Source of the DNA: a virus
Length of the DNA: 64,000 nt
Direction: 5' to 3' (one strand)
Virus record (IMG/VR): IMGVR_UViG_3300047472_000237
Location: 1-64,000 of that record
Every line of letters starts with the position of its first letter. The first letter of the stretch is position 1. The notes beneath the pieces were generated by a model. The model saw only the letters and a list, made by a program, of their open reading frames with translations, made no database searches and had not been told where the DNA came from. The translations under genes were made by a program, and so were the position numbers. Below, in pieces: positions 1-64,000 of the stretch.

Positions 1-19
1 CCCACCTGAATGAGCTCGA

Positions 20-49
20 CCGCCCCGCGCGGGGCGGCTTCGTTTTGTT
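20..49 (+). terminator. Intrinsic terminator
   Basis: CCGCCCC-gcgc-GGGGCGG hairpin followed by cttcgttttgtt, just upstream of a promoter. Confidence 0.6.
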
Positions 50-61
50 GTCGCTTTGCTC

Positions 62-90
62 TTGCCTCTAGCCGAGCGATGAGGCATACT
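62..90 (+). promoter_or_regulatory. Sigma70-like promoter
   Basis: TTGCCT-17 nt-CATACT upstream of the 115 ORF. Confidence 0.65.
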
Positions 91-114
91 CCGGTCACCT
101 AACCAAGGAGACCT

Positions 115-996
115 GTGGCAGCTGAACTCGAACGAATCAAAGACCAGATCCGCAAGCTGATGGCCGTAGCCAACGACGGCGCGGCGAGCGACGGCGAGAT
201 CACCAACTACATGAACGCGGCGGCGAAGCTGATCGACAAGCATCACCTCAAGGCCGAGGACTTCGAGAAGAAGGACGAGGCCCCGGACGCCGACGAGTCG
301 AAGATGGAGCTCCACCTGGGCAAGACGGGCAGCCCGAAGTTCCACCGCTGGAACACGATCCTCGCCAACGCCGTGGAGCAGCTGTTCGGCTGCGTAAAGC
401 ACTATCTTGACGGCGACAGCGAGCCGATGCGAATCGATGGCGTCGTTCAGTTCTACACCGGGAAGTACGCCGGCCAGCGGAAGGAGATCAAGCGGTTCGC
501 CTTCTATGGTCCTGCCCAGGAGGCTGCGGAAGCGGCTGAGCTCTACACGATGTGGGACAGGGCCATCGCGACGATGGCGGTCATGCGTTGGGGCGGGGCC
601 TACCGGGGCAGCGGCGAGAAGTACGCGGAAGGCTTCGCAGCCGCCCTGCTCGTCAAGGCCATGCAGATCAACAAGGCCCGCCAGCTGGTGGAGGCCAAGC
701 CGCTCGCCCTGCTGACCCACGAGGTCGCGGCCGGCAAGGACACGGCGCTCGCCATCGCCGAGTCGAAGACGACGTCGATCACCCTCTCGGAACGCTATGA
801 GAAGCTCCAGGAGCGGGCCGCTGAGTGGCTGGAGAACGACCAAGGAATCAAACTCGGCAAGGGTGCCGCCCGCCAAGGCGCTCAGAGCGGCGACAACACC
901 GCCTTCCGCGAGGGACACGAGCACGGCAGCAAGGCCGAGTTCACCCGCACGGGTCGAGCCGGCCAGCAGAAACAGTTGCCTGGCCCCAAGCAATGA
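115..996 (+). CDS. DUF2786-domain protein
   Basis: AAGGAG RBS before GTG; N-terminal 'IKDQIRKLMAVA...GEITNYMNAAAKLIDKHHL' fits the DUF2786 helical hairpin common in phages. Confidence 0.7.
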   Translation: MAAELERIKDQIRKLMAVANDGAASDGEITNYMNAAAKLIDKHHLKAEDFEKKDEAPDADESKMELHLGKTGSPKFHRWNTILANAVEQLFGCVKHYLDGDSEPMRIDGVVQFYTGKYAGQRKEIKRFAFYGPAQEAAEAAELYTMWDRAIATMAVMRWGGAYRGSGEKYAEGFAAALLVKAMQINKARQLVEAKPLALLTHEVAAGKDTALAIAESKTTSITLSERYEKLQERAAEWLENDQGIKLGKGAARQGAQSGDNTAFREGHEHGSKAEFTRTGRAGQQKQLPGPKQ

Positions 997-1010
997 GGGA
1001 GACTCCCGTC

Positions 1011-1427
1011 ATGCCCCTGAACGACGACGGCAAACTCGATGGTGTGTACGCCTACCTGTACACGGCGCTCCGCGACCCTCAGAAGTTCTACGGACGGATC
1101 TGTGGCAACATGATGACGGTCGGCTGCGGCTCCGCCGAGGAAGCGGAGAAGACCCGGCTGACCCTGCGTGTCTCCCAGTACGACATCCAGAAGGTCAAGA
1201 GCGGGCGGTGGATGCGGCCGGCAGAGTTCGCGGCAGCAGAGGCCGCTGCTCGGAAGGCCAACACCGCCCCGGCGGAGGACGGATGGGACGACGAGAAGCT
1301 GCGGCGGAAGGTCGACCAGTCGTGGGAGCTCGCCGGCTGCGCCCGCGTCGATGGCGATCGGGTGGACGAGGCCCGCCACACGGCCGAGGCGCGGCGGCTC
1401 CAGACGCTGCTGCGGATGCGAGGATAA
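1011..1427 (+). CDS. Hypothetical protein
   Basis: GAGGGAG RBS, ATG at 1011 in the frame of ORF 825-1427, phage-typical codon usage. Confidence 0.7.
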   Translation: MPLNDDGKLDGVYAYLYTALRDPQKFYGRICGNMMTVGCGSAEEAEKTRLTLRVSQYDIQKVKSGRWMRPAEFAAAEAAARKANTAPAEDGWDDEKLRRKVDQSWELAGCARVDGDRVDEARHTAEARRLQTLLRMRG

Positions 1428-1432
1428 TCGTC

Positions 1433-1461
1433 TTGCCTGGGCCACCGCCCTGGGCCATACT
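1433..1461 (+). promoter_or_regulatory. Sigma70-like promoter, short leader
   Basis: TTGCCT-17-CATACT-9 nt-ATG(1471). Confidence 0.65.
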
Positions 1462-1470
1462 CGGAGCACA

Positions 1471-1758
1471 ATGGCGATCCATATCAAGGCAGACGGAACT
1501 AAGACGGAAGTCACCCCGGCCAGCGGCAAGGCGTTCACCCTGGAAGAGCTCCAGGCGTTCGTCGGCGGCTACGTCGAGACGATCCGCGTGCAGTCCCCCG
1601 AAGGCTTCCTGCTGCTCGTGGACGAGGACGCGAAGCTCAAGTGCCCGACGTCCCCCATGAACCGTGTCGCCACCGAGATGTTCCACGGGGCACATGGGAG
1701 CGCGGTCGCCATCCTCGGAGACGTGCTGCTGGTCAGCCCCGATGAGATGGGGGAATAA
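1471..1758 (+). CDS. DUF3846-like protein
   Basis: 'FTLEELQAFVGGYVE...LLVDEDAKLK...MNRVAT...ILGDVLLV' pattern. Confidence 0.75.
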   Translation: MAIHIKADGTKTEVTPASGKAFTLEELQAFVGGYVETIRVQSPEGFLLLVDEDAKLKCPTSPMNRVATEMFHGAHGSAVAILGDVLLVSPDEMGE

Positions 1759-1764
1759 CCTCCC

Positions 1765-1860
1765 ATAGGATCCTGATTTCCCTCGGAGGGCCTATAGGAT
1801 CCAGCATCTGTCAGGAGGGGGAGCGCCCTGGAGCCGTCCCAGAAGTGGGGTGGCCCAGGG
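1765..1860. repeat. Repeated intergenic module, copy 1 (ATAGGATCC x2 + TCAGGAGGGGG + GGCCCAGG)
   Basis: ATAGGATCC at 1765 and 1794, TCAGGAGGGGG at 1811; same arrangement recurs at 5411-5490. Confidence 0.8.
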
Positions 1861-2167
1861 CGAACTCGCACCCCGCGCCTCGAGGCCGCTCCAGAGGCCC
1901 GCCGACCAACCGCCCCGACGCCCGCCGCCGACCCCGCGCGGCCCTCCTCGTGTGCCGAGCGACGCGGGCCGGCCCTTCGAGCTCGAACGCCCGCCCGCCT
2001 CGACGCCAGGCCCGCCCCAGGCCGCCGCCCGATCGACCCACGCAGCCGGCCGCCGCCGGCGCGGACGCCCCTCGACGCGGCTCCAGAGCCGAGCGCGGAC
2101 TGAGCGCCGGCGCGGCGCACGACCGCGCGGCGCGGCGCGTGGACGGCGCACGACCGTGAGGCGTCGA

Positions 2168-2380
2168 CGGATTCATCCCAAATTCACGAGGATTCACGAG
2201 GGTTCACGCGCGTCCCAAAATTCATGGGATTCACGAGTGATTCACGAGCTCCCCTCAGCCTGCCGCCGGGGGTTCCCCGTGGAGCGGTTGGAGCAGACCG
2301 AGTCGTTGGACTTCGAGGAGTCGACGGAGTCGTTGGATCTGGAGGAAGCGGTGGAGGCAGTGAGCCAGGTGGAGCCTGGA
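2168..2380. repeat. Phased array: TTCA(C) at ~10-bp period, then NGA/TGGA at 9-bp period
   Basis: TTCA at 2172, 2183, 2193, 2203, 2221, 2230, 2241; GGA/CGA at 2281, 2290, 2299, 2308, 2317, 2326, 2335, 2344, 2353. Confidence 0.8.
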
Positions 2381-2555
2381 CCGCTTCAGCCTCTCTTCGA
2401 TGTCGTCGTCTCGTTGAAGGTCCATTATCTCTCCGACAGGGGCGTGCGTCCCCACAATCTCCCGCCCTGGTCCACGACCCGGCGCGGTCACGATCAAGTG
2501 GAGCATACCGCAGGAATCTTCTCCGCCAAATGTGAAATAAAAGAACGCGGGCCGC

Positions 2556-2584
2556 TTGGCGTTTCAACCGCCGTGTGTTACTGT
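2556..2584 (+). promoter_or_regulatory. Early-type promoter
   Basis: TTGGCG-tttcaac...-17-TACTGT-10 nt-ATG(2595); near-identical copies at 5122, 7258 and 8113. Confidence 0.8.
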
Positions 2585-2594
2585 TCCCGTACCT

Positions 2595-3173
2595 ATGAGC
2601 ACGACCGCTACCCAACCCGCGTTCCTTGACCCCTCCGCCGCTGGCGTTCGCCGGCTGACCTGTTCTTTCGAGCGACTCGTGGCCGCCTTCGGCCAGCCAA
2701 CGAAGCGATACGAAAAGGGCACCAGCGACAAACTCCAGGTGGAGTGGAACATCCAGGTGGACCTGCCCCACGGCAGCGGCTGGGTGAATATCTACGACTA
2801 CAAAGAGGACGTCCCCGCTGAGCAGGTGATGCACTGGTCCATCCAGTTCACCCCTCCCTACCGCAGCAAGAACGAGCGCGGTTTGGACCCGAAGTGTGCG
2901 GACGAACTCGTGGATCGGTTGAACCAGGCCGAACCGAAGACGCCGGTGGACCCGCCGGACTTCCTGGAGATCTTGAAGGCTGATTGGATGCGGCCGGACA
3001 ACGCGAAGCGCACCGAACTTTCGAGCCGGTTGGAGCACAGCGATTGGACCGCCTTCGCCCATATCGGTTCGTTCATCGGACTCCTCGATGGCGAAGAGAT
3101 CCTCCTGTTCTACGTTGGCTCCAACGAACTCATCGGCCGCCTCGAGCTCACCATGTCGCAATCTGCGGTTTGA
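2595..3173 (+). CDS. Hypothetical protein
   Basis: ATG after promoter; 'LVAAFGQP...DKLQVEW...IYDYK' resembles a recurring small phage protein family. Confidence 0.75.
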   Translation: MSTTATQPAFLDPSAAGVRRLTCSFERLVAAFGQPTKRYEKGTSDKLQVEWNIQVDLPHGSGWVNIYDYKEDVPAEQVMHWSIQFTPPYRSKNERGLDPKCADELVDRLNQAEPKTPVDPPDFLEILKADWMRPDNAKRTELSSRLEHSDWTAFAHIGSFIGLLDGEEILLFYVGSNELIGRLELTMSQSAV

Positions 3174-3175
3174 GT

Positions 3176-3204
3176 TTGCCGTTTCAACCTTCGTGCCGTA
3201 CTGT
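3176..3204 (+). promoter_or_regulatory. Early-type promoter
   Basis: TTGCCG-17-TACTGT-9 nt-ATG(3214). Confidence 0.75.
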
Positions 3205-3213
3205 GAGCGTACT

Positions 3214-3696
3214 ATGAACGCAAAGCGAACCGACAACCTCGAGAACCTTCCTGACGCCCAGCAGCGGCTCGTCCGCTTCGCCCGCCTGGCGGTGGCTGAT
3301 ACCGTCCACGGCGGCGCGGCCGCCAAGGCGCAGGCCTCCAACGCGGTGGACCAGGACGACCGCTACGTCCTGGAAGGCATCGTGAGCGATGTCTACACTA
3401 GCTCCACCGGGAAGGTGCCCGACCACTTGGATGCTTTCGAGTGCAACGAGTGCGGCTGTGTTCACCTCGGGAAGGAGGCAGCCGACGTATGCTGCTCGGA
3501 CGACGAGGACGACTTCGAAGACGAGGATGAGGACGACGACTTCGAAGACGAGGATGAGGACGACGACTTCGACGACGAAGACGATGATGACGACCTGGAC
3601 GACGAAGACGACTTCGATGACGAGGACGACTTCGACGATGACGACGACCTCGATGACGAGGACGATGAAGAGGAGATGGATGATGACACTGAATGA
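3214..3696 (+). CDS. Zn-ribbon protein with a long Asp/Glu C-terminal tail
   Basis: CNEC...H...CC motif followed by a ~65-residue tail that is almost all D/E. Confidence 0.75.
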   Translation: MNAKRTDNLENLPDAQQRLVRFARLAVADTVHGGAAAKAQASNAVDQDDRYVLEGIVSDVYTSSTGKVPDHLDAFECNECGCVHLGKEAADVCCSDDEDDFEDEDEDDDFEDEDEDDDFDDEDDDDDLDDEDDFDDEDDFDDDDDLDDEDDEEEMDDDTE

Positions 3697-3889
3697 GTGG
3701 AGCTCGGCGAGCAAGGTGAAGGTGGAGACCCATACGAACTCGGGAGCGAAGTTCGTCCACGTGGAGTACGACGACCCGATGAGGAAGGAGCTCTTCCACC
3801 TCACCGACTTCAAGGTCTCCAGCGTGAGCGGGCCGGTCCACTGGCTCGTGCCGATCGACCAGCCCGCTCACCGCTGTGTGAAGATTTAG
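3680..3889 (+). CDS. Hypothetical protein
   Basis: GAGGAG RBS then ATG 3680/3683; overlaps the end of the previous gene. Confidence 0.55.
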   Translation: MMTLNEWSSASKVKVETHTNSGAKFVHVEYDDPMRKELFHLTDFKVSSVSGPVHWLVPIDQPAHRCVKI

Positions 3890-3928
3890 TTTGCTTCCCG
3901 CCGGCGATGAGGCATCTTTCAACTACCT

Positions 3929-4231
3929 ATGGACAAAGAACCCACCGACACGCTCCTTCGCTACTTCCGGACGGGCGAGCTCATCGCCATCTTCCCCGCC
4001 GTAGCGGGTACGTCCGACCCGGACACCTGCATGAGTTACCAGACGGTTGGCCAGCACGGCTCGTGCGACCCCTCTGGGCTCATCCGCCTCACCCAGCCCG
4101 CCTCGCTCGTCAGCGACTCCACCAAGTCGTTCCTGGCTGAGCTAGAGCGCGTCGGCTACAAGGTGAATGTGGTGAAGCGTGCGACTGCGGCTCACCGCAA
4201 GGCGCGGGTTCAACAGATCGGCAACCGCTAA
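3929..4231 (+). CDS. Conserved phage hypothetical protein
   Basis: Promoter TTGCTT-16-CATCTT at 3891; 'ELIAIFP...CMSYQTVGQHGSC...ELERVGY' is a recurring phage family pattern. Confidence 0.75.
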   Translation: MDKEPTDTLLRYFRTGELIAIFPAVAGTSDPDTCMSYQTVGQHGSCDPSGLIRLTQPASLVSDSTKSFLAELERVGYKVNVVKRATAAHRKARVQQIGNR

Positions 4232-4320
4232 TCGGTTTGCCTTCGCCTTCGTGTGTTGTATCTTTCGGGTGTTGCCGGACGCTACGCCGGCCTGGAAGTT
4301 GAAACCTGCTGGAGACCCCT

Positions 4321-4812
4321 ATGACCGTGGAACTTTCGAAAGTCGCCGAAGCCAAGATTCGCGTGCTGGCCGCCACCCTGGTCGCCGCGCCGCACGAACG
4401 CGAGCAGCTGGAAGCTACCCTCCACGAAGTCGTGAGCGAAGTGGTCGAGTCCCTCGACCTGCCCGACTTCAGCGAAATGCTGGACCTGAGCGACGAACGC
4501 CAGATCGAGCAGTTCATCGAGAACAACAGCCTGGTGAGCCAGAACGACCTGCCGAACACCGACGACTTCTTGGACCTGAACGACTCGGAGAGCATCCGGA
4601 GCTTTATCCGAGACAACGAGCTCGTGGACAAGGACGAGCTCGGTTCGATGCTGGACCTCGAGAACCAGGACCAGGTCGGCGAGATGATCGAGAACTACGA
4701 ACTGGTGACCGAAGAGGATCTGGACGCCGCGTTGAACGCGGTGAAGTCAAGCCACGTGACCGACGGGCGCGGCTTCTTCGGCCGGTTGAAGTGGCTCCTC
4801 ACTGGCCGCTGA
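4321..4812 (+). CDS. Acidic internal-repeat protein
   Basis: GGAG RBS; three LDLxD...I..N.LV...DL repeats; basic amphipathic C-terminus. Confidence 0.8.
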   Translation: MTVELSKVAEAKIRVLAATLVAAPHEREQLEATLHEVVSEVVESLDLPDFSEMLDLSDERQIEQFIENNSLVSQNDLPNTDDFLDLNDSESIRSFIRDNELVDKDELGSMLDLENQDQVGEMIENYELVTEEDLDAALNAVKSSHVTDGRGFFGRLKWLLTGR

Positions 4813-4854
4813 ACTTCCACGGGCCGCTACAGCCCCAACAATCGTTCCATAGGG

Positions 4855-4893
4855 TGCCGGTCCACTGTAGCGGTGGGCCGGCATTTTTCATTT
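4855..4893 (+). terminator. Intrinsic terminator
   Basis: TGCCGGTCCACTG-tag-CGGTGGGCCGGCA followed by TTTTTCATTT. Confidence 0.75.
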
Positions 4894-4925
4894 GTCGCGA
4901 AGGATACCTGAGCGAGACTGATCGT

Positions 4926-5117
4926 ATGAACCTCTTCCGCAGCCTCACCGCCCTCTACCTCGTGGCCGTCGTGCTCGCCTTGGCGGTCGCCTACCGCTAC
5001 CGGGTGCAGGACGCCGCGCCTGCGGCCCGCCAGAGCCTCGAGGAGCTCCGCCCCGGCCTGGAGCGTACCGCTACCGCCATCGAACGGGTACGCCGCTGGG
5101 CAGCGTCGCCAGATTAA
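4926..5117 (+). CDS. Small membrane protein
   Basis: ATG 6 nt after TTGTCG-16-GAGACT; one hydrophobic segment 'LTALYLVAVVLALAVAY'. Confidence 0.55.
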   Translation: MNLFRSLTALYLVAVVLALAVAYRYRVQDAAPAARQSLEELRPGLERTATAIERVRRWAASPD

Positions 5118-5121
5118 CGGT

Positions 5122-5150
5122 TTGGCGTTTCAACGGGCGTGTGTTACTGT
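5122..5150 (+). promoter_or_regulatory. Early-type promoter
   Basis: TTGGCG-17-TACTGT-tcgcgtacct-ATG(5161). Confidence 0.8.
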
Positions 5151-5160
5151 TCGCGTACCT

Positions 5161-5370
5161 ATGGACCCGACTACCTGCCTGAAGGAGCTCATCGAGCTCA
5201 TCGTCGCCCCCGAACGGGACAACAGCGAAGTCCGAGAGAAGATCGACGACCTCGTCGGCTGGCTCGAGAAGGATGGAGCGAAGCCGGTTATCACGCCAGG
5301 CTACCGCATCCTCTACAAGTCCATCGTGAAGGCTTGGTCGCTTCCCCTCTACAACCTCCTCTTTTCGTAA
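5161..5370 (+). CDS. Hypothetical protein
   Basis: ATG after promoter; 'MDPTTCLKEL...LVGWLEKDGAKP' resembles small phage proteins of the MDP..L...WL.kGG type. Confidence 0.7.
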   Translation: MDPTTCLKELIELIVAPERDNSEVREKIDDLVGWLEKDGAKPVITPGYRILYKSIVKAWSLPLYNLLFS

Positions 5371-5410
5371 GCACGGATAGATGGACTGAGCCGGCTCGAG
5401 GAGCTCCTCC

Positions 5411-5490
5411 ATAGGATCCACCCGTTTCCGAGAGGGGACGGATAGGATCCAGCGATCCTCAGGAGGGGGTCCACCTTCTGGGCCCAGGAG
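5411..5490. repeat. Repeated intergenic module, copy 2
   Basis: ATAGGATCC at 5411 and 5442, TCAGGAGGGGG at 5459, GGCCCAGG downstream. Confidence 0.8.
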
Positions 5491-5560
5491 ATACCGGACG
5501 CCCGCCGCGCGGCGCAGCCGTTTGTCGGCTGGCCGTTCGTGTCGTACCTTTGGCGTACCT

Positions 5561-5785
5561 ATGCAACGCACTCAGGCTACCGTCGTTGATGTAACGCCCA
5601 CCGAATACCTCGTCGCCGCGTGCGACCCCGGCAACGAGCCGGAATTGTTGCCGGCGCTGGAAGTGTACGTCGTGAACAAAGACGACCCCAGCGATATACG
5701 GCTACCGACGCCAGCCGAGTGGAGCGCCCATTGGTTCGCGGTCGCAAAGGCGATACAGAGCCTGTTGGAGCAAGCGGCCGGATAG
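5561..5785 (+). CDS. Hypothetical protein
   Basis: TTGTCG(5522)-17-TACCTT-tggcgtacct-ATG. Confidence 0.65.
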   Translation: MQRTQATVVDVTPTEYLVAACDPGNEPELLPALEVYVVNKDDPSDIRLPTPAEWSAHWFAVAKAIQSLLEQAAG

Positions 5786-5827
5786 TTGGACCCCGCGCGG
5801 CGCGGCCGGCCTGGTCCACGAGCCGAG

Positions 5828-6045
5828 GGATTCATCCCGGTTCACGAGGATTCACAGCTTCACGCTGATTCACACGTGATTCACAGGTGATTCACGACCT
5901 CCACCCTCAGATCCACTCGCCTCACCAGGTCGGGCGGCTCCACCAGATCCACGAGCTCCAATAGGTCTTACGACTCCACGAGCTCCAGCAGATCCACTGG
6001 CTCCACCCGCTCCACTACCTCCAACCAGGTTGGACCAGGTGGAGG
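5828..6045. repeat. Phased array: TTCA(C) at ~10-bp period, then TCCA at 9-bp period
   Basis: TTCA at 5831, 5841, 5851, 5859, 5869, 5880, 5891; TCCA at 5939, 5948, 5957, 5975, 5984, 5993, 6002, 6011, 6020. Confidence 0.85.
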
Positions 6046-6150
6046 TGGTGAGGCTTCGGGCTGCTCCAACCGTACGATACAGATACCGTCGCGACAAACT
6101 TGAAAAATGGTTTGGCGTACCGCCCGCCCTGTCGTATTGTTGGCGTACCT

Positions 6151-6522
6151 ATGAGCGACGCCCCTACCCCTAACGTCCCGCCCGCCCTTCCGCCCGGCTT
6201 CCGCCGCTTCACCAAGGAAGATTATTGGTGCTACGCCGGCGCGAACGCATTTCCGGACGGCCAGGAGCCGATAATCGGCACCGTGTCGTTGAAAGAAAAC
6301 GACCAGGTGGAGCAGCACGACGTGGTGGTTTCGGCCGACGAGAGCGACCCCACGAAGGTGATCTTCGGCGTGATGTTCGAACAGGTGAACGCGAACGACA
6401 CCAGCGAGTTTCAACGAGAAGTGGAGTCGCTCGAGGTCGCCCTTGAGCTCATCCAACTGCTCGCTCGCCTCCAGCCGCTCACCCGGCTCCAACTGTCGGC
6501 CATGGCGTTCAAGGCGCTGTAG
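6151..6522 (+). CDS. Hypothetical protein
   Basis: TTGGCG(6112)-17-TATTGT-tggcgtacct-ATG. Confidence 0.7.
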   Translation: MSDAPTPNVPPALPPGFRRFTKEDYWCYAGANAFPDGQEPIIGTVSLKENDQVEQHDVVVSADESDPTKVIFGVMFEQVNANDTSEFQREVESLEVALELIQLLARLQPLTRLQLSAMAFKAL

Positions 6523-6614
6523 GCTCACCCGCTCCACTATCGTGAAATATGCAAAAGCGGTTTGTCAACCGCCGCTGGTATCGTACATTTGGGGTGTTCG
6601 AAAGGAATACCCCT

Positions 6615-6806
6615 ATGAGCTACCTAACCCAACTCGCCCTGCTCGCCGTCCTCAACGAAGGCACCCAGCTGACCTCCCTCGAGCTCGTCCAACGTACCGC
6701 CCTTGAAGGCGACGTCGTACGGGCCGGCCTGGTCGCCCTGCTCGAATCGAAGCAGGTTGTGCAGTTGACCCGGCGCGACGAGGTGAAGGTGTTCGCCAAG
6801 GCTTGA
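6615..6806 (+). CDS. Small winged-helix-like protein
   Basis: AAGGA RBS; 'LTSLELVQRTALEGDVVRAGLVALLESKQV' HTH-like pattern. Confidence 0.55.
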   Translation: MSYLTQLALLAVLNEGTQLTSLELVQRTALEGDVVRAGLVALLESKQVVQLTRRDEVKVFAKA

Positions 6807-6835
6807 ACGACTTACGACCTTTTGGAGATACGCTG

Positions 6836-7015
6836 ATGCCGCTGACCCGTGAACAAATTGAAGAAGCACGAAATTGGATAGCCGATTGCCAGTGGGCCGA
6901 CGAAGTGGAGGTCGCTGAGCTAACCGACGAGGAGATCGTACGCGGAATCCGCCGCCATTACGACGGTGGCCTCACCGCCTTCATCGAGTCGTGCGAACCC
7001 GTGAGCTCCAAATGA
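6836..7015 (+). CDS. Hypothetical protein
   Basis: GGAG RBS; 'ARNWIADCQW...LTDEEIVRGIRRHYDGG' is a recurring phage motif. Confidence 0.7.
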   Translation: MPLTREQIEEARNWIADCQWADEVEVAELTDEEIVRGIRRHYDGGLTAFIESCEPVSSK

Positions 7016-7242
7016 AGCTATTCGTCGCCCTGGTCGCGTTGGTCTCCCTGGGCCAACAGAACGTACTGCTCGCGTTGCTCGTTGCAGCCGCCTGGGCCGC
7101 CCTGGCCGCGTACCTACAACGCCGCGCCGTACGGGCCGCAACCGCCGCTAGGGCCGCCCGCGCCCGCCGTAGGGCCGCCCGCCTAGCCGCGAAGCGTAGG
7201 CCGAAGGCTAAGCGCCGCCCCGCGCCTACGGGCCGCCCGTAA
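7012..7242 (+). CDS. Membrane-anchored Arg/Ala-rich small protein
   Basis: ATGA overlap with the upstream stop; hydrophobic N-half, highly basic C-half; atypical codons. Confidence 0.45.
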   Translation: MKLFVALVALVSLGQQNVLLALLVAAAWAALAAYLQRRAVRAATAARAARARRRAARLAAKRRPKAKRRPAPTGRP

Positions 7243-7292
7243 TTCTTGCCCGCCCGTTTGGCGTTTCAACGGTTATGCCGTATCTTTACGGT

Positions 7293-7448
7293 ATGAATGA
7301 CCGCACCTACTCCTTCGCCCTGCCGACCGCTGAAACCTACGCCCGCATTGAGGCGAAGTGGAACAACCCGGCTCGCTTCAACGAGTTCCTCAAGAAGGCT
7401 ATCCGTACCGCCATCAACCAACGCAACAACTTCAACCAGGGCAAGTAA
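7293..7448 (+). CDS. 51-aa ribbon-helix-helix-like protein (absent from the ORF track)
   Basis: TTGGCG(7258)-17-TATCTT-6 nt-ATG; my translation: MNDRTYSFALPTAETYARIEAKWNNPARFNEFLKKAIRTAINQRNNFNQGK. Confidence 0.65.
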   Translation: MNDRTYSFALPTAETYARIEAKWNNPARFNEFLKKAIRTAINQRNNFNQGK

Positions 7449-7451
7449 CTC

Positions 7452-7733
7452 ATGCAAGTCCAACATGCTCAATGGAACGCCGTCTTCCGTTTGAACGGCA
7501 ACCTCTTCTATCTTCCCCATCTCTCGCCAGCGGCGGAGAAGCGGATGGAGGGGCGCGGCGACATCGTACTGGCCAAGCGACCTCAGAAGGTCGGCGAGGT
7601 CCATCAGCTCAACGTGGCCGGGCATTTCACCGAGATCGCCTGGGGCACCGAGGTCGAGCTCGTCCCCGAGATCCAACTTCGCGCCGACGAGAAGGCGTTG
7701 AAGCGGATGAGGGCACGAGAGCGGCGACAGTAG
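7452..7733 (+). CDS. Hypothetical protein
   Basis: Starts 3 nt after the previous stop; phage-typical codons. Confidence 0.65.
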   Translation: MQVQHAQWNAVFRLNGNLFYLPHLSPAAEKRMEGRGDIVLAKRPQKVGEVHQLNVAGHFTEIAWGTEVELVPEIQLRADEKALKRMRARERRQ

Positions 7734-7854
7734 TTTGACGTGTTGAAACAAGAGAGGAAGCTGGCCCAGATGGAGTGAACTCCAACGCCCTCCTCCCTTC
7801 GCCCAGGGCGTACGGGTCCACCCGGCGCAAGCGGTCCAAAAGGAACTACGACCC

Positions 7855-8094
7855 ATGAAGATCCGTCCAGACTACGTGCTCGTGCCGTTCATCCAGAACG
7901 GTGTATCCCTCCAGGTCCACTTCGATCCAACATCTAACCAACCCGTGATCTTCGTGGAGCTCGGCAGCGGGCAACGAACGATTCGGCGGGATGGAATCCG
8001 CGACCTGGTGAACAACCACCTTGGGCACGGGTTCGATCATGTGGTGAAGCTGCTGGAAGCCGCTTGCGACGTCGTGGATCTACGCGATGCGTGA
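7855..8094 (+). CDS. Hypothetical protein
   Basis: AAGGA upstream; typical codon usage. Confidence 0.6.
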   Translation: MKIRPDYVLVPFIQNGVSLQVHFDPTSNQPVIFVELGSGQRTIRRDGIRDLVNNHLGHGFDHVVKLLEAACDVVDLRDA

Positions 8095-8151
8095 GTAAAA
8101 CGGTTCTAACCCTTGGCGTTTCAACGGTTGTGCCGTATCTTTCGTGTACCT

Positions 8152-8433
8152 ATGGAACGAATCACCGCTACCTTCCGCTCGGATACCGCTACGCTAACGC
8201 TCGCCCGCGTTCCCGCGCCTACCGGCCCCGCCCGCGTAGCCGTGAAGGTAGTGGACGAGGACGGCAAAACGAACGAGGAGACCTTCGAGGTCGGCGCTGA
8301 TCGCGACAAGCGGTGGAGCGACGCGATGAAGGTAGCTTCGTGGGTCTACGGGAATCGTAAGGGCCGACCGAACTGCACGACCAGCGAGGTCGCGTGGATT
8401 CGGGACGAGATGGCGACCTACGCCGGCCTGTGA
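8152..8433 (+). CDS. Hypothetical protein
   Basis: TTGGCG(8113)-17-TATCTT-tcgtgtacct-ATG. Confidence 0.7.
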   Translation: MERITATFRSDTATLTLARVPAPTGPARVAVKVVDEDGKTNEETFEVGADRDKRWSDAMKVASWVYGNRKGRPNCTTSEVAWIRDEMATYAGL

Positions 8434-8459
8434 ACCCGTTGGAGCAGAACGAACTAGGG

Positions 8460-8492
8460 AAGCCGCCGGCCTAACCGCCGCGCGGCTTTCTT
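8460..8492 (+). terminator. Intrinsic terminator closing the early region
   Basis: AAGCCGC-CGGC-loop-GCCG-c-GCGGCTT then TCTT. Confidence 0.55.
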
Positions 8493-9520
8493 ACAGGACG
8501 GTCGTATTGTTACCGGACGTTGGTTGCCCGCTAGGGAAGGCGGTTCGCTGGGGTAGCCGCGCCGTAGGCCGCCCGCCCTACGCCTTCTGCCCTACGCTGG
8601 AGCTCGCCGTTGCTACGGCCTGGGGTACTGGCCGCCTGGGCGTTCCCGGCCCGCCTGGGGTACACCGCCGGGCGTGGAGCGGCATTCATTTTTTGCGTCA
8701 CAAAGTCGCGAGCACGCACCCGACTCCTTATTATCACCCGGCTTCCCTGCTCCAACGGGTCGTTTTGGCCTCCAAACGGGCGTTTTCAGGGTGTTTTCGG
8801 CCTATTTCAGCTGTAAGAACAGCTGGAATCAAGCCTTCTGCTGGAGACAAGGAGCCAAGGGGAGCTCGAGGAGGGGTTGATACAGGTGGAGGAGCTCTCC
8901 TCGAGGTCGGCCAGGTCGTTCACTCTCCCCTGCTCCATTCGACAGAGGAGCTCCACGCGATTCAACCAAGGGAGAGGCTTCACCTGGCTCTGGGCCTCCC
9001 TTGCTCCACTGAATCAACTATCGCTGGGCTCCTTCCCTCCATCGTACTGCTTCATTGAGTCCACTCAACTGCTCCACCTCGAGCTCCAACAGTCTCTAGG
9101 ATTCCTGGGGATTCACAGGGTTCACGCCATCGAGGTCCACCTGCCGCGCGGCATGCCGAGGTGAATCACTCCCTCCATTCGTTCACTCACTGGCTCCACC
9201 CTAGTGTCTGATAATGGGCATTACGTTACACACATAGTGGAGCGAGTGAGCCAGGTGGACTTCCGCGACTGCTTCCACCTCCACCCGCTTCACCAAACGT
9301 TTGATCTCCAATGAGCCGGGGAGGGGTTCCCGCACGGCGCAGAGGCGAGCGTCGTCCACTTTCTCAGCCCTCTCGCGTGTTTGTGAGTTGAAGGGCCTGC
9401 ATCTGGCCCAGGCGGGCCGGCCGCGATCGTGGAGAGGAGTGGTCGACTTCGGACACTCATCTCAACGAGTCTGGCTGAGTACGCGGAAGTTCAGTAGTTG
9501 GAAAGAGTTACTCAAAATAC

Positions 9521-9540
9521 TCTTCTTCTTAAGAAGAAGA
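9521..9540. repeat. Perfect 20-bp AT-rich palindrome
   Basis: TCTTCTTCTT|AAGAAGAAGA in the long non-coding region. Confidence 0.9.
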
Positions 9541-9843
9541 AGAGAAGTATAGGAGTTCGGTGTTTAAGAACCCCTCCCCGTCCCCCTTCCTACCACATAC
9601 CCCCTACCCTCGCGAATTGCGGCTGCCCTCCTGGGCGAGAGCAACCGCCCCAAACCGTCTCGAAACTCTGCATTCACCAGGGATTGCGCCTGCTCAGCCA
9701 CCCCCGGTCGGCTCTGAGTCAAAACGGCCGGCTGAGTCAGATCCAGGCCGCGCCAGCCTCCACCAGGGTCAATTCCGCAGAAAATCGATCCCCCAGCGTG
9801 AAAGTGGCTTGCCTTTGCGTAGCAGCCGGAGAGAATCAGGGCC

Positions 9844-10353
9844 ATGGACATTACCCAGAAGAAATCGTTGATCAAAGCCGCGTCCGAAGCCGCCTTCGCA
9901 GCCTACACGGCCGCGCAGGGCGAACACGAGACGGCTTCCCGTAACCTCGTGGAGCTCAAAGGACAGCTGGCGAACCCGCCGGAAGTCGGCCCGCTCCCGC
10001 CGCGCGTCGCGGAGATCCAGGCCGAGCTCGCCCGCCTCGACCAGGCGAACGAACTGGCGAAGGCACCCTTCGTCGCTGAGCTCGCCACCTTCGGTGAGGT
10101 TCTCGACGCCGCCAAGACGGCGAAGAAGAGCCGCAACGGGGCCTACACCACGGCCATCGCGACTTCCAAGCGTGCCCGCGCGAAGAAACTTGCCTTGAAG
10201 AAGCAGTGGGATACCCTTCGGAAGCAGTACAACGACGCGGCCGGCAAGGGCATCGTGCCCGACGCGGTCGTCGAGTTCGTCCCCTACGTGGAGCCGACGA
10301 CGACTCCGACGGAAAACGATGGCCAAGGCACCCCCAACAACAGCGGCACCTGA
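9844..10353 (+). CDS. Hypothetical coiled-coil protein
   Basis: TTGCCT(9809)-16-GAGAAT-7 nt-ATG; Ala/Lys-rich helical sequence. Confidence 0.7.
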   Translation: MDITQKKSLIKAASEAAFAAYTAAQGEHETASRNLVELKGQLANPPEVGPLPPRVAEIQAELARLDQANELAKAPFVAELATFGEVLDAAKTAKKSRNGAYTTAIATSKRARAKKLALKKQWDTLRKQYNDAAGKGIVPDAVVEFVPYVEPTTTPTENDGQGTPNNSGT

Positions 10354-10570
10354 TCTCGAACCCGTCTACAACGAGGCATTGGCCTGGCTCGCGGAGGTAT
10401 CCCGAGTCAGGCCGATTCCCGTTGCTGTCAAGGCGTATTTCTTCAACGTAGCGTCCGAGGAACTCGCTGAGTACCGAAAGGGCAAGCGAGAAGCCGCCAA
10501 CGAGTTGAGACGAAAACGGCTCGGACAGGCCCGGAGAAATGGGCGAAATGCCGGAAAACGGGCTCAGTGA
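10319..10570 (+). CDS. Hypothetical protein
   Basis: Fills the gap before terS; 35-nt overlap with the upstream gene. Confidence 0.4.
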   Translation: MAKAPPTTAAPDLEPVYNEALAWLAEVSRVRPIPVAVKAYFFNVASEELAEYRKGKREAANELRRKRLGQARRNGRNAGKRAQ

Positions 10571-10665
10571 GCTTTTTGCGGCTTTCGCCGATGTATCCGT
10601 GACAGTCGCCTCTCTTTTCAAGCGACCGCGTGCCATTTCGCACGCGGTCGCTTATCATTTGGGGC

Positions 10666-11289
10666 ATGGACGACGGCAGCGAGATCATCGAAGGCGAAGA
10701 CGAGGTCGACCAGACGACCGAGTTGGCCCTGCTCAAGCCGGCCCCGCTCCCTGCGGCCCTGAAGAACCGCCGCGCCAGGGTGCGGGCGGAAGACGTCACG
10801 GTCGAGCACGTCGAGCGTTTCCTTCAGCATCTCGCCACTTCTGGCCTGTATCATGAGTCGAGTCGCACCTGCGGCCTCGCCCCAAGCACGATCGCACGTC
10901 TCCGCAAGGAGGAGCCTGAGTTCCAGGCCATGTGCGACGAGTCCATGGACGAGTACAAGGACTCCCTCGTCAGGGCGGCCCACAGCCGCGCGGTCGAGGG
11001 GTGGGAAGAGCCGGTCTTCTCCTCCAAGCACGGCGGAGAGATCGGTACGATCCGGAAATTCGACTCGCGACTGCTGGAACTGCTTCTCAAGCGTCATATG
11101 CCAGAGTTTCGCGAAAAGTTCGAGGGCGAGCTCAAGGTCAGTGGTGGCGTGCTCGTGGCCCCGATCCCGGCGACGAACATGGCCGATTGGATGGCAAAGC
11201 ACCAAGAAGCGACGTGGGAAGCTCAGGCCAAGCCGGACTTGGTCGAGCCAGACGCGCCGGCGGAGCCTTCTGGGCCAGTTTCGCCCTGA
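10666..11289 (+). CDS. Terminase small subunit
   Basis: HTH-like N-terminus; 'AHSRAVEGWEEPVF...IRKFDSRLLELLLKRHMPEFRE' is a typical terS pattern; upstream of terL. Start placed at the ATG 7 nt after TATCAT. Confidence 0.8.
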   Translation: MDDGSEIIEGEDEVDQTTELALLKPAPLPAALKNRRARVRAEDVTVEHVERFLQHLATSGLYHESSRTCGLAPSTIARLRKEEPEFQAMCDESMDEYKDSLVRAAHSRAVEGWEEPVFSSKHGGEIGTIRKFDSRLLELLLKRHMPEFREKFEGELKVSGGVLVAPIPATNMADWMAKHQEATWEAQAKPDLVEPDAPAEPSGPVSP

Positions 11290-11331
11290 AATGGCCTTGC
11301 CTTTCGTTCACTGGGCGGGGAAACTTCGCTC

Positions 11332-11844
11332 ATGGCCGACGAAATCACTCCCCCTGATGAGACGCCGGACGAAATTCCGGAGATCATCGAAGAAAAGCCG
11401 GTTCCGGCCCCCGAGACTCCTCCGTTCGCGGATGGACCGCCGATAACGGTCGACATGCTTGACGGCCACGAAGGCCCCATCATGCGGATGACCTTCATTG
11501 GCAAGGGCAGCGGTGCCATCGGCGTCGAGAGCGAGTTTCTCATCCCGCTGACCGGCGCGGCCCTGATGTCTGTCTTCAAAACGTCGATCCAGGGCCTCAT
11601 CGCGACGTCGCTGGAGGTTGGCACGAGCATGGGGGCCACTCCCGACCAGGTCATGACGGCCATCGGCCTCGACCGCTACAGCGAGCAGCCCGATGACGAG
11701 GGCGACGCGGAAGACGAAATCGACGGCGACGAAGTCGTTGATTTTGTCGACCCCGTAGAGGCTGGCGAGATCATCGACGGCGAAATCATCAGCGGCAACG
11801 ACGTGGACGAGACCGGCGGCCCCCAAACTGACCCAGGAGACTGA
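11332..11844 (+). CDS. Acidic hypothetical protein
   Basis: TTGCCT(11297)-17-GAAACT-6 nt-ATG. Confidence 0.7.
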   Translation: MADEITPPDETPDEIPEIIEEKPVPAPETPPFADGPPITVDMLDGHEGPIMRMTFIGKGSGAIGVESEFLIPLTGAALMSVFKTSIQGLIATSLEVGTSMGATPDQVMTAIGLDRYSEQPDDEGDAEDEIDGDEVVDFVDPVEAGEIIDGEIISGNDVDETGGPQTDPGD

Positions 11845-11847
11845 TCT

Positions 11848-11934
11848 GCGGGGGTAGTTTAATCGAGAAAACGGCCTGACGGGCGGGCAATAGCCTACGT
11901 CTGGGTCTTGTGGGTTCAAGTCCCGCTCCCTGCG
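11848..11934 (+). ncRNA. tRNA-like RNA with elongated anticodon arm
   Basis: Acceptor GCGGGGG/TCCCTGC, D arm GTTT-AATCGAGA-AAAC, T arm GTGGG-TTCAAGT-CCCGC; anticodon arm replaced by a ~35-nt hairpin. Confidence 0.7.
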
Positions 11935-11951
11935 TTTTGTAAGGACACACA

Positions 11952-13502
11952 ATGGCGAAGAGAAACGTAATCACCCAGACTCAGCTGTTCGCGATGGACG
12001 CGGGCGGCGTCAAGGTCACCACCTTCGACGGCAGCGGCATCGTCGAGGCGACCATCACTCTCCCGCTCGAGAACATCGACCAGGTCGAGCTCGGGGAACA
12101 CGGGTGGGTGCTGCGTCAGGACGGCACGCACGTCGACGGCACCGTCGAGACGTTCCCGTACGAGCCGACCAAGCACACCGGCCGCACCTACGGCCCCGGC
12201 GAGTGGCCGCTCAAGGACGTCAAGCACCCGCTCGGACCGCCCGGCCCGTCGAACCACCAGGTCACGAACAGCGGCGGCGAGGACGGGGCACCCGGTGTGG
12301 TCGTTTTCTCCGCTCCGACGACGGGCAAGCTGGAGGACGAGCAGGCGCGGGGCCGCGTGCTGCGTCCCACGGCTCACAAGTGCGACATGATGTGTGGCTG
12401 CATCGACGGCGAGACCCCACCGGAAGTGCAGAACGCCGTGGCCGCCATCGCGGTCGATCTCTTGACCAACGTCGTGGCGAACGGAGACGGCACGTTTACG
12501 ACGTCCGGCTACCCGCTTCCGCCGCAGTACGCTGAGAGCGAGCGGCGTGCCGCCCTGGAGGAAGAGGAGATCGCCAACGACAAGCGCGTCAGCCTGACCC
12601 AGGCCCCGGTCGACCACGCCAAGGACGAGCCGGAGCTCCCGCCCGTTGGCTGGAGCTATGGCGGCGGCTTCGAGGAGACGGAAGCAGCCGCGCTCGCTGA
12701 CGCCGAGACCTTCCTGGGCGACCCGTACCGCCCGCGTGAGCCTGTCGACCTTGACGCCGTCCGCGTCGAGATCACCGACCATGATGGTGAGGCTGACCCG
12801 CGTGACGGTTCAGCTCATCTATCCCAGATCAAGGAGCCTGGCCTGCTGCTCGAGCGGATCAAGGCCGGCCTGGAGGCTGGGGAAGCCGACGGACAGACCG
12901 AGGACGTCCACGTCTTCCGCACCCACGGCCTGACCGAGACGGAAGTCGCGGCGTTCACTCAGATCCCCGGCGCGAAGTGGATCAAGTCCACCAACGTCGT
13001 GCTTGTGCCCGTGAAGAGCATGTCGGCCGGCATGGCCGAGCTCATGCAGCGCGGCCTGTCACACCGACGGTTCCAGGCACGCGGGCCGGTCACGGTCAAG
13101 GTGACCCCGCCCAACATCCAGGACATGCCCAAGTCCGCCATCGGCGACCGCCTCCGCGCGGCCCTCCGGGGCGAGACCACGAGCTCGACCAACCCCACGC
13201 CCACCCACGAGCACAGCACGCCCGAAGGCTTCGCCCAAGGCGTCCTCGACCTCGTCCGCAACCGGGGCGGCGACTACGGCACGCCGGCCCAGAACCACCA
13301 ACTGACCGCCGACCTGATGTCGGCGTTCCTGAGCCGCAAGGCCCGTCAGACTATCACGATCACAGCGGAGGACGTCTGTATGTTCAACATCCTCCAGAAG
13401 ATCTCGAGGCTTGCGTACACGAGCAAGGACGACAGCTACGCGGACATTGCCGGCTACGTGGAGAACGTGGCCATGCTTCGCCCTGATCAACGTGCACGCT
13501 GA
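11952..13502 (+). CDS. Multidomain protein with C-terminal DUF6378-like (all-alpha nucleotide pyrophosphatase-like) domain
   Basis: AAGGA RBS; C-terminal 'RGGDYGTPAQNHQLTADLMSAFL...EDVCMFNILQKISRL...DSYADIAGY'. Confidence 0.7.
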   Translation: MAKRNVITQTQLFAMDAGGVKVTTFDGSGIVEATITLPLENIDQVELGEHGWVLRQDGTHVDGTVETFPYEPTKHTGRTYGPGEWPLKDVKHPLGPPGPSNHQVTNSGGEDGAPGVVVFSAPTTGKLEDEQARGRVLRPTAHKCDMMCGCIDGETPPEVQNAVAAIAVDLLTNVVANGDGTFTTSGYPLPPQYAESERRAALEEEEIANDKRVSLTQAPVDHAKDEPELPPVGWSYGGGFEETEAAALADAETFLGDPYRPREPVDLDAVRVEITDHDGEADPRDGSAHLSQIKEPGLLLERIKAGLEAGEADGQTEDVHVFRTHGLTETEVAAFTQIPGAKWIKSTNVVLVPVKSMSAGMAELMQRGLSHRRFQARGPVTVKVTPPNIQDMPKSAIGDRLRAALRGETTSSTNPTPTHEHSTPEGFAQGVLDLVRNRGGDYGTPAQNHQLTADLMSAFLSRKARQTITITAEDVCMFNILQKISRLAYTSKDDSYADIAGYVENVAMLRPDQRAR

Positions 13503-13645
13503 GAAATGAGCGCGGTGGACCCATTGTAGGGTGCTCCGCTAAAAACTGGTTCAGGTAAGGGTTTCCCCTTGCTTCCGATAGGGGGCCACGGCACAATGCC
13601 GTGGTCGACTGCGGGAGTTAGCAACGCCCGCAATCGAGGTACGCA

Positions 13646-14008
13646 GTGGAAGACAGAAAGTCGAAGTTGCCGGTCAAGAGGATCATCACGGGCCAGGCCG
13701 ACACGGAAGTGCGCGTCCTGCTCAAGATGGACGATGTGACCAAGAAAGCCTGGGTGGAAGTGGGGGTCTGCTCCCTCGTCCGCCCCGGCCTCATCGGATG
13801 GCTCAAGGTCGACGCGAACAGTCAACGCCTCACTGAGGACGTTCGGCGGGCAGCGGAGTTGATCGCAATGAGCCAGTGTGCGGACTACAGCGACGGGCAC
13901 AACCCGCCTGCTGTCGCCCGCGCGGCCGAGGCAGCTTTGAAAGACGTGATGGCGAAGGCCGACCGTGCGAACAAACGCATCGTCAGTCTCCCAGGGGGTG
14001 GGGCGTGA
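13646..14008 (+). CDS. Hypothetical protein
   Basis: GAGGT RBS before GTG; promoter TTGCTT(13569)-17-CACAAT. Confidence 0.65.
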   Translation: MEDRKSKLPVKRIITGQADTEVRVLLKMDDVTKKAWVEVGVCSLVRPGLIGWLKVDANSQRLTEDVRRAAELIAMSQCADYSDGHNPPAVARAAEAALKDVMAKADRANKRIVSLPGGGA

Positions 14009-14448
14009 GCCGAGGAGAACCACCCCGTCCTGAGTTCGTCAGTCACGTGCTTGAGGTGGCATACACGACCGGCGCAGTGCTCGTGGAAGCATTCGTCTGT
14101 CCGGCTTGCCATCTCCGGCAATTGTCGTGCCATCTTTGGTGCGAAACCCTGAGTTGCCGTGATCCACAATGCTCGGGACGTCTCCCGAGTAAGGTGTCAC
14201 GGCCGCCTCAGCCAGGTGAGGTCTCGCTGGAGTCCCTGGAGCTCGCGATGAAGACGCTTCGCGAGACATACGAGAACCAACAGCGCGTGGAACTCCCACC
14301 GCTAACGGCTGAGGAAGTCGCTGTGCTTCCTGTGGACGTGAAGTTGCTGCTTGCACGGCAGTCGGTCGCTGCTTCCCAGCATGTGCTGGTCAAAGCGGCG
14401 GCCTTGTCCGAAGAAATGGTGAAACTTCATGCCCCACACGAATCGTAA
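14005..14448 (+). CDS. Cys-rich (Zn-finger-like) hypothetical protein
   Basis: GTGA overlap with the upstream stop; CPAC...CRDPQC. Confidence 0.55.
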   Translation: MSRGEPPRPEFVSHVLEVAYTTGAVLVEAFVCPACHLRQLSCHLWCETLSCRDPQCSGRLPSKVSRPPQPGEVSLESLELAMKTLRETYENQQRVELPPLTAEEVAVLPVDVKLLLARQSVAASQHVLVKAAALSEEMVKLHAPHES

Positions 14449-14749
14449 TCGCTCATCCAAGATCTCTGCTAAAACTGTCGGCGACTGCACGGTCACCGAG
14501 CTCATGGACGCCCTGACCGCGCGGTGTCCCGCTTGCGTGATCGCCCTCCAGCGGCCGGAGGACGGCAACGAGGTCTCGACGATTACGCTCCTGGAAGGCA
14601 ACCGAGCCACCAACCTGGGCCTCGCCACGCTGCTCCAGACTATGGCGAAGAAGAAACTGGTGGAAGCCGCGACCCCGACGGTCGACGACCAGCCCGACGA
14701 CCTCAGCGGTCAGGACCAAGACGATGACGACGCCAGCGAACCCGGATAA
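14429..14749 (+). CDS. Hypothetical protein
   Basis: Contiguous tiling, typical codon usage. Confidence 0.55.
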   Translation: MPHTNRNRSSKISAKTVGDCTVTELMDALTARCPACVIALQRPEDGNEVSTITLLEGNRATNLGLATLLQTMAKKKLVEAATPTVDDQPDDLSGQDQDDDDASEPG

Positions 14750-15041
14750 GGAATCCGAGAAACAAGCCAAAGCGGCTGCCCGCCGCCCTGTGCTCGAGCG
14801 GATGGTCGAAAGACTCCGCTCGAGCCGCCGCATTCGGGACAAGGGTCAACGCGAGCCGAATTGGTTGATGGAAGAGACAGATCTCCTTGCCCCGCTGGTG
14901 ATAAACCTCCAGAATAGAACCATGGGACTCACCCAGGCGGTCAACGCGGCCAAGCCGCACCTGCCCCGGCGGTCCATTTTCGCGATTCGGCAGCGGCTGA
15001 TTATCCTGAGGAAGAATGCCCAGCGTCCAAACAACAGCTAA
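14724..15041 (+). CDS. Basic hypothetical protein
   Basis: Contiguous tiling before terL. Confidence 0.45.
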   Translation: MTTPANPDKESEKQAKAAARRPVLERMVERLRSSRRIRDKGQREPNWLMEETDLLAPLVINLQNRTMGLTQAVNAAKPHLPRRSIFAIRQRLIILRKNAQRPNNS

Positions 15042-16542
15042 CGGCGTCGTGTGGAAAGAGCAGAACGGCTCGCTCATGCCGTTCATCGACGGCAAGAACG
15101 TGACGTGGGCTCCGCAGCCTGGCTCTCAGGCCGCCTTCCTCGAATGCCCCGCGTACGAAGTGCTCTACGAAGGGACGCGCGGCCCCGGCAAGACGGACGC
15201 CCTCCTCATGGACTTCGCGCAGCACGTCGGGCACGGCTACGGCCCCGACTGGCGCGGCGTCCTCTTTCGACAAACCTTCCCAGAACTCTCCGACGTCATC
15301 CAGAAGTCGAAGAAGTGGTTCAAGCTCATCTGGCCGAAGGCCGAGTTCAACGAAGCCAAGACCATGTGGACGTTCCCCGAGGGGGAGCAACTCATGTTCC
15401 GTCAGTTCCGTGTCGAAGACGACTATTGGTCGTATCACGGCCACGCGTACCCCTGGATCGCGTGGGAAGAATTGACGACGTGGGCCGACGCGAAGTGTTA
15501 CAAGGTGATGATGTCCTGTTCGCGTTCGACGCGGCCAGGCATGCCGCGTAAGTACCGCGCCACCACGAACCCGTACGGCGTCGGACACAACTGGGTCAAG
15601 ACCCGCTTCGGCCTTCCGTGCCCGCCCGGCAAGATCTTCGGCAAGCTGGTCATCGAGAAGGACGACCAGGGCAACACCCTGCCCGAACGCATGGCGATCA
15701 AGGGCCACATCAGCGAGAACAAGATTCTGTTGCACGCGGATCCGGGGTACATCCAACGTATCCGTGGTGCCGCGCGCAACGAGTCGGAGCTCGCGGCCTG
15801 GCTCGACGGCTCGTGGGACATCGTGGCCGGCGGCATGTTCGACGACGCGTGGCAGCCGAAGTACCACGTGCTGCCTGACCTGAACGCGAACATGATCCCG
15901 CGCGGCTGGAAGATCGTCCGCAGCTACGATCACGGCCAGTCGAAGCCGTTCTCGTATGGTCTGTGGGCCGTCAGCAACGGGGAGCCGATCACGCTGAGCT
16001 TCAGCGGCACCAACCGCAAGCAGATCATCGGCGCGATCAAGGGCGACGCCATCCGCATCTTCGAGTGGTACGGCTTCAACGGAGTGCCCAACGAGGGCAA
16101 ACGTCTCACTGCAATCGAGATCGCCCAGGGCATTCTCGAGCGAGAACGAGACTGGGGTCTGGTCGGCCGCGTCAGAATGGGCGTCGCCGACTCGGCCATC
16201 TTCACCGACTACGAACCCGGCCACTCGGTCGCCGGCGACATGGCTCGGATGGGAGTTCGATGGTATCCGGCTGACAAGGGCGCTGGCAGCCGCGCCCAAG
16301 GCTGGATGCAATGCCGAACGTGGCTCAAAAACTCTTGTCCGCCAGCTGGTGGTGTGCGAGAGTTCCCAGGGCTATTCGTGTGTGCCCGTTGCGACCAGTT
16401 CTTGCGGACGTTCCCGGTTCTGCCTCGCGACTCGAAGAATCTCGACGATGTCGATACGGACGCCGAAGACCACATCGGCGACGAGGTTCGATACTTCCTC
16501 CGCCGCGAGCGGATGGAAATGACCAAGTCCAAGTTCAAATGA
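15016..16542 (+). CDS. terL: Terminase large subunit
   Basis: Walker A 'EGTRGPGKT', Walker B 'IAWEEL', coupling motif 'ATTNPYG', nuclease residues 'SYDHG', 'ADS', 'EDHIGDEVRY'. Confidence 0.95.
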   Translation: MPSVQTTANGVVWKEQNGSLMPFIDGKNVTWAPQPGSQAAFLECPAYEVLYEGTRGPGKTDALLMDFAQHVGHGYGPDWRGVLFRQTFPELSDVIQKSKKWFKLIWPKAEFNEAKTMWTFPEGEQLMFRQFRVEDDYWSYHGHAYPWIAWEELTTWADAKCYKVMMSCSRSTRPGMPRKYRATTNPYGVGHNWVKTRFGLPCPPGKIFGKLVIEKDDQGNTLPERMAIKGHISENKILLHADPGYIQRIRGAARNESELAAWLDGSWDIVAGGMFDDAWQPKYHVLPDLNANMIPRGWKIVRSYDHGQSKPFSYGLWAVSNGEPITLSFSGTNRKQIIGAIKGDAIRIFEWYGFNGVPNEGKRLTAIEIAQGILERERDWGLVGRVRMGVADSAIFTDYEPGHSVAGDMARMGVRWYPADKGAGSRAQGWMQCRTWLKNSCPPAGGVREFPGLFVCARCDQFLRTFPVLPRDSKNLDDVDTDAEDHIGDEVRYFLRRERMEMTKSKFK

Positions 16543-16985
16543 AGACGAAGATCTGCTCTCACGGAGAATGCCAGCTGGCCGGAAGGCACCAGCCGCTGGA
16601 GTCATTCTCCTTGCAGGCTCGCTCAAGAGACGGACGGAGCTCCAACTGCAAGGGGTGCGTCGCTCGAGAAAGAGACAAACCCGAGAACATTCGAAGGATG
16701 CTCTGGCTCATGGCCCGGCTCCGCGCGAAGAAGCGAGGAGTCCCGTTCTCCATCAAGGTTGATGAGATTGTGATCCCCGAGAGATGCCCGGCGCTGGGAA
16801 TCAAGCTCAGCCGGGGACGCCGCTCGCCGATGGGTCACTCCCCGTCGCTCGACCGCATTGTGCCTTCCCTGGGCTACGTCACAGGGAACATCATCGTGGT
16901 GAGCATGAAGGCCAACCTGATCAAGCAGGATGCGAACCCGGCGGAACTCATGAGAGTCGCGAAGTTCTACGCCAAGCTGAAATGA
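16539..16985 (+). CDS. HNH-type endonuclease
   Basis: N-terminal Zn finger (C...C...CKGC); 'SPSLDRIVPSLGYVTGNIIVVSMKANLIK'; inserted between terL and portal. Confidence 0.8.
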   Translation: MKTKICSHGECQLAGRHQPLESFSLQARSRDGRSSNCKGCVARERDKPENIRRMLWLMARLRAKKRGVPFSIKVDEIVIPERCPALGIKLSRGRRSPMGHSPSLDRIVPSLGYVTGNIIVVSMKANLIKQDANPAELMRVAKFYAKLK

Positions 16986-17023
16986 TACAGTCGCCGGTGA
17001 AGACCGGCACTATCATTTACGCT

Positions 17024-18532
17024 ATGGCAAAAGACAAGGGACCAGCGACAACGTCGGCCGCGTACGAAGCGATGCTGCCGATGTGGACAAAGATCCAGAC
17101 GCTCCTGGATGGCACTGACTCCATGCGCGCGGCGGGCACGGAGTACCTGCCGCAGCATCCGGAGGAGAGTGACGACGCATACAGCGAACGTCTCGCGAAG
17201 GCCACGCTCCTCAACATGCTGAAGATGACCCTCGACTCGTGGGTCGGCAAGCCGTTCAGCGCTCCCATCAAGTTCGGCGATGACATCCCGAAGGAGCTCA
17301 TCGACCTCACGGCCAACATCGACCTCCAGGGCAACGATCTCAACGTCTTTGGTCGCAACTGGTTCCGTGACGGCGTCGGCAAGGCGTTCAGTCACGTGCT
17401 GGTCGAGTTTCCCCGGCCGCAGCCGCGTGCTGACGGGCAGCCCCGCACGCTCGAGGACGACCGCCGCGACAAGCTGCGTCCGTACTGGGTGCACATCCGG
17501 CCGGAGAACGTCCTGTTCGCCAGCCGCGAGTTTCGCAATGGTGTCGAGCACGTGACCAGCGTCCGCATCCTCGAGCACCACACGACCCTGCAAGGCTTCG
17601 AGGAAGTCACCGTCTGCCGCATCCGCGAGATCACCCCCGGCTACGTCAAGATCTACGAAGAGATCAAGGACAAGAAGACGAAGAAGGTGGTCTGGAAGGT
17701 GGTCGACGAGTACCCGTACGACCTGCCGTACATCCCGCTCGTGACGTTCTACGCTGACCGCGAGGACTTCATGCGGGGCACCCCGCCGCTCAACGACCTG
17801 GCCGACCTGAACGTGTCCCACTGGCAGGGCCGCGCCGACCAGACCAGCGTGCTGACCGTCGCCCGCTTCCCGATCCTCGCCGTCAGCGGCGCGGTCACGG
17901 ACGACAAGATGGTCGTCGGCCCCAACGCGTGGCTTCACTGTCCCGACGCGGCCGGCCGGTTCTACTACGTCGAGCACTCCGGCAAGGCGATCAACGCCGG
18001 CCGCACCGACCTCATGGACCTCGAGGAGACCATGGCCGAGTACGGGGCGACCTTCCTCAAGAAGCGTCCCGGCGGTGCCAGCGCGACCGCTCGTGCCCTC
18101 GACACGGCGGAGACGACCTCGCCGCTCCAGGACATGGCGATCCGCTTCCAGTCGGCCCTGGCCCGCGCCATGCAGTTCACCGCTGACTGGCTCAAGATCA
18201 AGGCGGAAGTCGGCACGTGGTCGGTCAACCTCGACTTCGGCATCGACGCGTCGGATGCTCCCCACCTCACGAGCCTCAGCGAGGCCCGCAAGAACAAGGA
18301 CATCAGCCGGACGCGTTACACCAAGGAGCTCCAACGTATGGGAGTTCTGGACGAGGACTACGACTCGGAAGCCGACCTCAAGCTGCTGGATGCGGAAGCC
18401 GCCAAGGCCCTGGTCGAGCAGAAGGCTCAGCTGGAGCTCCAGGCGTCCATGGCACCCAAGCCGGCCCCCGGCGCGCCGGGCGACCCGCCGCAGCCTGGGC
18501 CGAAGCCGCCCGTGGAAAAGAAATCCGAGTGA
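17024..18532 (+). CDS. Portal protein (DUF4055 type)
   Basis: 'MRAAGTEYLPQHPEESDDAYSERL...RPYWVHIRPE...IPLVTFY...PPLNDLADLNVSHWQ'; follows terL. Confidence 0.9.
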   Translation: MAKDKGPATTSAAYEAMLPMWTKIQTLLDGTDSMRAAGTEYLPQHPEESDDAYSERLAKATLLNMLKMTLDSWVGKPFSAPIKFGDDIPKELIDLTANIDLQGNDLNVFGRNWFRDGVGKAFSHVLVEFPRPQPRADGQPRTLEDDRRDKLRPYWVHIRPENVLFASREFRNGVEHVTSVRILEHHTTLQGFEEVTVCRIREITPGYVKIYEEIKDKKTKKVVWKVVDEYPYDLPYIPLVTFYADREDFMRGTPPLNDLADLNVSHWQGRADQTSVLTVARFPILAVSGAVTDDKMVVGPNAWLHCPDAAGRFYYVEHSGKAINAGRTDLMDLEETMAEYGATFLKKRPGGASATARALDTAETTSPLQDMAIRFQSALARAMQFTADWLKIKAEVGTWSVNLDFGIDASDAPHLTSLSEARKNKDISRTRYTKELQRMGVLDEDYDSEADLKLLDAEAAKALVEQKAQLELQASMAPKPAPGAPGDPPQPGPKPPVEKKSE

Positions 18533-18682
18533 CGTTGTTGTCTTTCACTCGGCACTGCTATCGTTTGGTCCGCAAGGCAGCCGGCCCTCCTGTATCACGC
18601 GTCGCATGACGCCGGGAAGGGCCAACTGGAGCGTGATGCTCACAGAGTTCGAATCACAGCGTGATGCTGTGGGAAGGTCAGC

Positions 18683-19477
18683 ATGGAGTTCGATTTCGCC
18701 AAGAACACGTCGGTCACCGACGTGAACACGATCCCCTCCGATTTCCGCGGTCTCTACAAACAGGACGGCGACAAGTACGTTCTGGACAACGAGCACGTGG
18801 GCGTCAAGAGCGCCGTGTCCGCGATCACCGGCCTGAACAACGCACTCCGCGCCGCCCGCGCCGAGGCGAAGAACAAGACCACCGGCCCCGACCTCACGCC
18901 GCTGAAGGAATGGGGCGACACCCCCGAGGCCATCCTCGCGAAGTTCAACGAAACCAAGACCGGCCTGGAAGGGCAGATCAAGGGCGTGAACATCGAGAAG
19001 ATCAAGGAAGACCTCGCCAAGGAACACAGCGGCACCCACACCAAGCTCACCAAGCGCGCCGAGGCCCTCCAAGGCCAGCTGCACAAGCTGCTCGTGTCCG
19101 GCGAGGCGACCACCGCCATCAGCGGACTCAAGGGCGACGTCGAACTGCTCATGCCGTTTGTCGCTCAGCAGGTCAAGGTCGCCGAGAGCAAGGACGGCGA
19201 GTTCCTCGTGCACGTCGTCGACCAGGCCGGCGACATCCGCTACAGCGGCGTGACCGGCGCTCCCATGAGCATCAAGGAGCTCGTGGCTGAGATGAAGGCC
19301 AACGAACGCTACGGCAAGCTGTTCGCCAGCGAAGCCGCCAACGGTGGTGGTGCCGACGCGGGTGCGTCGAACAAGGCCCCGAACGCCGCGCAGCGCCAGG
19401 CCGCCGCCAAGGGTGACATGTCCGCCATGGACAAGATCCGTGCCGGTCTCACCAAGAAGGGCAATCTCTCCTCGTAA
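18683..19477 (+). CDS. Capsid scaffolding protein
   Basis: Coiled-coil protein immediately before the capsid gene; C-terminal 'MSAMDKIRAGL' as in YuA-like scaffolds. Confidence 0.8.
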   Translation: MEFDFAKNTSVTDVNTIPSDFRGLYKQDGDKYVLDNEHVGVKSAVSAITGLNNALRAARAEAKNKTTGPDLTPLKEWGDTPEAILAKFNETKTGLEGQIKGVNIEKIKEDLAKEHSGTHTKLTKRAEALQGQLHKLLVSGEATTAISGLKGDVELLMPFVAQQVKVAESKDGEFLVHVVDQAGDIRYSGVTGAPMSIKELVAEMKANERYGKLFASEAANGGGADAGASNKAPNAAQRQAAAKGDMSAMDKIRAGLTKKGNLSS

Positions 19478-19505
19478 ACACGAGACGAGATCCCGGTTCC
19501 AAGAA

Positions 19506-19551
19506 AAATCACCCCCGGCACTTGTAAGTGCCGGGGGTGATTTGCTATCGT
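19506..19551 (+). promoter_or_regulatory. 18-bp inverted repeat overlapping the capsid promoter
   Basis: AAATCACCCCCGGCACTT-gt-AAGTGCCGGGGGTGATTT; TTGTAA-18-TATCGT with extended -10 TG. Confidence 0.65.
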
Positions 19552-19677
19552 TCACCGATTCACCTGACGACGATGTGTCGACAGGCAAAGATGCAGCCCT
19601 CAGGGTGATCCTGTTCGGGGCGGCGAAGAAGCTGCAACCGAACACACATTCGCCCCAGAAGGGCGGGAGAAGAAGCA

Positions 19678-20601
19678 ATGGCCTCCGTTACCCTCGCTGA
19701 AAGCGCCAAGCTCGCTCAGAACGATCTGATCGCTGGCGTCATCGAAAACGTCATCACCGTCAACAAGATGTTCGGCGTCCTGCCGTTCGACGGCATCGAC
19801 GGCAACGCGCTGGCCTACAACCGCGAGAACGTCCTCGGCGACGTTCAGGTCGCTGGTGTCGGCGACGCGGTGACCGCCAAGGCGGCTGCGACCTTCACGC
19901 AGGTCACGAGCTCCCTCACCACGATCATCGGCGATGCTGAGGTCAACGGCCTCATCCAGGCGACCCGCTCCGGCGACGGCAACGACCAGACCGCGATCCA
20001 GATCGCGTCGAAGTCGAAGTCGGCCGGCCGTAAGTACCAGGACATGCTGATCAACGGCGACGGCACCAGCAACACCTTCGCCGGTCTCCGCACCCTGTGT
20101 GCGAACGGCCAGAAGATCCCGGCGGTCGACGCGAACGGTGACAACCTCAGCTTCACCCTGCTCGACAACCTGATGGACACGGTCACGGACAAGGACGGTG
20201 CGGTCGACTACTTCGCGATGCACGCCCGTACCATCCGCAGCTACATGGTCCTGCTCCGCGCCCTCGGCGGTGCCAGCATCAGCGAGACGGTCACGCTGCC
20301 CAACGGCGAGCAGGTGCCCGCCTACCGTGGCGTCCCGATCTTCCGCAACGACTATATCCCGATCAACCTCACGACTGGTGCCAACAGCACCACGACCGTG
20401 GTCATCGCGGGTACGCTCGACGACGGCTCGCGTCAGCACGGTATCGCCGGCCTCACCGCCGAGAAGCAGGCCGGTCTGCACGTGGTCGACGTCGGTGAGA
20501 AGGAAGACGCCGACGAGCACATCTGGCGTGTCAAGTGGTACGCCGGCCTGGCCCTGTTCAGCGAGAAGGGCCTCGCGATGGCCACGGGCATCGAGGACTA
20601 A
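19678..20601 (+). CDS. Major capsid protein (HK97 fold)
   Basis: 'MASVTLAESAKLAQNDLIAGVIE...LPFDGIDGNALAYNRE...WRVKWYAGLALFS', YuA-like MCP; strongly biased codons. Confidence 0.92.
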   Translation: MASVTLAESAKLAQNDLIAGVIENVITVNKMFGVLPFDGIDGNALAYNRENVLGDVQVAGVGDAVTAKAAATFTQVTSSLTTIIGDAEVNGLIQATRSGDGNDQTAIQIASKSKSAGRKYQDMLINGDGTSNTFAGLRTLCANGQKIPAVDANGDNLSFTLLDNLMDTVTDKDGAVDYFAMHARTIRSYMVLLRALGGASISETVTLPNGEQVPAYRGVPIFRNDYIPINLTTGANSTTTVVIAGTLDDGSRQHGIAGLTAEKQAGLHVVDVGEKEDADEHIWRVKWYAGLALFSEKGLAMATGIED

Positions 20602-20685
20602 TCCTCGACGTGACGAGTGAAACCTGAACCATGGACGGCCGGGGTCGTATAACGGCCCCGGCCGTCCGTCCAACTGGAGATCGCA

Positions 20686-21252
20686 ATGGCCTTGTTCAAA
20701 GTCGAATCCGCGCCGGGAGCTCCGGTTCCCCGCTTCAACGGCATCGATGCGTATGTCGTGCAGGCGAACAACTCGACGGAGGCCAAGGCACTCGCGAAGG
20801 GTGCCGTCAACGGCGACTCCGACGCCGTGTGGGACGCCGCTACCGTGACCGACCTCTCCACCGCTGGGCCTGTCGCCCTGACCGGCTGGGTGTTCGCGAT
20901 CGGTATCAACACCGCCTCGCCCATCGCCGTATCGGTGACCGGCGACTCGGACGACACGCTCGACGACGTCGGTGCCAAGCTGGTGACCGCGCTCAACGCG
21001 ACGGTGATCAACGCGGCGGCCTACAACACCGGCACGAACGTGCTGACCGTTGCGGCCGTTGCGGACGGTATCGGTGACAAGACCGTGACCATCACCGTCA
21101 CCCCTCCGGAAGGCGTCTACGCCACCGGCGGCTTCGTCCAGGGCAACCTGGTGGCGAGCAAGACGGACGGCGGCATCGCGGCGGCCGATCTGCGTGTGAC
21201 CTTCTCGACTTCGTGGGTGGTTCCCGGCCGGCTCACCGGCTACAAGCAGTAA
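20686..21252 (+). CDS. Virion structural protein (possible head decoration)
   Basis: GGAG RBS; beta-rich Ala/Thr/Val sequence directly after MCP. Confidence 0.65.
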   Translation: MALFKVESAPGAPVPRFNGIDAYVVQANNSTEAKALAKGAVNGDSDAVWDAATVTDLSTAGPVALTGWVFAIGINTASPIAVSVTGDSDDTLDDVGAKLVTALNATVINAAAYNTGTNVLTVAAVADGIGDKTVTITVTPPEGVYATGGFVQGNLVASKTDGGIAAADLRVTFSTSWVVPGRLTGYKQ

Positions 21253-21261
21253 AGGTTCCCC

Positions 21262-21462
21262 ATGGCCAGCTTCAAGTTTGTCAGGCAGAACTCCGGCAAT
21301 GCCAATCGGCAGTACGGCGTTCACTTCGACCGGCTCGGTGCTGGCCTTGGCCGCCGCAAGCAACGGACGGCAGCGGACATGACCGAGATCAAAGCGGGTG
21401 CTCCCCGCGTGTACCCCACCGGGACGGACAGGAAGTCCCCTGTCCTCCCCGGCGGCCGATAA
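21262..21462 (+). CDS. Small basic protein
   Basis: AAGG RBS; fills the gap in the head module. Confidence 0.55.
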   Translation: MASFKFVRQNSGNANRQYGVHFDRLGAGLGRRKQRTAADMTEIKAGAPRVYPTGTDRKSPVLPGGR

Positions 21463-21477
21463 GCCCAGGAGGTCAGC

Positions 21478-22128
21478 GTGGCGTTTGTCCCCGAAACTGG
21501 TGAGGGTCTCGAAACCGCGAACGCCTACATCGACGTGGCCTTCGCGGATTCGTACCATGCCGACCGGGGGCACATCTCTTGGGACGCCCTGGGCCTGAGC
21601 GATCCCCCGGCCATCCTCGCCAAGAAGCAACAGTGCATCGTCCGCGCCACCGACTACGTCAACAAGCGGTTCGGCCGCCGGTTCCGAGGCGTCAAGCAGA
21701 ACCGCCGCCAGGCCCTTGAGTGGCCCCGGATGAACGCATACGACAACGACGGCTACAGCCTCGCGGACATCGATGAGATCCCGCGTGCCCTTCAGGCCGC
21801 CATCGCCGAGTACGCCCTCCGCGCCGCACTCGTCGGCGAGCTCGCACCTGACCCCATCCCCGTGGTTCCCCGCCAAGACCTTGGCGTCGAGGAGCCGACC
21901 GTCGAGACGACGTATGCCGGCGGCCAGGTCAGCCGCGTGTCCGAGAAGGTCGACGTCATCGAGGAGACCGTGTCGTACATGACGCCGATCCAGATGGCGA
22001 GCGTCGGCCGGAACAAGACCATCCTGAGCACCCTGGTGTCGGATGCCATGATCCCCGAGTACCCGGCGGCAGACATGCTGCTGGAGGAACTCCTGACCTC
22101 CCAACGGCGAACCGTCGCGCGAGGATAA
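21478..22128 (+). CDS. Head-tail adaptor (DnaT-like family)
   Basis: 'ETGEGLETANAYIDVAFADSYHADRG...RATDY...QALEWPR...IPRALQAAIAEYA'. Confidence 0.8.
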   Translation: MAFVPETGEGLETANAYIDVAFADSYHADRGHISWDALGLSDPPAILAKKQQCIVRATDYVNKRFGRRFRGVKQNRRQALEWPRMNAYDNDGYSLADIDEIPRALQAAIAEYALRAALVGELAPDPIPVVPRQDLGVEEPTVETTYAGGQVSRVSEKVDVIEETVSYMTPIQMASVGRNKTILSTLVSDAMIPEYPAADMLLEELLTSQRRTVARG

Positions 22129-22131
22129 GAC

Positions 22132-22530
22132 ATGGCGAACTACACCAAGCTGGCGGCCACCGCCAAGCGGCTCATCGAGAAGAACGGGGCGGCCGTAACG
22201 CTCCGCCGCCCGCCCACGGAGCAGGCCGTCCTGAACGCCTCGCAGCCCTGGAGGGGCAACGACCCGGCCGCCGCCGCCAACGCCGGTGGGCAGGTCGAGC
22301 AAGCCGCCAAGGCGGTCCTGCTCGACTGGAAACTGGCCGACGGCTCAGCGGACACGACGCGCCGGGGCATGAAGCGGGCGCTGGTCGCCGCGAACTCCGT
22401 GCCCGGAGTGGACCTGGCCGATTACACCGCTTTGGTGGACCCGGCCGGCACTGTGTGGAAGATCGATGGCGTCAACCCGCTCGCCCCAGGGGGAATCACG
22501 CTGCTGTTCGAACTCACGTTGAAGAAGTAA
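22132..22530 (+). CDS. Head closure/stopper protein
   Basis: 'YTKLAATAKRLIEKNGAAVTL...VNPLAPGGITLLFEL'; synteny. Confidence 0.7.
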   Translation: MANYTKLAATAKRLIEKNGAAVTLRRPPTEQAVLNASQPWRGNDPAAAANAGGQVEQAAKAVLLDWKLADGSADTTRRGMKRALVAANSVPGVDLADYTALVDPAGTVWKIDGVNPLAPGGITLLFELTLKK

Positions 22531-22531
22531 A

Positions 22532-22978
22532 ATGCCAGCAACCACTCGACAAGCTCGCGACCAGATGAACGCCCTGTTCAAGGTGGCGGTCGACGCCAAC
22601 ACTGCTCACCCGCAGATGGTCGGCTTCGTCACCATCTGGGACGGAGTCGACAAGCAGCCGGCTCCCCCGAACTCGCCCACGCCCTGGGCACGAGTCGCGA
22701 TTCGCCACAACTCCGGCGGACAGAAAAGTCTTGCCAACGATCGGGGGAAGAAGCGGTTCACCCGTACCGGCTTCGTCGTCATCCAGCTTTTCACCAACCC
22801 GAACGACGGCCTGGTGTCCAACGACGAAATCACTGCTATACTTCTCAGCGCGTACGAAGGGAAGACGACGTCAGGTGGCGTCTTCTTCCGCAACGTCCGC
22901 TCTCAGGAAGTCGGCCAGGACGGTGCCTGGTATCAGACGAATGTCTTCGCAGACTTCGAGTACGAACAGATCAAGTAA
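22532..22978 (+). CDS. Tail terminator protein
   Basis: 'PWARVAIRH...RTGFVVIQLF...WYQTNVFADFEYE'; precedes the tail tube gene. Confidence 0.75.
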   Translation: MPATTRQARDQMNALFKVAVDANTAHPQMVGFVTIWDGVDKQPAPPNSPTPWARVAIRHNSGGQKSLANDRGKKRFTRTGFVVIQLFTNPNDGLVSNDEITAILLSAYEGKTTSGGVFFRNVRSQEVGQDGAWYQTNVFADFEYEQIK

Positions 22979-22993
22979 CTGGAGAACGATCCG

Positions 22994-24550
22994 ATGGCCA
23001 AGCTCAACAAAATTGACAGCAACTCGACCGCGTCGAGCTACTGTGAGGAAGCAAGCCTCGGCGTGCTCCCCGCCGCTGCGTCCCAGGTGTGGACGCCGCT
23101 CGAGCCGAACAGCTACAGCGACTTCGGTGGTCAGGTGACCACGGTCGCCCGCAATCCGATCAACAGCGGTCGTCAGCGCAAGAAGGGCGTCGTGACCGAC
23201 ATCGAGGCCAGCGGTGGCCTCAACTCGGACATCACGCAGACGAACATCCAGGGCCTCATGCAGGGGTTCACCTTCTCCGACCTCCGACGCAAGAACGAGA
23301 AGACGGCCATCACGTCCGTCACCGCCGGCACCAAGAAGTACGCCCTGGTCACGAGCGGCTACCGCGTCGGCGACCTGGTGTTCTTCAGCGGCTTCGCCAA
23401 CGCGGCCAACAACGGCCTCAAGCGCGTCACCGCCGTGGACGGCACGGACGTCACGGTCGCTGAGACCGTCGTCGACGAGACCGTCGCCGGCTCCGTCAAG
23501 GCGGTCGCAGTCGGCTTCCAGTTCACCGCTGCGGATGCCACCATCGACGGCGACGGTGCCTCGCTCCCGGCCCTCGAGACCACCACCAAGGATCTGACCC
23601 AACTCGGTCTGATCCCCGGCGAGTTCATCTTCATCGGCGGCGACGGTGCTGCGGAGAAGTTCGCGACGGCTGCCAACAACGGCTTCGCCCGCGTCCGCTC
23701 CGTCGCGGCCGGCGTGATCACCTTCGACAAGACCAGCGACACGATGGTCGATGACGCCGGCACGGGCAAGACCCTCCGGGTGTTCTTCGGCCGCGTGCTC
23801 AAGAACGAAGTCGGTACGCTGATCAAGCGTCGTTCCTACACGCTGGAGCGCCGCCTCGGTGCCAACGACGACTCCGACCTCACGCGGGAACAGGCCGAGT
23901 ATCTCGAGGGTGCCATCGCCAGCGAGTTCTCGCTGAACGTGCCCACCGCCGAGAAGGCCACGGTCGACATCTCCTTCATGGCGCTGCGGAACTCGACCAT
24001 CGACGAGAACATCAGCGGGGCCAACACCCTGCTCACCAAGGTCGCCAGCGTGGTGAACACCCCGCTGATCGAGGCGGACGCCTTCAACACGAGCTCGGAC
24101 GTCAGCCGCATCAAGCTGGCGTCGGTCGTCGCCGGCCAGCCGAACCCGGAGCCGCTCTTCGCGTTCGTGCAGGAGTTCAGCCTGACGGTCAACAACAACC
24201 TCACGGGCAACAAGGCCGTCGGTGTCACCGGCAGCTTCGAAGTCACGGCCGGCACCTTCGAGGTCGGCGGCAACATCACGGCATACTTCAGCGACGTCGC
24301 TGCGGTGGAAGCCGTGAAGAACAACGCTGACATCACGCTGGAAGCCCACTTCGTCAAGTCGAACGCGGGTATCACCTTCGACGTCCCGCTCATCACCCTG
24401 GGCGACGGCCGCCCGAACGTGGAACAGGACCAGGCAATCACCTTGCCGCTCGAGACGATGGCCGCCACCGGCGCGAAGATCGACCCGAACCTGAACCACA
24501 CCCTGTTGATCGTGTTCTGGGACTACCTCCCGAACGCGGCCGACCTGTAA
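22994..24550 (+). CDS. Major tail tube protein
   Basis: 'LEPNSYSDFGGQVTTVARNPINSGRQRKKG', YuA-like tube protein. Confidence 0.88.
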   Translation: MAKLNKIDSNSTASSYCEEASLGVLPAAASQVWTPLEPNSYSDFGGQVTTVARNPINSGRQRKKGVVTDIEASGGLNSDITQTNIQGLMQGFTFSDLRRKNEKTAITSVTAGTKKYALVTSGYRVGDLVFFSGFANAANNGLKRVTAVDGTDVTVAETVVDETVAGSVKAVAVGFQFTAADATIDGDGASLPALETTTKDLTQLGLIPGEFIFIGGDGAAEKFATAANNGFARVRSVAAGVITFDKTSDTMVDDAGTGKTLRVFFGRVLKNEVGTLIKRRSYTLERRLGANDDSDLTREQAEYLEGAIASEFSLNVPTAEKATVDISFMALRNSTIDENISGANTLLTKVASVVNTPLIEADAFNTSSDVSRIKLASVVAGQPNPEPLFAFVQEFSLTVNNNLTGNKAVGVTGSFEVTAGTFEVGGNITAYFSDVAAVEAVKNNADITLEAHFVKSNAGITFDVPLITLGDGRPNVEQDQAITLPLETMAATGAKIDPNLNHTLLIVFWDYLPNAADL

Positions 24551-24572
24551 TCGGTGAAGGGGAGAGCACCAC

Positions 24573-24604
24573 GTGTCGGCTCCGGATTATTCCGGAGCCG
24601 ACAT
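24573..24604. terminator. Strong hairpin after the tail tube gene
   Basis: TGTCGGCTCCGGA-ttat-TCCGGAGCCGACA then ttgttt. Confidence 0.55.
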
Positions 24605-24712
24605 TGTTTCGGCTTGCCCACCGCTTCACCTTCCGGTACATTTCACTCCTCACGCTCGACAGCGGTCGGGCACTTGTAGAGAGTTCAGCGATAGTTTCAC
24701 GGAGCACTGATC

Positions 24713-25132
24713 ATGGCAAGCACTTACGGCGCATACAAGACCGACGAGAACCGCGAACGCACGGGCGTGAAGCTCGACCTCGGCGAGGCTGGCAAGTTCC
24801 AGATCGCCCGCGCCGGCGGCGGCAACTCGAACTTCGAGAAGCGCCTCCAGGCCGTCACGAAGCCGTACCGCCGCGCGATCCAGACCGGCAACATCGACAA
24901 GAAGATCGCGGATCGTCTTCTTGCCGAGACGTACGCCGACACGGTGCTGCTCGGCTGGGAAGGCGTCAGCGGCGAAGACGGCAAGGAGCTCCCGTTCAAT
25001 CGCGACAACGCGATCAAGCTGTTCACCGATCTCCCCGACCTGTTCAAGGAGATCCGCGAGACGGCGGAAGACGCGACCCTCTACCGCGCCGAGCTCAATG
25101 GGGTGGACGCAAAAAACTCTGTGACTGCCTGA
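24713..25132 (+). CDS. Tail assembly chaperone (G-like)
   Basis: 'FQIARAGGGN...KPYRR...VLLGWEGV...LPDLF'; between tube and tape measure. Confidence 0.85.
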   Translation: MASTYGAYKTDENRERTGVKLDLGEAGKFQIARAGGGNSNFEKRLQAVTKPYRRAIQTGNIDKKIADRLLAETYADTVLLGWEGVSGEDGKELPFNRDNAIKLFTDLPDLFKEIRETAEDATLYRAELNGVDAKNSVTA

Positions 25133-25461
25133 TCTACGCCCTGGAGCAGGGCAAGACAGAGCAGAAGATCATCGCCGACTGCATACGCACGAGGCGGCCG
25201 TTCCCCAAGGCCATTGCGAATGCTCCCGAGCTCTTCTTGGGTCTCGAGTTCGTCTATGGTGCGTACTTCGAGCTGAGCTCGTGTCGCGATTACGGTTGGG
25301 GAATGGGGCCGATCCCCTGGACGGCCATCCAGGACTACGCCGAGTCTCATTCGCTCGACGAAGACGACACGCTCGACTTCCGGTATTTCATCCAGGAACT
25401 CGACCGCGCGCACCTGGAGTGGATCAACGCGAAGAGCGCCAAGGATTCGGCGAAGAAGTGA
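25111..25461 (+). CDS. -1 frameshift extension of the tail chaperone (GT-like)
   Basis: Slippery A AAA AAC at 25111-25117; the -1 frame is open to 25461 with 'FELSSCR..GMGPIPWTAIQDYA'. Confidence 0.8.
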   Translation, partial: KKLCDCLIYALEQGKTEQKIIADCIRTRRPFPKAIANAPELFLGLEFVYGAYFELSSCRDYGWGMGPIPWTAIQDYAESHSLDEDDTLDFRYFIQELDRAHLEWINAKSAKDSAKK

Positions 25462-25494
25462 TGTTGGGAGGCCGTCGCGAGTGTATAATTCGTG

Positions 25495-25929
25495 ATGGCC
25501 TCCCTTCACGCATTCTCGGCTACGATGGACACTCGCGTGAAGGCGATTGGGAAGAACGTCAACGGCACAAAGCGTGCCGTCGCGAAGGCGGTCATCAGAG
25601 AGTGTATCGTCTCCACGCCCGTCGACAAGGGTGTCGCCCGTTCCAACTGGCAGGCACTTCTCGGAGACTACTCGGCCGACAAGGTTCCCGCGTTCGCACC
25701 AGGAAACCACCTGGGCCTGGCGGAAACCGCGAACGCTGACGCTGCCATCCAGGCGGCCAACTCGGCCATCGACCGAGCCGCGCCGGGGGAAGACATCGTA
25801 GTCCTGAACAACGTCGACTACATCGAGACGCTGAACAACGGATCGTCTACCCAGATGGCTGCGAACTTTGTCCAGAAGGGGATCGGGGCCGGCATTGCCG
25901 CCGTCAACAGCATGAAGGTGGTGCCGTAA
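25495..25929 (+). CDS. Tail completion/neck protein (HK97 gp10-like)
   Basis: 'TPVDKGVARSNWQ...NNVDYIETLNNGSSTQ'. Confidence 0.8.
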   Translation: MASLHAFSATMDTRVKAIGKNVNGTKRAVAKAVIRECIVSTPVDKGVARSNWQALLGDYSADKVPAFAPGNHLGLAETANADAAIQAANSAIDRAAPGEDIVVLNNVDYIETLNNGSSTQMAANFVQKGIGAGIAAVNSMKVVP

Positions 25930-28434
25930 GTGACCGAACGCATTGTCATCGTCGTCAGTGAGAATGGCACTGAGCAGGTCATCAAGAAGCTCAAGGGCGT
26001 TGGCGCACAGGCCAAGAGCTCTGGCGACTCTGTCGGCTTTCTCCAGAACGCCCTCGGACTGCTCGGAGCCGCCGCCACCATCAAGGGCGTGCTTGGTTAC
26101 ATCGACGCCTTCACCGAGCTCCAGAACAAGCTGGCGACCGTCTCCCGCTCGCAGGAGGAAGCGGCCCTGGCCAGCCAGAAGCTGCTCGACGTCGCCAACC
26201 GCAGCCGCACGTCGTGGGAAGACACCGTCACGCTGTACCAGCGCGTCGTCCGCTCGACGGAACAACTCGGCCTCTCTCACAAAGAGTCGGCCCGGATCGT
26301 GGAGACCCTCAACAAGGCCACGATCGTCGGCGGTGCATCCGCCATCGAAGCCTCGAACGCCATCATCCAGTTGTCGCAGGCGTTCAGCGCCGGCGTGCTG
26401 CGTGGTCAGGAACTTCGCTCCGTCATGACGCAGATGCCGCTGATCGCGGACATCCTGGCGAAGAAGATGAACACGACGATGGGCGGCCTGTTGAAGCTCG
26501 GCCCGCAGGGCAAGATCTCGGCTCAGGTCATGGCCGACGCCCTCCTCGAGGCCAGCGACGAAATCGACAAGGCGTTCGCCAAGACCCTGCCGACCATCGG
26601 TCAGCAGATGAAGGTGCTCGGCAACCAGGTGCTGAAGTTCGTCGGCGACCTGAACAACAAGTACGAAATCCTGCCGAAGATCACCAAGGGCATCGAGTTC
26701 CTCGGTGCCAACATCGACACGTTCGCCCGCGCGGTGCTCGCCGGCTCGCTCGTGATCGGCATCCAGAAGGCCATCGGCGGGTTCAACGCACTGACCGCCG
26801 CGATCGCGGCCAACCCGGTCGGCCTCATCGCCGTCGCTATCACGGCCGGCCTGGTGGCCCTGATCGCCTTCAGCGACCAGCTGTCGCTTGCTGGTGAGGG
26901 CACCGCGACGCTCGCCGACTTCGCCAAGGCGTTCTGGGAAGAGCTCAAGTCGGACATCGCGTTCGCCGTGGAGCTCTTCCAGAAGAACTTCGGTTGGATC
27001 GCTGACTATCTCCGCCAGATCTTTGGCACGGACTTCGCCATCAGCATCAAGGGATTCTTGATGCTCGGTGCCAAGGCCGTTGACTCGTTCATCGGCATCT
27101 GGGTCGGTGCTGGCTTCGCCATCATCGAGGCGTTCCGGAACATCCCCGCGACGGTTGAACTGATCTTCAAGGGAATGATCAACGCCCTGATCGGTCAGAT
27201 CGAGTCGTTCATCAATACGTTTGTGTCCGCGATCAACGTCATCGCCGACTCCTCCCTGGGCAAGAAGTTGGGCCTGACCGCCCTCAAGCAGAACGTCCTC
27301 CCCCGACTGGAAATGTCGAAGGAGGCACAGACCACCGGCGCTGCCATCGGCAAGGCGTTCGTGGACGGCTTCAAGTCGGTCACCGACGCCCAGGACTTGG
27401 TTACGAAACTCAGTATCCGTGCAGAAGAGATCGGCAAGGATCGCCTGGCCAAGGCCGGCCCTGACCCGGCCCTGAACCCCAAGGCCCAGGAAGAGTTCGA
27501 GGCCAAGCAGGCTGCGGCCGCTGCCGCCCTGACCCGCGCTCAGTCGATCGCTGACGTCATCGAGTCGCTCGAGAACGAGAACGAAGCACTCACGAAGGTC
27601 ATCGACAATCGCCGGATCTCGAACGAGTACATCCGGATCGAGCAGGGCCTGCGGTCGAAGGGTGTGACCCTGACCGAAGCAGAGAGCCAGTCGATCCAGT
27701 CGGTGCTCGAGAAGAACCGTGCGTTGAAGGACCAGCAGTCGGCATACCAGTCGATCATGGGGCCGCAGGAAGAAGCCGCCCGCCGGATGACGGCACTCAG
27801 CGAGCTCTACCGCGCCGGCAAGATCGACGTGGACCAGTACACGGTCGCCCTCCGCGAGGCTCAGATCCAGCAACTGAGCACGTCGCGGGACGCGATGAGC
27901 GGCTTCAAGAGCGGCTTCCTCCAGGTGCAGGACGAGCTCTCGAACTTCGCTGAACTGTCCTCGAAGACGGTCGTCAACGCCTTCCACAACATGGAAGACT
28001 CGATGGTCGACTTCGTGAAGACTGGCAAGTTCAACTTCAGCGGCCTCATCGACAGCATCCTCGACGACATGATCCGCCTGGTCACGCGGCAGGCCATGAG
28101 CGGCCTGTTCAGCAGCCTCGGCGGGATGGGCGGCGGCCTCGGCTCGATGTTCGCTGGCCTCGCCGGAGCTCGTGCAGCGGGCGGCCCGGTCAGCCCCGGC
28201 GGAGCGTACCTGGTCGGCGAGCGCGGCCCCGAAGTCTTCACCCCGAACACGGGCGGGGCCATCAGCCCGAACGGCTCCATGGGTGGTGCCCCGCCTCAGG
28301 TCAACGTGAACGTGGTCAACGTGTCGGATCCTGACGAGGTCTCGTCGGCCCTGAACCACCCGGCGAACCAAGACCTCATCGTGAACATTCTCCGCAAGAA
28401 CAAGGGTGCCGCCCGCCAGGCGCTGGGAGTCTAA
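25930..28434 (+). CDS. Tape measure protein
   Basis: 'QLSQAFSAGVLRGQELRSV' tape-measure motif, long helical body, C-terminal 'RAAGGPV...YLVGERGPEVF'. Confidence 0.92.
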   Translation: MTERIVIVVSENGTEQVIKKLKGVGAQAKSSGDSVGFLQNALGLLGAAATIKGVLGYIDAFTELQNKLATVSRSQEEAALASQKLLDVANRSRTSWEDTVTLYQRVVRSTEQLGLSHKESARIVETLNKATIVGGASAIEASNAIIQLSQAFSAGVLRGQELRSVMTQMPLIADILAKKMNTTMGGLLKLGPQGKISAQVMADALLEASDEIDKAFAKTLPTIGQQMKVLGNQVLKFVGDLNNKYEILPKITKGIEFLGANIDTFARAVLAGSLVIGIQKAIGGFNALTAAIAANPVGLIAVAITAGLVALIAFSDQLSLAGEGTATLADFAKAFWEELKSDIAFAVELFQKNFGWIADYLRQIFGTDFAISIKGFLMLGAKAVDSFIGIWVGAGFAIIEAFRNIPATVELIFKGMINALIGQIESFINTFVSAINVIADSSLGKKLGLTALKQNVLPRLEMSKEAQTTGAAIGKAFVDGFKSVTDAQDLVTKLSIRAEEIGKDRLAKAGPDPALNPKAQEEFEAKQAAAAAALTRAQSIADVIESLENENEALTKVIDNRRISNEYIRIEQGLRSKGVTLTEAESQSIQSVLEKNRALKDQQSAYQSIMGPQEEAARRMTALSELYRAGKIDVDQYTVALREAQIQQLSTSRDAMSGFKSGFLQVQDELSNFAELSSKTVVNAFHNMEDSMVDFVKTGKFNFSGLIDSILDDMIRLVTRQAMSGLFSSLGGMGGGLGSMFAGLAGARAAGGPVSPGGAYLVGERGPEVFTPNTGGAISPNGSMGGAPPQVNVNVVNVSDPDEVSSALNHPANQDLIVNILRKNKGAARQALGV

Positions 28435-29630
28435 TGCTCTTCGTGTATCGACCAGAAACCCCGCTCCAGGAGACCCTCCGGTTCCTCACGGACGTGCTCA
28501 TCCACAAGGACGGCACGGAGCAGCGCATCTGTCTCCGCATCGCAGCCCGCACGGAGTACGCGGGCGACGTGCTCGTCGAGGACGGGCCGGAGCGCCAACG
28601 CATCGAGAACATCCTGTTCGACCAGCAGGCGAGCACGTTCGAGATCCCCGCGTGGGTGGACGGGTGCTACCTGGGCAACGCCACGGCCGCCGGTGCCACC
28701 ATGCTGAACACCGACACGACCATGTCGATCTTCCGCAACGGTGCGAAGGCAATCCTCATCTCGCCCGATGACGGCACGTATGAAATCGTGACCGTTGTCG
28801 ACGTCGACGGCGACCACCTGGAGACCTCGGCCACCACGCTCGACTGGCCGGCCATGACGGAGATCTACCCCATCCGGAACGCCCTGCTGACCCAGCAGGT
28901 TCGCTCGCAGCGGTGGACCAACAGCCTGACCAAATACACGTTCAACTTCGCCCTGTTGGACGACACGCAGAACCTGTACCAGTACACCCCGGCCGCGCTC
29001 GATTTCGATGAGATCGGCTTCGGCGACGACGCGGCCAAGCTGCTGGTCGACGACCCGAACGCCGTCGAGGATCGTCTCACCGAATCGTCCGATCGTATGG
29101 TGTCGATCATCGACAACGCCACTGGCAAGTTCAGCATCTTCAGCAACTGGCCCAAGAGCCGGCGATCGTCCTCGAAGGGATTCGTCACGACGTCTCGTCA
29201 GAAGCTGTGGGCGGCCAAGGTGTGGCTCAGCTACCTCAACGGCCGGCAGACTTCGTTCCTCCTCCCGACCTTCGCGAGCGACATCACTCCGCTCGCTGGT
29301 CTCGTTGAGGATGCCACCACGTTGCTGGTTGCTAACGCCGGCCATTCAACGTACACTGCCCTCGGCGTCAACCCACGGAAGTACATCCGCGTGGAGCTCG
29401 CCAACGGCACCGCGACGTACCACCAGGTGACCAACGTGGTCGAGGTGAACGCGGTGCAGGAAACGATCACGGTGACGCCGGCCTGGCCGGACAGCGTGAG
29501 CCTCTCGAACATCGTGCGTATCTCCGTGGTGGAGAAGGTTCGACTTGACAGCGATGACATCACGATCACCCACGCCGACCTGAACGGCACGGCCACCATT
29601 AACATGCCCGTGAAGGCGGTACTCGAATGA
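28434..29630 (+). CDS. Distal tail / baseplate structural protein
   Basis: Follows tape measure; 'ETLRFLTDVL...GTEQRICLR...LNGRQTSFLLPTF'. Confidence 0.75.
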   Translation: MLFVYRPETPLQETLRFLTDVLIHKDGTEQRICLRIAARTEYAGDVLVEDGPERQRIENILFDQQASTFEIPAWVDGCYLGNATAAGATMLNTDTTMSIFRNGAKAILISPDDGTYEIVTVVDVDGDHLETSATTLDWPAMTEIYPIRNALLTQQVRSQRWTNSLTKYTFNFALLDDTQNLYQYTPAALDFDEIGFGDDAAKLLVDDPNAVEDRLTESSDRMVSIIDNATGKFSIFSNWPKSRRSSSKGFVTTSRQKLWAAKVWLSYLNGRQTSFLLPTFASDITPLAGLVEDATTLLVANAGHSTYTALGVNPRKYIRVELANGTATYHQVTNVVEVNAVQETITVTPAWPDSVSLSNIVRISVVEKVRLDSDDITITHADLNGTATINMPVKAVLE

Positions 29631-30439
29631 GCTACGACGCAAGAGAATCCAGCACCGAACGCGGCTCGCCAATCGAGCTCTACGATCTCGCTCTCGGCGG
29701 GACGCAGTACCACTTCACGTCCGGCGCGGAGCCGGTCACGTACACTGCCACCGACTATGAGCCGCTCGAGATCTCGCGTGACGAGGTTCGCGTCGGCCCT
29801 GAACAACGCACGGAGGTCATGACGATTGTCATGCCGTCCGCGCACCCCTTCGCCATGTCGTACGCCCGCGTGGTCCCCGGCCAACGGGCCAGCCTGACCA
29901 TCCGCCGCGTCCACCGCACCGACTCCGTCGACCAAGAGCTCATCACGCTGTTCAAGGGCATCGTCCGCTCCGTGTCGTTCAGCGACAAGGCCGGCACCGC
30001 CCGCATCGGCGTCATGCCCATCAGCGGGGCACTCGCCCGCGCCGTCCCCCGCTACACCTACAAGGGCATGTGCAACCACGTGCTCTTCGACTCCTGGTGC
30101 CAGCAGGATCCCGAGGAGTGGAACTATGTCGGCGAGGCCAGCGACGTGGACGCCAACACGTTCACCATCAGCGGCCTGACCGGCTCCAAGGGCAACGGGT
30201 GGGCGACGGGCGGCTTCGCCACCTTCAACGGCGACTACCGCCTCATCCTTCGCCAGACGAGCGACAGCATCAAGCTGCTGTTGCCGTTCAACGACGACAT
30301 CGATGGTGAGGATGTCACGATCTACACCGGCTGTGACCACTCCTTCAACGTGTGCGGAGACAAGTTCGCTAACACGATCAACTTCGGTGGCTTCCCCTTC
30401 GTCCCGACCAAGAACCCCTTCCAAAGCGGACTGAAATAA
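29627..30439 (+). CDS. Baseplate hub, DUF2163/BR0599 type
   Basis: 'CNHVLFDSWC...GCDHSFNVCGDKFANTINFGGFPFVPTKNPF' Cys cluster. Confidence 0.88.
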   Translation: MSYDARESSTERGSPIELYDLALGGTQYHFTSGAEPVTYTATDYEPLEISRDEVRVGPEQRTEVMTIVMPSAHPFAMSYARVVPGQRASLTIRRVHRTDSVDQELITLFKGIVRSVSFSDKAGTARIGVMPISGALARAVPRYTYKGMCNHVLFDSWCQQDPEEWNYVGEASDVDANTFTISGLTGSKGNGWATGGFATFNGDYRLILRQTSDSIKLLLPFNDDIDGEDVTIYTGCDHSFNVCGDKFANTINFGGFPFVPTKNPFQSGLK

Positions 30440-30440
30440 C

Positions 30441-33400
30441 ATGTTTGAATTCCTGTTCATGGTGGTGCTGACAGCGATCTTGACGGTCGTGGCGGAGCTC
30501 ATTCGCCCCAAGCCGAAGATCGAAAACGCTCGCCCCGCGCACCTCGGCGACTTCTCCTTCCCGACCGCCACCGAAGGCCGCGTCGTCCCGCTCGTCTGGG
30601 GCACCGTCCGCATCGACGGGCCGAACGTGGTGTGGTACGGCAACCTCGAGAACGAGCCGATCAAGAAGAAGGTCAAGACGGGAATGTTCTCGTCCAAGAA
30701 GGTTGTCACCGGCTATCAGTACTCTGTCGGCATGCAGTTCGCCCTGTGCCGTGGCGACGTTGACTTCCTCTCCAAGATTTGGATCGGTGAGGTCTCCGCC
30801 TGGGAGGGCGTGCTCGGCGAGTCGTTCGTCGAGATCGAAGATGAGAACTTCTTCGGCGGCAAGCTCGACAACGGCGGCATCGATGGCAAGTTCTCCTTCT
30901 ACCTCGGATCGCGCGAGCAGCTGCCGTCCGCCTACCTGGGCCAGACGCCGCCGGACTATCTCTGGTTCGACGACTTCTCGGCCAACGGTGGCGACCCGCT
31001 GAACGAGTACAAGGGCAGTGACGCCGGCGCTCACTACTTCGTCGCCAACAAGGGACAGGTCGGTGCTCCGACCGGCGGCGACACCAATGACGACAGCGAC
31101 GTCATGCGTGTGCTCGAACACACGGTGGCGGAAGACGCTCTGCCCTCTCCGAGCAACGAGGCGAAGGTTCGCAGCACGTACGGCGGCACGGCCCCCGGCG
31201 ACCTGAACCGCTACATGGCGCTCCTCCTGCACCCTGAGCGGCCCCGCCTCGGCGACAACGTCAAGGCCGTGATGACCTTCATCCCGAAGGCCGCCGGCGC
31301 GTTCGACTTCGCCGCCCACGGCCTCTGGCTCACGGTCAAGTGCGAAGACCAAGGCTCCCACAACAGCAACTATCACGTCGCTGTGAACGTGGACGACAGC
31401 ACGGTCAACCTGCACCTGTTCGCCCCTGGCATGGCGAACTCCGTCATCCTCGACACGGCCACCGCTGTCGGCGGCGACTTCACCATCATGACGGGCAAGC
31501 ACTCCATCGAACTTCGCGTCGAAGGTGACCGCGCTCGCGTGTTCCTCGACGGCATCAACATCATCGATGAGACCGACAGTCGCATCCTGGACATCCCGGA
31601 GAACTACTGCGGCGTGTGCGTCGGCATCGAAGGCAACCTGAACGTCGAGTTCTTCTCGTCCAACGACTGGTCAGCGGCGGGCATCTACTCGCTCGCCGTG
31701 GACAGCACCACTCGCAAGCTGGAGTCGTCCGTCCCCGCGTACCGTGGCACGTGCTACGGTGTGTGGGAGGGCGGTTACATCGGGAACAGCAGCCAGATCC
31801 AGCCCTGGGCATTCGAGCTTCGACGCTGCCCGAACCCGCTGGCCCTGACCAGCAATCGACACATCGTCAACGGATTCGACTGCAACCCGATGAACATGCT
31901 GTACGAGATCCTGCTTGATCCGGATTGGGGCCTTGCCCAGCTGAGCTCGGACATCGACGTCGACAACTTCCGCGAAGCGGCCTACACCCTGTTCGACGAG
32001 GGCAACGGCATCTCGATGAACATCGACGACGCCCTGGAGTGCTCGGAGCTCATCCGCGAGATCGAACGTCAGGTCGACGGTATCTTGTTCGTCAACCGCA
32101 CCACCGGCAAGTGGCAGATCACGCTGGCTCGCGGCGGCTACGAACTCGAAGACCTCACGTCCATCAATGAGACGAACACGGTCGAGGTCAAGGAGTTCAC
32201 CCGTGGTGCGTGGGAAGAAACCACGAACAACATCAACGTGGAGTTCGCCAACCGCACCAACGAGTACAAGGTCACGTATGCGACGGCCCAGGACTCGGCG
32301 AACATCCGGATCCAGGCGAACACGATGGTGTCCGTCACCGCCAAGTACCCTGGCGTCAAGAGCCGCGCCCTCGCGAACCAACTCGCGTGGCGTGACCTGC
32401 GGACGCTCGCGTACCCCATCGCCAAGTGCACTGTCCTCGTCGACCGCACCTTCCACAGCCGCAACCCCGGCGACCTGGTCCGCGTCACGATCACGAGCAA
32501 GGACATCGTGGATCTGCCGATGCGGATCACCCGCATGGACCTCGGCCGGCTCGACGACGGCGTCATCGAGCTCAACCTGATCCAGGACACGTTCGGCTAC
32601 GACCTCCCGTCGTTCGCCGACCCCGACAACACGCAGTGGCTGCTCCCCGGCGACACGGCCCCGCAGAACATCGAGACGGCCGACCGCGTCGTGTTCGAGG
32701 CCCCGCTCAAGTTCCTGCCGTTCGCAGACGAGAACCCTGGCGTGCCCGACCGCGTCTGGATCGGCGCTCGCTCGGCTGGCGGCGGTGGGGCCGGCTTCGC
32801 CCTGGCGGGCCGCCAAGGCTCCGACCCGTACGCCGAGTGCGGTGAGGTGGCCGGCTACCTCGTCCGTGGCAAGCTCAAGAACGCCGTCTCCGGCGGCACC
32901 ACGCAGGGCACCGACACGCTGGTCATCGAGACCGACGGCGGCGACACCCTGCTCGCCATCAGCAAGCAACTCGAGTCGCACACTTCCAAGGAAGTCGGCA
33001 CGAGCCTGTTCAACCTTCTGCTCATCGACAACGAGTTCGTGGCCCACACCGGCTACACGCTCGGCTCCGGCATCATCACGCTGACTGGCGTCTACCGTGG
33101 CATGCTGGATACCGTCCCGGCCGCCCACGCGGTCGGTGCCAAGGTCTGGTTCTTGTCGACGTCGGGCAACCTGACCGACCTGGCATGGACGCCCGGCGCG
33201 ACGGTGCAGATCCGCCCGCTGCCACAGAACCTCAAGGGCGAGCTCGACGTGTCGCTCGCCACGCCGTCCAACGTGCTGATGAACAACCGCGTTCGCCGGC
33301 CGTACCCGCCGACGAACTTCAAGCTCGACGGTGTGCCGTATCCGGAGACGATGAACCTCGACTCGCTGCCGGCCGAAGACATCCAAGGCTGGCACGACGC

Positions 33401-34544
33401 CAACCTCGGTGGCACGTACACTCCGGACACGCCGGACTACTTCGAGTCAGCGGGCATCCAGGAAGTCGGCATGAAGTTCGACGTGCTGTCGAACGGCTAC
33501 GTCCTCGCCGCCCGCTGGTTCCGCACGAACACCAACCAGACGGGCACGTTCACGGCCAACCTGTGGAACAAGGACACGGCCACGCTGCTCGCCACGAAGA
33601 CGTTCCCAACGCCGACCGGACTCGGCGCTCAATACGCCTACTTCGACCTGCCCGTCCCCGTCACGGTCGGTGTGAACTACATCATCAGCTACAGCAACCC
33701 GTCGCAGCACCTGTCGCTGAACGGCATCAACTTCTTCAACGCGGCGACCCGTGGTCAGTTGCACCACCCCGGCTACGGCTCGACGCGTAGTGCAGCCGGC
33801 TCGACGGGCACCATTCCGACGTCCGACGAATACAACGACTTCGGCATCGACCCGATCATCTTCTTCGGCACGGTCGGCCTGCTCGACGCCCCCGGCGCTG
33901 AGGCGTCCTACACCCGCCGCGACTACCGCAACACCAACGAGGTCAACGCCCTGCTCAACGAGTCGAGCCTGGCCGCCGACTTCCCAACGGCCAACACAAC
34001 CGAGTGGGCCGTCGACGTCCGCATCGACCCGGATACGACGAACACCCTGCTGTACACGGTGCCGTTCGCGAACCAGTCATCGGCGTTCCTCAGCCGCACG
34101 AAGATCCTCCGCTACGCCAACGGCGTGCCGGCTCGACTCCGCGTTGCTGTCCGCACGCAGCACACGCTCGACGCCACCGTCCGCGCGGCCACGCAGTTCC
34201 TTCAGTGGGACTTCGACACAGAGTCCACGTTGAGCCTCCAGACCTTCCTGGGCGTCAAGGCAGTCAACGTGGCGTCTACCGGGTATGTCGCTGTGACGAC
34301 TGGGACGTTTACCCTTATGATCGGGTCAGCGTTGACCACCGGCGCGGTCGAAGTAGAATTGAACGGCTCGGCGACCTGGACTCCGGTCATCGCGGCGACC
34401 GCGACCAGCGGGACGTTCTCCGTGACGGCCGCCGACTCGATCAAGGTGCGACACACCCAGACGGGTGCAAACACCAGCGAGACGCTCTTCCAGATCGTGG
34501 ACGACAGTGACGTTCCGGTTGCTTACGGAGTGCTTACTTATTGA
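30441..34544 (+). CDS. Tail tip / host-specificity protein with inserted beta domains
   Basis: 'FPTATEGRVVPLVWGTVRI', 'PAYRG...YIGNS...PWAF', 'NPMNMLYE...WG' core motifs; DUF4082-like segment near 33400-33860. Confidence 0.88.
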   Translation: MFEFLFMVVLTAILTVVAELIRPKPKIENARPAHLGDFSFPTATEGRVVPLVWGTVRIDGPNVVWYGNLENEPIKKKVKTGMFSSKKVVTGYQYSVGMQFALCRGDVDFLSKIWIGEVSAWEGVLGESFVEIEDENFFGGKLDNGGIDGKFSFYLGSREQLPSAYLGQTPPDYLWFDDFSANGGDPLNEYKGSDAGAHYFVANKGQVGAPTGGDTNDDSDVMRVLEHTVAEDALPSPSNEAKVRSTYGGTAPGDLNRYMALLLHPERPRLGDNVKAVMTFIPKAAGAFDFAAHGLWLTVKCEDQGSHNSNYHVAVNVDDSTVNLHLFAPGMANSVILDTATAVGGDFTIMTGKHSIELRVEGDRARVFLDGINIIDETDSRILDIPENYCGVCVGIEGNLNVEFFSSNDWSAAGIYSLAVDSTTRKLESSVPAYRGTCYGVWEGGYIGNSSQIQPWAFELRRCPNPLALTSNRHIVNGFDCNPMNMLYEILLDPDWGLAQLSSDIDVDNFREAAYTLFDEGNGISMNIDDALECSELIREIERQVDGILFVNRTTGKWQITLARGGYELEDLTSINETNTVEVKEFTRGAWEETTNNINVEFANRTNEYKVTYATAQDSANIRIQANTMVSVTAKYPGVKSRALANQLAWRDLRTLAYPIAKCTVLVDRTFHSRNPGDLVRVTITSKDIVDLPMRITRMDLGRLDDGVIELNLIQDTFGYDLPSFADPDNTQWLLPGDTAPQNIETADRVVFEAPLKFLPFADENPGVPDRVWIGARSAGGGGAGFALAGRQGSDPYAECGEVAGYLVRGKLKNAVSGGTTQGTDTLVIETDGGDTLLAISKQLESHTSKEVGTSLFNLLLIDNEFVAHTGYTLGSGIITLTGVYRGMLDTVPAAHAVGAKVWFLSTSGNLTDLAWTPGATVQIRPLPQNLKGELDVSLATPSNVLMNNRVRRPYPPTNFKLDGVPYPETMNLDSLPAEDIQGWHDANLGGTYTPDTPDYFESAGIQEVGMKFDVLSNGYVLAARWFRTNTNQTGTFTANLWNKDTATLLATKTFPTPTGLGAQYAYFDLPVPVTVGVNYIISYSNPSQHLSLNGINFFNAATRGQLHHPGYGSTRSAAGSTGTIPTSDEYNDFGIDPIIFFGTVGLLDAPGAEASYTRRDYRNTNEVNALLNESSLAADFPTANTTEWAVDVRIDPDTTNTLLYTVPFANQSSAFLSRTKILRYANGVPARLRVAVRTQHTLDATVRAATQFLQWDFDTESTLSLQTFLGVKAVNVASTGYVAVTTGTFTLMIGSALTTGAVEVELNGSATWTPVIAATATSGTFSVTAADSIKVRHTQTGANTSETLFQIVDDSDVPVAYGVLTY

Positions 34545-34638
34545 AGATGTGGTTGGCGCAAGGGTGAATTTTTCGTACAATTCAACGCGTCCGATTCGAC
34601 CCCTATTGTCGAGGTAAGAAACAGAAAGTACGACCGTC

Positions 34639-35229
34639 ATGGATGAACAACCCACCAGCCTCTGGCGAATCGTACTGGCGGGATTGTTCTCCACGTCTGT
34701 CCTCGGTGCAGTCGTCAAGGGCGCGTTCGACTTCCTGACCCGCCGCGCCAAGAACAAGGCGGCCCAGGCGATCGAAACCGCCACGCAGGTGTACGCGGTC
34801 CTGAACGATGCCGAGTACCGCGCCAAGGCTTCTCGCATTGTCCTCACGGCCGCCCACAACTGCGGCGGCCCCATCCGGCCCGACGTGGTCCTGTCCTCGA
34901 CGGCCCTCTACGAAGTCGTCTCCGGCGTCGAGCCGCGTCTCGAGCGACTCGCCAACGTACGCCTGGACCAGTGGCACGTCTCGCTCCTGGCCCGCATCGT
35001 CAAGGAAGACTTCGTGTGGATCAAGACCTCCGACATTCCGGTCGGCAATCTGATCCGCACCATCCTGACGATCGATGGGATCCAGGAAACGTGCTTCTTC
35101 CTCATCCGCACGGATGGCACCCGAATCCTCTACGGCGCGGTGGACTTCGTAACCACCCCGGCGTCTAACCCGCAGGCAGACGAGGCCCTTCGAACACTCC
35201 AGTCGAGCCTCGCAGCCCTGCTCAAGTGA
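34639..35229 (+). CDS. Single-TM protein with GAF-like C-terminal domain, holin candidate
   Basis: Promoter TTGGCG-17-TACAAT at 34553; N-terminal hydrophobic helix; 'ASRIVLTAAHNCGG...LYEV' resembles GAF-like holin-type proteins. Confidence 0.45.
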   Translation: MDEQPTSLWRIVLAGLFSTSVLGAVVKGAFDFLTRRAKNKAAQAIETATQVYAVLNDAEYRAKASRIVLTAAHNCGGPIRPDVVLSSTALYEVVSGVEPRLERLANVRLDQWHVSLLARIVKEDFVWIKTSDIPVGNLIRTILTIDGIQETCFFLIRTDGTRILYGAVDFVTTPASNPQADEALRTLQSSLAALLK

Positions 35230-35239
35230 ACGGATCCAC

Positions 35240-36838
35240 ATGCGTCAGAAAGTGATCGAGGCGTACGAACGCAATGGTGGCAACACCAGCGCGGCGGCCC
35301 GCGAGCTCGGCATCCCCCGCTCCACGGCTCAGTACCACGTCTCCGAGGCCGGCCTGAACAAGGCCAAGCCGCTCACCGGCGGCAGCCTCCTGGGCGTCTC
35401 GACGCTCCCTGCTGAGCTCCCTCCGGCCGGCCAGGTCAAGGTGTACATCGTCACGTCCGCGCAGAACAACACCAAGCTCAATGAGCGGGTGTGGGCCAGC
35501 CTGTTGGCACTCGCGGAACACTACGAAGCAGAGATTCTAGTCGGCACGTACAGCTACAACAAGAACGCATTCGGCAAAATGTCGGTGAAGCGTGGCACCG
35601 CGTCGCACGACACGACGCTGTGGTACGACAAGCGCATCGAGCCGTACACGTCAGACGTCCGGCGCGAGCTCGCCAACGGCCTGGTGTGGTGCGGCGAGAT
35701 GAACATCCAGCCCACCGCCGAGGATCCGCTCAGCGGCCTGGAGACGTACTCGTCCCGCGACTCCGCCATCTTCCCGCACGCCAAGATGGCTCTGCGTTCT
35801 ATCGCGGCCATGGCCGGGGCCGGGGTCAAGTTCAACTACACGACGGGCACGGTCACCCAACGCAACTACATCCAGAAGAAGGCCGGCCTGAAGGGGGAAC
35901 ACCACCACATCTACGGTGCCCTCATCGTTGAAGTCAACTCCAAGGGCAACTGGTGGGTGCGTCAGCTTGACGCGGACGACAAGGGCCGCATCCAGGATCT
36001 GACCGTGCTCGCCGATGGCGACAAAGTCACCACGAACAACCGCGTCGAGGCGATCACGTGGGGCGACCTCCACGCGACCACGATCGATGTGGCCGTCCTC
36101 AACACCGCCCTGGGCGACGGCGGCATGCTCGACTCCCTTCGGCCCAGGTACCAGTTCGTCCACGACCTTCTCGAGGGCGTGTCGATCAACCACCATGCGG
36201 CGAAGGATCCACACGAACAGTTCAAGGCGTTCCTGCGAGGCTTCGACAGCGTGGAGGCCGAACTCCGCTGTACCGCCAACACGCTCGGGGCGTTCACTCG
36301 CAAGGGCGTCACGACCGTTGTCGTCGACTCGAACCACGACAACTGGCTGAGCAAGTGGCTGAAGGAACACGACTACCGCCGCGACCCACGCAACGCGATG
36401 CTGTTCCTCGAGGCCCAGCTGGCCACGTTCACGGCGCTCCAGAACGGCAACAAGCGTTTCAACATCACCGAGTGGGCCATCCTCCACGATCGTGTCAAGA
36501 AAGCGACACACCGCCAGCTTGGTGAAGTCAAGTTCCTCCTGACCGACGACTCCTTCACCATCTGCGACGGGCGGATCGAATGCGGCATGCACGGACATCT
36601 CGGCCCCAACGGATCACGCGGCACTCCCGCCAACCTCAACAAGGTCGGACGCCGCGCCAACACCGGCCACACCCACGCGGCGACCATCCTCAACGGTCTG
36701 TACGTGGCGGGAACGAGCACCACGCTCAACATGGGATACAATCGCGGCCCTTCGTCATGGAGCCACTCCCACATCGTCACCTATCCGAATGGTAAGCGTT
36801 CGATCGTGACGATCTTCGCCGGTCAGTGGCGAGCTTGA
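35240..36838 (+). CDS. T5 A1-like protein (HTH + calcineurin-like phosphoesterase)
   Basis: HTH 'GNTSAAARELGIPRST'; 'YIVTSAQNNT'; metal motifs GDLH, HD, SNHD, MHGH, GHTH; 'SSWSHSHIVTYPNGKR'. Confidence 0.8.
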   Translation: MRQKVIEAYERNGGNTSAAARELGIPRSTAQYHVSEAGLNKAKPLTGGSLLGVSTLPAELPPAGQVKVYIVTSAQNNTKLNERVWASLLALAEHYEAEILVGTYSYNKNAFGKMSVKRGTASHDTTLWYDKRIEPYTSDVRRELANGLVWCGEMNIQPTAEDPLSGLETYSSRDSAIFPHAKMALRSIAAMAGAGVKFNYTTGTVTQRNYIQKKAGLKGEHHHIYGALIVEVNSKGNWWVRQLDADDKGRIQDLTVLADGDKVTTNNRVEAITWGDLHATTIDVAVLNTALGDGGMLDSLRPRYQFVHDLLEGVSINHHAAKDPHEQFKAFLRGFDSVEAELRCTANTLGAFTRKGVTTVVVDSNHDNWLSKWLKEHDYRRDPRNAMLFLEAQLATFTALQNGNKRFNITEWAILHDRVKKATHRQLGEVKFLLTDDSFTICDGRIECGMHGHLGPNGSRGTPANLNKVGRRANTGHTHAATILNGLYVAGTSTTLNMGYNRGPSSWSHSHIVTYPNGKRSIVTIFAGQWRA

Positions 36839-36878
36839 GCTTGCTGGATCTTCAACGGCCGGTTACACTTCACTCCCC

Positions 36879-38414
36879 ATGACGCCTGACGACTTCAAGA
36901 AGCCGCCGTTCCCGCACCAGTTGTCCGAGTTCAACGGGCACAAGGACGACATTTCACGCGGACTGCTCTGGGAAATGGGCACCGGCAAGTCGAAGGAGAC
37001 CATCGACCAGTCGGCTCACCTCATCGACGAAGGCAAGGTCGACTGCATCCTCGTCGTGGCCCCGGACGGCGTCCACCGCAATTGGGTGACGGACGAGATG
37101 CCATCGCACATGCCCGACAGGCTCCTGAAGCAGATGAAGATGTTCTGCTATCAGACCGACAAGGCCGCGACCAAGTGGCACCAGGCCGACGCCGAGGCGG
37201 TCCTCGCCCACCCTGGGCCGATCCTCATCGCCATGACCTACGACTCCGTGGTCACGGACGCCATCACGAAGAAGTGCCCCAACTCCGGCCGCCGCCTGAC
37301 CATCTGGCGCGGCGGCAAGGCGTACCTGTGGGACATCCTCAAGAGCCGCAAGGTCATGTATGTCGCGGACGAGGCACGACGCATCAAGACCCCGACCGCA
37401 GACCGCACGAAGGTTGTAGTCAAGTCCTCCCCCTTCGCCAAGTACCGCCGTCTGCTGAACGGCACGCCAGTCCCCAACGGCCCGTTCGACCTGTTCAGCC
37501 AGATGCTGTTCCTTGACCCGAACTTCTGGCGGCCCCACGGCTGCTCCACGTTCGGTGCGTACAAGCAGATGTTCGGCACGTTCATCACGAGCCATGTCCG
37601 CGATGCGAACGGCAACGTGCGGCCGTTCCAGCAGCTGGTGGCGTACCGCAACCTCGACCTGCTCCAGAAGATTCTCGGCACCATCTGCTCGCGTGTGACC
37701 AAGGACGAAGTCCTGAACCTCCCGCCGAAGCTGTACAGCCGCGCGACGTTCCAGATGACCGCCGCTCAGGAGAAGATCTACTCCGCCCTCCGGGACGAGT
37801 ATCTCGCCGTGCTCGACGACGGCAGCCTGGTCACGGCCCCGCTGACCATCACGCGGATGCTCCGCTTCCAGCAGGTCACGAGCGGCTTCGTGCCGGTCAC
37901 GCAGGTCGACGCGGACGCAGAGCCGATCCACGACATCGGGACGTCGAACCCGCGTCTCGAGCTCCTGGGCCAGATCATCGAGGACATCCCCCACGGCTGC
38001 ATCATCTGGGGCCGCTTCAACCGCACCATCGACAAGATCATGGAAATGCTCGGCGACCGCGCCGTGCGGTACGACGGCCAGGTCTCCAGCGACGACCGCG
38101 CCGAGGCCAAGCGGAAGTTCCAGGCGGGTGAAGCCCAGTTCTTCGTGGCGAAGGCCCAGAGTGCAGGCGAGGGTCTGACGCTGACCAAGGCCCGCACGGT
38201 CATCTACGTCGAGAACACCTTCGACCTGGCGATGCGACAGCAGTCGGAAGACCGCGCCCACCGCATCGGCCAGGAGCACCCGGTCAACTACATCGACATC
38301 ATCGCCGAGAACACGGTCGACGACCATATCGTGAAGGCCCTTCTCGACAAGTTCGATGTCGCCAACCAGATCACTGGCGACAAGGTCAAGCAGTGGCTCC
38401 AGTCCGTTGAATAG
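36879..38414 (+). CDS. SNF2-family helicase
   Basis: 'EMGTGKS', 'ADEA', 'NGTP', 'GEGLTL', 'QSEDRAHRIGQ'. Confidence 0.92.
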   Translation: MTPDDFKKPPFPHQLSEFNGHKDDISRGLLWEMGTGKSKETIDQSAHLIDEGKVDCILVVAPDGVHRNWVTDEMPSHMPDRLLKQMKMFCYQTDKAATKWHQADAEAVLAHPGPILIAMTYDSVVTDAITKKCPNSGRRLTIWRGGKAYLWDILKSRKVMYVADEARRIKTPTADRTKVVVKSSPFAKYRRLLNGTPVPNGPFDLFSQMLFLDPNFWRPHGCSTFGAYKQMFGTFITSHVRDANGNVRPFQQLVAYRNLDLLQKILGTICSRVTKDEVLNLPPKLYSRATFQMTAAQEKIYSALRDEYLAVLDDGSLVTAPLTITRMLRFQQVTSGFVPVTQVDADAEPIHDIGTSNPRLELLGQIIEDIPHGCIIWGRFNRTIDKIMEMLGDRAVRYDGQVSSDDRAEAKRKFQAGEAQFFVAKAQSAGEGLTLTKARTVIYVENTFDLAMRQQSEDRAHRIGQEHPVNYIDIIAENTVDDHIVKALLDKFDVANQITGDKVKQWLQSVE

Positions 38415-38456
38415 TGCTTGCTTTCTTCGCTCAACCCCTAGAGAATTGGTCCTTCA

Positions 38457-39029
38457 ATGACTGACCCAAACGCATACGCCGGCTTCACGGACGCTCCCGT
38501 CATCGCCGAAGGCCCGGCCGCCAACGTCAACCGGCTGATCGAAGAGCTCAACCAGCACGAGGCGGACGCTGAGAAGCACGCCAACGCCCTGAAGACTTCG
38601 CAGGAGCACATCCGCCGCATCCTGGAGCGCGAGCTCCCGGAGCAGATCGAAGCCATGGGTGTCGTCGAGTTCAAGACGGCCGAGGGCCTCAAGGTCGAGA
38701 TCAAGGAAGATGTCCAAGCGGGCATCAGCGAGGCCAATCGTGGCACCGCGTTCAAGTGGCTCGAGGACAACGGCCACGCCGGCCTGATCAAGCGCAACGT
38801 CCACGTCGCGTTCAACAAGGGCCAGGAGCAGGAGGCACGAGACCTCATCGCCGAGCTCACGCCCCGCTTCGCCGCTGTGTCCGAAGACCAGAAGGTGCAC
38901 CCGTCGACGCTGAAGGCGTTCGTCAAGGAACAGCTGACCGCCGGCATCGACATCCCGATCGAGCCGTTCGGTATCTTCAAGCAGAAGACGGCAAAGATCA
39001 CGCAGGTCAAGGGCAAGAGCAAGAAATAA
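38457..39029 (+). CDS. Conserved replication-module protein
   Basis: 'AFKWLEDNGHAGLIK...VHPSTLKAFVKE' family usually found next to phage SSB/helicase genes. Confidence 0.75.
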   Translation: MTDPNAYAGFTDAPVIAEGPAANVNRLIEELNQHEADAEKHANALKTSQEHIRRILERELPEQIEAMGVVEFKTAEGLKVEIKEDVQAGISEANRGTAFKWLEDNGHAGLIKRNVHVAFNKGQEQEARDLIAELTPRFAAVSEDQKVHPSTLKAFVKEQLTAGIDIPIEPFGIFKQKTAKITQVKGKSKK

Positions 39030-39125
39030 CGAAACAAAAACGGTTGCCGGCCCACCGTGAAGGGCCGGCGTCTATTGGTGGGGTGACGTTAATCAGCCTG
39101 CCAGACCCTGTCTCGGAGATCTGTT

Positions 39126-39971
39126 ATGAGTTCGACCCTTCCCGCTACGCAAGGCAAAGCCGCCAACGCGATTGCCACGTACGACTACGGCGACAGCGCC
39201 GGCGCTGGTTTCGACAACCAGACGAACGAGGACGTCAGCATCCCCTTCCTGGGCGTGCTCCAGTCCAACTCGCCGCAGGTGGCGAGCCGTGAGAACCGCA
39301 TCGAGGGCGCTCGCCCCGGCGACCTGATCAACACCGTCACGAACGAAGTGTTCGACGGCGGCAAGGGCGTCTACTTCCAGCCCAGCGACACGTCGCACGT
39401 GTTCGTCGAGTGGAAGCCGCGCGACGCGGGTGGTGGCTTCGTCGCCATCCACGCGCTCGACAGCCCGGTCGTGGCCCAGGCGAAGAAGGAATCGACCGTC
39501 TTCGGCAAGTACAAGACCCCGGCCGGCAACGATCTCATCGAGACGTTCTACATCACCGGCATGATCCACCGCTCGCTCAACATCGACGAGCAGGCGGCTG
39601 GCAGCATCGAGCCGGCCGTGATCGCCTTCTCGTCGACCAAGATCAAGGTCTACAAGTCGATCATGACGCGTCTCCGCACGTTCCAGAACGGCAAGCCGCC
39701 GCTCTTCGCGCACCGCCTGATCATCACGACCAGCGGCGAGAAGAACGATCGCGGCGAGTTCTACAACTTCAGCGTCAAGCCGGCCGTGAACAACGACCTG
39801 GCCCAGTCGCTGATCCCGCCGACGCTCGGCGACGGCAGCCCGAACCCGCTCCTGCTCGCCGGCCAGGAGCTCCTGAAGGCCAACCGTCGTGGCGACACGA
39901 AGGTCAAGCACGACACCCAGAACGCGGGTGAAGGCAAGAAGGATGAGAAGGGCGACGATATTCCGTTCTGA
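39126..39971 (+). CDS. ssDNA-binding/annealing protein
   Basis: 'GAGFDN...IPFLGVLQSNSPQV...VEWKPR'; acidic C-terminus ending DDIPF. Confidence 0.75.
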   Translation: MSSTLPATQGKAANAIATYDYGDSAGAGFDNQTNEDVSIPFLGVLQSNSPQVASRENRIEGARPGDLINTVTNEVFDGGKGVYFQPSDTSHVFVEWKPRDAGGGFVAIHALDSPVVAQAKKESTVFGKYKTPAGNDLIETFYITGMIHRSLNIDEQAAGSIEPAVIAFSSTKIKVYKSIMTRLRTFQNGKPPLFAHRLIITTSGEKNDRGEFYNFSVKPAVNNDLAQSLIPPTLGDGSPNPLLLAGQELLKANRRGDTKVKHDTQNAGEGKKDEKGDDIPF

Positions 39972-40060
39972 TCTTGGTTGCCTCAACTGAGTGAATGCGG
40001 CATACTTCTGGCCGCCGGGTACGAAAGTGCTCGGCGGCCAGATTGTTTGGAGACGTACGA

Positions 40061-41287
40061 ATGGAATGGACGACAAAGCAACAACAGGCTCTCATCTCCG
40101 TCAAACGCTGGCTCGACAGTGGCGGAGAGGGCGTCTACCGCCTCTTCGGCTACGCGGGCACCGGCAAGACGACCCTCGCCAAGCACTTCGCTGAGGGCCT
40201 CGACGCCGGCTCTGTGCTCTACGCGGCCTTCACTGGCAAGGCCGCCTATGTGCTCCAGCAGAAGGGGTGCTTCGGGGCGACGACGCTCCACTCGCTCATC
40301 TACAAGCCGCAGGACAAGAGCCGCGCCCGGCTGACCGATCTCCGCAAGGCCCTCGACCACATCGAAGCCGCCCTGAAGGAGAAGGGCATGCCTGAGGACA
40401 AGTGGCGGTTCGACACGCAGTGGAAGCAGTTCAACGACATGTACAAGGCGGAGGAGCAGAACGTCAAGCGCATGTCGTTCGCCCTGAACACCGAGTCCGC
40501 TGTCGCCACCTGCAAGCTGCTCATCGTCGACGAGTGTTCGATGGTGGACGGCCGCATGGCCGAGGATCTCGCGACGTACAAGAAACCCATCCTCGTGCTG
40601 GGTGATCCCTTCCAGTTGCCGCCCGTGTTCGGCACCGGCGTCTACACCAACGCGGCCCCCGACTTCCTCCTGACCGAAGTGCGTCGTCAGGAAGCGGACA
40701 GCCCCGTGCTCCGCATTGCCACCGACATCCGCGAGGGCCGACCGATCACCAAGGGTGCGTATGGCTCGAGCCGGATCATCGACACCAAGTCCGTCGACAA
40801 GGACGAGGTCATGGCGTTCGACCAGGTGCTCGTCGGCACCAACAAGCGCCGGTATGGCACCAACGCCCGCATGCGTGAGCTCCTGGGCCGCTCGACGCCC
40901 CTCCCGGTCGCCACCGACAAGCTGGTCTGCCTTCGCAACAACCACGAGCAGGGCCTCCTGAACGGCGGCCTCTGGAACGTGGTGACGGCCGTCAACACTG
41001 ACGACACTTCTGTCGACCTCGACATCGAGAGCGACGACGGCAAGCTGCGTGTCGTAACTCAGGCACACGCCCAATACTTCCAGGGCGGCGAGCCAGCCTT
41101 CTGGGACATCAAGGACAAGGACTCGTTCGACTACGGGTACGCCTTGACCGTCCACAAGTCGCAGGGCAGCCAGTGGAAGAAAGTCTACATCTTCGACGAG
41201 AGCCGCGTGTTCCGCCAAGAGGCGCGACGCTGGCTCTACACGGCCGTCACCCGCGCCGCAGAAGATGTAGTTATCGTCCAAGACTAA
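40061..41287 (+). CDS. Dda/RecD-like SF1B helicase
   Basis: 'GYAGTGKTT', 'AFTGKAA', 'VDECSM', 'GDPFQLPPV', 'YALTVHKSQGS', 'YTAVTRA'. Confidence 0.92.
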   Translation: MEWTTKQQQALISVKRWLDSGGEGVYRLFGYAGTGKTTLAKHFAEGLDAGSVLYAAFTGKAAYVLQQKGCFGATTLHSLIYKPQDKSRARLTDLRKALDHIEAALKEKGMPEDKWRFDTQWKQFNDMYKAEEQNVKRMSFALNTESAVATCKLLIVDECSMVDGRMAEDLATYKKPILVLGDPFQLPPVFGTGVYTNAAPDFLLTEVRRQEADSPVLRIATDIREGRPITKGAYGSSRIIDTKSVDKDEVMAFDQVLVGTNKRRYGTNARMRELLGRSTPLPVATDKLVCLRNNHEQGLLNGGLWNVVTAVNTDDTSVDLDIESDDGKLRVVTQAHAQYFQGGEPAFWDIKDKDSFDYGYALTVHKSQGSQWKKVYIFDESRVFRQEARRWLYTAVTRAAEDVVIVQD

Positions 41288-41320
41288 CACTACAATTCGT
41301 TCACGCTTTGAGGTAACGCT

Positions 41321-42295
41321 ATGCGCCAACTATTCAACCCACGAGTCGCGTTCAAGCCGTTCGAGTACCCGGAGGTCACCGGGTATCGCGACGCGATCAA
41401 CCATTCCTTCTGGCTCGTCTCGGAATGGAACTTCATCGCGGACCAGGGAGACTTCTCCCAGATGACACCGCTCGAACGCCGCGCGATCCGCAACACGCTG
41501 CTGGCAATCTCGCAGATCGAAGTGTCTGTCAAGAAGTTCTGGGCTCAGTTGGGCGGCCGCATTCCCAAGGCCGAGTTCGACCAGGTCGGCATCACGTTCG
41601 GCGAGTCAGAAGTCCGCCACGCTGAAGCCTACAGCCACCTGCTGACCGTCCTGCACCTCAACGAAGACTTCGAGCAGATCCTGGAAGTCCCCGCCATTCG
41701 CGGCCGGGTGGACTACCTCGCCAAGTTCATGAAAGGTGCGAGCGCCTGCTCCGACCAGGAGTACGCCCTGACGCTGACGCTGTTCTCGTCCTTCATCGAG
41801 AACGTGTCGCTCTTCGCTCAGTTCGTCATCATCAAATCCTTCAACAAGCACCGCCAGGTGTTGAAGGACATCGACAATGTCGTATCGGCCACGCAGAAGG
41901 AAGAGCTCATCCACGCCGCCTTCGGCCAGTACGTCGTCAACACAATCCGTAGCGAGAACCCCGGATGGTTCGGAACGGATTTCTACATCCGGCTCGAGGA
42001 AGCCGCTCACGCCGCGTACAAGGCGGAACGTGCTATCCTCGACTGGATCTTCGAGGCCGGCGAGCTCCCATGGCTCAGCAAGGCCGCCCTCGACCAGTTC
42101 ATCCGTCAGCGGCTCAACGAGAGCCTGACGGCAGTCGGAGCGGACACGATCTTCGTCGTCGACCAGGCCCTCCTGGGCGAACTCACGTGGTTCTACGAAG
42201 AGCTCCACGCTGGCATCAGCGTCGACTTCTTCCACGTCCGCTCCGTTGACTATTCCAAGAAACAGCAGGCCGTGCAGGCAGGAGACTTGTTCTGA
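41321..42295 (+). CDS. nrdB: Ribonucleotide reductase class Ia beta subunit
   Basis: 'KPFEYP', 'ESEVRHAEAY', 'FIENVSLF', 'EELIH' di-metal ligands and radical Tyr. Confidence 0.93.
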   Translation: MRQLFNPRVAFKPFEYPEVTGYRDAINHSFWLVSEWNFIADQGDFSQMTPLERRAIRNTLLAISQIEVSVKKFWAQLGGRIPKAEFDQVGITFGESEVRHAEAYSHLLTVLHLNEDFEQILEVPAIRGRVDYLAKFMKGASACSDQEYALTLTLFSSFIENVSLFAQFVIIKSFNKHRQVLKDIDNVVSATQKEELIHAAFGQYVVNTIRSENPGWFGTDFYIRLEEAAHAAYKAERAILDWIFEAGELPWLSKAALDQFIRQRLNESLTAVGADTIFVVDQALLGELTWFYEELHAGISVDFFHVRSVDYSKKQQAVQAGDLF

Positions 42296-43938
42296 TGTCG
42301 TACCGATGGCTCACACCCGAATCACAGACGTTTCTCGAACGCGACTACCTCATGCCGGGGCAGACCGTGGACGAGCGGATCGATATCATCTGCAACCGCG
42401 CGGAGGAGCTCCTGCAACGCCCAGGGCACGCGGCTCGGCTGAAGGAGTGTCTCCAGAAAGGGTGGATCACCCTCGCCTCGCCCATCCTGACCAACTTCGG
42501 CACCAGCCGGGGTCTGCCCATCAGCTGCTTCGGCAGCAGCATCGAAGACTCCATGGAGTCGATCGTCCGGACGCACGCTGAGGTGTGCATCATGACGAAG
42601 CACGGCGGCGGCACGAGCGGCTACTTCGGCAAGCTGCGTGGTCGTAATGTGCCGATCAAGGACAACGGCGTCTCGAGCGGCTCCGTCCACTTCATGCAGC
42701 TGTTCAACACGGCGATCAACGTCGTGTCCCAGGGCACCACCCGGCGCGGCCAGTTTGCCGCGTACCAGGACATCGAGCACCCCGACGTCGAAGAGTTCCT
42801 CAAGATCCGCTCGGATGGCAACAAGATCCAGGACATCCTGTTCGGGGTCTGCGTCAGCGATGCGTTCATGGAGCGGATGATCGACAACAACGGGCCGGAG
42901 CGGGTGCTGTGGGCGAAGGTGCTCCAGAGCCGCGCGGCCATCGGTCTGCCCTACATCTTCTTCACCGACAACGCCAACCGCCAGGCCCCCGACTGCTATC
43001 GCAACGAGGGGATGAAGATCACCCACTCGAACCTGTGCACCGAGATCATGCTCCCCGACTGCGACGAAGAGTCGTTCGTCTGCGATCTCTCGAGCATGGT
43101 CGATCTGTACTACGACGAGTGGAAGGACACGCACGCGGTCGAGACGCTGGCGTACACCCTGGAAGCCGTGATGACCGAGTTCATCATGAAGGGCCAGCAT
43201 GTGCCGTACCTCGAACGCGCCGTGCGGTTTGCCCGCCGCCACCGTGCCCTGGGCATTGGCCGCGTCGGCTGGCACAGCTACCTCCAGAGCCTCATGCTCC
43301 CGTTCGAGGGCCTGACCGCCCGACTGCTGAACGCGGAGATCTCCGCCACGATCCAGCGGCAGGCTCTGGCCGCGTCGAAGGCTATGGCTGTGACCTACGG
43401 CGAGCCTGAGGTGCTGAAAGGCTACGGCCGCCGCAACGCCACGCTCATCGCCATCGCCCCGACCAAGTCGACCGCGTTCATCTTCGGTCAGCTGTCCGAG
43501 GGCATCGAGCCGTGGACGACCAACTATCAGGTCTCGAAGCTCCAGAAGGGCAGCTTCCCCATCCGCAACCGCTTCCTCCAGAAGCTGCTCGCCGCCAAGG
43601 GCAAAGACACCGAAGAGACCTGGAAGAGCATCCTGGAGCACAGCGGCTCCGTGCAGCACTTCGACTTCCTCGACAAGGAAGAGAAGGCTGTGTTCAAGAC
43701 CTTCGTCGAGATCTCGCCGCTTGAGGTCGTTGAACAGGCGGCCGGCCGGCAACGCTTCATCGACCAGGGCCAGTCCACCAACCTCATGATCCAGCCGTCG
43801 ATCCCGATCAAGGACGTGAACGCGCTCCTGATCACGGCCTGGCGGAAGGGTCTCAAATCGCTCTACTATCAGAAGAGCGTGAACGCCGCACAGGAGTTCG
43901 CCCGCAACATCATGCACTGTGCCGCCTGCGAAGGCTGA
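42295..43938 (+). CDS. nrdA: Ribonucleotide reductase class Ia alpha subunit (short, no ATP cone)
   Basis: 'PISCF', 'SNLCTEI', 'IAPT', 'DQGQS', 'SLYY', C-terminal CAACEG. Confidence 0.95.
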   Translation: MSYRWLTPESQTFLERDYLMPGQTVDERIDIICNRAEELLQRPGHAARLKECLQKGWITLASPILTNFGTSRGLPISCFGSSIEDSMESIVRTHAEVCIMTKHGGGTSGYFGKLRGRNVPIKDNGVSSGSVHFMQLFNTAINVVSQGTTRRGQFAAYQDIEHPDVEEFLKIRSDGNKIQDILFGVCVSDAFMERMIDNNGPERVLWAKVLQSRAAIGLPYIFFTDNANRQAPDCYRNEGMKITHSNLCTEIMLPDCDEESFVCDLSSMVDLYYDEWKDTHAVETLAYTLEAVMTEFIMKGQHVPYLERAVRFARRHRALGIGRVGWHSYLQSLMLPFEGLTARLLNAEISATIQRQALAASKAMAVTYGEPEVLKGYGRRNATLIAIAPTKSTAFIFGQLSEGIEPWTTNYQVSKLQKGSFPIRNRFLQKLLAAKGKDTEETWKSILEHSGSVQHFDFLDKEEKAVFKTFVEISPLEVVEQAAGRQRFIDQGQSTNLMIQPSIPIKDVNALLITAWRKGLKSLYYQKSVNAAQEFARNIMHCAACEG

Positions 43939-43963
43939 TCGCTCTCGCCGAGCTCCAACGCAG

Positions 43964-44000
43964 ACGCCCTGGGCCAGCAGCCCAGGGCGTTTCGCATTTT
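43964..44000 (+). terminator. Intrinsic terminator
   Basis: ACGCCCTGGGC-cagca-GCCCAGGGCGT then ttcgcatttt. Confidence 0.75.
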
Positions 44001-44092
44001 GCGATGAATCAGCTTGCTTTCCGGGATAAGTGCGGGCATGATACATCCCGTCGCCGAAAGGCATTAACCCTTCTCTATCTGAGGAACTGTCC

Positions 44093-44788
44093 ATGAACGT
44101 GCCGTACACTTCGAACGCGCTCGGCTTGACCATCAAGTCCGCTGACGACATCAAGACCCTCGAGCCCAAGCAGATGCTCTCGCTCCACAACGAGATCTCG
44201 AACGCCTCCGTCAAGCGGTTCGCCGACAAGAAGAGCGGCGTCAAGCGCACGGTCGAAGCGTTCCAGACCTGGCAAGGCCAGCAGACCGAGAAGACGCCCA
44301 AGCTGGTCACCGCCGACCACAAGTCCTTCCGCAAGGACAGTGCCCGTGGCAAGGTCATCGCCGCTGCCTCGAAGGCCGGCGGTGCGACCCGCGCCCAGCT
44401 GAAGGAGATCTCCGGCTGGGACGACACGAACCTGACGGCGGCCCTGAGCCGCGTCGAGTCGTACAACGGCCTGACCGTGACCCGCACCGGCGAAGGCGAC
44501 GAGCAGATCATCGTCATCACCGGCGTCCTCCGCACCCGCAAGGCGTTCGCCTTCGACCCGCTCCCCGAGAAGCAGCGTCGAGCACACAAGGAGAGCGGCA
44601 CGCCGACCAAGCGCTCCAAGGTCGTCGCCATGCTCACCGCCAAGGGCGGGGCCTCGTTCGAGGAGATCCAGGCGGCCACCGACTGGAACGACCGCGACGC
44701 GTACGAAGGCATCCGTCTCATCCACAGCTATCTTGGATATGGCCTGAAAGAGACGGGCGAAGGCAAGATCATCGCTTTCCGCGCGTAA
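44093..44788 (+). CDS. DNA-binding protein with tandem DUF3489-like winged-helix repeats
   Basis: GAGGA RBS; two 'KV..m....GGA(T/S)..(Q/E)l...t.W' repeats. Confidence 0.7.
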   Translation: MNVPYTSNALGLTIKSADDIKTLEPKQMLSLHNEISNASVKRFADKKSGVKRTVEAFQTWQGQQTEKTPKLVTADHKSFRKDSARGKVIAAASKAGGATRAQLKEISGWDDTNLTAALSRVESYNGLTVTRTGEGDEQIIVITGVLRTRKAFAFDPLPEKQRRAHKESGTPTKRSKVVAMLTAKGGASFEEIQAATDWNDRDAYEGIRLIHSYLGYGLKETGEGKIIAFRA

Positions 44789-44793
44789 TTCGC

Positions 44794-44821
44794 TTGCTAC
44801 TGCCGCCAAGTGCGGTAAACT
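44794..44821 (+). promoter_or_regulatory. Promoter for the structured RNA / modification cluster
   Basis: TTGCTA-16-TAAACT; expected +1 near 44828. Confidence 0.65.
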
Positions 44822-44827
44822 GAAGTC

Positions 44828-45137
44828 GTCCTGATTGAGGCAGTCGGCCGCCCCGCTCACCCCGAGGGCGAAGACTGCAAAAATCAAAGTCGAGCAACGC
44901 CACAGAGGAGCTCCGGCTCCTCCAACCTGAGTCGCTTGCGGGTCTTCGGCCCCGTGAAGCGATGGCCCGTAAACGGTCGGGTCTGTAACCAGGCATCGGT
45001 TCTGGAATGTAAACCGCCAACAGACGACTTGTGCGTCAACCACTGGCGGAGCATGAAGGAATCGCGCGGCGGGTGAGTGCACCACTGCAAGATTTCGGGG
45101 GATGAACAACGTCGTTCGTCGACTGCCTCATCAGGAC
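44828..45137 (+). ncRNA. Unassigned ~310-nt structured RNA
   Basis: 5' GTCCTGAT-t-GAGGCAGTCG pairs with 3' CGACTGCCTC-ATCAGGAC; several internal hairpins; no credible ORF. Confidence 0.7.
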
Positions 45138-45156
45138 ACTTTTCTCGAAAGAACCT

Positions 45157-46017
45157 ATGGCCTCCCAGAACTATCCCCGCGTCACGATTGAAGACTTTGG
45201 CAAGCACCTGCTCGACGCGGGCGATCTGGATCCCATCTATCTCGGCCTCCACCGGCTGGCCCTCCCCGCGAATCAGCTTCATCGCTGGCTCCTGGCATAC
45301 TGTTGCTTCTACAGCGCCGGCGTCGCTTCGTACCTCTCTGAGTTCGAGGGTGCGACCTTCTGGGAACACTTCCTCACCGCTGCCAAGAACGAGACCCCGG
45401 CCCCGCATGGCGGACGTTGGGAGCGTGGCAAGGAACGTCGCCACTTCCGTGGCGGACAGGCCATCAAGGCCACCAACGAGCTCATCGGCAAGTACCCCGT
45501 CCCCGAACTCGCCTTCAACGGGCACCTGGTCCGCCCCGGCGAGACCCGCCTACCCTTCAGCGTGGTCAGCGACCGCGCTCAGGAGTGGCGAGGCTTCGGC
45601 ACCTGGATCTCCTTCAAGGTCGGCGACCTGCTCGACCGTGTCGGCATTATCCCCGTCGACTTCGCGTTTGACGAGGCGATGTACGAAGATCCGACCAAGG
45701 CCGCGATCATGCAGTGGAAGCTGCGGCGCGACCTGCCCCAGGACTCGACCATCGACGACCCGAAGGCCGCCGTGCAGGAGATCGTCGCGTACCTCATCGA
45801 GCACTTCAAGGACTATCTGGCCCCGCCGCTGCTCGACCGCCCCATCGGCCTCCAGGAGGTCGAGACGATCCTCTGCAAGTGGAAGTCGCACATCAACGGG
45901 CACTACCCGTTCTTCAACGACACGGTCGAGATCCACCACGGTGTCTCTCCCTGGGCCAACCACAGCGACACGGCCAAGCGGTTCCTCGCTGCCATGCCTC
46001 AGCCGCCGGCCAAGTAA
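45157..46017 (+). CDS. Amino acid:DNA transferase (aGPT-Pplase2 family)
   Basis: 'GDLDPIY...RWLLAYCCFY...RGKERRHFRG...GFGTWISFKVGDLLDR...QEVETILCKWKSHINGHY' as in the M6 gp51/PaMx11 gp46 type. Confidence 0.85.
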   Translation: MASQNYPRVTIEDFGKHLLDAGDLDPIYLGLHRLALPANQLHRWLLAYCCFYSAGVASYLSEFEGATFWEHFLTAAKNETPAPHGGRWERGKERRHFRGGQAIKATNELIGKYPVPELAFNGHLVRPGETRLPFSVVSDRAQEWRGFGTWISFKVGDLLDRVGIIPVDFAFDEAMYEDPTKAAIMQWKLRRDLPQDSTIDDPKAAVQEIVAYLIEHFKDYLAPPLLDRPIGLQEVETILCKWKSHINGHYPFFNDTVEIHHGVSPWANHSDTAKRFLAAMPQPPAK

Positions 46018-46056
46018 TCCGTTTGCCTTCTGTCGCCTTTCAGTGTATCTTCGATC

Positions 46057-46890
46057 ATGAGCACAACAGTCAACATCATCGGGGCCGGGATCGCTGGCTC
46101 CATCACTTCAACCCTCCTCCGCACGGCAGGGTTCAACACGCGGGTCATCGACGACGCTGACAAGTTCTCCGCCAGCGCGGCGAGCTCCAACCTGTTCATC
46201 GTCGATTGGTACGACACCGACCTGAAGCAGATCGCTGACGGCTTCGACGTGCTCGAGATGCTCTACAAGGACGTGACGGAGTTCCCGTTCAAGGCCGGCA
46301 TCAAGATCGCACCCCGCATGCTGCACATCGGGCAGCGTCACCTGCTGGTCAAGCCGGACGTGATCGGCACTGTGACCTACGCCGACGAGCAGGGAGTCGC
46401 CCTGGGCGACATGCAGCACTTCGATGGCCCAGTGATCCTGGCGGCCGGCTACCGCGCCAACACGCTCATCCGCGACCACGCTCAGCACCACGACATCGAG
46501 GTCTACGCGGGCCACCGCTACCTGTTCAAGGGAGACCTGGCCGAGGGCCGCCTCGACATGGTCGCACCGTACAAGCACGGCAAGCTGTACCAGTACGCAC
46601 CGGGGCAGATCTACTACGCCGACAGCGTGAAGCTCCAGCTGAAGTCCTACAACAAGCGACAGGCCGAGATCCAGGAGCGGACGCTCGCTCGTGCCCAGGC
46701 GGCACTAGGTCGTACAGACCTCGAGATCATCGACTTCCGAGTGGGGTATCGCCCTGTCATCGCTGAGAAACCGCTTGGCGTACTCGACCGCATCAGCAAG
46801 AATGTGTGGAGTATGAACGGCGGCGGCAAGAACGGCACTGTCGCCTATGCCGGCCTCGCCCGGCAGCTTCTCGAGGAGCTCAGGGCCTGA
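46057..46890 (+). CDS. FAD-dependent oxidoreductase/lyase (PaMx11 gp47-like)
   Basis: 'IIGAGIAG' FAD motif, 'ASAAS', 'GYRP', 'GGGKNG'; adjacent to the amino acid:DNA transferase. Confidence 0.8.
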   Translation: MSTTVNIIGAGIAGSITSTLLRTAGFNTRVIDDADKFSASAASSNLFIVDWYDTDLKQIADGFDVLEMLYKDVTEFPFKAGIKIAPRMLHIGQRHLLVKPDVIGTVTYADEQGVALGDMQHFDGPVILAAGYRANTLIRDHAQHHDIEVYAGHRYLFKGDLAEGRLDMVAPYKHGKLYQYAPGQIYYADSVKLQLKSYNKRQAEIQERTLARAQAALGRTDLEIIDFRVGYRPVIAEKPLGVLDRISKNVWSMNGGGKNGTVAYAGLARQLLEELRA

Positions 46891-47177
46891 TGAGCAAGAA
46901 GGCCGGCAAACCTCTCCTGCCATTCTTCAAGTCGCTTCGCAAGCGCAAGAAGAAAGGGAAGAAGCGGACCATCGTAACTGACTGGGACTTGCCGCCGATC
47001 GTGGAGAAGACGAAGACCCTTGCCGATTGCTACGAAGAGGACTACAGTGACCGCAATGCAAATCCGCCCCGCCACCCCCGACGACCACAAACGCCTCTGC
47101 GAGATCGCCCGCTCACACCGCGCGGGGAACGGCTTCTCGAACATTCAAATGTTCAGCGGCCCGACCCACTACGCTAA
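46890..47177 (+). CDS. Basic hypothetical protein overlapping the GNAT gene
   Basis: TGATG coupling to the upstream stop; Lys-rich; last 122 nt overlap the next gene. Confidence 0.35.
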   Translation: MSKKAGKPLLPFFKSLRKRKKKGKKRTIVTDWDLPPIVEKTKTLADCYEEDYSDRNANPPRHPRRPQTPLRDRPLTPRGERLLEHSNVQRPDPLR

Positions 47178-47505
47178 CGGCTGGCTGCGTGTGATGGTCG
47201 ACGCCGAAGGCAAGATCGTCGCCTTCACCTGCATTCGTCAGAAGAAGACGACGAAGCAGACGAAGCTCTACTACATCATCGTGGACACGGCGTACCGCTC
47301 CGGCGGCATCGTCGACAACAAGCCGGTCGTCGGCATCGGCCAGGCGCTCCTGGATGACCTGATCACCAACTCCCCGTATCGCGAGCTCATCTGCGACTGC
47401 CTGAAGGACAATGAGCCGGCTCTGAAGTTCTACAAGAAGAACGGCTTCGAGATCGTGGGTGAGTCCCTCAAGGGCAAGGGACACATCCTCCTGAAGAAGT
47501 GGTGA
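47056..47505 (+). CDS. GNAT acetyltransferase (PaMx11 gp48-like)
   Basis: 'IRPATPDD', 'GIGQALL', 'NEPALKFYKKNGF'; TTGCCG(47020)-17-TACAGT-7 nt-ATG. Confidence 0.88.
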   Translation: MQIRPATPDDHKRLCEIARSHRAGNGFSNIQMFSGPTHYANGWLRVMVDAEGKIVAFTCIRQKKTTKQTKLYYIIVDTAYRSGGIVDNKPVVGIGQALLDDLITNSPYRELICDCLKDNEPALKFYKKNGFEIVGESLKGKGHILLKKW

Positions 47506-47721
47506 GCACGGAGTGAACTTGTCGGGCCAAACCTCGTGCACGGCCTGCTTGCCTTAAATGCTGCCGCCCGGTCGAGGTCGGGAGAGGCGAATCCAGGTGC
47601 TCACCACTCTTGAGGGAACTATGGACACCATCATCGTCGCTCATCATGTCGCACACTTCAGCTGTGCACTACTTACTCTCTTGTGCATCGCCTACGTCGC
47701 GAAGCCGAAGGACCGTTCCCA

Positions 47722-48375
47722 ATGCGTAACCCGACCATCGTCAATATCCGTGGCACGAGCGGCTCTGGCAAGAGCACTCTGGTCAAGGCGATATTCGCCC
47801 GCTGCACCAATGTCGAGCCAGTGCGGGCACCTTCCACCGCGAAGCGCAAGCAGCCGCTCGGCTACACGATGCAATACAACTCGCTCGGCGCGGAGAACAA
47901 CCCGCAGAAGCTGTTCATCGCCGGCCACTACGAATCAGCCTGCGGCGGCTGCGACACGTTGGGGAAGTACCTTCCCGATGTCGTCACTCCTCGTCTGATC
48001 GGCGACGACACCGAGCCGAACAGCTACCACTTGACCTTCGGCCTGGTGCGTGAGTACTGGCGGCGCGGCTACAACGTCGTGTTCGAGGGCCTGCTCATCA
48101 GCGGCGACGTGCGGCACACCAAGGCCCTCCACGACGACGCCCTCCCCATCAACGTGGTCGGCTTCGACCTGCCCGTGGACTTCTGCATCGCGTCCGTCCT
48201 CGAGCGGCGGAAGGCCGCTGGCAACGTCAAGGAGTTCAACGAGGCCAACACGCGGGACAAGCACCGCCTCCTCGTGAACTGCCTCTCGAAGCTCGACGTG
48301 GCGGGCGTGCCCGTACAACGCTGCGGCACTCGAGAGCTCGCCTCGGACGCGGTCTACGCCCTCCTGGGCATGTAA
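47722..48375 (+). CDS. 5-hydroxymethyluracil DNA kinase (P-loop)
   Basis: 'NIRGTSGSGKST', 'GHYESACGGCDT', 'VFEGLL', 'CIASVLERR' as in the M6 gp54 type. Confidence 0.85.
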   Translation: MRNPTIVNIRGTSGSGKSTLVKAIFARCTNVEPVRAPSTAKRKQPLGYTMQYNSLGAENNPQKLFIAGHYESACGGCDTLGKYLPDVVTPRLIGDDTEPNSYHLTFGLVREYWRRGYNVVFEGLLISGDVRHTKALHDDALPINVVGFDLPVDFCIASVLERRKAAGNVKEFNEANTRDKHRLLVNCLSKLDVAGVPVQRCGTRELASDAVYALLGM

Positions 48376-48443
48376 CGTGCGACGCCGCTCCAGGCCGCTC
48401 CGACCCGCTCGGAGCGGCCTCTCTTTGGCCCCGAAAGTTCAAC

Positions 48444-49352
48444 ATGATCGACGCAAACGTCAACGTCTTCTTCGCGCTCGCACGAGAGCGGTACGCCATC
48501 CAGCGCCGGCGCGAGGGGACGATCCCCAACCCGCACGCTCCCCACTTCTCGGCCAACCCGATCTTCCAGCGGTATCGGTTCTGCAACCTGTTCCGCGAGC
48601 AGGATCGGACGACGGCCTGGTTCCGGGACACGCTGCGTGAGCCGCTCCGCAACGACGCGGCCCGCGTGCTGTTCGCCACCATCGCCTTCCGCTGGTTCAA
48701 CCGCATCAGCACCGGGAAGCTCATCAGCGGCTTCCTGATGGAGGGCCACCGGACGTGGAAGCCTGAGAGCATCCGCACGATCCTGAAGGACGTGAAGCCG
48801 GTCGTCACCGGCGCGTACATCATCAAGACGCCGAACGGCATGAACAAACTCGACGGCGTGCTGTGGTGCATCGAACAGGTGCGGAAGGACATCGACCATC
48901 TTGCGGGTGCCCTGGGCCACACGCCGCCCGATGAACGCTCGCTCGAAGGCACGTGGGAGGCGCTCCGCCAGTTCCCGTATCTCGGCGACTTCATGTCGTA
49001 CGAAGTCGTCACGGACTTGCGACACACCTGCTGGCTCGACCAGGCGTCCGACCGCTACACGTGGTGCAATCCTGGCCCAGGGTGTACGCGGGGCCTCGGG
49101 TGGGTCGTCCACGGCGACTTCGACCGCTGGAACAGGAGCTCGAAGACCGACCGCGCGGCCATGCAGCCTCACCTGGAGAAGCTGCTCGAGCTCGCCAACA
49201 GCGACAGCGAGCTCTGGCCCGACGACTTCCCGGACTGGGAGATGCGCGAGGTCGAGCACTGGCTCTGCGAAGTGTGCAAGTATGTCCGCGTTGAGAGCGG
49301 CGGCTCTCCGCCGAAGGAAATCTTCAGGAATGCGCTTGCCTCCGTGAAGTGA
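48444..49352 (+). CDS. aGPT-Pplase1 family (HhH-glycosylase-like helical) protein
   Basis: 'YRFCNLFREQDRTT', 'FRWFN', 'TGAYII', 'LGDFMSYEVVTDL', 'GPGCTRGL', 'EVEHWLCE..KY'. Confidence 0.85.
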   Translation: MIDANVNVFFALARERYAIQRRREGTIPNPHAPHFSANPIFQRYRFCNLFREQDRTTAWFRDTLREPLRNDAARVLFATIAFRWFNRISTGKLISGFLMEGHRTWKPESIRTILKDVKPVVTGAYIIKTPNGMNKLDGVLWCIEQVRKDIDHLAGALGHTPPDERSLEGTWEALRQFPYLGDFMSYEVVTDLRHTCWLDQASDRYTWCNPGPGCTRGLGWVVHGDFDRWNRSSKTDRAAMQPHLEKLLELANSDSELWPDDFPDWEMREVEHWLCEVCKYVRVESGGSPPKEIFRNALASVK

Positions 49353-49371
49353 ACGGGATAACTTCGCCGCA

Positions 49372-49914
49372 GTGCGTCGATTCAAGGCAGCGAAACCTCT
49401 GGCCCGTATCACCGACGAGAGCGTCAAGGCGCGGCTGGAAGAGAATCGGCGGCTCGCTCCCTGTCCGGTTGCGGCCTACGTGCCGGACGGCAGCCCGCTG
49501 AAGGGCGACTGCTGGGAGTGGACTGGATGTGCCCCGGATGGGTACGGCCAGATCAAGGTCGCGGGCGTCGTGCAGCGGGTGCACCGCGTCTCCTTCGCCG
49601 TGTACAAGGGCGAAGTCCCGAGGAAGATCACCGTCGATCACCTCTGCCACAACCCGAAGTGTTTCAATCCAGAGCACCTGGAACTACAGACTGCCGCCAT
49701 CAACTCTGGCTACAGTCGCATGGAGTACCGATATGATTGTTCTCAAGGCACGCAATGCCCACCAGGCCCTGCCGGAGATGATGCACCAGGTCCAGAGCAA
49801 CGACAAAGCGGTGACGCGGTCGAGCCGGAACGGGCCTGTGATCCAGTTTGTGGAGCCGTTCACGATCCAGTACGCGAAGCCGACGGAGCGGGTGGTGTTC
49901 TGGCCGGAACGTGA
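49372..49914 (+). CDS. HNH homing endonuclease
   Basis: 'CWEWTG...GYGQI...VHRVSF...VDHLCHNPKCFNPEHL'; TTGCCT-17-TAACTT-7 nt-GTG; 3' end overlaps the next gene. Confidence 0.85.
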   Translation: MRRFKAAKPLARITDESVKARLEENRRLAPCPVAAYVPDGSPLKGDCWEWTGCAPDGYGQIKVAGVVQRVHRVSFAVYKGEVPRKITVDHLCHNPKCFNPEHLELQTAAINSGYSRMEYRYDCSQGTQCPPGPAGDDAPGPEQRQSGDAVEPERACDPVCGAVHDPVREADGAGGVLAGT

Positions 49915-50809
49915 CGCCAACCCGTTCTTCCACCTGTTCGAGTCGCTCTGGATGCTCGCCGGCCGCAACGACGTGGCCTATCCCGCCCGCTACTCCAGCA
50001 ACATCGGTCAGTTCAGCGACGACGGCCAGACGTTCCACGGCGCGTACGGTCACCGCTGGCGTCGACACTTCCAGCTGACCGACGAGATGACCGGCCGCTC
50101 GCAGCCCATCGACCAGCTGAGCACCATCGCCGCCGCGCTCAAGGCCAACCCGGAGGACCGCCGCCAGGTGCTGTCGATGTGGGACGCCACGGTCGACTTG
50201 GGCCGACAGGGCAAGGATCTCCCCTGCAATCTCCAGATCGTCTTCCAGCGTGACCACAACGGCCGCTTGAACATGACGGTGTACAACCGCTCGAACGACA
50301 TCCTGTGGGGTGCTCTCGGCGCGAACTGCGTCCACATGAGCTACCTCCAGGAGTACATGGCGGCGGCCATCGGCTGCGAGGTCGGACAGTATTGGCAGAT
50401 CTCCGCCAACATGCACGCCTACACGGAGCTCACCCCGCTCCTGAAGAAGTGCCTGCCGCTCGACGACCACTGTTGGCCCTCGTCCGGCTACAAGCACACT
50501 GACCCGTACGAAGGGGCCATCGAGCCGTTCCCACTGGTCAACACGCCCCTGGCCCAGTGGGAGGGCGAGCTCCGCATGTTCATCGATGAGCCGACCGCCA
50601 TCGGCTTCCGTGACCCGTTCTTCCGCCGGGTGGCGTCGCCGCTCGCAGCGGCCTACGTCAAGTTCAGTGACCGCAGCGACCCGCACCGCTTCGAGCACGC
50701 CTTCAATGCCCTGAACAGCGCGGCCAACTGCGACTGGCGGCTCGCCGCCTTCGAGTGGCTGACCCGCCGCGAAGCCGCTGCGAAGTTGAAATCAACCACG
50801 GCTCAGTGA
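49733..50809 (+). CDS. dUMP hydroxymethylase (thymidylate synthase family)
   Basis: 'RDANPFFHLFESLWMLAGRND', 'GAYGHRWR', catalytic 'DLPCN', 'RSNDILWGALGAN' (Asn indicates dUMP specificity), 'NMHAY'. Confidence 0.88.
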   Translation: MIVLKARNAHQALPEMMHQVQSNDKAVTRSSRNGPVIQFVEPFTIQYAKPTERVVFWPERDANPFFHLFESLWMLAGRNDVAYPARYSSNIGQFSDDGQTFHGAYGHRWRRHFQLTDEMTGRSQPIDQLSTIAAALKANPEDRRQVLSMWDATVDLGRQGKDLPCNLQIVFQRDHNGRLNMTVYNRSNDILWGALGANCVHMSYLQEYMAAAIGCEVGQYWQISANMHAYTELTPLLKKCLPLDDHCWPSSGYKHTDPYEGAIEPFPLVNTPLAQWEGELRMFIDEPTAIGFRDPFFRRVASPLAAAYVKFSDRSDPHRFEHAFNALNSAANCDWRLAAFEWLTRREAAAKLKSTTAQ

Positions 50810-50816
50810 GCCTGTC

Positions 50817-50891
50817 TGACGCGATGGTCCAGATGGTAGGGCCGTGGGCTCATAACCCGCTGCATCGAAGGTTCGACTCCTTCCGCGTCAG
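50817..50891 (+). tRNA. tRNA with CAT anticodon (initiator-Met-like, slightly atypical)
   Basis: TGACGCG/CGCGTCA acceptor, GTCC/GGGC D stem, GTGGG-CTCATAA-CCCGC anticodon arm, GAAGG-TTCGACT-CCTTC T arm; no encoded CCA. Confidence 0.8.
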
Positions 50892-50894
50892 CTT

Positions 50895-51308
50895 ATGTCG
50901 AAAATCTACCTCATCTGCCCCGTCCGCAACGTGTCGAAGGACCAACTCGATGCGATGACGCTCTACGTCGCCAGCCTCGAACGGGATGGCCACACGGTCC
51001 ACTTCCCGAACCGGGACGTCGACCAGAGCAACGACGACGGCGGCGTTCGCATCTGCGACGAGCACCGCGCGGCGATGCATGAGTGCGATGAGGTGCACAC
51101 CTTCTGGGATCCGCTTTCGTACGGCTCCCACTTCGACCTGGGCATGGCGTTCATGCTCAGCTACGCCCGTGAGCAGATGGGCGGGGCACCGATCCGCTTC
51201 GTGGTGGCGAACCACACCGAGCGAGTGCCCGTGAAGTCCTTCCAGAATGTTCTCGTTCGCCTGTGTGAAAGTGAAGACGACTATGACATCGACTACCCCA
51301 ATCATTGA
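50895..51308 (+). CDS. Nucleoside 2-deoxyribosyltransferase/N-hydrolase-like protein
   Basis: 'KIYLICPV...LERDGHTVHFPNRD...CDEV...SYGSHFDLGMAF'. Confidence 0.7.
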   Translation: MSKIYLICPVRNVSKDQLDAMTLYVASLERDGHTVHFPNRDVDQSNDDGGVRICDEHRAAMHECDEVHTFWDPLSYGSHFDLGMAFMLSYAREQMGGAPIRFVVANHTERVPVKSFQNVLVRLCESEDDYDIDYPNH

Positions 51309-51891
51309 TCTCGACAAGGACAGCGGCAACGAGTTCCTCGAGCGGCTCGAGGGCATTGCCCAGAAGGACGTGGCCGGCCTGAAGAAGGCTGCGGAGTCCT
51401 ACGGCCCAAGCTGGAAGCAGCGGGGCGGCGTCGGCGCGTTCATGATGCTCGCCCGCAAGTGGGATCGGATGGAGCAGCGGCTCAAGAAGCTCGGCGGACG
51501 GGTGTACGACATCTTCCACGGCATCGCCACCGACGACCGGGGCGAGGGCCTGATCGATGACGTCCGCGACCTCCGCCGCTACTTGCTCCTCGTCGAGGGC
51601 GAGATGGAGGCTCGCGGCTTCCAGGGCAAGGCCCAGCGCGACAACGCCGAAGCCTCGAAGGAGCTCAAGCAGTACCCGTTCACGACCCAGCTGATCCGCG
51701 TCGCCGGCACGTTCCAGATGGTCGTCAACACGGGGCGGCCCGGCCGCAACCTCGCCCTGGGCGTGACCACAGACCAGAACCAGGAGCCGGCGTACAACTT
51801 CCGCGTCCTCTTCGAGGTTCGAGACGACATGCGGCAGGAAGCCATCGACCAGCTGCGACTGATGGCGGACCATCTCGAGAAGGGGCACTGA
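51283..51891 (+). CDS. Nucleotide-modification-associated all-alpha pyrophosphatase-like protein
   Basis: 'SYGPSWKQRGGVGAFMMLARKWDR...DDVRDLRRYLLLVE', as seen next to hydroxymethylases in YuA-like phages. Confidence 0.7.
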   Translation: MTSTTPIIDLDKDSGNEFLERLEGIAQKDVAGLKKAAESYGPSWKQRGGVGAFMMLARKWDRMEQRLKKLGGRVYDIFHGIATDDRGEGLIDDVRDLRRYLLLVEGEMEARGFQGKAQRDNAEASKELKQYPFTTQLIRVAGTFQMVVNTGRPGRNLALGVTTDQNQEPAYNFRVLFEVRDDMRQEAIDQLRLMADHLEKGH

Positions 51892-51894
51892 GCC

Positions 51895-52515
51895 ATGGCC
51901 AGCAAACCCGGCCGCAAGATGATCAATTGGGACAAGGACGACTTCAGTCGCTTCCTCAAGATGGTCGCGTTCGTCGTGTACCACTACGACGGGGAGCACT
52001 CCGTCAGTCGCCACTTCCGCCGGTTCTGCTGGATCCTGCCACAGCTGTCTCAGCGAGTGCTCGGCCGCGTAGTCACCTACGATGACGTGGTCGAGCACTT
52101 TCGTACGACGCAAACCCGAGAGGTCTCGGAGAACGCCATCTTCCAGCGAGGGGACAAGACTCAGCGGTATCAGGAGTTCAACTCGATGCAGCACCTGGTC
52201 GTCGGTGCCTACCACGACCTGAAGGGACTGTCGCTCGAGGACGGACCCGAGATCGACACGGTTCGAGACTTCACCAACGACCAGCTTGCCTGGGCCGTCA
52301 AGCGGTACGGCAACGGCTGCTATTGGTGCAAGGCCCCGTTCAGCGACATGGTTGGAAAGGTCGCGGATCATTACGTTCCCCACTCCAAGGGTGGCAGGAC
52401 GACGAAGGAAAACTGCCGTCCGTCGTGCCCGACCTGCAACGCGTCGAAGAGCGACATGATGCCAGACGAGTTCGTAGCCAAGCGGATGGCTCTCGCGGCG
52501 CGGTGCCGGAAATGA
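51895..52515 (+). CDS. HNH endonuclease
   Basis: C-terminal 'CYWC...DHYVPHSKGG....NCRPSCPTCNASK'. Confidence 0.85.
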   Translation: MASKPGRKMINWDKDDFSRFLKMVAFVVYHYDGEHSVSRHFRRFCWILPQLSQRVLGRVVTYDDVVEHFRTTQTREVSENAIFQRGDKTQRYQEFNSMQHLVVGAYHDLKGLSLEDGPEIDTVRDFTNDQLAWAVKRYGNGCYWCKAPFSDMVGKVADHYVPHSKGGRTTKENCRPSCPTCNASKSDMMPDEFVAKRMALAARCRK

Positions 52516-52558
52516 ATTCGTTGCCTGAGCGTTGAGCTTCAGGTACAAGGGTCGTCGA

Positions 52559-54481
52559 ATGTCGTTCAACAACATGCAACTCCCGCTGTGGAAACCGCAG
52601 CACGCCTGGCGTCCGACGCCTGTGAGCCAGATGCCCTCGTGGGCCGATGCCAAGCGCATCGCCATCGACATCGAGACGTACGACCCACAGCTGCGTGACC
52701 TGGGCCCAGGAGTTCGACGCGGCGGGTACATCGTCGGCATCAGCTTCAAGATCGAGGACGGCCCAGGGCACTACCTGCCAGTGCGGCACTTCGAAGACAA
52801 CCTGCCCTCCGACCAGGTGTACGGCTACCTGCGCGAACAGGCGAAGCACTTCAAGGGCGACCTCGTCGGCGCGAACATCACCTATGACCTCGACTACTTG
52901 TTCGAGCAGAAGGTGCTGTTCCCGCAGGTGCGTCGGTTCCGCGACGTTCAGGTCGCTGACCCACTGATCAACGAGCTCCACATGAGCTACTCGTTGGAGA
53001 ACATCGCGACCCGCTACGGCCTTCCAGGCAAGGACGAGCGGATGCTGAAGGAGGGTGCAGCCGCCTACGGCGTGGACCCCAAGAAGGGCCTCTACAAGCT
53101 CCCCGGCCGCTACGTGGGCGACTACGCCATCCAGGACGTGGCGCTCCCTCTGATGGTGCTCCGCCGCCAGGAGCGGCTCATCGAGGAGCACGGCCTCGAA
53201 CAGATCTACGACCTCGAGACCAGGCTGACCCCCGTCCTCCTGAAGATGCGCCGGCGCGGCGTCGCCATCGACCTCGGCCACCTTCAGAAGGTCGAGGACT
53301 GGTCGATCCAAGAGCAGACCGCCGCCCTCGAGAAGGTTCGCGAGCTCACGGGCGTACGCCTCGCCCTCGAGGACGTGAACAAGCCGCAGGCCCTCGTGCC
53401 GGCGCTGAAGCAGATCGGGTGCGACATCCCGAAGACGAGCCAGGGCAAGCCGTCCGTCCAGAAGGACTGGCTGAGGGGCCTGAAGCACCCAATCGCCGAC
53501 GCCCTGAACCGCGCTCGGAAGATGGACAAGCTGCGTGGCACCTTCTGTCGCAGCATCCGTGCTCACCTGGTCAACGGCCGGATCCACGCCACGTTCAACC
53601 AGATGCGTCGCTCGAGCGACAGCGACCTCGACGATGACACGGGTGCCCGCTACGGCCGCCTGTCGTGCACCGACCCGAACCTCCAGCAGCAGCCGGCTCG
53701 TGACCCTGAGATCGGCAAGTTCTGGAGGAAGATCTATATCCCAGACGACGGCATGCTGTGGGCCGCGATGGACTATTCGCAGCAGGAGCCGCGAATCACG
53801 TACCACTACGCCTTCGCCTCGAAGTGTGCCGGCGCTGAGGTCATCGTCAAGCGGTTCAACGACGACCTGTCCGCTGACTCCCACACCGAAATGGCTCGTA
53901 TCTGCTGGTCGGCCGCTGAGATCGAGGCCAACTTCAAGCAGCTGCGTGGCTACGCCAAGGAGATCTTCCTCGGCGTGACGTACGGCATGGGCGGGGCGAA
54001 GCTGTGCAAGAAACTCGGCAAGCCGACCATCTGGAAGTTCAGCGACCGTCTCAAGAAACAGATCGAAGTTGCCGGCCCCGAAGGTCAGGCCATCCTGGAC
54101 ACCGTGGACAAGCGGATGCCCTTCCTCCGCGAACTGGCACGCAAGTGCGAGAACCGAGCGAAGAGCACCGGGAAGATCAAGACCCTCCTGGGCCGGCTCT
54201 GCCACTTCCCGCTCAAGGACGACGGTCAGGTCGACTGGGCACACAAGGCCCTGAACCGCCTGGTCCAAGGCAGCGCGGCCGACCAGACGAAGCTCGCCGT
54301 CGTGACCTGCGACGACCTGGGCCTCGACCTCCAACTCCAGGTGCATGACGAAATCGACACTTCCGTGAACAGCCCAGAGCATGCCGAACAGATCGCAAAT
54401 GTGATGCGAACGTGTGTCCAGCTGGCTGTGCCCAGCAAGGTCGACGTCGAGATCGGCAAGTCCTGGGGCGATTCGATGTGA
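52559..54481 (+). CDS. DNA polymerase, family A, with 3'-5' exonuclease
   Basis: ExoI 'IDIET', 'GRLSCTDPNLQQQP', motif A 'DYSQQEPR', motif B 'AKEIFLGVTYG', motif C 'QVHDE'; no 5'-3' exonuclease domain. Confidence 0.95.
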   Translation: MSFNNMQLPLWKPQHAWRPTPVSQMPSWADAKRIAIDIETYDPQLRDLGPGVRRGGYIVGISFKIEDGPGHYLPVRHFEDNLPSDQVYGYLREQAKHFKGDLVGANITYDLDYLFEQKVLFPQVRRFRDVQVADPLINELHMSYSLENIATRYGLPGKDERMLKEGAAAYGVDPKKGLYKLPGRYVGDYAIQDVALPLMVLRRQERLIEEHGLEQIYDLETRLTPVLLKMRRRGVAIDLGHLQKVEDWSIQEQTAALEKVRELTGVRLALEDVNKPQALVPALKQIGCDIPKTSQGKPSVQKDWLRGLKHPIADALNRARKMDKLRGTFCRSIRAHLVNGRIHATFNQMRRSSDSDLDDDTGARYGRLSCTDPNLQQQPARDPEIGKFWRKIYIPDDGMLWAAMDYSQQEPRITYHYAFASKCAGAEVIVKRFNDDLSADSHTEMARICWSAAEIEANFKQLRGYAKEIFLGVTYGMGGAKLCKKLGKPTIWKFSDRLKKQIEVAGPEGQAILDTVDKRMPFLRELARKCENRAKSTGKIKTLLGRLCHFPLKDDGQVDWAHKALNRLVQGSAADQTKLAVVTCDDLGLDLQLQVHDEIDTSVNSPEHAEQIANVMRTCVQLAVPSKVDVEIGKSWGDSM

Positions 54482-54488
54482 GGACAAT

Positions 54489-54743
54489 ATGCTGACGACA
54501 CTGCTGTACATCTTCCTCGGCTGCTTCATCGCCTCCGCCGCGATCGACGTGATCAAGCTGGCGTGCACCTGGGTGCTCTTCCTCGCCTGCCTCGTCCTGT
54601 ACGACTGCACGTTCCTCTTCGCCACCTACGACGCCTGGACCGGCTGGTTCTGGGACAGCAAGAAGGGGCGGCTCTACGTGTTCCCCATCCCGATGTTCGG
54701 CTTCTACTTCGACTTCAAAGAGGATCCCACTTATGTCATGTGA
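54489..54743 (+). CDS. Small membrane protein
   Basis: GAGGA RBS; two hydrophobic segments plus 'YDAWTGWFWDSKKGRLYVFPIP'. Confidence 0.6.
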   Translation: MLTTLLYIFLGCFIASAAIDVIKLACTWVLFLACLVLYDCTFLFATYDAWTGWFWDSKKGRLYVFPIPMFGFYFDFKEDPTYVM

Positions 54744-55290
54744 CAACACCGACGGCCCTTGCTCGTGCGGAGCCTGGCACAAACCTGGCGACGGCACGTT
54801 GGGGTACATCCAGCCCGCATTCAATACGTGGGACATCCGCTTCCTCGAGCTCTCCGACCACATTGCTCTCTGGAGCAAGGATCCGTCCACCAAGTGCGGC
54901 GCGGTCATCGTGCGGCCCGACCGCAGCGTGGTCAGCGTCGGCTACAACGGCTTCCCCCGTGGCATGAGCGACGCCCCGGAGCTCTACGCCGACCGTGAGG
55001 TCAAGTACGACCGCGTCATCCACGCCGAAGTCAACGCGATGATGTCGGCCCACCAGAGTGTCAAGGGGTGCACGCTCTACACCAACGCCCCCTGCTGCTC
55101 ACGCTGTGCCGTCCACATGATCCAGGCCGGCATCACCAAGTTTGTCTTCTGGTCGCCGCTCCCCGGCCAACGCGAGCGTTGGGGCACCGACAAGTCGATC
55201 GGCTACATGCGAGAAGCCGGCGCGATCGTCATCGAAGTTTCACGCGGGCCGGCTGTATTGCCTGTTGCTCAAGAAACTCAACCAGGGTAA
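54733..55290 (+). CDS. dCMP deaminase
   Basis: 'WSKDPSTKCGAVIV...GYNGFPRG...IHAEVNA...PCCSRC'. Confidence 0.92.
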   Translation: MSCDNTDGPCSCGAWHKPGDGTLGYIQPAFNTWDIRFLELSDHIALWSKDPSTKCGAVIVRPDRSVVSVGYNGFPRGMSDAPELYADREVKYDRVIHAEVNAMMSAHQSVKGCTLYTNAPCCSRCAVHMIQAGITKFVFWSPLPGQRERWGTDKSIGYMREAGAIVIEVSRGPAVLPVAQETQPG

Positions 55291-55305
55291 ACTTCAACCC
55301 GCTGT

Positions 55306-55707
55306 ATGGCTGAAGCTGCACTCAACACCCGTATCTTGAAGGCTCTGAAGCACCTCAATGCGTTCCGCGTTGAGAACGCTTGCCTGCCGGGGACGCCTGA
55401 CATCAACTTCACCCACGGGTGGATTGAAGCCAAGTATCTTCCGCGTTGGCCCTCCAAGGGCGGCGTTGTTGCGTGTCGTCACTTTCGCCCTGAGCAGAAG
55501 GCGTGGCACCTGAAGCACGCCCTGGCCGGCGGCGTGAGCTACGTCGTCATCCAGATCGACCGCACGGTCCTCGCCCTCGACGGCAAGGTGGCCGTCATGA
55601 AACTCGGGTCAACGACCGAGTCTGAGCTACGTGCCCTCGCCCTGGGCGTGTGGGAGAACAAACTTGACCCTGTGACCTTCGTGAAGGTCATGACGGAGCG
55701 CCGGTAA
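55306..55707 (+). CDS. PD-(D/E)xK nuclease / Holliday junction resolvase-like
   Basis: 'RVEN...GTPD...WIEAK...RPEQKAW'. Confidence 0.8.
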   Translation: MAEAALNTRILKALKHLNAFRVENACLPGTPDINFTHGWIEAKYLPRWPSKGGVVACRHFRPEQKAWHLKHALAGGVSYVVIQIDRTVLALDGKVAVMKLGSTTESELRALALGVWENKLDPVTFVKVMTERR

Positions 55708-58101
55708 ATGTCGTCTGTTGCACCCAATTACGAAGCATCGATCGAGTTCCTGCGGCGGTTCCACCCGAACCGCAACTGGGTGCTGACGTCGATCTCCCTC
55801 GACAAGCGAAACATCTCGACGAAGACCTTCAACGAGGCCACGGCCGGCAAGTGCTTGGAATGGCTGAAGCTCGCTGGCTTCGAACGCAACATCTACTTCT
55901 CCGTTGGCGAAGTCGACAAGATCGTCGAGAAGAAGGCTGACCGCGAGGACATCAGCCGCGTTTGGTACCTCCACGTCGACATCGACCCCCGCGCGGGCGA
56001 GGACATCGAGTCAGAGCAGAAGCGGGCGTTGGCCCTCCTCCAGAACCCGCCCGGCCTCCAGGCCCCGACAGTCATCACGTTCTCCGGCGGCGGCTACCAA
56101 GCCTTCTGGGCACTCCGTGAGCCGTTCGAAACGAAGAACACCCTGGAGCTCGCCGAAGAGGCGAAGCTGTACAACCTCCAGATCGAAATCGCCTTGGGCG
56201 CGGACAACGTCCACAACATCGACCGCATCATGCGGTTGCCGGGCACGCTGAACCGCCCCGACGCCCTCAAGGTCAAGAAGGGCCGCAAGCCGGCGCTGGC
56301 CCAGGTGGTCGAGTGGCACGAGGACCGAACGTACACGCTCGCTCAGTTCACGAAGGCCCCGCTGGTGCAGACCGGCGAAGCCGGCTTCATCGGAACGGCT
56401 GGCGGCACCAGCAAGCCGAAGGTCAAGGTCAGCGGCAACGTGCGTCGTATCGAGTCCGTGGACGAGCTCCCCGAGCAGGTCAGCGGGCGTGCCAAGGTCA
56501 TCATCTGCCAGGGCGTCGACCCCGACGAGCCGACCAAGTTCGCCGGCCGCAGCGAGTGGTTGTTCTATGTCTGCTGCGAGCTCGTTCGTGGCGGCTGTGA
56601 CGACGACACGATCTACTCGATCATCACCGATCCGAAGTTCGAGATCTCGAAGTCTGTGCTCGACAAGGGCAGCATGACCGAGAAGTATGCCCTCCGCCAG
56701 ATCGAACGGGCACGCGAGGACGCCCACGACCCTGACCTCCGCGCGATGAACGAGCAGTTTGCCGTCATCAGCAACTGGTCGGGCAAGTGCCGCGTCGTCG
56801 AAGAGCAGTTCGACGAGTCCATGGGTCGGTTCCGTCTGACCAAGCAGACGTTCGAGGACTTCCGCAACCGCCTGATGCACCGCAAGAAGACGGTGGGCCA
56901 GAACGTACGCGGCGAGGACATCACGCGCGGGATGGGCGAGTGGTGGCTACAGGAGTCTGGCCGCCGGCAGTTCGACAAGATCGTGTTCGCCCCCGGCAAG
57001 GATGTTCCCGGCAGCTACAACCTGTGGCGCGGCTTTGCGTGCGACGCCCGCCCCGGCGACTGCTCGCTGTTCCTGACCCACCTTCGCGAGAACATCTGCC
57101 AAGGCAATGAGGTCCACTACGACTACCTCATCAAGTGGATGGCTCGAGCCGTTCAGATGCCCGACAGCCCAGGGTACTCCAGCGTGGTGTTCCGTGGCGG
57201 CCAGGGCACTGGCAAGTCGTTCGTCGCCAAGACGCTCGGCTCGCTGTTCGGTCGCCACTTCATGCAGGTCACCGACCCGAAGCACCTGGTCGGCTCGTTC
57301 AACAGCCACTTGCGTGACTGCGTGTTCCTGTTCGGTGACGAGGCGTTCTACGCCGGCGACAAGAAGCACGAGTCAGTGCTCAAGATGCTGATCACGGAAG
57401 AGATGATCACGATCGAAGCCAAGGGCGTCGACGCGGAAGTGTCCGGCAACTGCATCCACCTGATGATGGCGTCGAACGACGCCTGGGTGGTGCCCGCCGG
57501 TATGGACGACCGCCGCTTCTTCGTGCTCGACGTCGGCATCAAGTCGAAGAACGACGCCTCATACTTCCAGGCGATCAACGACCAGCTGCGGGCCGGGGGC
57601 CGCGAGGCGCTCCTCCACCACCTGCTCACGCTCGACCTCAAGGGGTACGAAGTCCGCAACGTGCCGAAGACGGCCGCCCTCCAGCAGCAGAAGATGTTCA
57701 GCATGGGCAGCCAGGACGGCTGGTGGTTCGAGAAGCTACGCGACGGCCGGCTCCTCGCCGAGCACGGCGACTGGCGTCTCGAGGTTGTGGTCAACGACCT
57801 GCACCAGGACTTCCTCGACTACTGCCGCCAGTTCAACGTGGCACGGCGCGGCACTGCCTTCTCGCTCCGCCAGACGATCGAGGGTTTCCTGCCGAAGGGC
57901 CTCCTGGGCAAGTATCAGACGAACTCGCCCGTCGAGACCACCACGCCGTCGGGCGAGAAGAAGATGATCCCCCGCCCGTACTGGTATCGCATTCCGTCGC
58001 TGGAAGTCTGTCGCAAGCACTGGGACGAGAACTTCGGCGGCCCCTACGACTGGGAAAGTGTCGAGATGCGGAACGTACCGCAGACCCCGGAAGTCTTCTA
58101 A
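55708..58101 (+). CDS. Primase-helicase (RepB-like primase + SF3/DUF5906 helicase)
   Basis: 'HVDID', 'SGGGYQAFW', 'DRIMRLPGT'; 'GGQGTGKS', 'FGDE', 'MASN', 'DDRRFFV'. Confidence 0.9.
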   Translation: MSSVAPNYEASIEFLRRFHPNRNWVLTSISLDKRNISTKTFNEATAGKCLEWLKLAGFERNIYFSVGEVDKIVEKKADREDISRVWYLHVDIDPRAGEDIESEQKRALALLQNPPGLQAPTVITFSGGGYQAFWALREPFETKNTLELAEEAKLYNLQIEIALGADNVHNIDRIMRLPGTLNRPDALKVKKGRKPALAQVVEWHEDRTYTLAQFTKAPLVQTGEAGFIGTAGGTSKPKVKVSGNVRRIESVDELPEQVSGRAKVIICQGVDPDEPTKFAGRSEWLFYVCCELVRGGCDDDTIYSIITDPKFEISKSVLDKGSMTEKYALRQIERAREDAHDPDLRAMNEQFAVISNWSGKCRVVEEQFDESMGRFRLTKQTFEDFRNRLMHRKKTVGQNVRGEDITRGMGEWWLQESGRRQFDKIVFAPGKDVPGSYNLWRGFACDARPGDCSLFLTHLRENICQGNEVHYDYLIKWMARAVQMPDSPGYSSVVFRGGQGTGKSFVAKTLGSLFGRHFMQVTDPKHLVGSFNSHLRDCVFLFGDEAFYAGDKKHESVLKMLITEEMITIEAKGVDAEVSGNCIHLMMASNDAWVVPAGMDDRRFFVLDVGIKSKNDASYFQAINDQLRAGGREALLHHLLTLDLKGYEVRNVPKTAALQQQKMFSMGSQDGWWFEKLRDGRLLAEHGDWRLEVVVNDLHQDFLDYCRQFNVARRGTAFSLRQTIEGFLPKGLLGKYQTNSPVETTTPSGEKKMIPRPYWYRIPSLEVCRKHWDENFGGPYDWESVEMRNVPQTPEVF

Positions 58102-58108
58102 GGACAAC

Positions 58109-59827
58109 ATGTCACAACTACGATGGATCGTTGACGCCGAGAACTTGTCGGCACAGAACTGTTACGGCTCCAAGCTGGGAGTCCACCCGCTGGTCGGGCA
58201 GATGCTCGTGAACCGGGGCATCAACAACATCCCGGAGGCGTACAACTTCCTGAACCCGAACCTCAGAGATCTCCACGATCCGATGCTCATGCACGACATG
58301 CAGCGGGCCGTGCTCCGGATCCGCGAGGCGATCCTGAAGGGCGAGAAGATTGCCGTGTTCGGAGACTACGACGTCGACGGCGTGACGGCCAGCGCGACCA
58401 TGTTCCACGCCCTGACGTACTTCGGCGTGTCGCCCCGCATGTACATCCCCCACCGGCTCAACGAAGGCTACGGCATCAGCCCGCAAGCCATCGAGACCCT
58501 GGCGGCCGAAGGCGTCAAGCTGATCATCAGCGTCGACTGCGGCGTCACGGCCGTGGAGCCGGCGGCGAAGGCACACGAGCTCGGCGTCGACCTGGTCGTG
58601 ACCGACCACCACCAGTGGAAGGACGAGCTCCCGAAGTGCTACGCCATCGTCCACCCGCGCCTCGACAACAAGTACCCCAACCCAGAGCTCTGCGGAGCCG
58701 GCGTGGCCCACAAGGTCGCCTGGGCCTTGGGCAAGGCCATGGAGGGCTCAGAGCGGGTCGCTCCGGCGTACGGAGAGCTCCTACAACAGCTGCTGGCGTT
58801 TACCGCCCTCGGCACCATCGCAGACGTCGTACCGCTCATCGGCGAGAACCGGGTCATCGCCCACCACGGCCTGAAGCGGCTCCCTGAGAGCGTGTTCAAG
58901 GGCCTGCGGGCGCTCATCGTGTCGGCCGGCCTCGACGGCGCGGACATCGACGGCTACCACGTCGGATTCTGTCTGGCGCCACGTCTCAACGCAGCTGGCC
59001 GCCTGGGCCATGCCCTGACCGCCCTGAAGATGCTGACCACCGACACGTGGGAGGAAGCACTCGAGACGGGCAAGTATCTCGAGCAGGAGAACAAGGCACG
59101 ACAGGACACCGAGCGAGCAATCGTCAAGGAGGCGAAGGCCCAGGCGGAAGCAGAGTTCCCCGGCGCGACCGCGTTGGTGCTCACTGGCAAGGACTGGCAC
59201 AGCGGCGTCGTCGGCATCGTGGCCAGTCGCGTCATCGACGAGCGGTACTGCCCGACCATCGTGCTGGTCGACAGCGGCGACGAACTCCACGGCTCTTGCC
59301 GCAGCATCGAGGGGTTCAACCTGTACGACGCCCTGAAGGCATGCGAGCACCACCTCATCCGCTGGGGCGGTCACGCCATGGCGGCCGGCATCAAGCTGAA
59401 GGCAGAGAACCTCGACGCCTTCCGCAGCGAGCTCCAGGCGTACGTGACCGAGCACTGCCCGCCTGAGCTCCTCCAGCGGCGGCTCCTCATCGACGCGTGG
59501 GCGACCATCGACCAGCTGACCGAGAAGCTGATCGACGACATGAACAAGCTGGGGCCGTTCGGCCAGGCCAACCGCAAGGTCATGCTGGCACTGAAGGACG
59601 CGGTCATCGTCGAGTCCCGCGCGATCGGCAAGGAGGGCAAGCACCTCAGCCTGATGATCTCGCAGAAGGGTCGCAAGATCAAGGCCATTGCCTTCGGCCG
59701 GGGCGACGACGCACATCTGGTCCCCACGGACACGCGAGTCGACATTGCGGCCGAGCCGACTATCAACGAGTGGCGCGGCCGTCGTAACGTGGAATTATTG
59801 GTTCGAGACATCGTAGTGAGGGGATAA
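58109..59827 (+). CDS. recJ: ssDNA-specific 5'-3' exonuclease RecJ
   Basis: 'GDYDVDG', 'EGYG', 'VDCG', 'TDHH', 'LCGAGVA', 'GTIADVVPL', 'PRLNAAGR', 'GSCRS', 'GGHAMAAG', 'PFGQAN'. Confidence 0.95.
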   Translation: MSQLRWIVDAENLSAQNCYGSKLGVHPLVGQMLVNRGINNIPEAYNFLNPNLRDLHDPMLMHDMQRAVLRIREAILKGEKIAVFGDYDVDGVTASATMFHALTYFGVSPRMYIPHRLNEGYGISPQAIETLAAEGVKLIISVDCGVTAVEPAAKAHELGVDLVVTDHHQWKDELPKCYAIVHPRLDNKYPNPELCGAGVAHKVAWALGKAMEGSERVAPAYGELLQQLLAFTALGTIADVVPLIGENRVIAHHGLKRLPESVFKGLRALIVSAGLDGADIDGYHVGFCLAPRLNAAGRLGHALTALKMLTTDTWEEALETGKYLEQENKARQDTERAIVKEAKAQAEAEFPGATALVLTGKDWHSGVVGIVASRVIDERYCPTIVLVDSGDELHGSCRSIEGFNLYDALKACEHHLIRWGGHAMAAGIKLKAENLDAFRSELQAYVTEHCPPELLQRRLLIDAWATIDQLTEKLIDDMNKLGPFGQANRKVMLALKDAVIVESRAIGKEGKHLSLMISQKGRKIKAIAFGRGDDAHLVPTDTRVDIAAEPTINEWRGRRNVELLVRDIVVRG

Positions 59828-59866
59828 CTGTTGCCTAACGAAGTGAAGTCGGAGAGACTTCAACGT

Positions 59867-60676
59867 ATGGCCGCTGAACCCCGCACCAAGTTGAAGTTCG
59901 TCGATGCTCCCGAGTTCAAGGTGCGGAAGCACCGCAAGGAGCTCGACGACATGGCCTTACCTGCCATCCCGCCGGCGTTGCACTACGAACCCGGCCAGGG
60001 ACGTTCTTCCTCCGCTGTCACGTACGTCATGACGCGAGAGGAAGAGCGGGGCCGGTTCCTCCAGCTGAACTGGCTCAAGCGGCAGCACAACACCGCCATC
60101 AAGGACGAGGAGAAGGCCGCCCACTTCGTCAAGCAGATCACGCACCTGGTCGAGTACCTGGTCCGCACGAATCTGCCGCTTGTCTACAGCCAGGTCGCCC
60201 GCAACCTCGCTCGATACCAGAAGCTCGACTGGAACGAATCGGTCAGCGAGGCTCAGCTGTCGCTCATCCGCGCGGTCAACGGGTACAACTGCCAGTTCGG
60301 CATCAAGTTCAGCACTTATGCTTGCCGCATCATCCTCAACGCGTTAAACTCCGCCAACCAGAAGGCGGCGAAGCGGCAGTCCCGAGTGCACGACGCCTTG
60401 GTTCCTGAACACTACGGCGAGTCCGAAGACATCGCTCAGGAAGTGAACCAAGACGTGGAGCTCATCGACGCGATGAACCACGTCCTGTCCGAGAACGCGG
60501 CCGACCTCTCCGACGTGGAGAAGACGGTCGTGCAACGTCGGTACGGCTTGGGCGACCAGGAAGCTCAGACGCTCGAGGAGATCGGCAACGACATCGGCGT
60601 CAGCAAGGAACGCGTCCGCCAGATCCAGAACAAGGCGCTCGGGAAGCTCAAGAAAGCGATGACGGTGTACGCATGA
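59867..60676 (+). CDS. RNA polymerase sigma-70 family factor
   Basis: Region 2 'NLPLV...LIRAV...KFSTYA'; region 4 'RRYGL...TLEEIG...GVSKERVRQIQNKALGKLK'; start set at the ATG 7 nt after TTGCCT-17-GAGACT. Confidence 0.92.
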   Translation: MAAEPRTKLKFVDAPEFKVRKHRKELDDMALPAIPPALHYEPGQGRSSSAVTYVMTREEERGRFLQLNWLKRQHNTAIKDEEKAAHFVKQITHLVEYLVRTNLPLVYSQVARNLARYQKLDWNESVSEAQLSLIRAVNGYNCQFGIKFSTYACRIILNALNSANQKAAKRQSRVHDALVPEHYGESEDIAQEVNQDVELIDAMNHVLSENAADLSDVEKTVVQRRYGLGDQEAQTLEEIGNDIGVSKERVRQIQNKALGKLKKAMTVYA

Positions 60677-60972
60677 CCAAGCAGCAGGTTGAAGACGCGT
60701 TGGCGGCCAACGGCACGTGCGGCTTCGAGATCGTCGAACACGTCGATCTCGAGAAGAAGGCACAGATGAAGGCCACCCGCCCCGACCTGTGCTTGGAGCT
60801 CTTGACGCGAGACCGGATGATGAGGTTCATCTCCCACGCGCTCCCTGCCGAGGACATGACGTTCACCCTGAAGTGGTCCACCCTGCTCATCGACCGCAAG
60901 CGCCAGACGGTCACAGACGAGAGATATGCGATCGAGAAGGTCATTCGCCTTGCGGTCGACATCCGTCTGTAG
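60673..60972 (+). CDS. Hypothetical protein
   Basis: ATGA overlap with the sigma stop. Confidence 0.65.
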   Translation: MTKQQVEDALAANGTCGFEIVEHVDLEKKAQMKATRPDLCLELLTRDRMMRFISHALPAEDMTFTLKWSTLLIDRKRQTVTDERYAIEKVIRLAVDIRL

Positions 60973-60986
60973 CACAATCGGGCCAT

Positions 60987-61508
60987 ATGGTAAAGGCCAA
61001 ACGCAACGAGCTCGGATACACCCTGTCCTACGGTGGCAAGTCGGCTGAGGCGGTACGCCGGCCCGACCTCTACTTCGACCTGGAGCTCGACGGGGTCAAG
61101 CACAAGGGGTATCTCAAAGGTCTGAAGGACATCTTCTTCGCCTGGGCAGAGGGCAACCCGGTTCAGGCCCAGGGCAAACCTGCGAAGGCTGGCGTCCGCG
61201 AAGTCGAGGAAGAGCCGGCCGGGCGCGGCGGTGGCGGGCGTCGTCCCGAACCGAAGGATCTGGACGCCACCGAGCTCGCTCAGTTCCGCATCCACGCAGC
61301 CGAAACGACACACGAGGCCGTGGCCGCGTACGTCGCCGCCTACAACCTCGAGACCGTCGCCGTCTCGATGGGCAAGAAACCACGACATCAGTTCGAGCTC
61401 CCCCACACTCCGAAGATCGACCCGCCGCTGAAGGCGTGCTATGACCCGGTGCGAGACCAGTACACCTGGCCGAACCTGCACAACCCGGAGCCAAAGTCCG
61501 ACGAATGA
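60987..61508 (+). CDS. Hypothetical protein
   Basis: TTGCGG(60950)-17-CACAAT-8 nt-ATG. Confidence 0.65.
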   Translation: MVKAKRNELGYTLSYGGKSAEAVRRPDLYFDLELDGVKHKGYLKGLKDIFFAWAEGNPVQAQGKPAKAGVREVEEEPAGRGGGGRRPEPKDLDATELAQFRIHAAETTHEAVAAYVAAYNLETVAVSMGKKPRHQFELPHTPKIDPPLKACYDPVRDQYTWPNLHNPEPKSDE

Positions 61509-61568
61509 GCTTGCCTTCGCTTCACCCCGCTGGGACAATGACTCGCGTACCTCAACCGAAGGGCCGCG

Positions 61569-62021
61569 ATGACGATACGACTCGAGAATCCAGCTGACGA
61601 GATCCGCAAGGTGCTGAACGACCGCGACCGTCGTGGTCTCGACGAGTACCTGGTTCAGCTGCGTCCGTACATCGAGCTCAACAACCCGAACACGTCGGAC
61701 ATCGCCCTGATGTGCATCAAGGCCCTCAAGGTGCAGGTGTCGTGCTCCCAGATCACGAACCGCGTCGGCCCCAAGGGCAAGCTGTACGTCCACATCTGGC
61801 CGGGTACGGCGACGGCGCTCAAGGGCCGCGCGGCTGACCGGCTCCTGTCGAACCAGCTGCTCGAGCTCATGGCCGGTCTGTATCACCACGTCGAGCTCAT
61901 GACGCAGCGGATGCAGCTGGCCGGCCTGACCGTTCCCACCCTGACCGGGTCGGCGGCGATGAAGAACATTGTCGCTCAGTTCCAGAACGTGGAAGTCGAC
62001 GACGCCGAAGACGCTGACTGA
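61569..62021 (+). CDS. Hypothetical protein
   Basis: Promoter TTGCCT(61511)-17-GACAAT; typical codon usage. Confidence 0.65.
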   Translation: MTIRLENPADEIRKVLNDRDRRGLDEYLVQLRPYIELNNPNTSDIALMCIKALKVQVSCSQITNRVGPKGKLYVHIWPGTATALKGRAADRLLSNQLLELMAGLYHHVELMTQRMQLAGLTVPTLTGSAAMKNIVAQFQNVEVDDAEDAD

Positions 62022-62089
62022 TTCGTGTTGGCCTCCGTTGAACGAGACTGTAGAATTGCCGTCTCAGTTCAACCCCATTTGGAGGCCGT

Positions 62090-62827
62090 ATGCGTATCGC
62101 CCGATCGTTCCTTTGCTCCTTCCTCGTGCTCACGCTCGTGGGCCTTCTCACTTTGCCGTCCGGTGGCTGTAAGGGCCACATCGAGAACGCGAAGTCCATC
62201 AACGCCCAGGTCAAGCTCAAGACCGCCGAGATCGGGAAGGCTGCGGCCGTGGCGACCGCCCACGTTGTCGCCGCAGACGTAGCGGTCAAGCGGGCCGACG
62301 TAGCCGTCCGCGCGGCGGCCACGCAGCCCTCCAACCCGCCGGAGACCGTACGCCTCCTGAGCGAGGCGACGGACGACCACAAGGTGGCCCTGGCGGAGCT
62401 ACCGAAGGCCGTCGTCGAGCTCAAGAAGGTCGCCCCGGCGACCCAGGCGGTGGCCGTCCTCTCCGACAAGGCAGAGGCCGTAACGGTCAAGGCCGTCGAG
62501 CAGCGTGACGCCGAGCGCGACCATTGGGTCGGATACAAGACGCGACAAGCGTTGCTGAAGGGGGTGATCGGCTTCGGCGGCATTGCACTCGTCCTGGGCG
62601 TGATCACGTTTATCGTCAAGACGAACGGGGCCACGCCCATCCTTATGGCCCTCCGGCAGGTCGGCGGAATTATTGTTCAATTGGCCTTGCGTTTCCTTCG
62701 CTGGTTGGGCAGAATCACCTTCACGTTGGTGACGTTGGGAGCGAATAAGCTGGCCGACATTACCAACGAGAAGTACGAACAGCATGAACAGGCGAAGGCG
62801 GCCGACGCCACGCAGAGCTCCGCGTGA
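62090..62827 (+). CDS. Lipoprotein with coiled coil and C-terminal TM segment (spanin candidate)
   Basis: GGAGG RBS; signal peptide ending 'LPSGGC'; Ala-rich helical middle; 'GVIGFGGIALVLGVITFIV' TM. Confidence 0.6.
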   Translation: MRIARSFLCSFLVLTLVGLLTLPSGGCKGHIENAKSINAQVKLKTAEIGKAAAVATAHVVAADVAVKRADVAVRAAATQPSNPPETVRLLSEATDDHKVALAELPKAVVELKKVAPATQAVAVLSDKAEAVTVKAVEQRDAERDHWVGYKTRQALLKGVIGFGGIALVLGVITFIVKTNGATPILMALRQVGGIIVQLALRFLRWLGRITFTLVTLGANKLADITNEKYEQHEQAKAADATQSSA

Positions 62828-62845
62828 AGTGAGCTCCACTCAAGC

Positions 62846-62885
62846 CGACGTCAGGCGGAGTGCCCACTCCGCCTGACGTCGTTTT
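62846..62885 (+). terminator. Intrinsic terminator
   Basis: CGACGTCAGGCGGAGT-gccc-ACTCCGCCTGACGTCG then TTTT. Confidence 0.75.
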
Positions 62886-62897
62886 GGAGTCAGCTCA

Positions 62898-63635
62898 ATG
62901 GCCGTGAAGATCTCAATCATCAACCACTCCCACAAGGGATACGCGGACACCATCCCCGGCGTCCCATCCCTCGTCGACCTCGCCTTCGCTGATCCCCCGT
63001 ACAACTTCGGCGTCAAGTACGCCGACGATCCGACCAAGGATCGCATGACGCCCGCCGCCTACGAAGACTTCTGTAGCGGCATCATCTACACGATGTCGCA
63101 GAACCTGAAGCCGGGCGGCACCGCCTGGTGGCTGTGCCCGTCGGCGCACATGGACTTCATCCCGGCGCTGATGACCAAGCACGTCGGCCCGCTCATCTAT
63201 CGGATCATCAAGACCGAGACGTTCGCCCAGTACCAGCAGGCGAACTTGACCGACGACTACCGGATGTTGTTCGTGGCCCAGAAGCCTGGCGGCCCGCTGA
63301 CCCTGAACCCGGACGCGATCCGCATCCCGTCCAAGCGGCAGGAGCTCTACAAGGACAAGCGTGCTGACCCGCGCGGTCGCGTCCCCGGCCAGACTTGGGA
63401 GATCCGCCGCCTCCAGGGCACCAGCACCGACCACGTCGACTGGCACAAGGCTCAGCTTCCGCCCGAACTACTCTCACGCATCGCCCTCGGTTGGACAAAC
63501 CCCGGCGACACAATCCTCGATATGTTTGCAGGCTCCGGCAACTTCGCACTCGTGTGCAAGGCCCTCGGCCGCAACTTCTACGGCGTCGATCAATCCCCCA
63601 CGTACGTCGGCAAGATGAAGGAACGGATAGCGTAA
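62898..63635 (+). CDS. N6-adenine/N4-cytosine DNA methyltransferase (beta order)
   Basis: Catalytic 'DPPY' N-terminal to the SAM-binding 'ILDMFAGSG'. Confidence 0.9.
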   Translation: MAVKISIINHSHKGYADTIPGVPSLVDLAFADPPYNFGVKYADDPTKDRMTPAAYEDFCSGIIYTMSQNLKPGGTAWWLCPSAHMDFIPALMTKHVGPLIYRIIKTETFAQYQQANLTDDYRMLFVAQKPGGPLTLNPDAIRIPSKRQELYKDKRADPRGRVPGQTWEIRRLQGTSTDHVDWHKAQLPPELLSRIALGWTNPGDTILDMFAGSGNFALVCKALGRNFYGVDQSPTYVGKMKERIA

Positions 63636-64000
63636 TGTCGAACACCATCAAACTGAACACGTCGCATCGTGATGCCATCCAGCGGAAGCTCATCGAGAAC
63701 AAGTTCAGCCCGCGCGAGAAGCAGCTGGTCCTGGACAACGAGAAGCTGGCCCTGGACGTCTACCACGCCACCTTCTCGCCCTCAGAGCGGAAGAAGATGG
63801 ACGAGCTCCCGGTCGGCTGGCTCCGCCGCGTGCACACCATCCGTGCCCGCCTGGGCGGCGTCGACTTCGGCTACAAGCTGGCCGGCAAGAAGAGCGTACC
63901 GATGCCAGCTGAGAAGTGCGACACGTACAACGAGCAGAGCACCTTCCTGCTCGCCGTCAGCGACGGCCCACTTGCGGTCGAGGCCCGCCGGCTCGAGCGG
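63635..64000 (+). CDS. Nmad5-like (nucleotide modification associated) protein, cut off by the window end
   Basis: TAATG coupling; my translation 'MSNTIKLNTSHRDAIQRKLIENKF...LALDVYHATFSPSERKKMDELPVGWL' fits the Nmad5 pattern. Confidence 0.65.
   Translation, partial: MSNTIKLNTSHRDAIQRKLIENKFSPREKQLVLDNEKLALDVYHATFSPSERKKMDELPVGWLRRVHTIRARLGGVDFGYKLAGKKSVPMPAEKCDTYNEQSTFLLAVSDGPLAVEARRLER

Follow-up and report, generated by a model that had tools for sequence, protein, structure and literature searches.

What occupies the 368 nt between a DUF3489 protein gene and an amino acid:DNA transferase gene (positions 44789-45156) in an uncultured rhizosphere phage, and in what form might it act? The window, by which we mean the whole 64,000-nucleotide stretch of DNA analysed, covers the first 64 kb of an IMG/VR record of 82,787 bases that CheckV rates as complete and that has a GC content of 63%. 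The only public run containing this DNA is a rhizosphere metagenome DNA run, which is probably its source. An independent Logan assembly of that run has positions 44300-45700 on a single contig of 82,648 bases and shows 0 differences and no variants there, and the element described below is therefore not an assembly artefact. The phage RecJ is 46-49% identical to proteins named Tepidisphaeraceae and 47% identical to a protein of a Tepidisphaerales MAG, a similarity that points to a candidate host in Tepidisphaeraceae (class Phycisphaerae). A phage-RecJ profile run against IMG/VR returned relatives at most 43% identical, so the phage has no close kin there, and the nearest homologues of its transferase are 58-63% identical. 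The sole Rfam match at gathering score in the whole window is a tRNA at 50818-50890.

The gap had been placed at the head of a thymidine hypermodification cluster, and both the Pfam identities of its neighbours and the order of the genes bear this out (Table 1). The succession nrdB, nrdA, DUF3489, transferase, FAD enzyme, GNAT acetyltransferase and kinase is that of Pseudomonas phage PaMx11, where the counterparts are nrdB, nrdA, gp45 and gp46 to gp49; the PaMx11-type cluster opens with the transferase gene. PaMx11 gp45 is a homologue of the DUF3489 protein (BLASTP 2e-18), as is an ORF that abuts the transferase gene in another relative, locus L128 (BLASTP 4e-14). According to the accessible part of the source (PMC8989533), PaMx11 gp46-gp49 produce 5-acetylaminomethyl-dU; the words “intergenic” and “non-coding” both have 0 occurrences in that text. 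Judged by gene content, the operon that begins after the gap appears to encode the same PaMx11-type 5-acetylaminomethyl-dU pathway.

The original prediction described this as the only long gene-free gap of the replication half, and it is indeed the largest between ~34.6 and 60.9 kb, the next measuring 251 nt, with gap sizes and the non-coding fraction of the genome taken from a crude GC3-based gene caller. By this crude gene list the phage has many further gaps >120 nt, so non-coding DNA is not strongly purged from it. GC by codon position is flat across the gap; the adjoining genes reach GC3 values of 0.85-0.95. Four translated frames of the gap have no match in PHROG, and in Pfam they return only AWS (E 0.19; 12.2 bits, where the cut-off is 23.3). 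The 85-aa frame on the + strand has no homologue among 5.8 billion proteins, the 88-aa frame on the - strand has 0 matches among 1.84 billion protein representatives, and in 133 related loci, tblastx of the gap picks up weak short matches only (best E 0.042). A small protein was considered and rejected, as two ORFs (46 and 31 aa) and the open frame of 85 aa show weak GC3 bias and are without homologues. With neither codon periodicity, nor a significant Pfam or PHROG family match, nor a protein homologue, the gap is non-coding, as had been claimed.

Table 1. The gap, the element within it and the neighbouring genes, in window coordinates; helices and hairpins are those of the predicted fold.
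Feature	Position	Strand	Remarks
Ribonucleotide reductase small subunit gene (nrdB)	41321-42295		upstream of gap
Ribonucleotide reductase large subunit gene (nrdA)	42295-43938		upstream of gap
DUF3489 protein gene, 231 aa	44093-44788	+	Pfam PF11994, E 4.7e-10
Promoter-like site TTGCTA-16-TAAACT	44794-44821	+	5 nt past the upstream stop codon
Closing helix, 5' arm	44822-44846	+	GAAGU at 44822-44826 extends the core at 44828-44846
Core inverted repeat	44828-44846 / 45120-45137		18 pairs, one bulged T
Perfect 11-nt core of the repeat	44836-44846 / 45120-45130
Interior of the insert, 273 nt	44847-45119	+
UCCG hairpin, GAGGAGC-UCCG-GCUCCUC	44905-44922	+	pair probability 1.00
UUCG hairpin	44931-44963	+
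Composite hairpin, containing CCGCCA/UGGCGG enclosing GACG/CGUC	44997-45064	+	pair probability 0.94-0.99
Hairpin	45101-45120	+	interior of the insert
Closing helix, 3' arm	45120-45142	+	ACUUU at 45138-45142 extends the core at 45120-45137
U-rich tail ACUUUUCU, then unpaired run-up to the transferase start	45138-45156	+
Amino acid:DNA transferase gene (aGPT-Pplase2 type)	45157-46017	+	PF18724, E 1.1e-21
FAD enzyme (oxidoreductase) gene	46057-46890		downstream of transferase
GNAT acetyltransferase gene	47020-47505		downstream of transferase
P-loop kinase gene	47683-48375		downstream of transferase

Within the gap, an inverted repeat of 18-22 bp bounds a discrete non-coding module ~320 nt long (44822-45142). 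Reading the sequence confirmed the 18-bp closing stem with its single bulge, the ACTTTTCT directly 3' of the inverted repeat and the transferase ATG 19 nt past the core stem, all of which had been described before. In the predicted fold the arms pair as a helix of 22 base pairs with two bulges (44822-44845 with 45121-45142, mean pair probability 0.95), and the last 14 nt before the AUG are unpaired. The region 45138-45156 contains no GGAG, GAGG or AGGA. The terminal 18-mer has no other copy within the window at ≤3 mismatches and is not itself palindromic. The internal hairpins named in the original prediction are all present, and two of their loops, UCCG and UUCG, are of the UNCG type. Segment 44926-44993 folds ambiguously, with no stable solution and pair probabilities of ~0.2. 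Two mutually exclusive long-range pairings, also proposed earlier, do exist, but neither is well supported, the one in the minimum-energy fold having a probability of 0.39. Overall, the predicted + strand fold contains 11 G-U pairs among 107.

Folding controls separate the ends of this module from its interior. The 368-nt + strand has a z-score of -3.98, with 0 of 100 shuffles equally stable, compared with -2.08 for the - strand; repeating the strand comparison in the gap-window set, with the DNA-letter folds described next, gave -4.75 and -2.17, respectively. In folds that used DNA letters (T), to which the ViennaRNA tetraloop bonuses were probably not applied and which are ~2 kcal/mol weaker than the other folds, with shuffles handled identically, the element (44822-45145) reaches a z-score of -5.79, below every one of the 52 background windows, each 324 nt long (mean -1.15, sd 1.48, minimum -5.07), and it ranks second among 31 gap windows of this genome, where only 19478-19677 is lower. 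The interior alone (44847-45119), by contrast, has a z-score of -1.49, with 14 of 200 shuffles equally stable, which is ordinary for the genome. The excess stability is therefore essentially that of the closing helix, and because the interior is not stabler than its shuffles, it is the helix alone that argues for selection at the RNA level. Of 27,482 sampled genome positions, 126 (~0.5%) show end-to-end pairing of this strength (-42.7 kcal/mol), which makes it unusual, but not astronomically so. Three single hairpins are modestly unusual against shuffles (z-scores of -3.75, -2.85, and -2.47). The expectation that the sequence would fold better than shuffled controls thus holds for the whole + strand element and fails for its interior. 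The more ambitious description, a richly structured RNA of ~310 nt, is not supported, as the interior without the closing repeat shows the usual stability of this genome; these controls give no backing to the claim of an elaborate structured RNA of a new kind.

The element had also been credited with its own promoter. Both hexamers, TTGCTA at 44794-44799 and TAAACT at 44816-44821, and the 16-nt spacing between them are confirmed, and the spacer holds a small predicted hairpin (44801-44806 / 44812-44817). A sigma-70 scan scores the site at 8/12 with a threshold of 9 and does not call it, although host promoter rules may differ; at ≥8/12 there are 41 + strand sites in 82.8 kb. The site fits a phage + strand motif, TTGC[CT][CTA]-N15-18-NAN[AC][AC]T, with 19 occurrences on the + strand versus 2 on the - strand. 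The non-coding part of the genome, 16.6% of its length, contains the starts of 12 of the 19 + strand sites (binomial p 7e-6), an enrichment that is inflated, since the pattern was written after the matches in the gap had been seen. The strand bias of the motif is less affected by this post hoc choice. Most motif sites precede a start codon by 7-101 nt; the one at 44794 is 336 nt from the next gene. A promoter at 44794 is plausible, its membership of the phage motif family speaking for it and the sigma-70 threshold against it, and if it fires, the transcript starts with the element. At the far end, the long-range helix is followed by ACUUUUCU, in which the U-run is short and interrupted. A terminator scan of 44000-46000 called 0 sites under a definition (loop of 3-8 nt) that is blind to a long-range helix.

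Searches for relatives of the element itself were uniformly negative. At gathering score, none of the 4227 models of Rfam 15, among them those for riboswitches, RNase P, 6S, tmRNA, HEARO, hammerhead and group I/II introns, matches in the gap; at E ≤ 10, the segment 44700-45250 yields only mir-73 (14 bits versus 86) and an 18-nt CrcZ hairpin (7.9 versus 95) and no riboswitch model. ARAGORN finds 0 tRNA or tmRNA genes in 44000-46000. Cobalamin and glycine riboswitches were rejected because no Rfam model matches. A hammerhead ribozyme, considered on account of CUGAUGAG on the - strand, was likewise rejected, as stems II and III are absent by eye and Rfam gives no match. Neither nhmmer nor blastn of the gap against 80 and then 133 transferase-homologue loci gave anything significant, blastn at distant settings found no match in 50,697 phage records, and a single-protein locus search of IMG/VR returned no relative. 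BLAST of the element against 50 of the 80 viral loci, taken as complete records, gave only chance matches of 14-31 nt. In IMG/VR, the terminal-repeat pattern has one match (L135), which aligns as unrelated coding DNA, and two interior patterns have 0 matches.

A covariance model of 44903-45066, built from the single sequence, recovers nothing but its own source in the phage genome. Its best score over 100 of the 133 loci (all except L102-L134) is 12.7 bits (E 1.2), and it has one match (E 0.09) in 141 genomes of the candidate host order. The best match among the loci is a terminator-like hairpin in M6-like phages. BLAST against 401 sampled Phycisphaerae genomes gives 10 matches at E ≤ 0.01, all of them 23-38-nt pieces; the six that were inspected show no similarity outside the matched piece. 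With no homologue in the viral, metagenome or candidate-host genomes searched, the element appears to be an orphan, and hence none of its base pairs has comparative support.

The DNA around the element is more informative about how it came to be there. In 40 of 134 transferase loci, a DUF3489 homologue precedes the transferase gene on its strand. The spacers of these 40 syntenic loci, several of which are duplicate records of one phage so that the counts are not independent, measure ≤57 nt in 23 cases, 104-189 nt in 6 and at least 485 nt in 11. The PaMx11 spacer is 51 nt, and L128, which of the relatives with upstream DNA is the closest (58% transferase identity), has no spacer at all, its DUF3489 homologue running up to the ATG of the transferase. 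Among six long spacers compared with the ORF list, three hold clear high-GC3 ORFs, one is ambiguous and two are low-GC and undecidable by GC3. In six relatives (L003, L007, L008, L010, L011, and L021), the spacer consists of a stop codon, TTGCCT, a hairpin, GAAAGGGAG and ATG. The window keeps this layout on both sides, in the left 33 nt (stop, TTGCTA, and small hairpin) and in the right 14-19 nt (GAAAG...ATGGCC), and the block bounded by the inverted repeat sits exactly between these two ends. Synteny with PaMx11, together with spacers that are mostly short or absent in relatives, identifies the element as a lineage-specific insert. The junction appears from this comparison to be a variable spot, where the window carries a discrete block of ~320 nt. 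The insert is real: an orphan, non-coding and closed by an inverted repeat, it heads a PaMx11-type hypermodification operon. Its origin by insertion is much better supported than a function as leader or free RNA, and it cannot yet be named as a new RNA class.

Its place between the promoter-like site and the transferase start makes it most likely that the element is transcribed as the operon's 5' leader. Our tentative reading, held with rather more doubt than confidence, is that it acts in cis as such a leader, inserted and closed by its inverted repeat; transcription, the 5' end, processing and an effect on expression are what we infer. A non-coding module would have inserted, within this phage lineage, into the normally very short DUF3489-transferase spacer. 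The ends of the RNA would pair as a helix of ~22 bp, at or a few bases from the predicted +1, closing off ~275 nt of ordinarily structured RNA and leaving the last 14 nt before the AUG free. Such a 5'-terminal helix might shield the operon mRNA against 5'-end-dependent decay. Alternatively, it may be an RNase III-type processing site, uncoupling the modification genes from the nrd-DUF3489 message; RNase III substrates comprise about two turns of double-stranded RNA. The weak U-run of ACUUUUCU past the helix could possibly cause partial termination. The non-coding character of the gap, the 22-pair helix, the + strand folding, the insertion, the layout of the relatives and the promoter family all count for a cis-acting leader. 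Against it stand the lack of a homologue, the ordinary interior, end pairing of equal strength at ~0.5% of genome positions, the promoter score of 8/12, the unsequestered ribosome-binding region, the many other gaps of the phage and the possibility that ACUUUUCU ends a free RNA. The original prediction had left the choice between a free non-coding RNA of a new class and a cis-regulatory leader; its leader half fits the evidence better than its free-RNA half. Nothing speaks for ligand sensing: no riboswitch model matches, and as the predicted fold does not sequester the ribosome-binding region or the start codon, there is no obvious switch.

The same features can be read as those of a free phage RNA acting in trans, an “RNA moron” that serves, for example, as a decoy or a scaffold on a host or phage target. 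The promoter at 44794 would drive this RNA, which would start at ~44828, end at the U-run at ~45143 and be stabilised by the pairing of its ends. The promoter-like site directly upstream, a helix that begins at the predicted +1 and is followed by ACUUUUCU, and RNA ends that pair with each other would all suit such a molecule, and pairing of the ends is common to many stable RNAs. The UCCG and UUCG loops are meaningful only in RNA, no Rfam family claims the sequence, and relatives carry extra genes at the same junction. We nevertheless consider a free RNA unlikely. Its interior is of ordinary stability (z-score of -1.49), and neither a homologue nor covariation backs it. As only 14 nt separate the helix from the transferase AUG, a free RNA would mean that the operon lacks its own promoter; moreover, the U-run is short and interrupted, no terminator is called, and elsewhere in the genome there are only two antisense matches of at least 13 nt. 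A stronger version is distinctly less probable still. In it, the phage lineage would have gained, at the head of its thymidine-hypermodification cluster, the founding example of a phage RNA class not yet described: a stand-alone stable RNA of ~315 nt, with its own promoter and a helix and U-run at its end, that acts in trans, perhaps by decoying a host nuclease or defence sensor or by scaffolding the modification enzymes.

Two further explanations place the signal in the DNA. The insert may be selfish or inert, a MITE-like element or the remnant of a decayed gene in a permissive spacer; for a MITE-like element the inverted repeats would be transposition termini and the RNA hairpin a by-product. 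A discrete block with 18-22-bp inverted repeats, where relatives have 0-57 nt, speaks for this explanation, as does an interior that is not unusually structured, and the GC content of the block, 0.58 and so below the 0.63 of the genome, is also in its favour. In the available part of PMC11602168, prokaryotic MITEs are given as 50-800 bp long with terminal inverted repeats of at least 10-15 bp, and the element, 316-321 bp with a repeat of 18/19 nt that extends to 22 pairs, falls within these limits of size and repeat. The same part of that source puts MITEs in only 0.01% of viral sequences. Here, no convincing target-site duplication of 2-10 bp is seen: no direct repeat flanks the core or the extended boundaries, and only an asymmetric choice of boundaries gives a 3-nt ACT/ACT; the element is single-copy in the phage, its terminal-repeat pattern has only the one unrelated IMG/VR match, and 50 related virus records and 401 sampled Phycisphaerae genomes hold no copy. 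For a gene remnant, tblastx against the 133 loci gives no better than E 0.042, and the frames are without significant Pfam, PHROG or protein match. A MITE-like origin explains how the block arose equally well, but lacks two of the three MITE hallmarks tested, and we regard the selfish or inert insertion as possible, if somewhat unlikely. A site that acts as DNA, either two inverted 18-bp operators ~290 bp apart, whose regulator could be the adjacent DUF3489 protein, or a site of replication or recombination, seems improbable. A unique 18-bp sequence does occur twice, inverted, beside a small-protein gene whose domain looks helix-turn-helix-like by eye, and the excess stability resides in the repeat and not in the interior. 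However, folding favours the + strand over the - strand, G-U pairs and UNCG loops would have no meaning in DNA, the region has no iterons and no AT-rich block, and the 18-mer is not palindromic and has no third copy. The cumulative GC skew is without inflection near 45 kb, and a replication origin was rejected for this reason.

The cis-acting leader that we tentatively prefer can be set beside several described systems, with the proviso that a single orphan locus in an uncultured rhizosphere phage is of value as a lead and not as a discovery; a free-standing RNA, if true, would matter more. Like riboswitch leaders (glycine, FMN, THF, SAM, and cobalamin), the element would form a long leader with a P1-like closing helix before a metabolic or modification operon; unlike them, it matches no aptamer model at E ≤ 10 and leaves the start region free. 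In the RNase III sites of the T7 early region and in the ompA leader, a helix sets mRNA stability or separates cistrons. Those T7 sites and ompA-type stabilisers are simple hairpins of a few dozen nucleotides, whereas the helix described here encloses ~275 nt and its processing is putative. Phage morons are modules of promoter, insert and terminator that lie between conserved genes and encode proteins. The present element resembles them as a lineage-specific insert with a promoter-like site before it and a stem and U-run after it, but differs in carrying no credible ORF.

Correia-type elements and bacterial MITEs are, like this one, non-coding intergenic blocks whose inverted repeats form a long hairpin if transcribed. 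Correia elements are about half the length of the element. In contrast to them, it is single-copy, has no target-site duplication and no relatives in the searches made, and resides in a phage. As reported in the accessible part of PMC2649163, a Correia element can create promoters at its ends, bind RNase III, by which it is cleaved or protected, and control adjacent genes. The closest described behaviour is that of the Correia-type repeat-enclosed elements, with membership of the MITE class not established. If the leader reading is true, the phage rewires the expression of its DNA-hypermodification operon through a non-coding block bounded by inverted repeats and taken up into a spacer that its relatives almost lack, and would provide a phage counterpart of the Correia-type reshaping of transcripts in bacteria.

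Among the viral loci around transferase homologues, the spacers before the transferase gene in L003, L007, L008, L010, L011 and L021 share a common layout, in which the stop codon is followed by GATTGCCTT, a hairpin, CAGAAAGGGAG, and ATGGC. The length of the middle part, which bears the hairpin, ranges between 55 and 145 nt across these loci, and by this sequence comparison the spacer is therefore one that grows and shrinks in their lineage too. Of 134 loci, 40 have a homolog of the DUF3489 gene directly before their transferase gene. The C-terminal domain of the DUF3489 protein is apparently present twice; since residues 77-126 (weakly) and 161-218 resemble the same segment of gp45 from Pseudomonas phage PaMx11, this domain seems to be duplicated.

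The promoter-like pattern TTGC[CT][CTA]-N15-18-NAN[AC][AC]T matches the whole 82,787-base virus record (G000) 19 times on the + strand versus twice on the − strand, with 12 of the 19 + strand matches in non-coding DNA, counts that must be read in light of the post hoc composition of the pattern. At several sites, a start codon lies only 7-13 nt past the end of the motif, so that leaderless or near-leaderless mRNAs would be expected to result. GGAG, GAGG, or AGGA occurs upstream of only 31 of the 77 genes in a crude, GC3-based gene list. One promoter-like site, TTGCTT-17-TAAACT, carries a −10 identical to that before the non-coding insert preceding the transferase gene, and the 434 nt that come after it hold no called gene; the fold z there (stability relative to shuffled sequence) is only −2.2.

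Positions of the features in G000
Feature	Position	Strand
Pattern matches (examples)	9809, 11297, 38418, 55265, 61511, 65795	+
TTGCTT-17-TAAACT	65795	
Stretch with 434 nt lacking a called gene	65793-66256	
Strand-biased gap	14009-14428	
Gap with strongest z	19478-19677	
Perfect hairpin	19506-19543	
Gene preceding hairpin	18683-19477	
29-nt repeated string	62 and 82715	
DUF3489 gene	44093-44788	
GNAT gene	47020-47505	
tRNA gene	50818-50890	
RecJ gene	58058-59827	

Folding in a 420-nt gap of the crude gene list is biased toward the + strand (z of −4.2 versus −1.4 on the − strand) and comparable to that of the insert. The strongest z among all gap windows (−7.45) belongs to a gap that holds a perfect 18-bp hairpin, which comes after a gene, has an A-run on one side and a T-run on the other, and looks like a bidirectional terminator. 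An identical 29-nt promoter-like string lies at both ends of the record, and a Logan contig of 82,648 bases, assembled independently from the same rhizosphere metagenome run, is offset by ~3.5 kb; together, these observations hint either at terminal redundancy or at an assembly that is circularly permuted.

RecJ shares 46-49% identity with proteins named Tepidisphaeraceae and 47% with a Tepidisphaerales MAG; its phage-borne relatives reach 51-60%. This similarity provides a lead to a Phycisphaerae host, short of proof.

A GNAT gene is part of the hypermodification cluster, as is a tRNA gene. Mom of phage Mu, also a GNAT enzyme, is reported in a 2026 paper (PMC13219725) to modify DNA with Gly-tRNA(Gly). 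The GNAT in the cluster may use acetyl-CoA, like that of PaMx11, or instead a charged tRNA.
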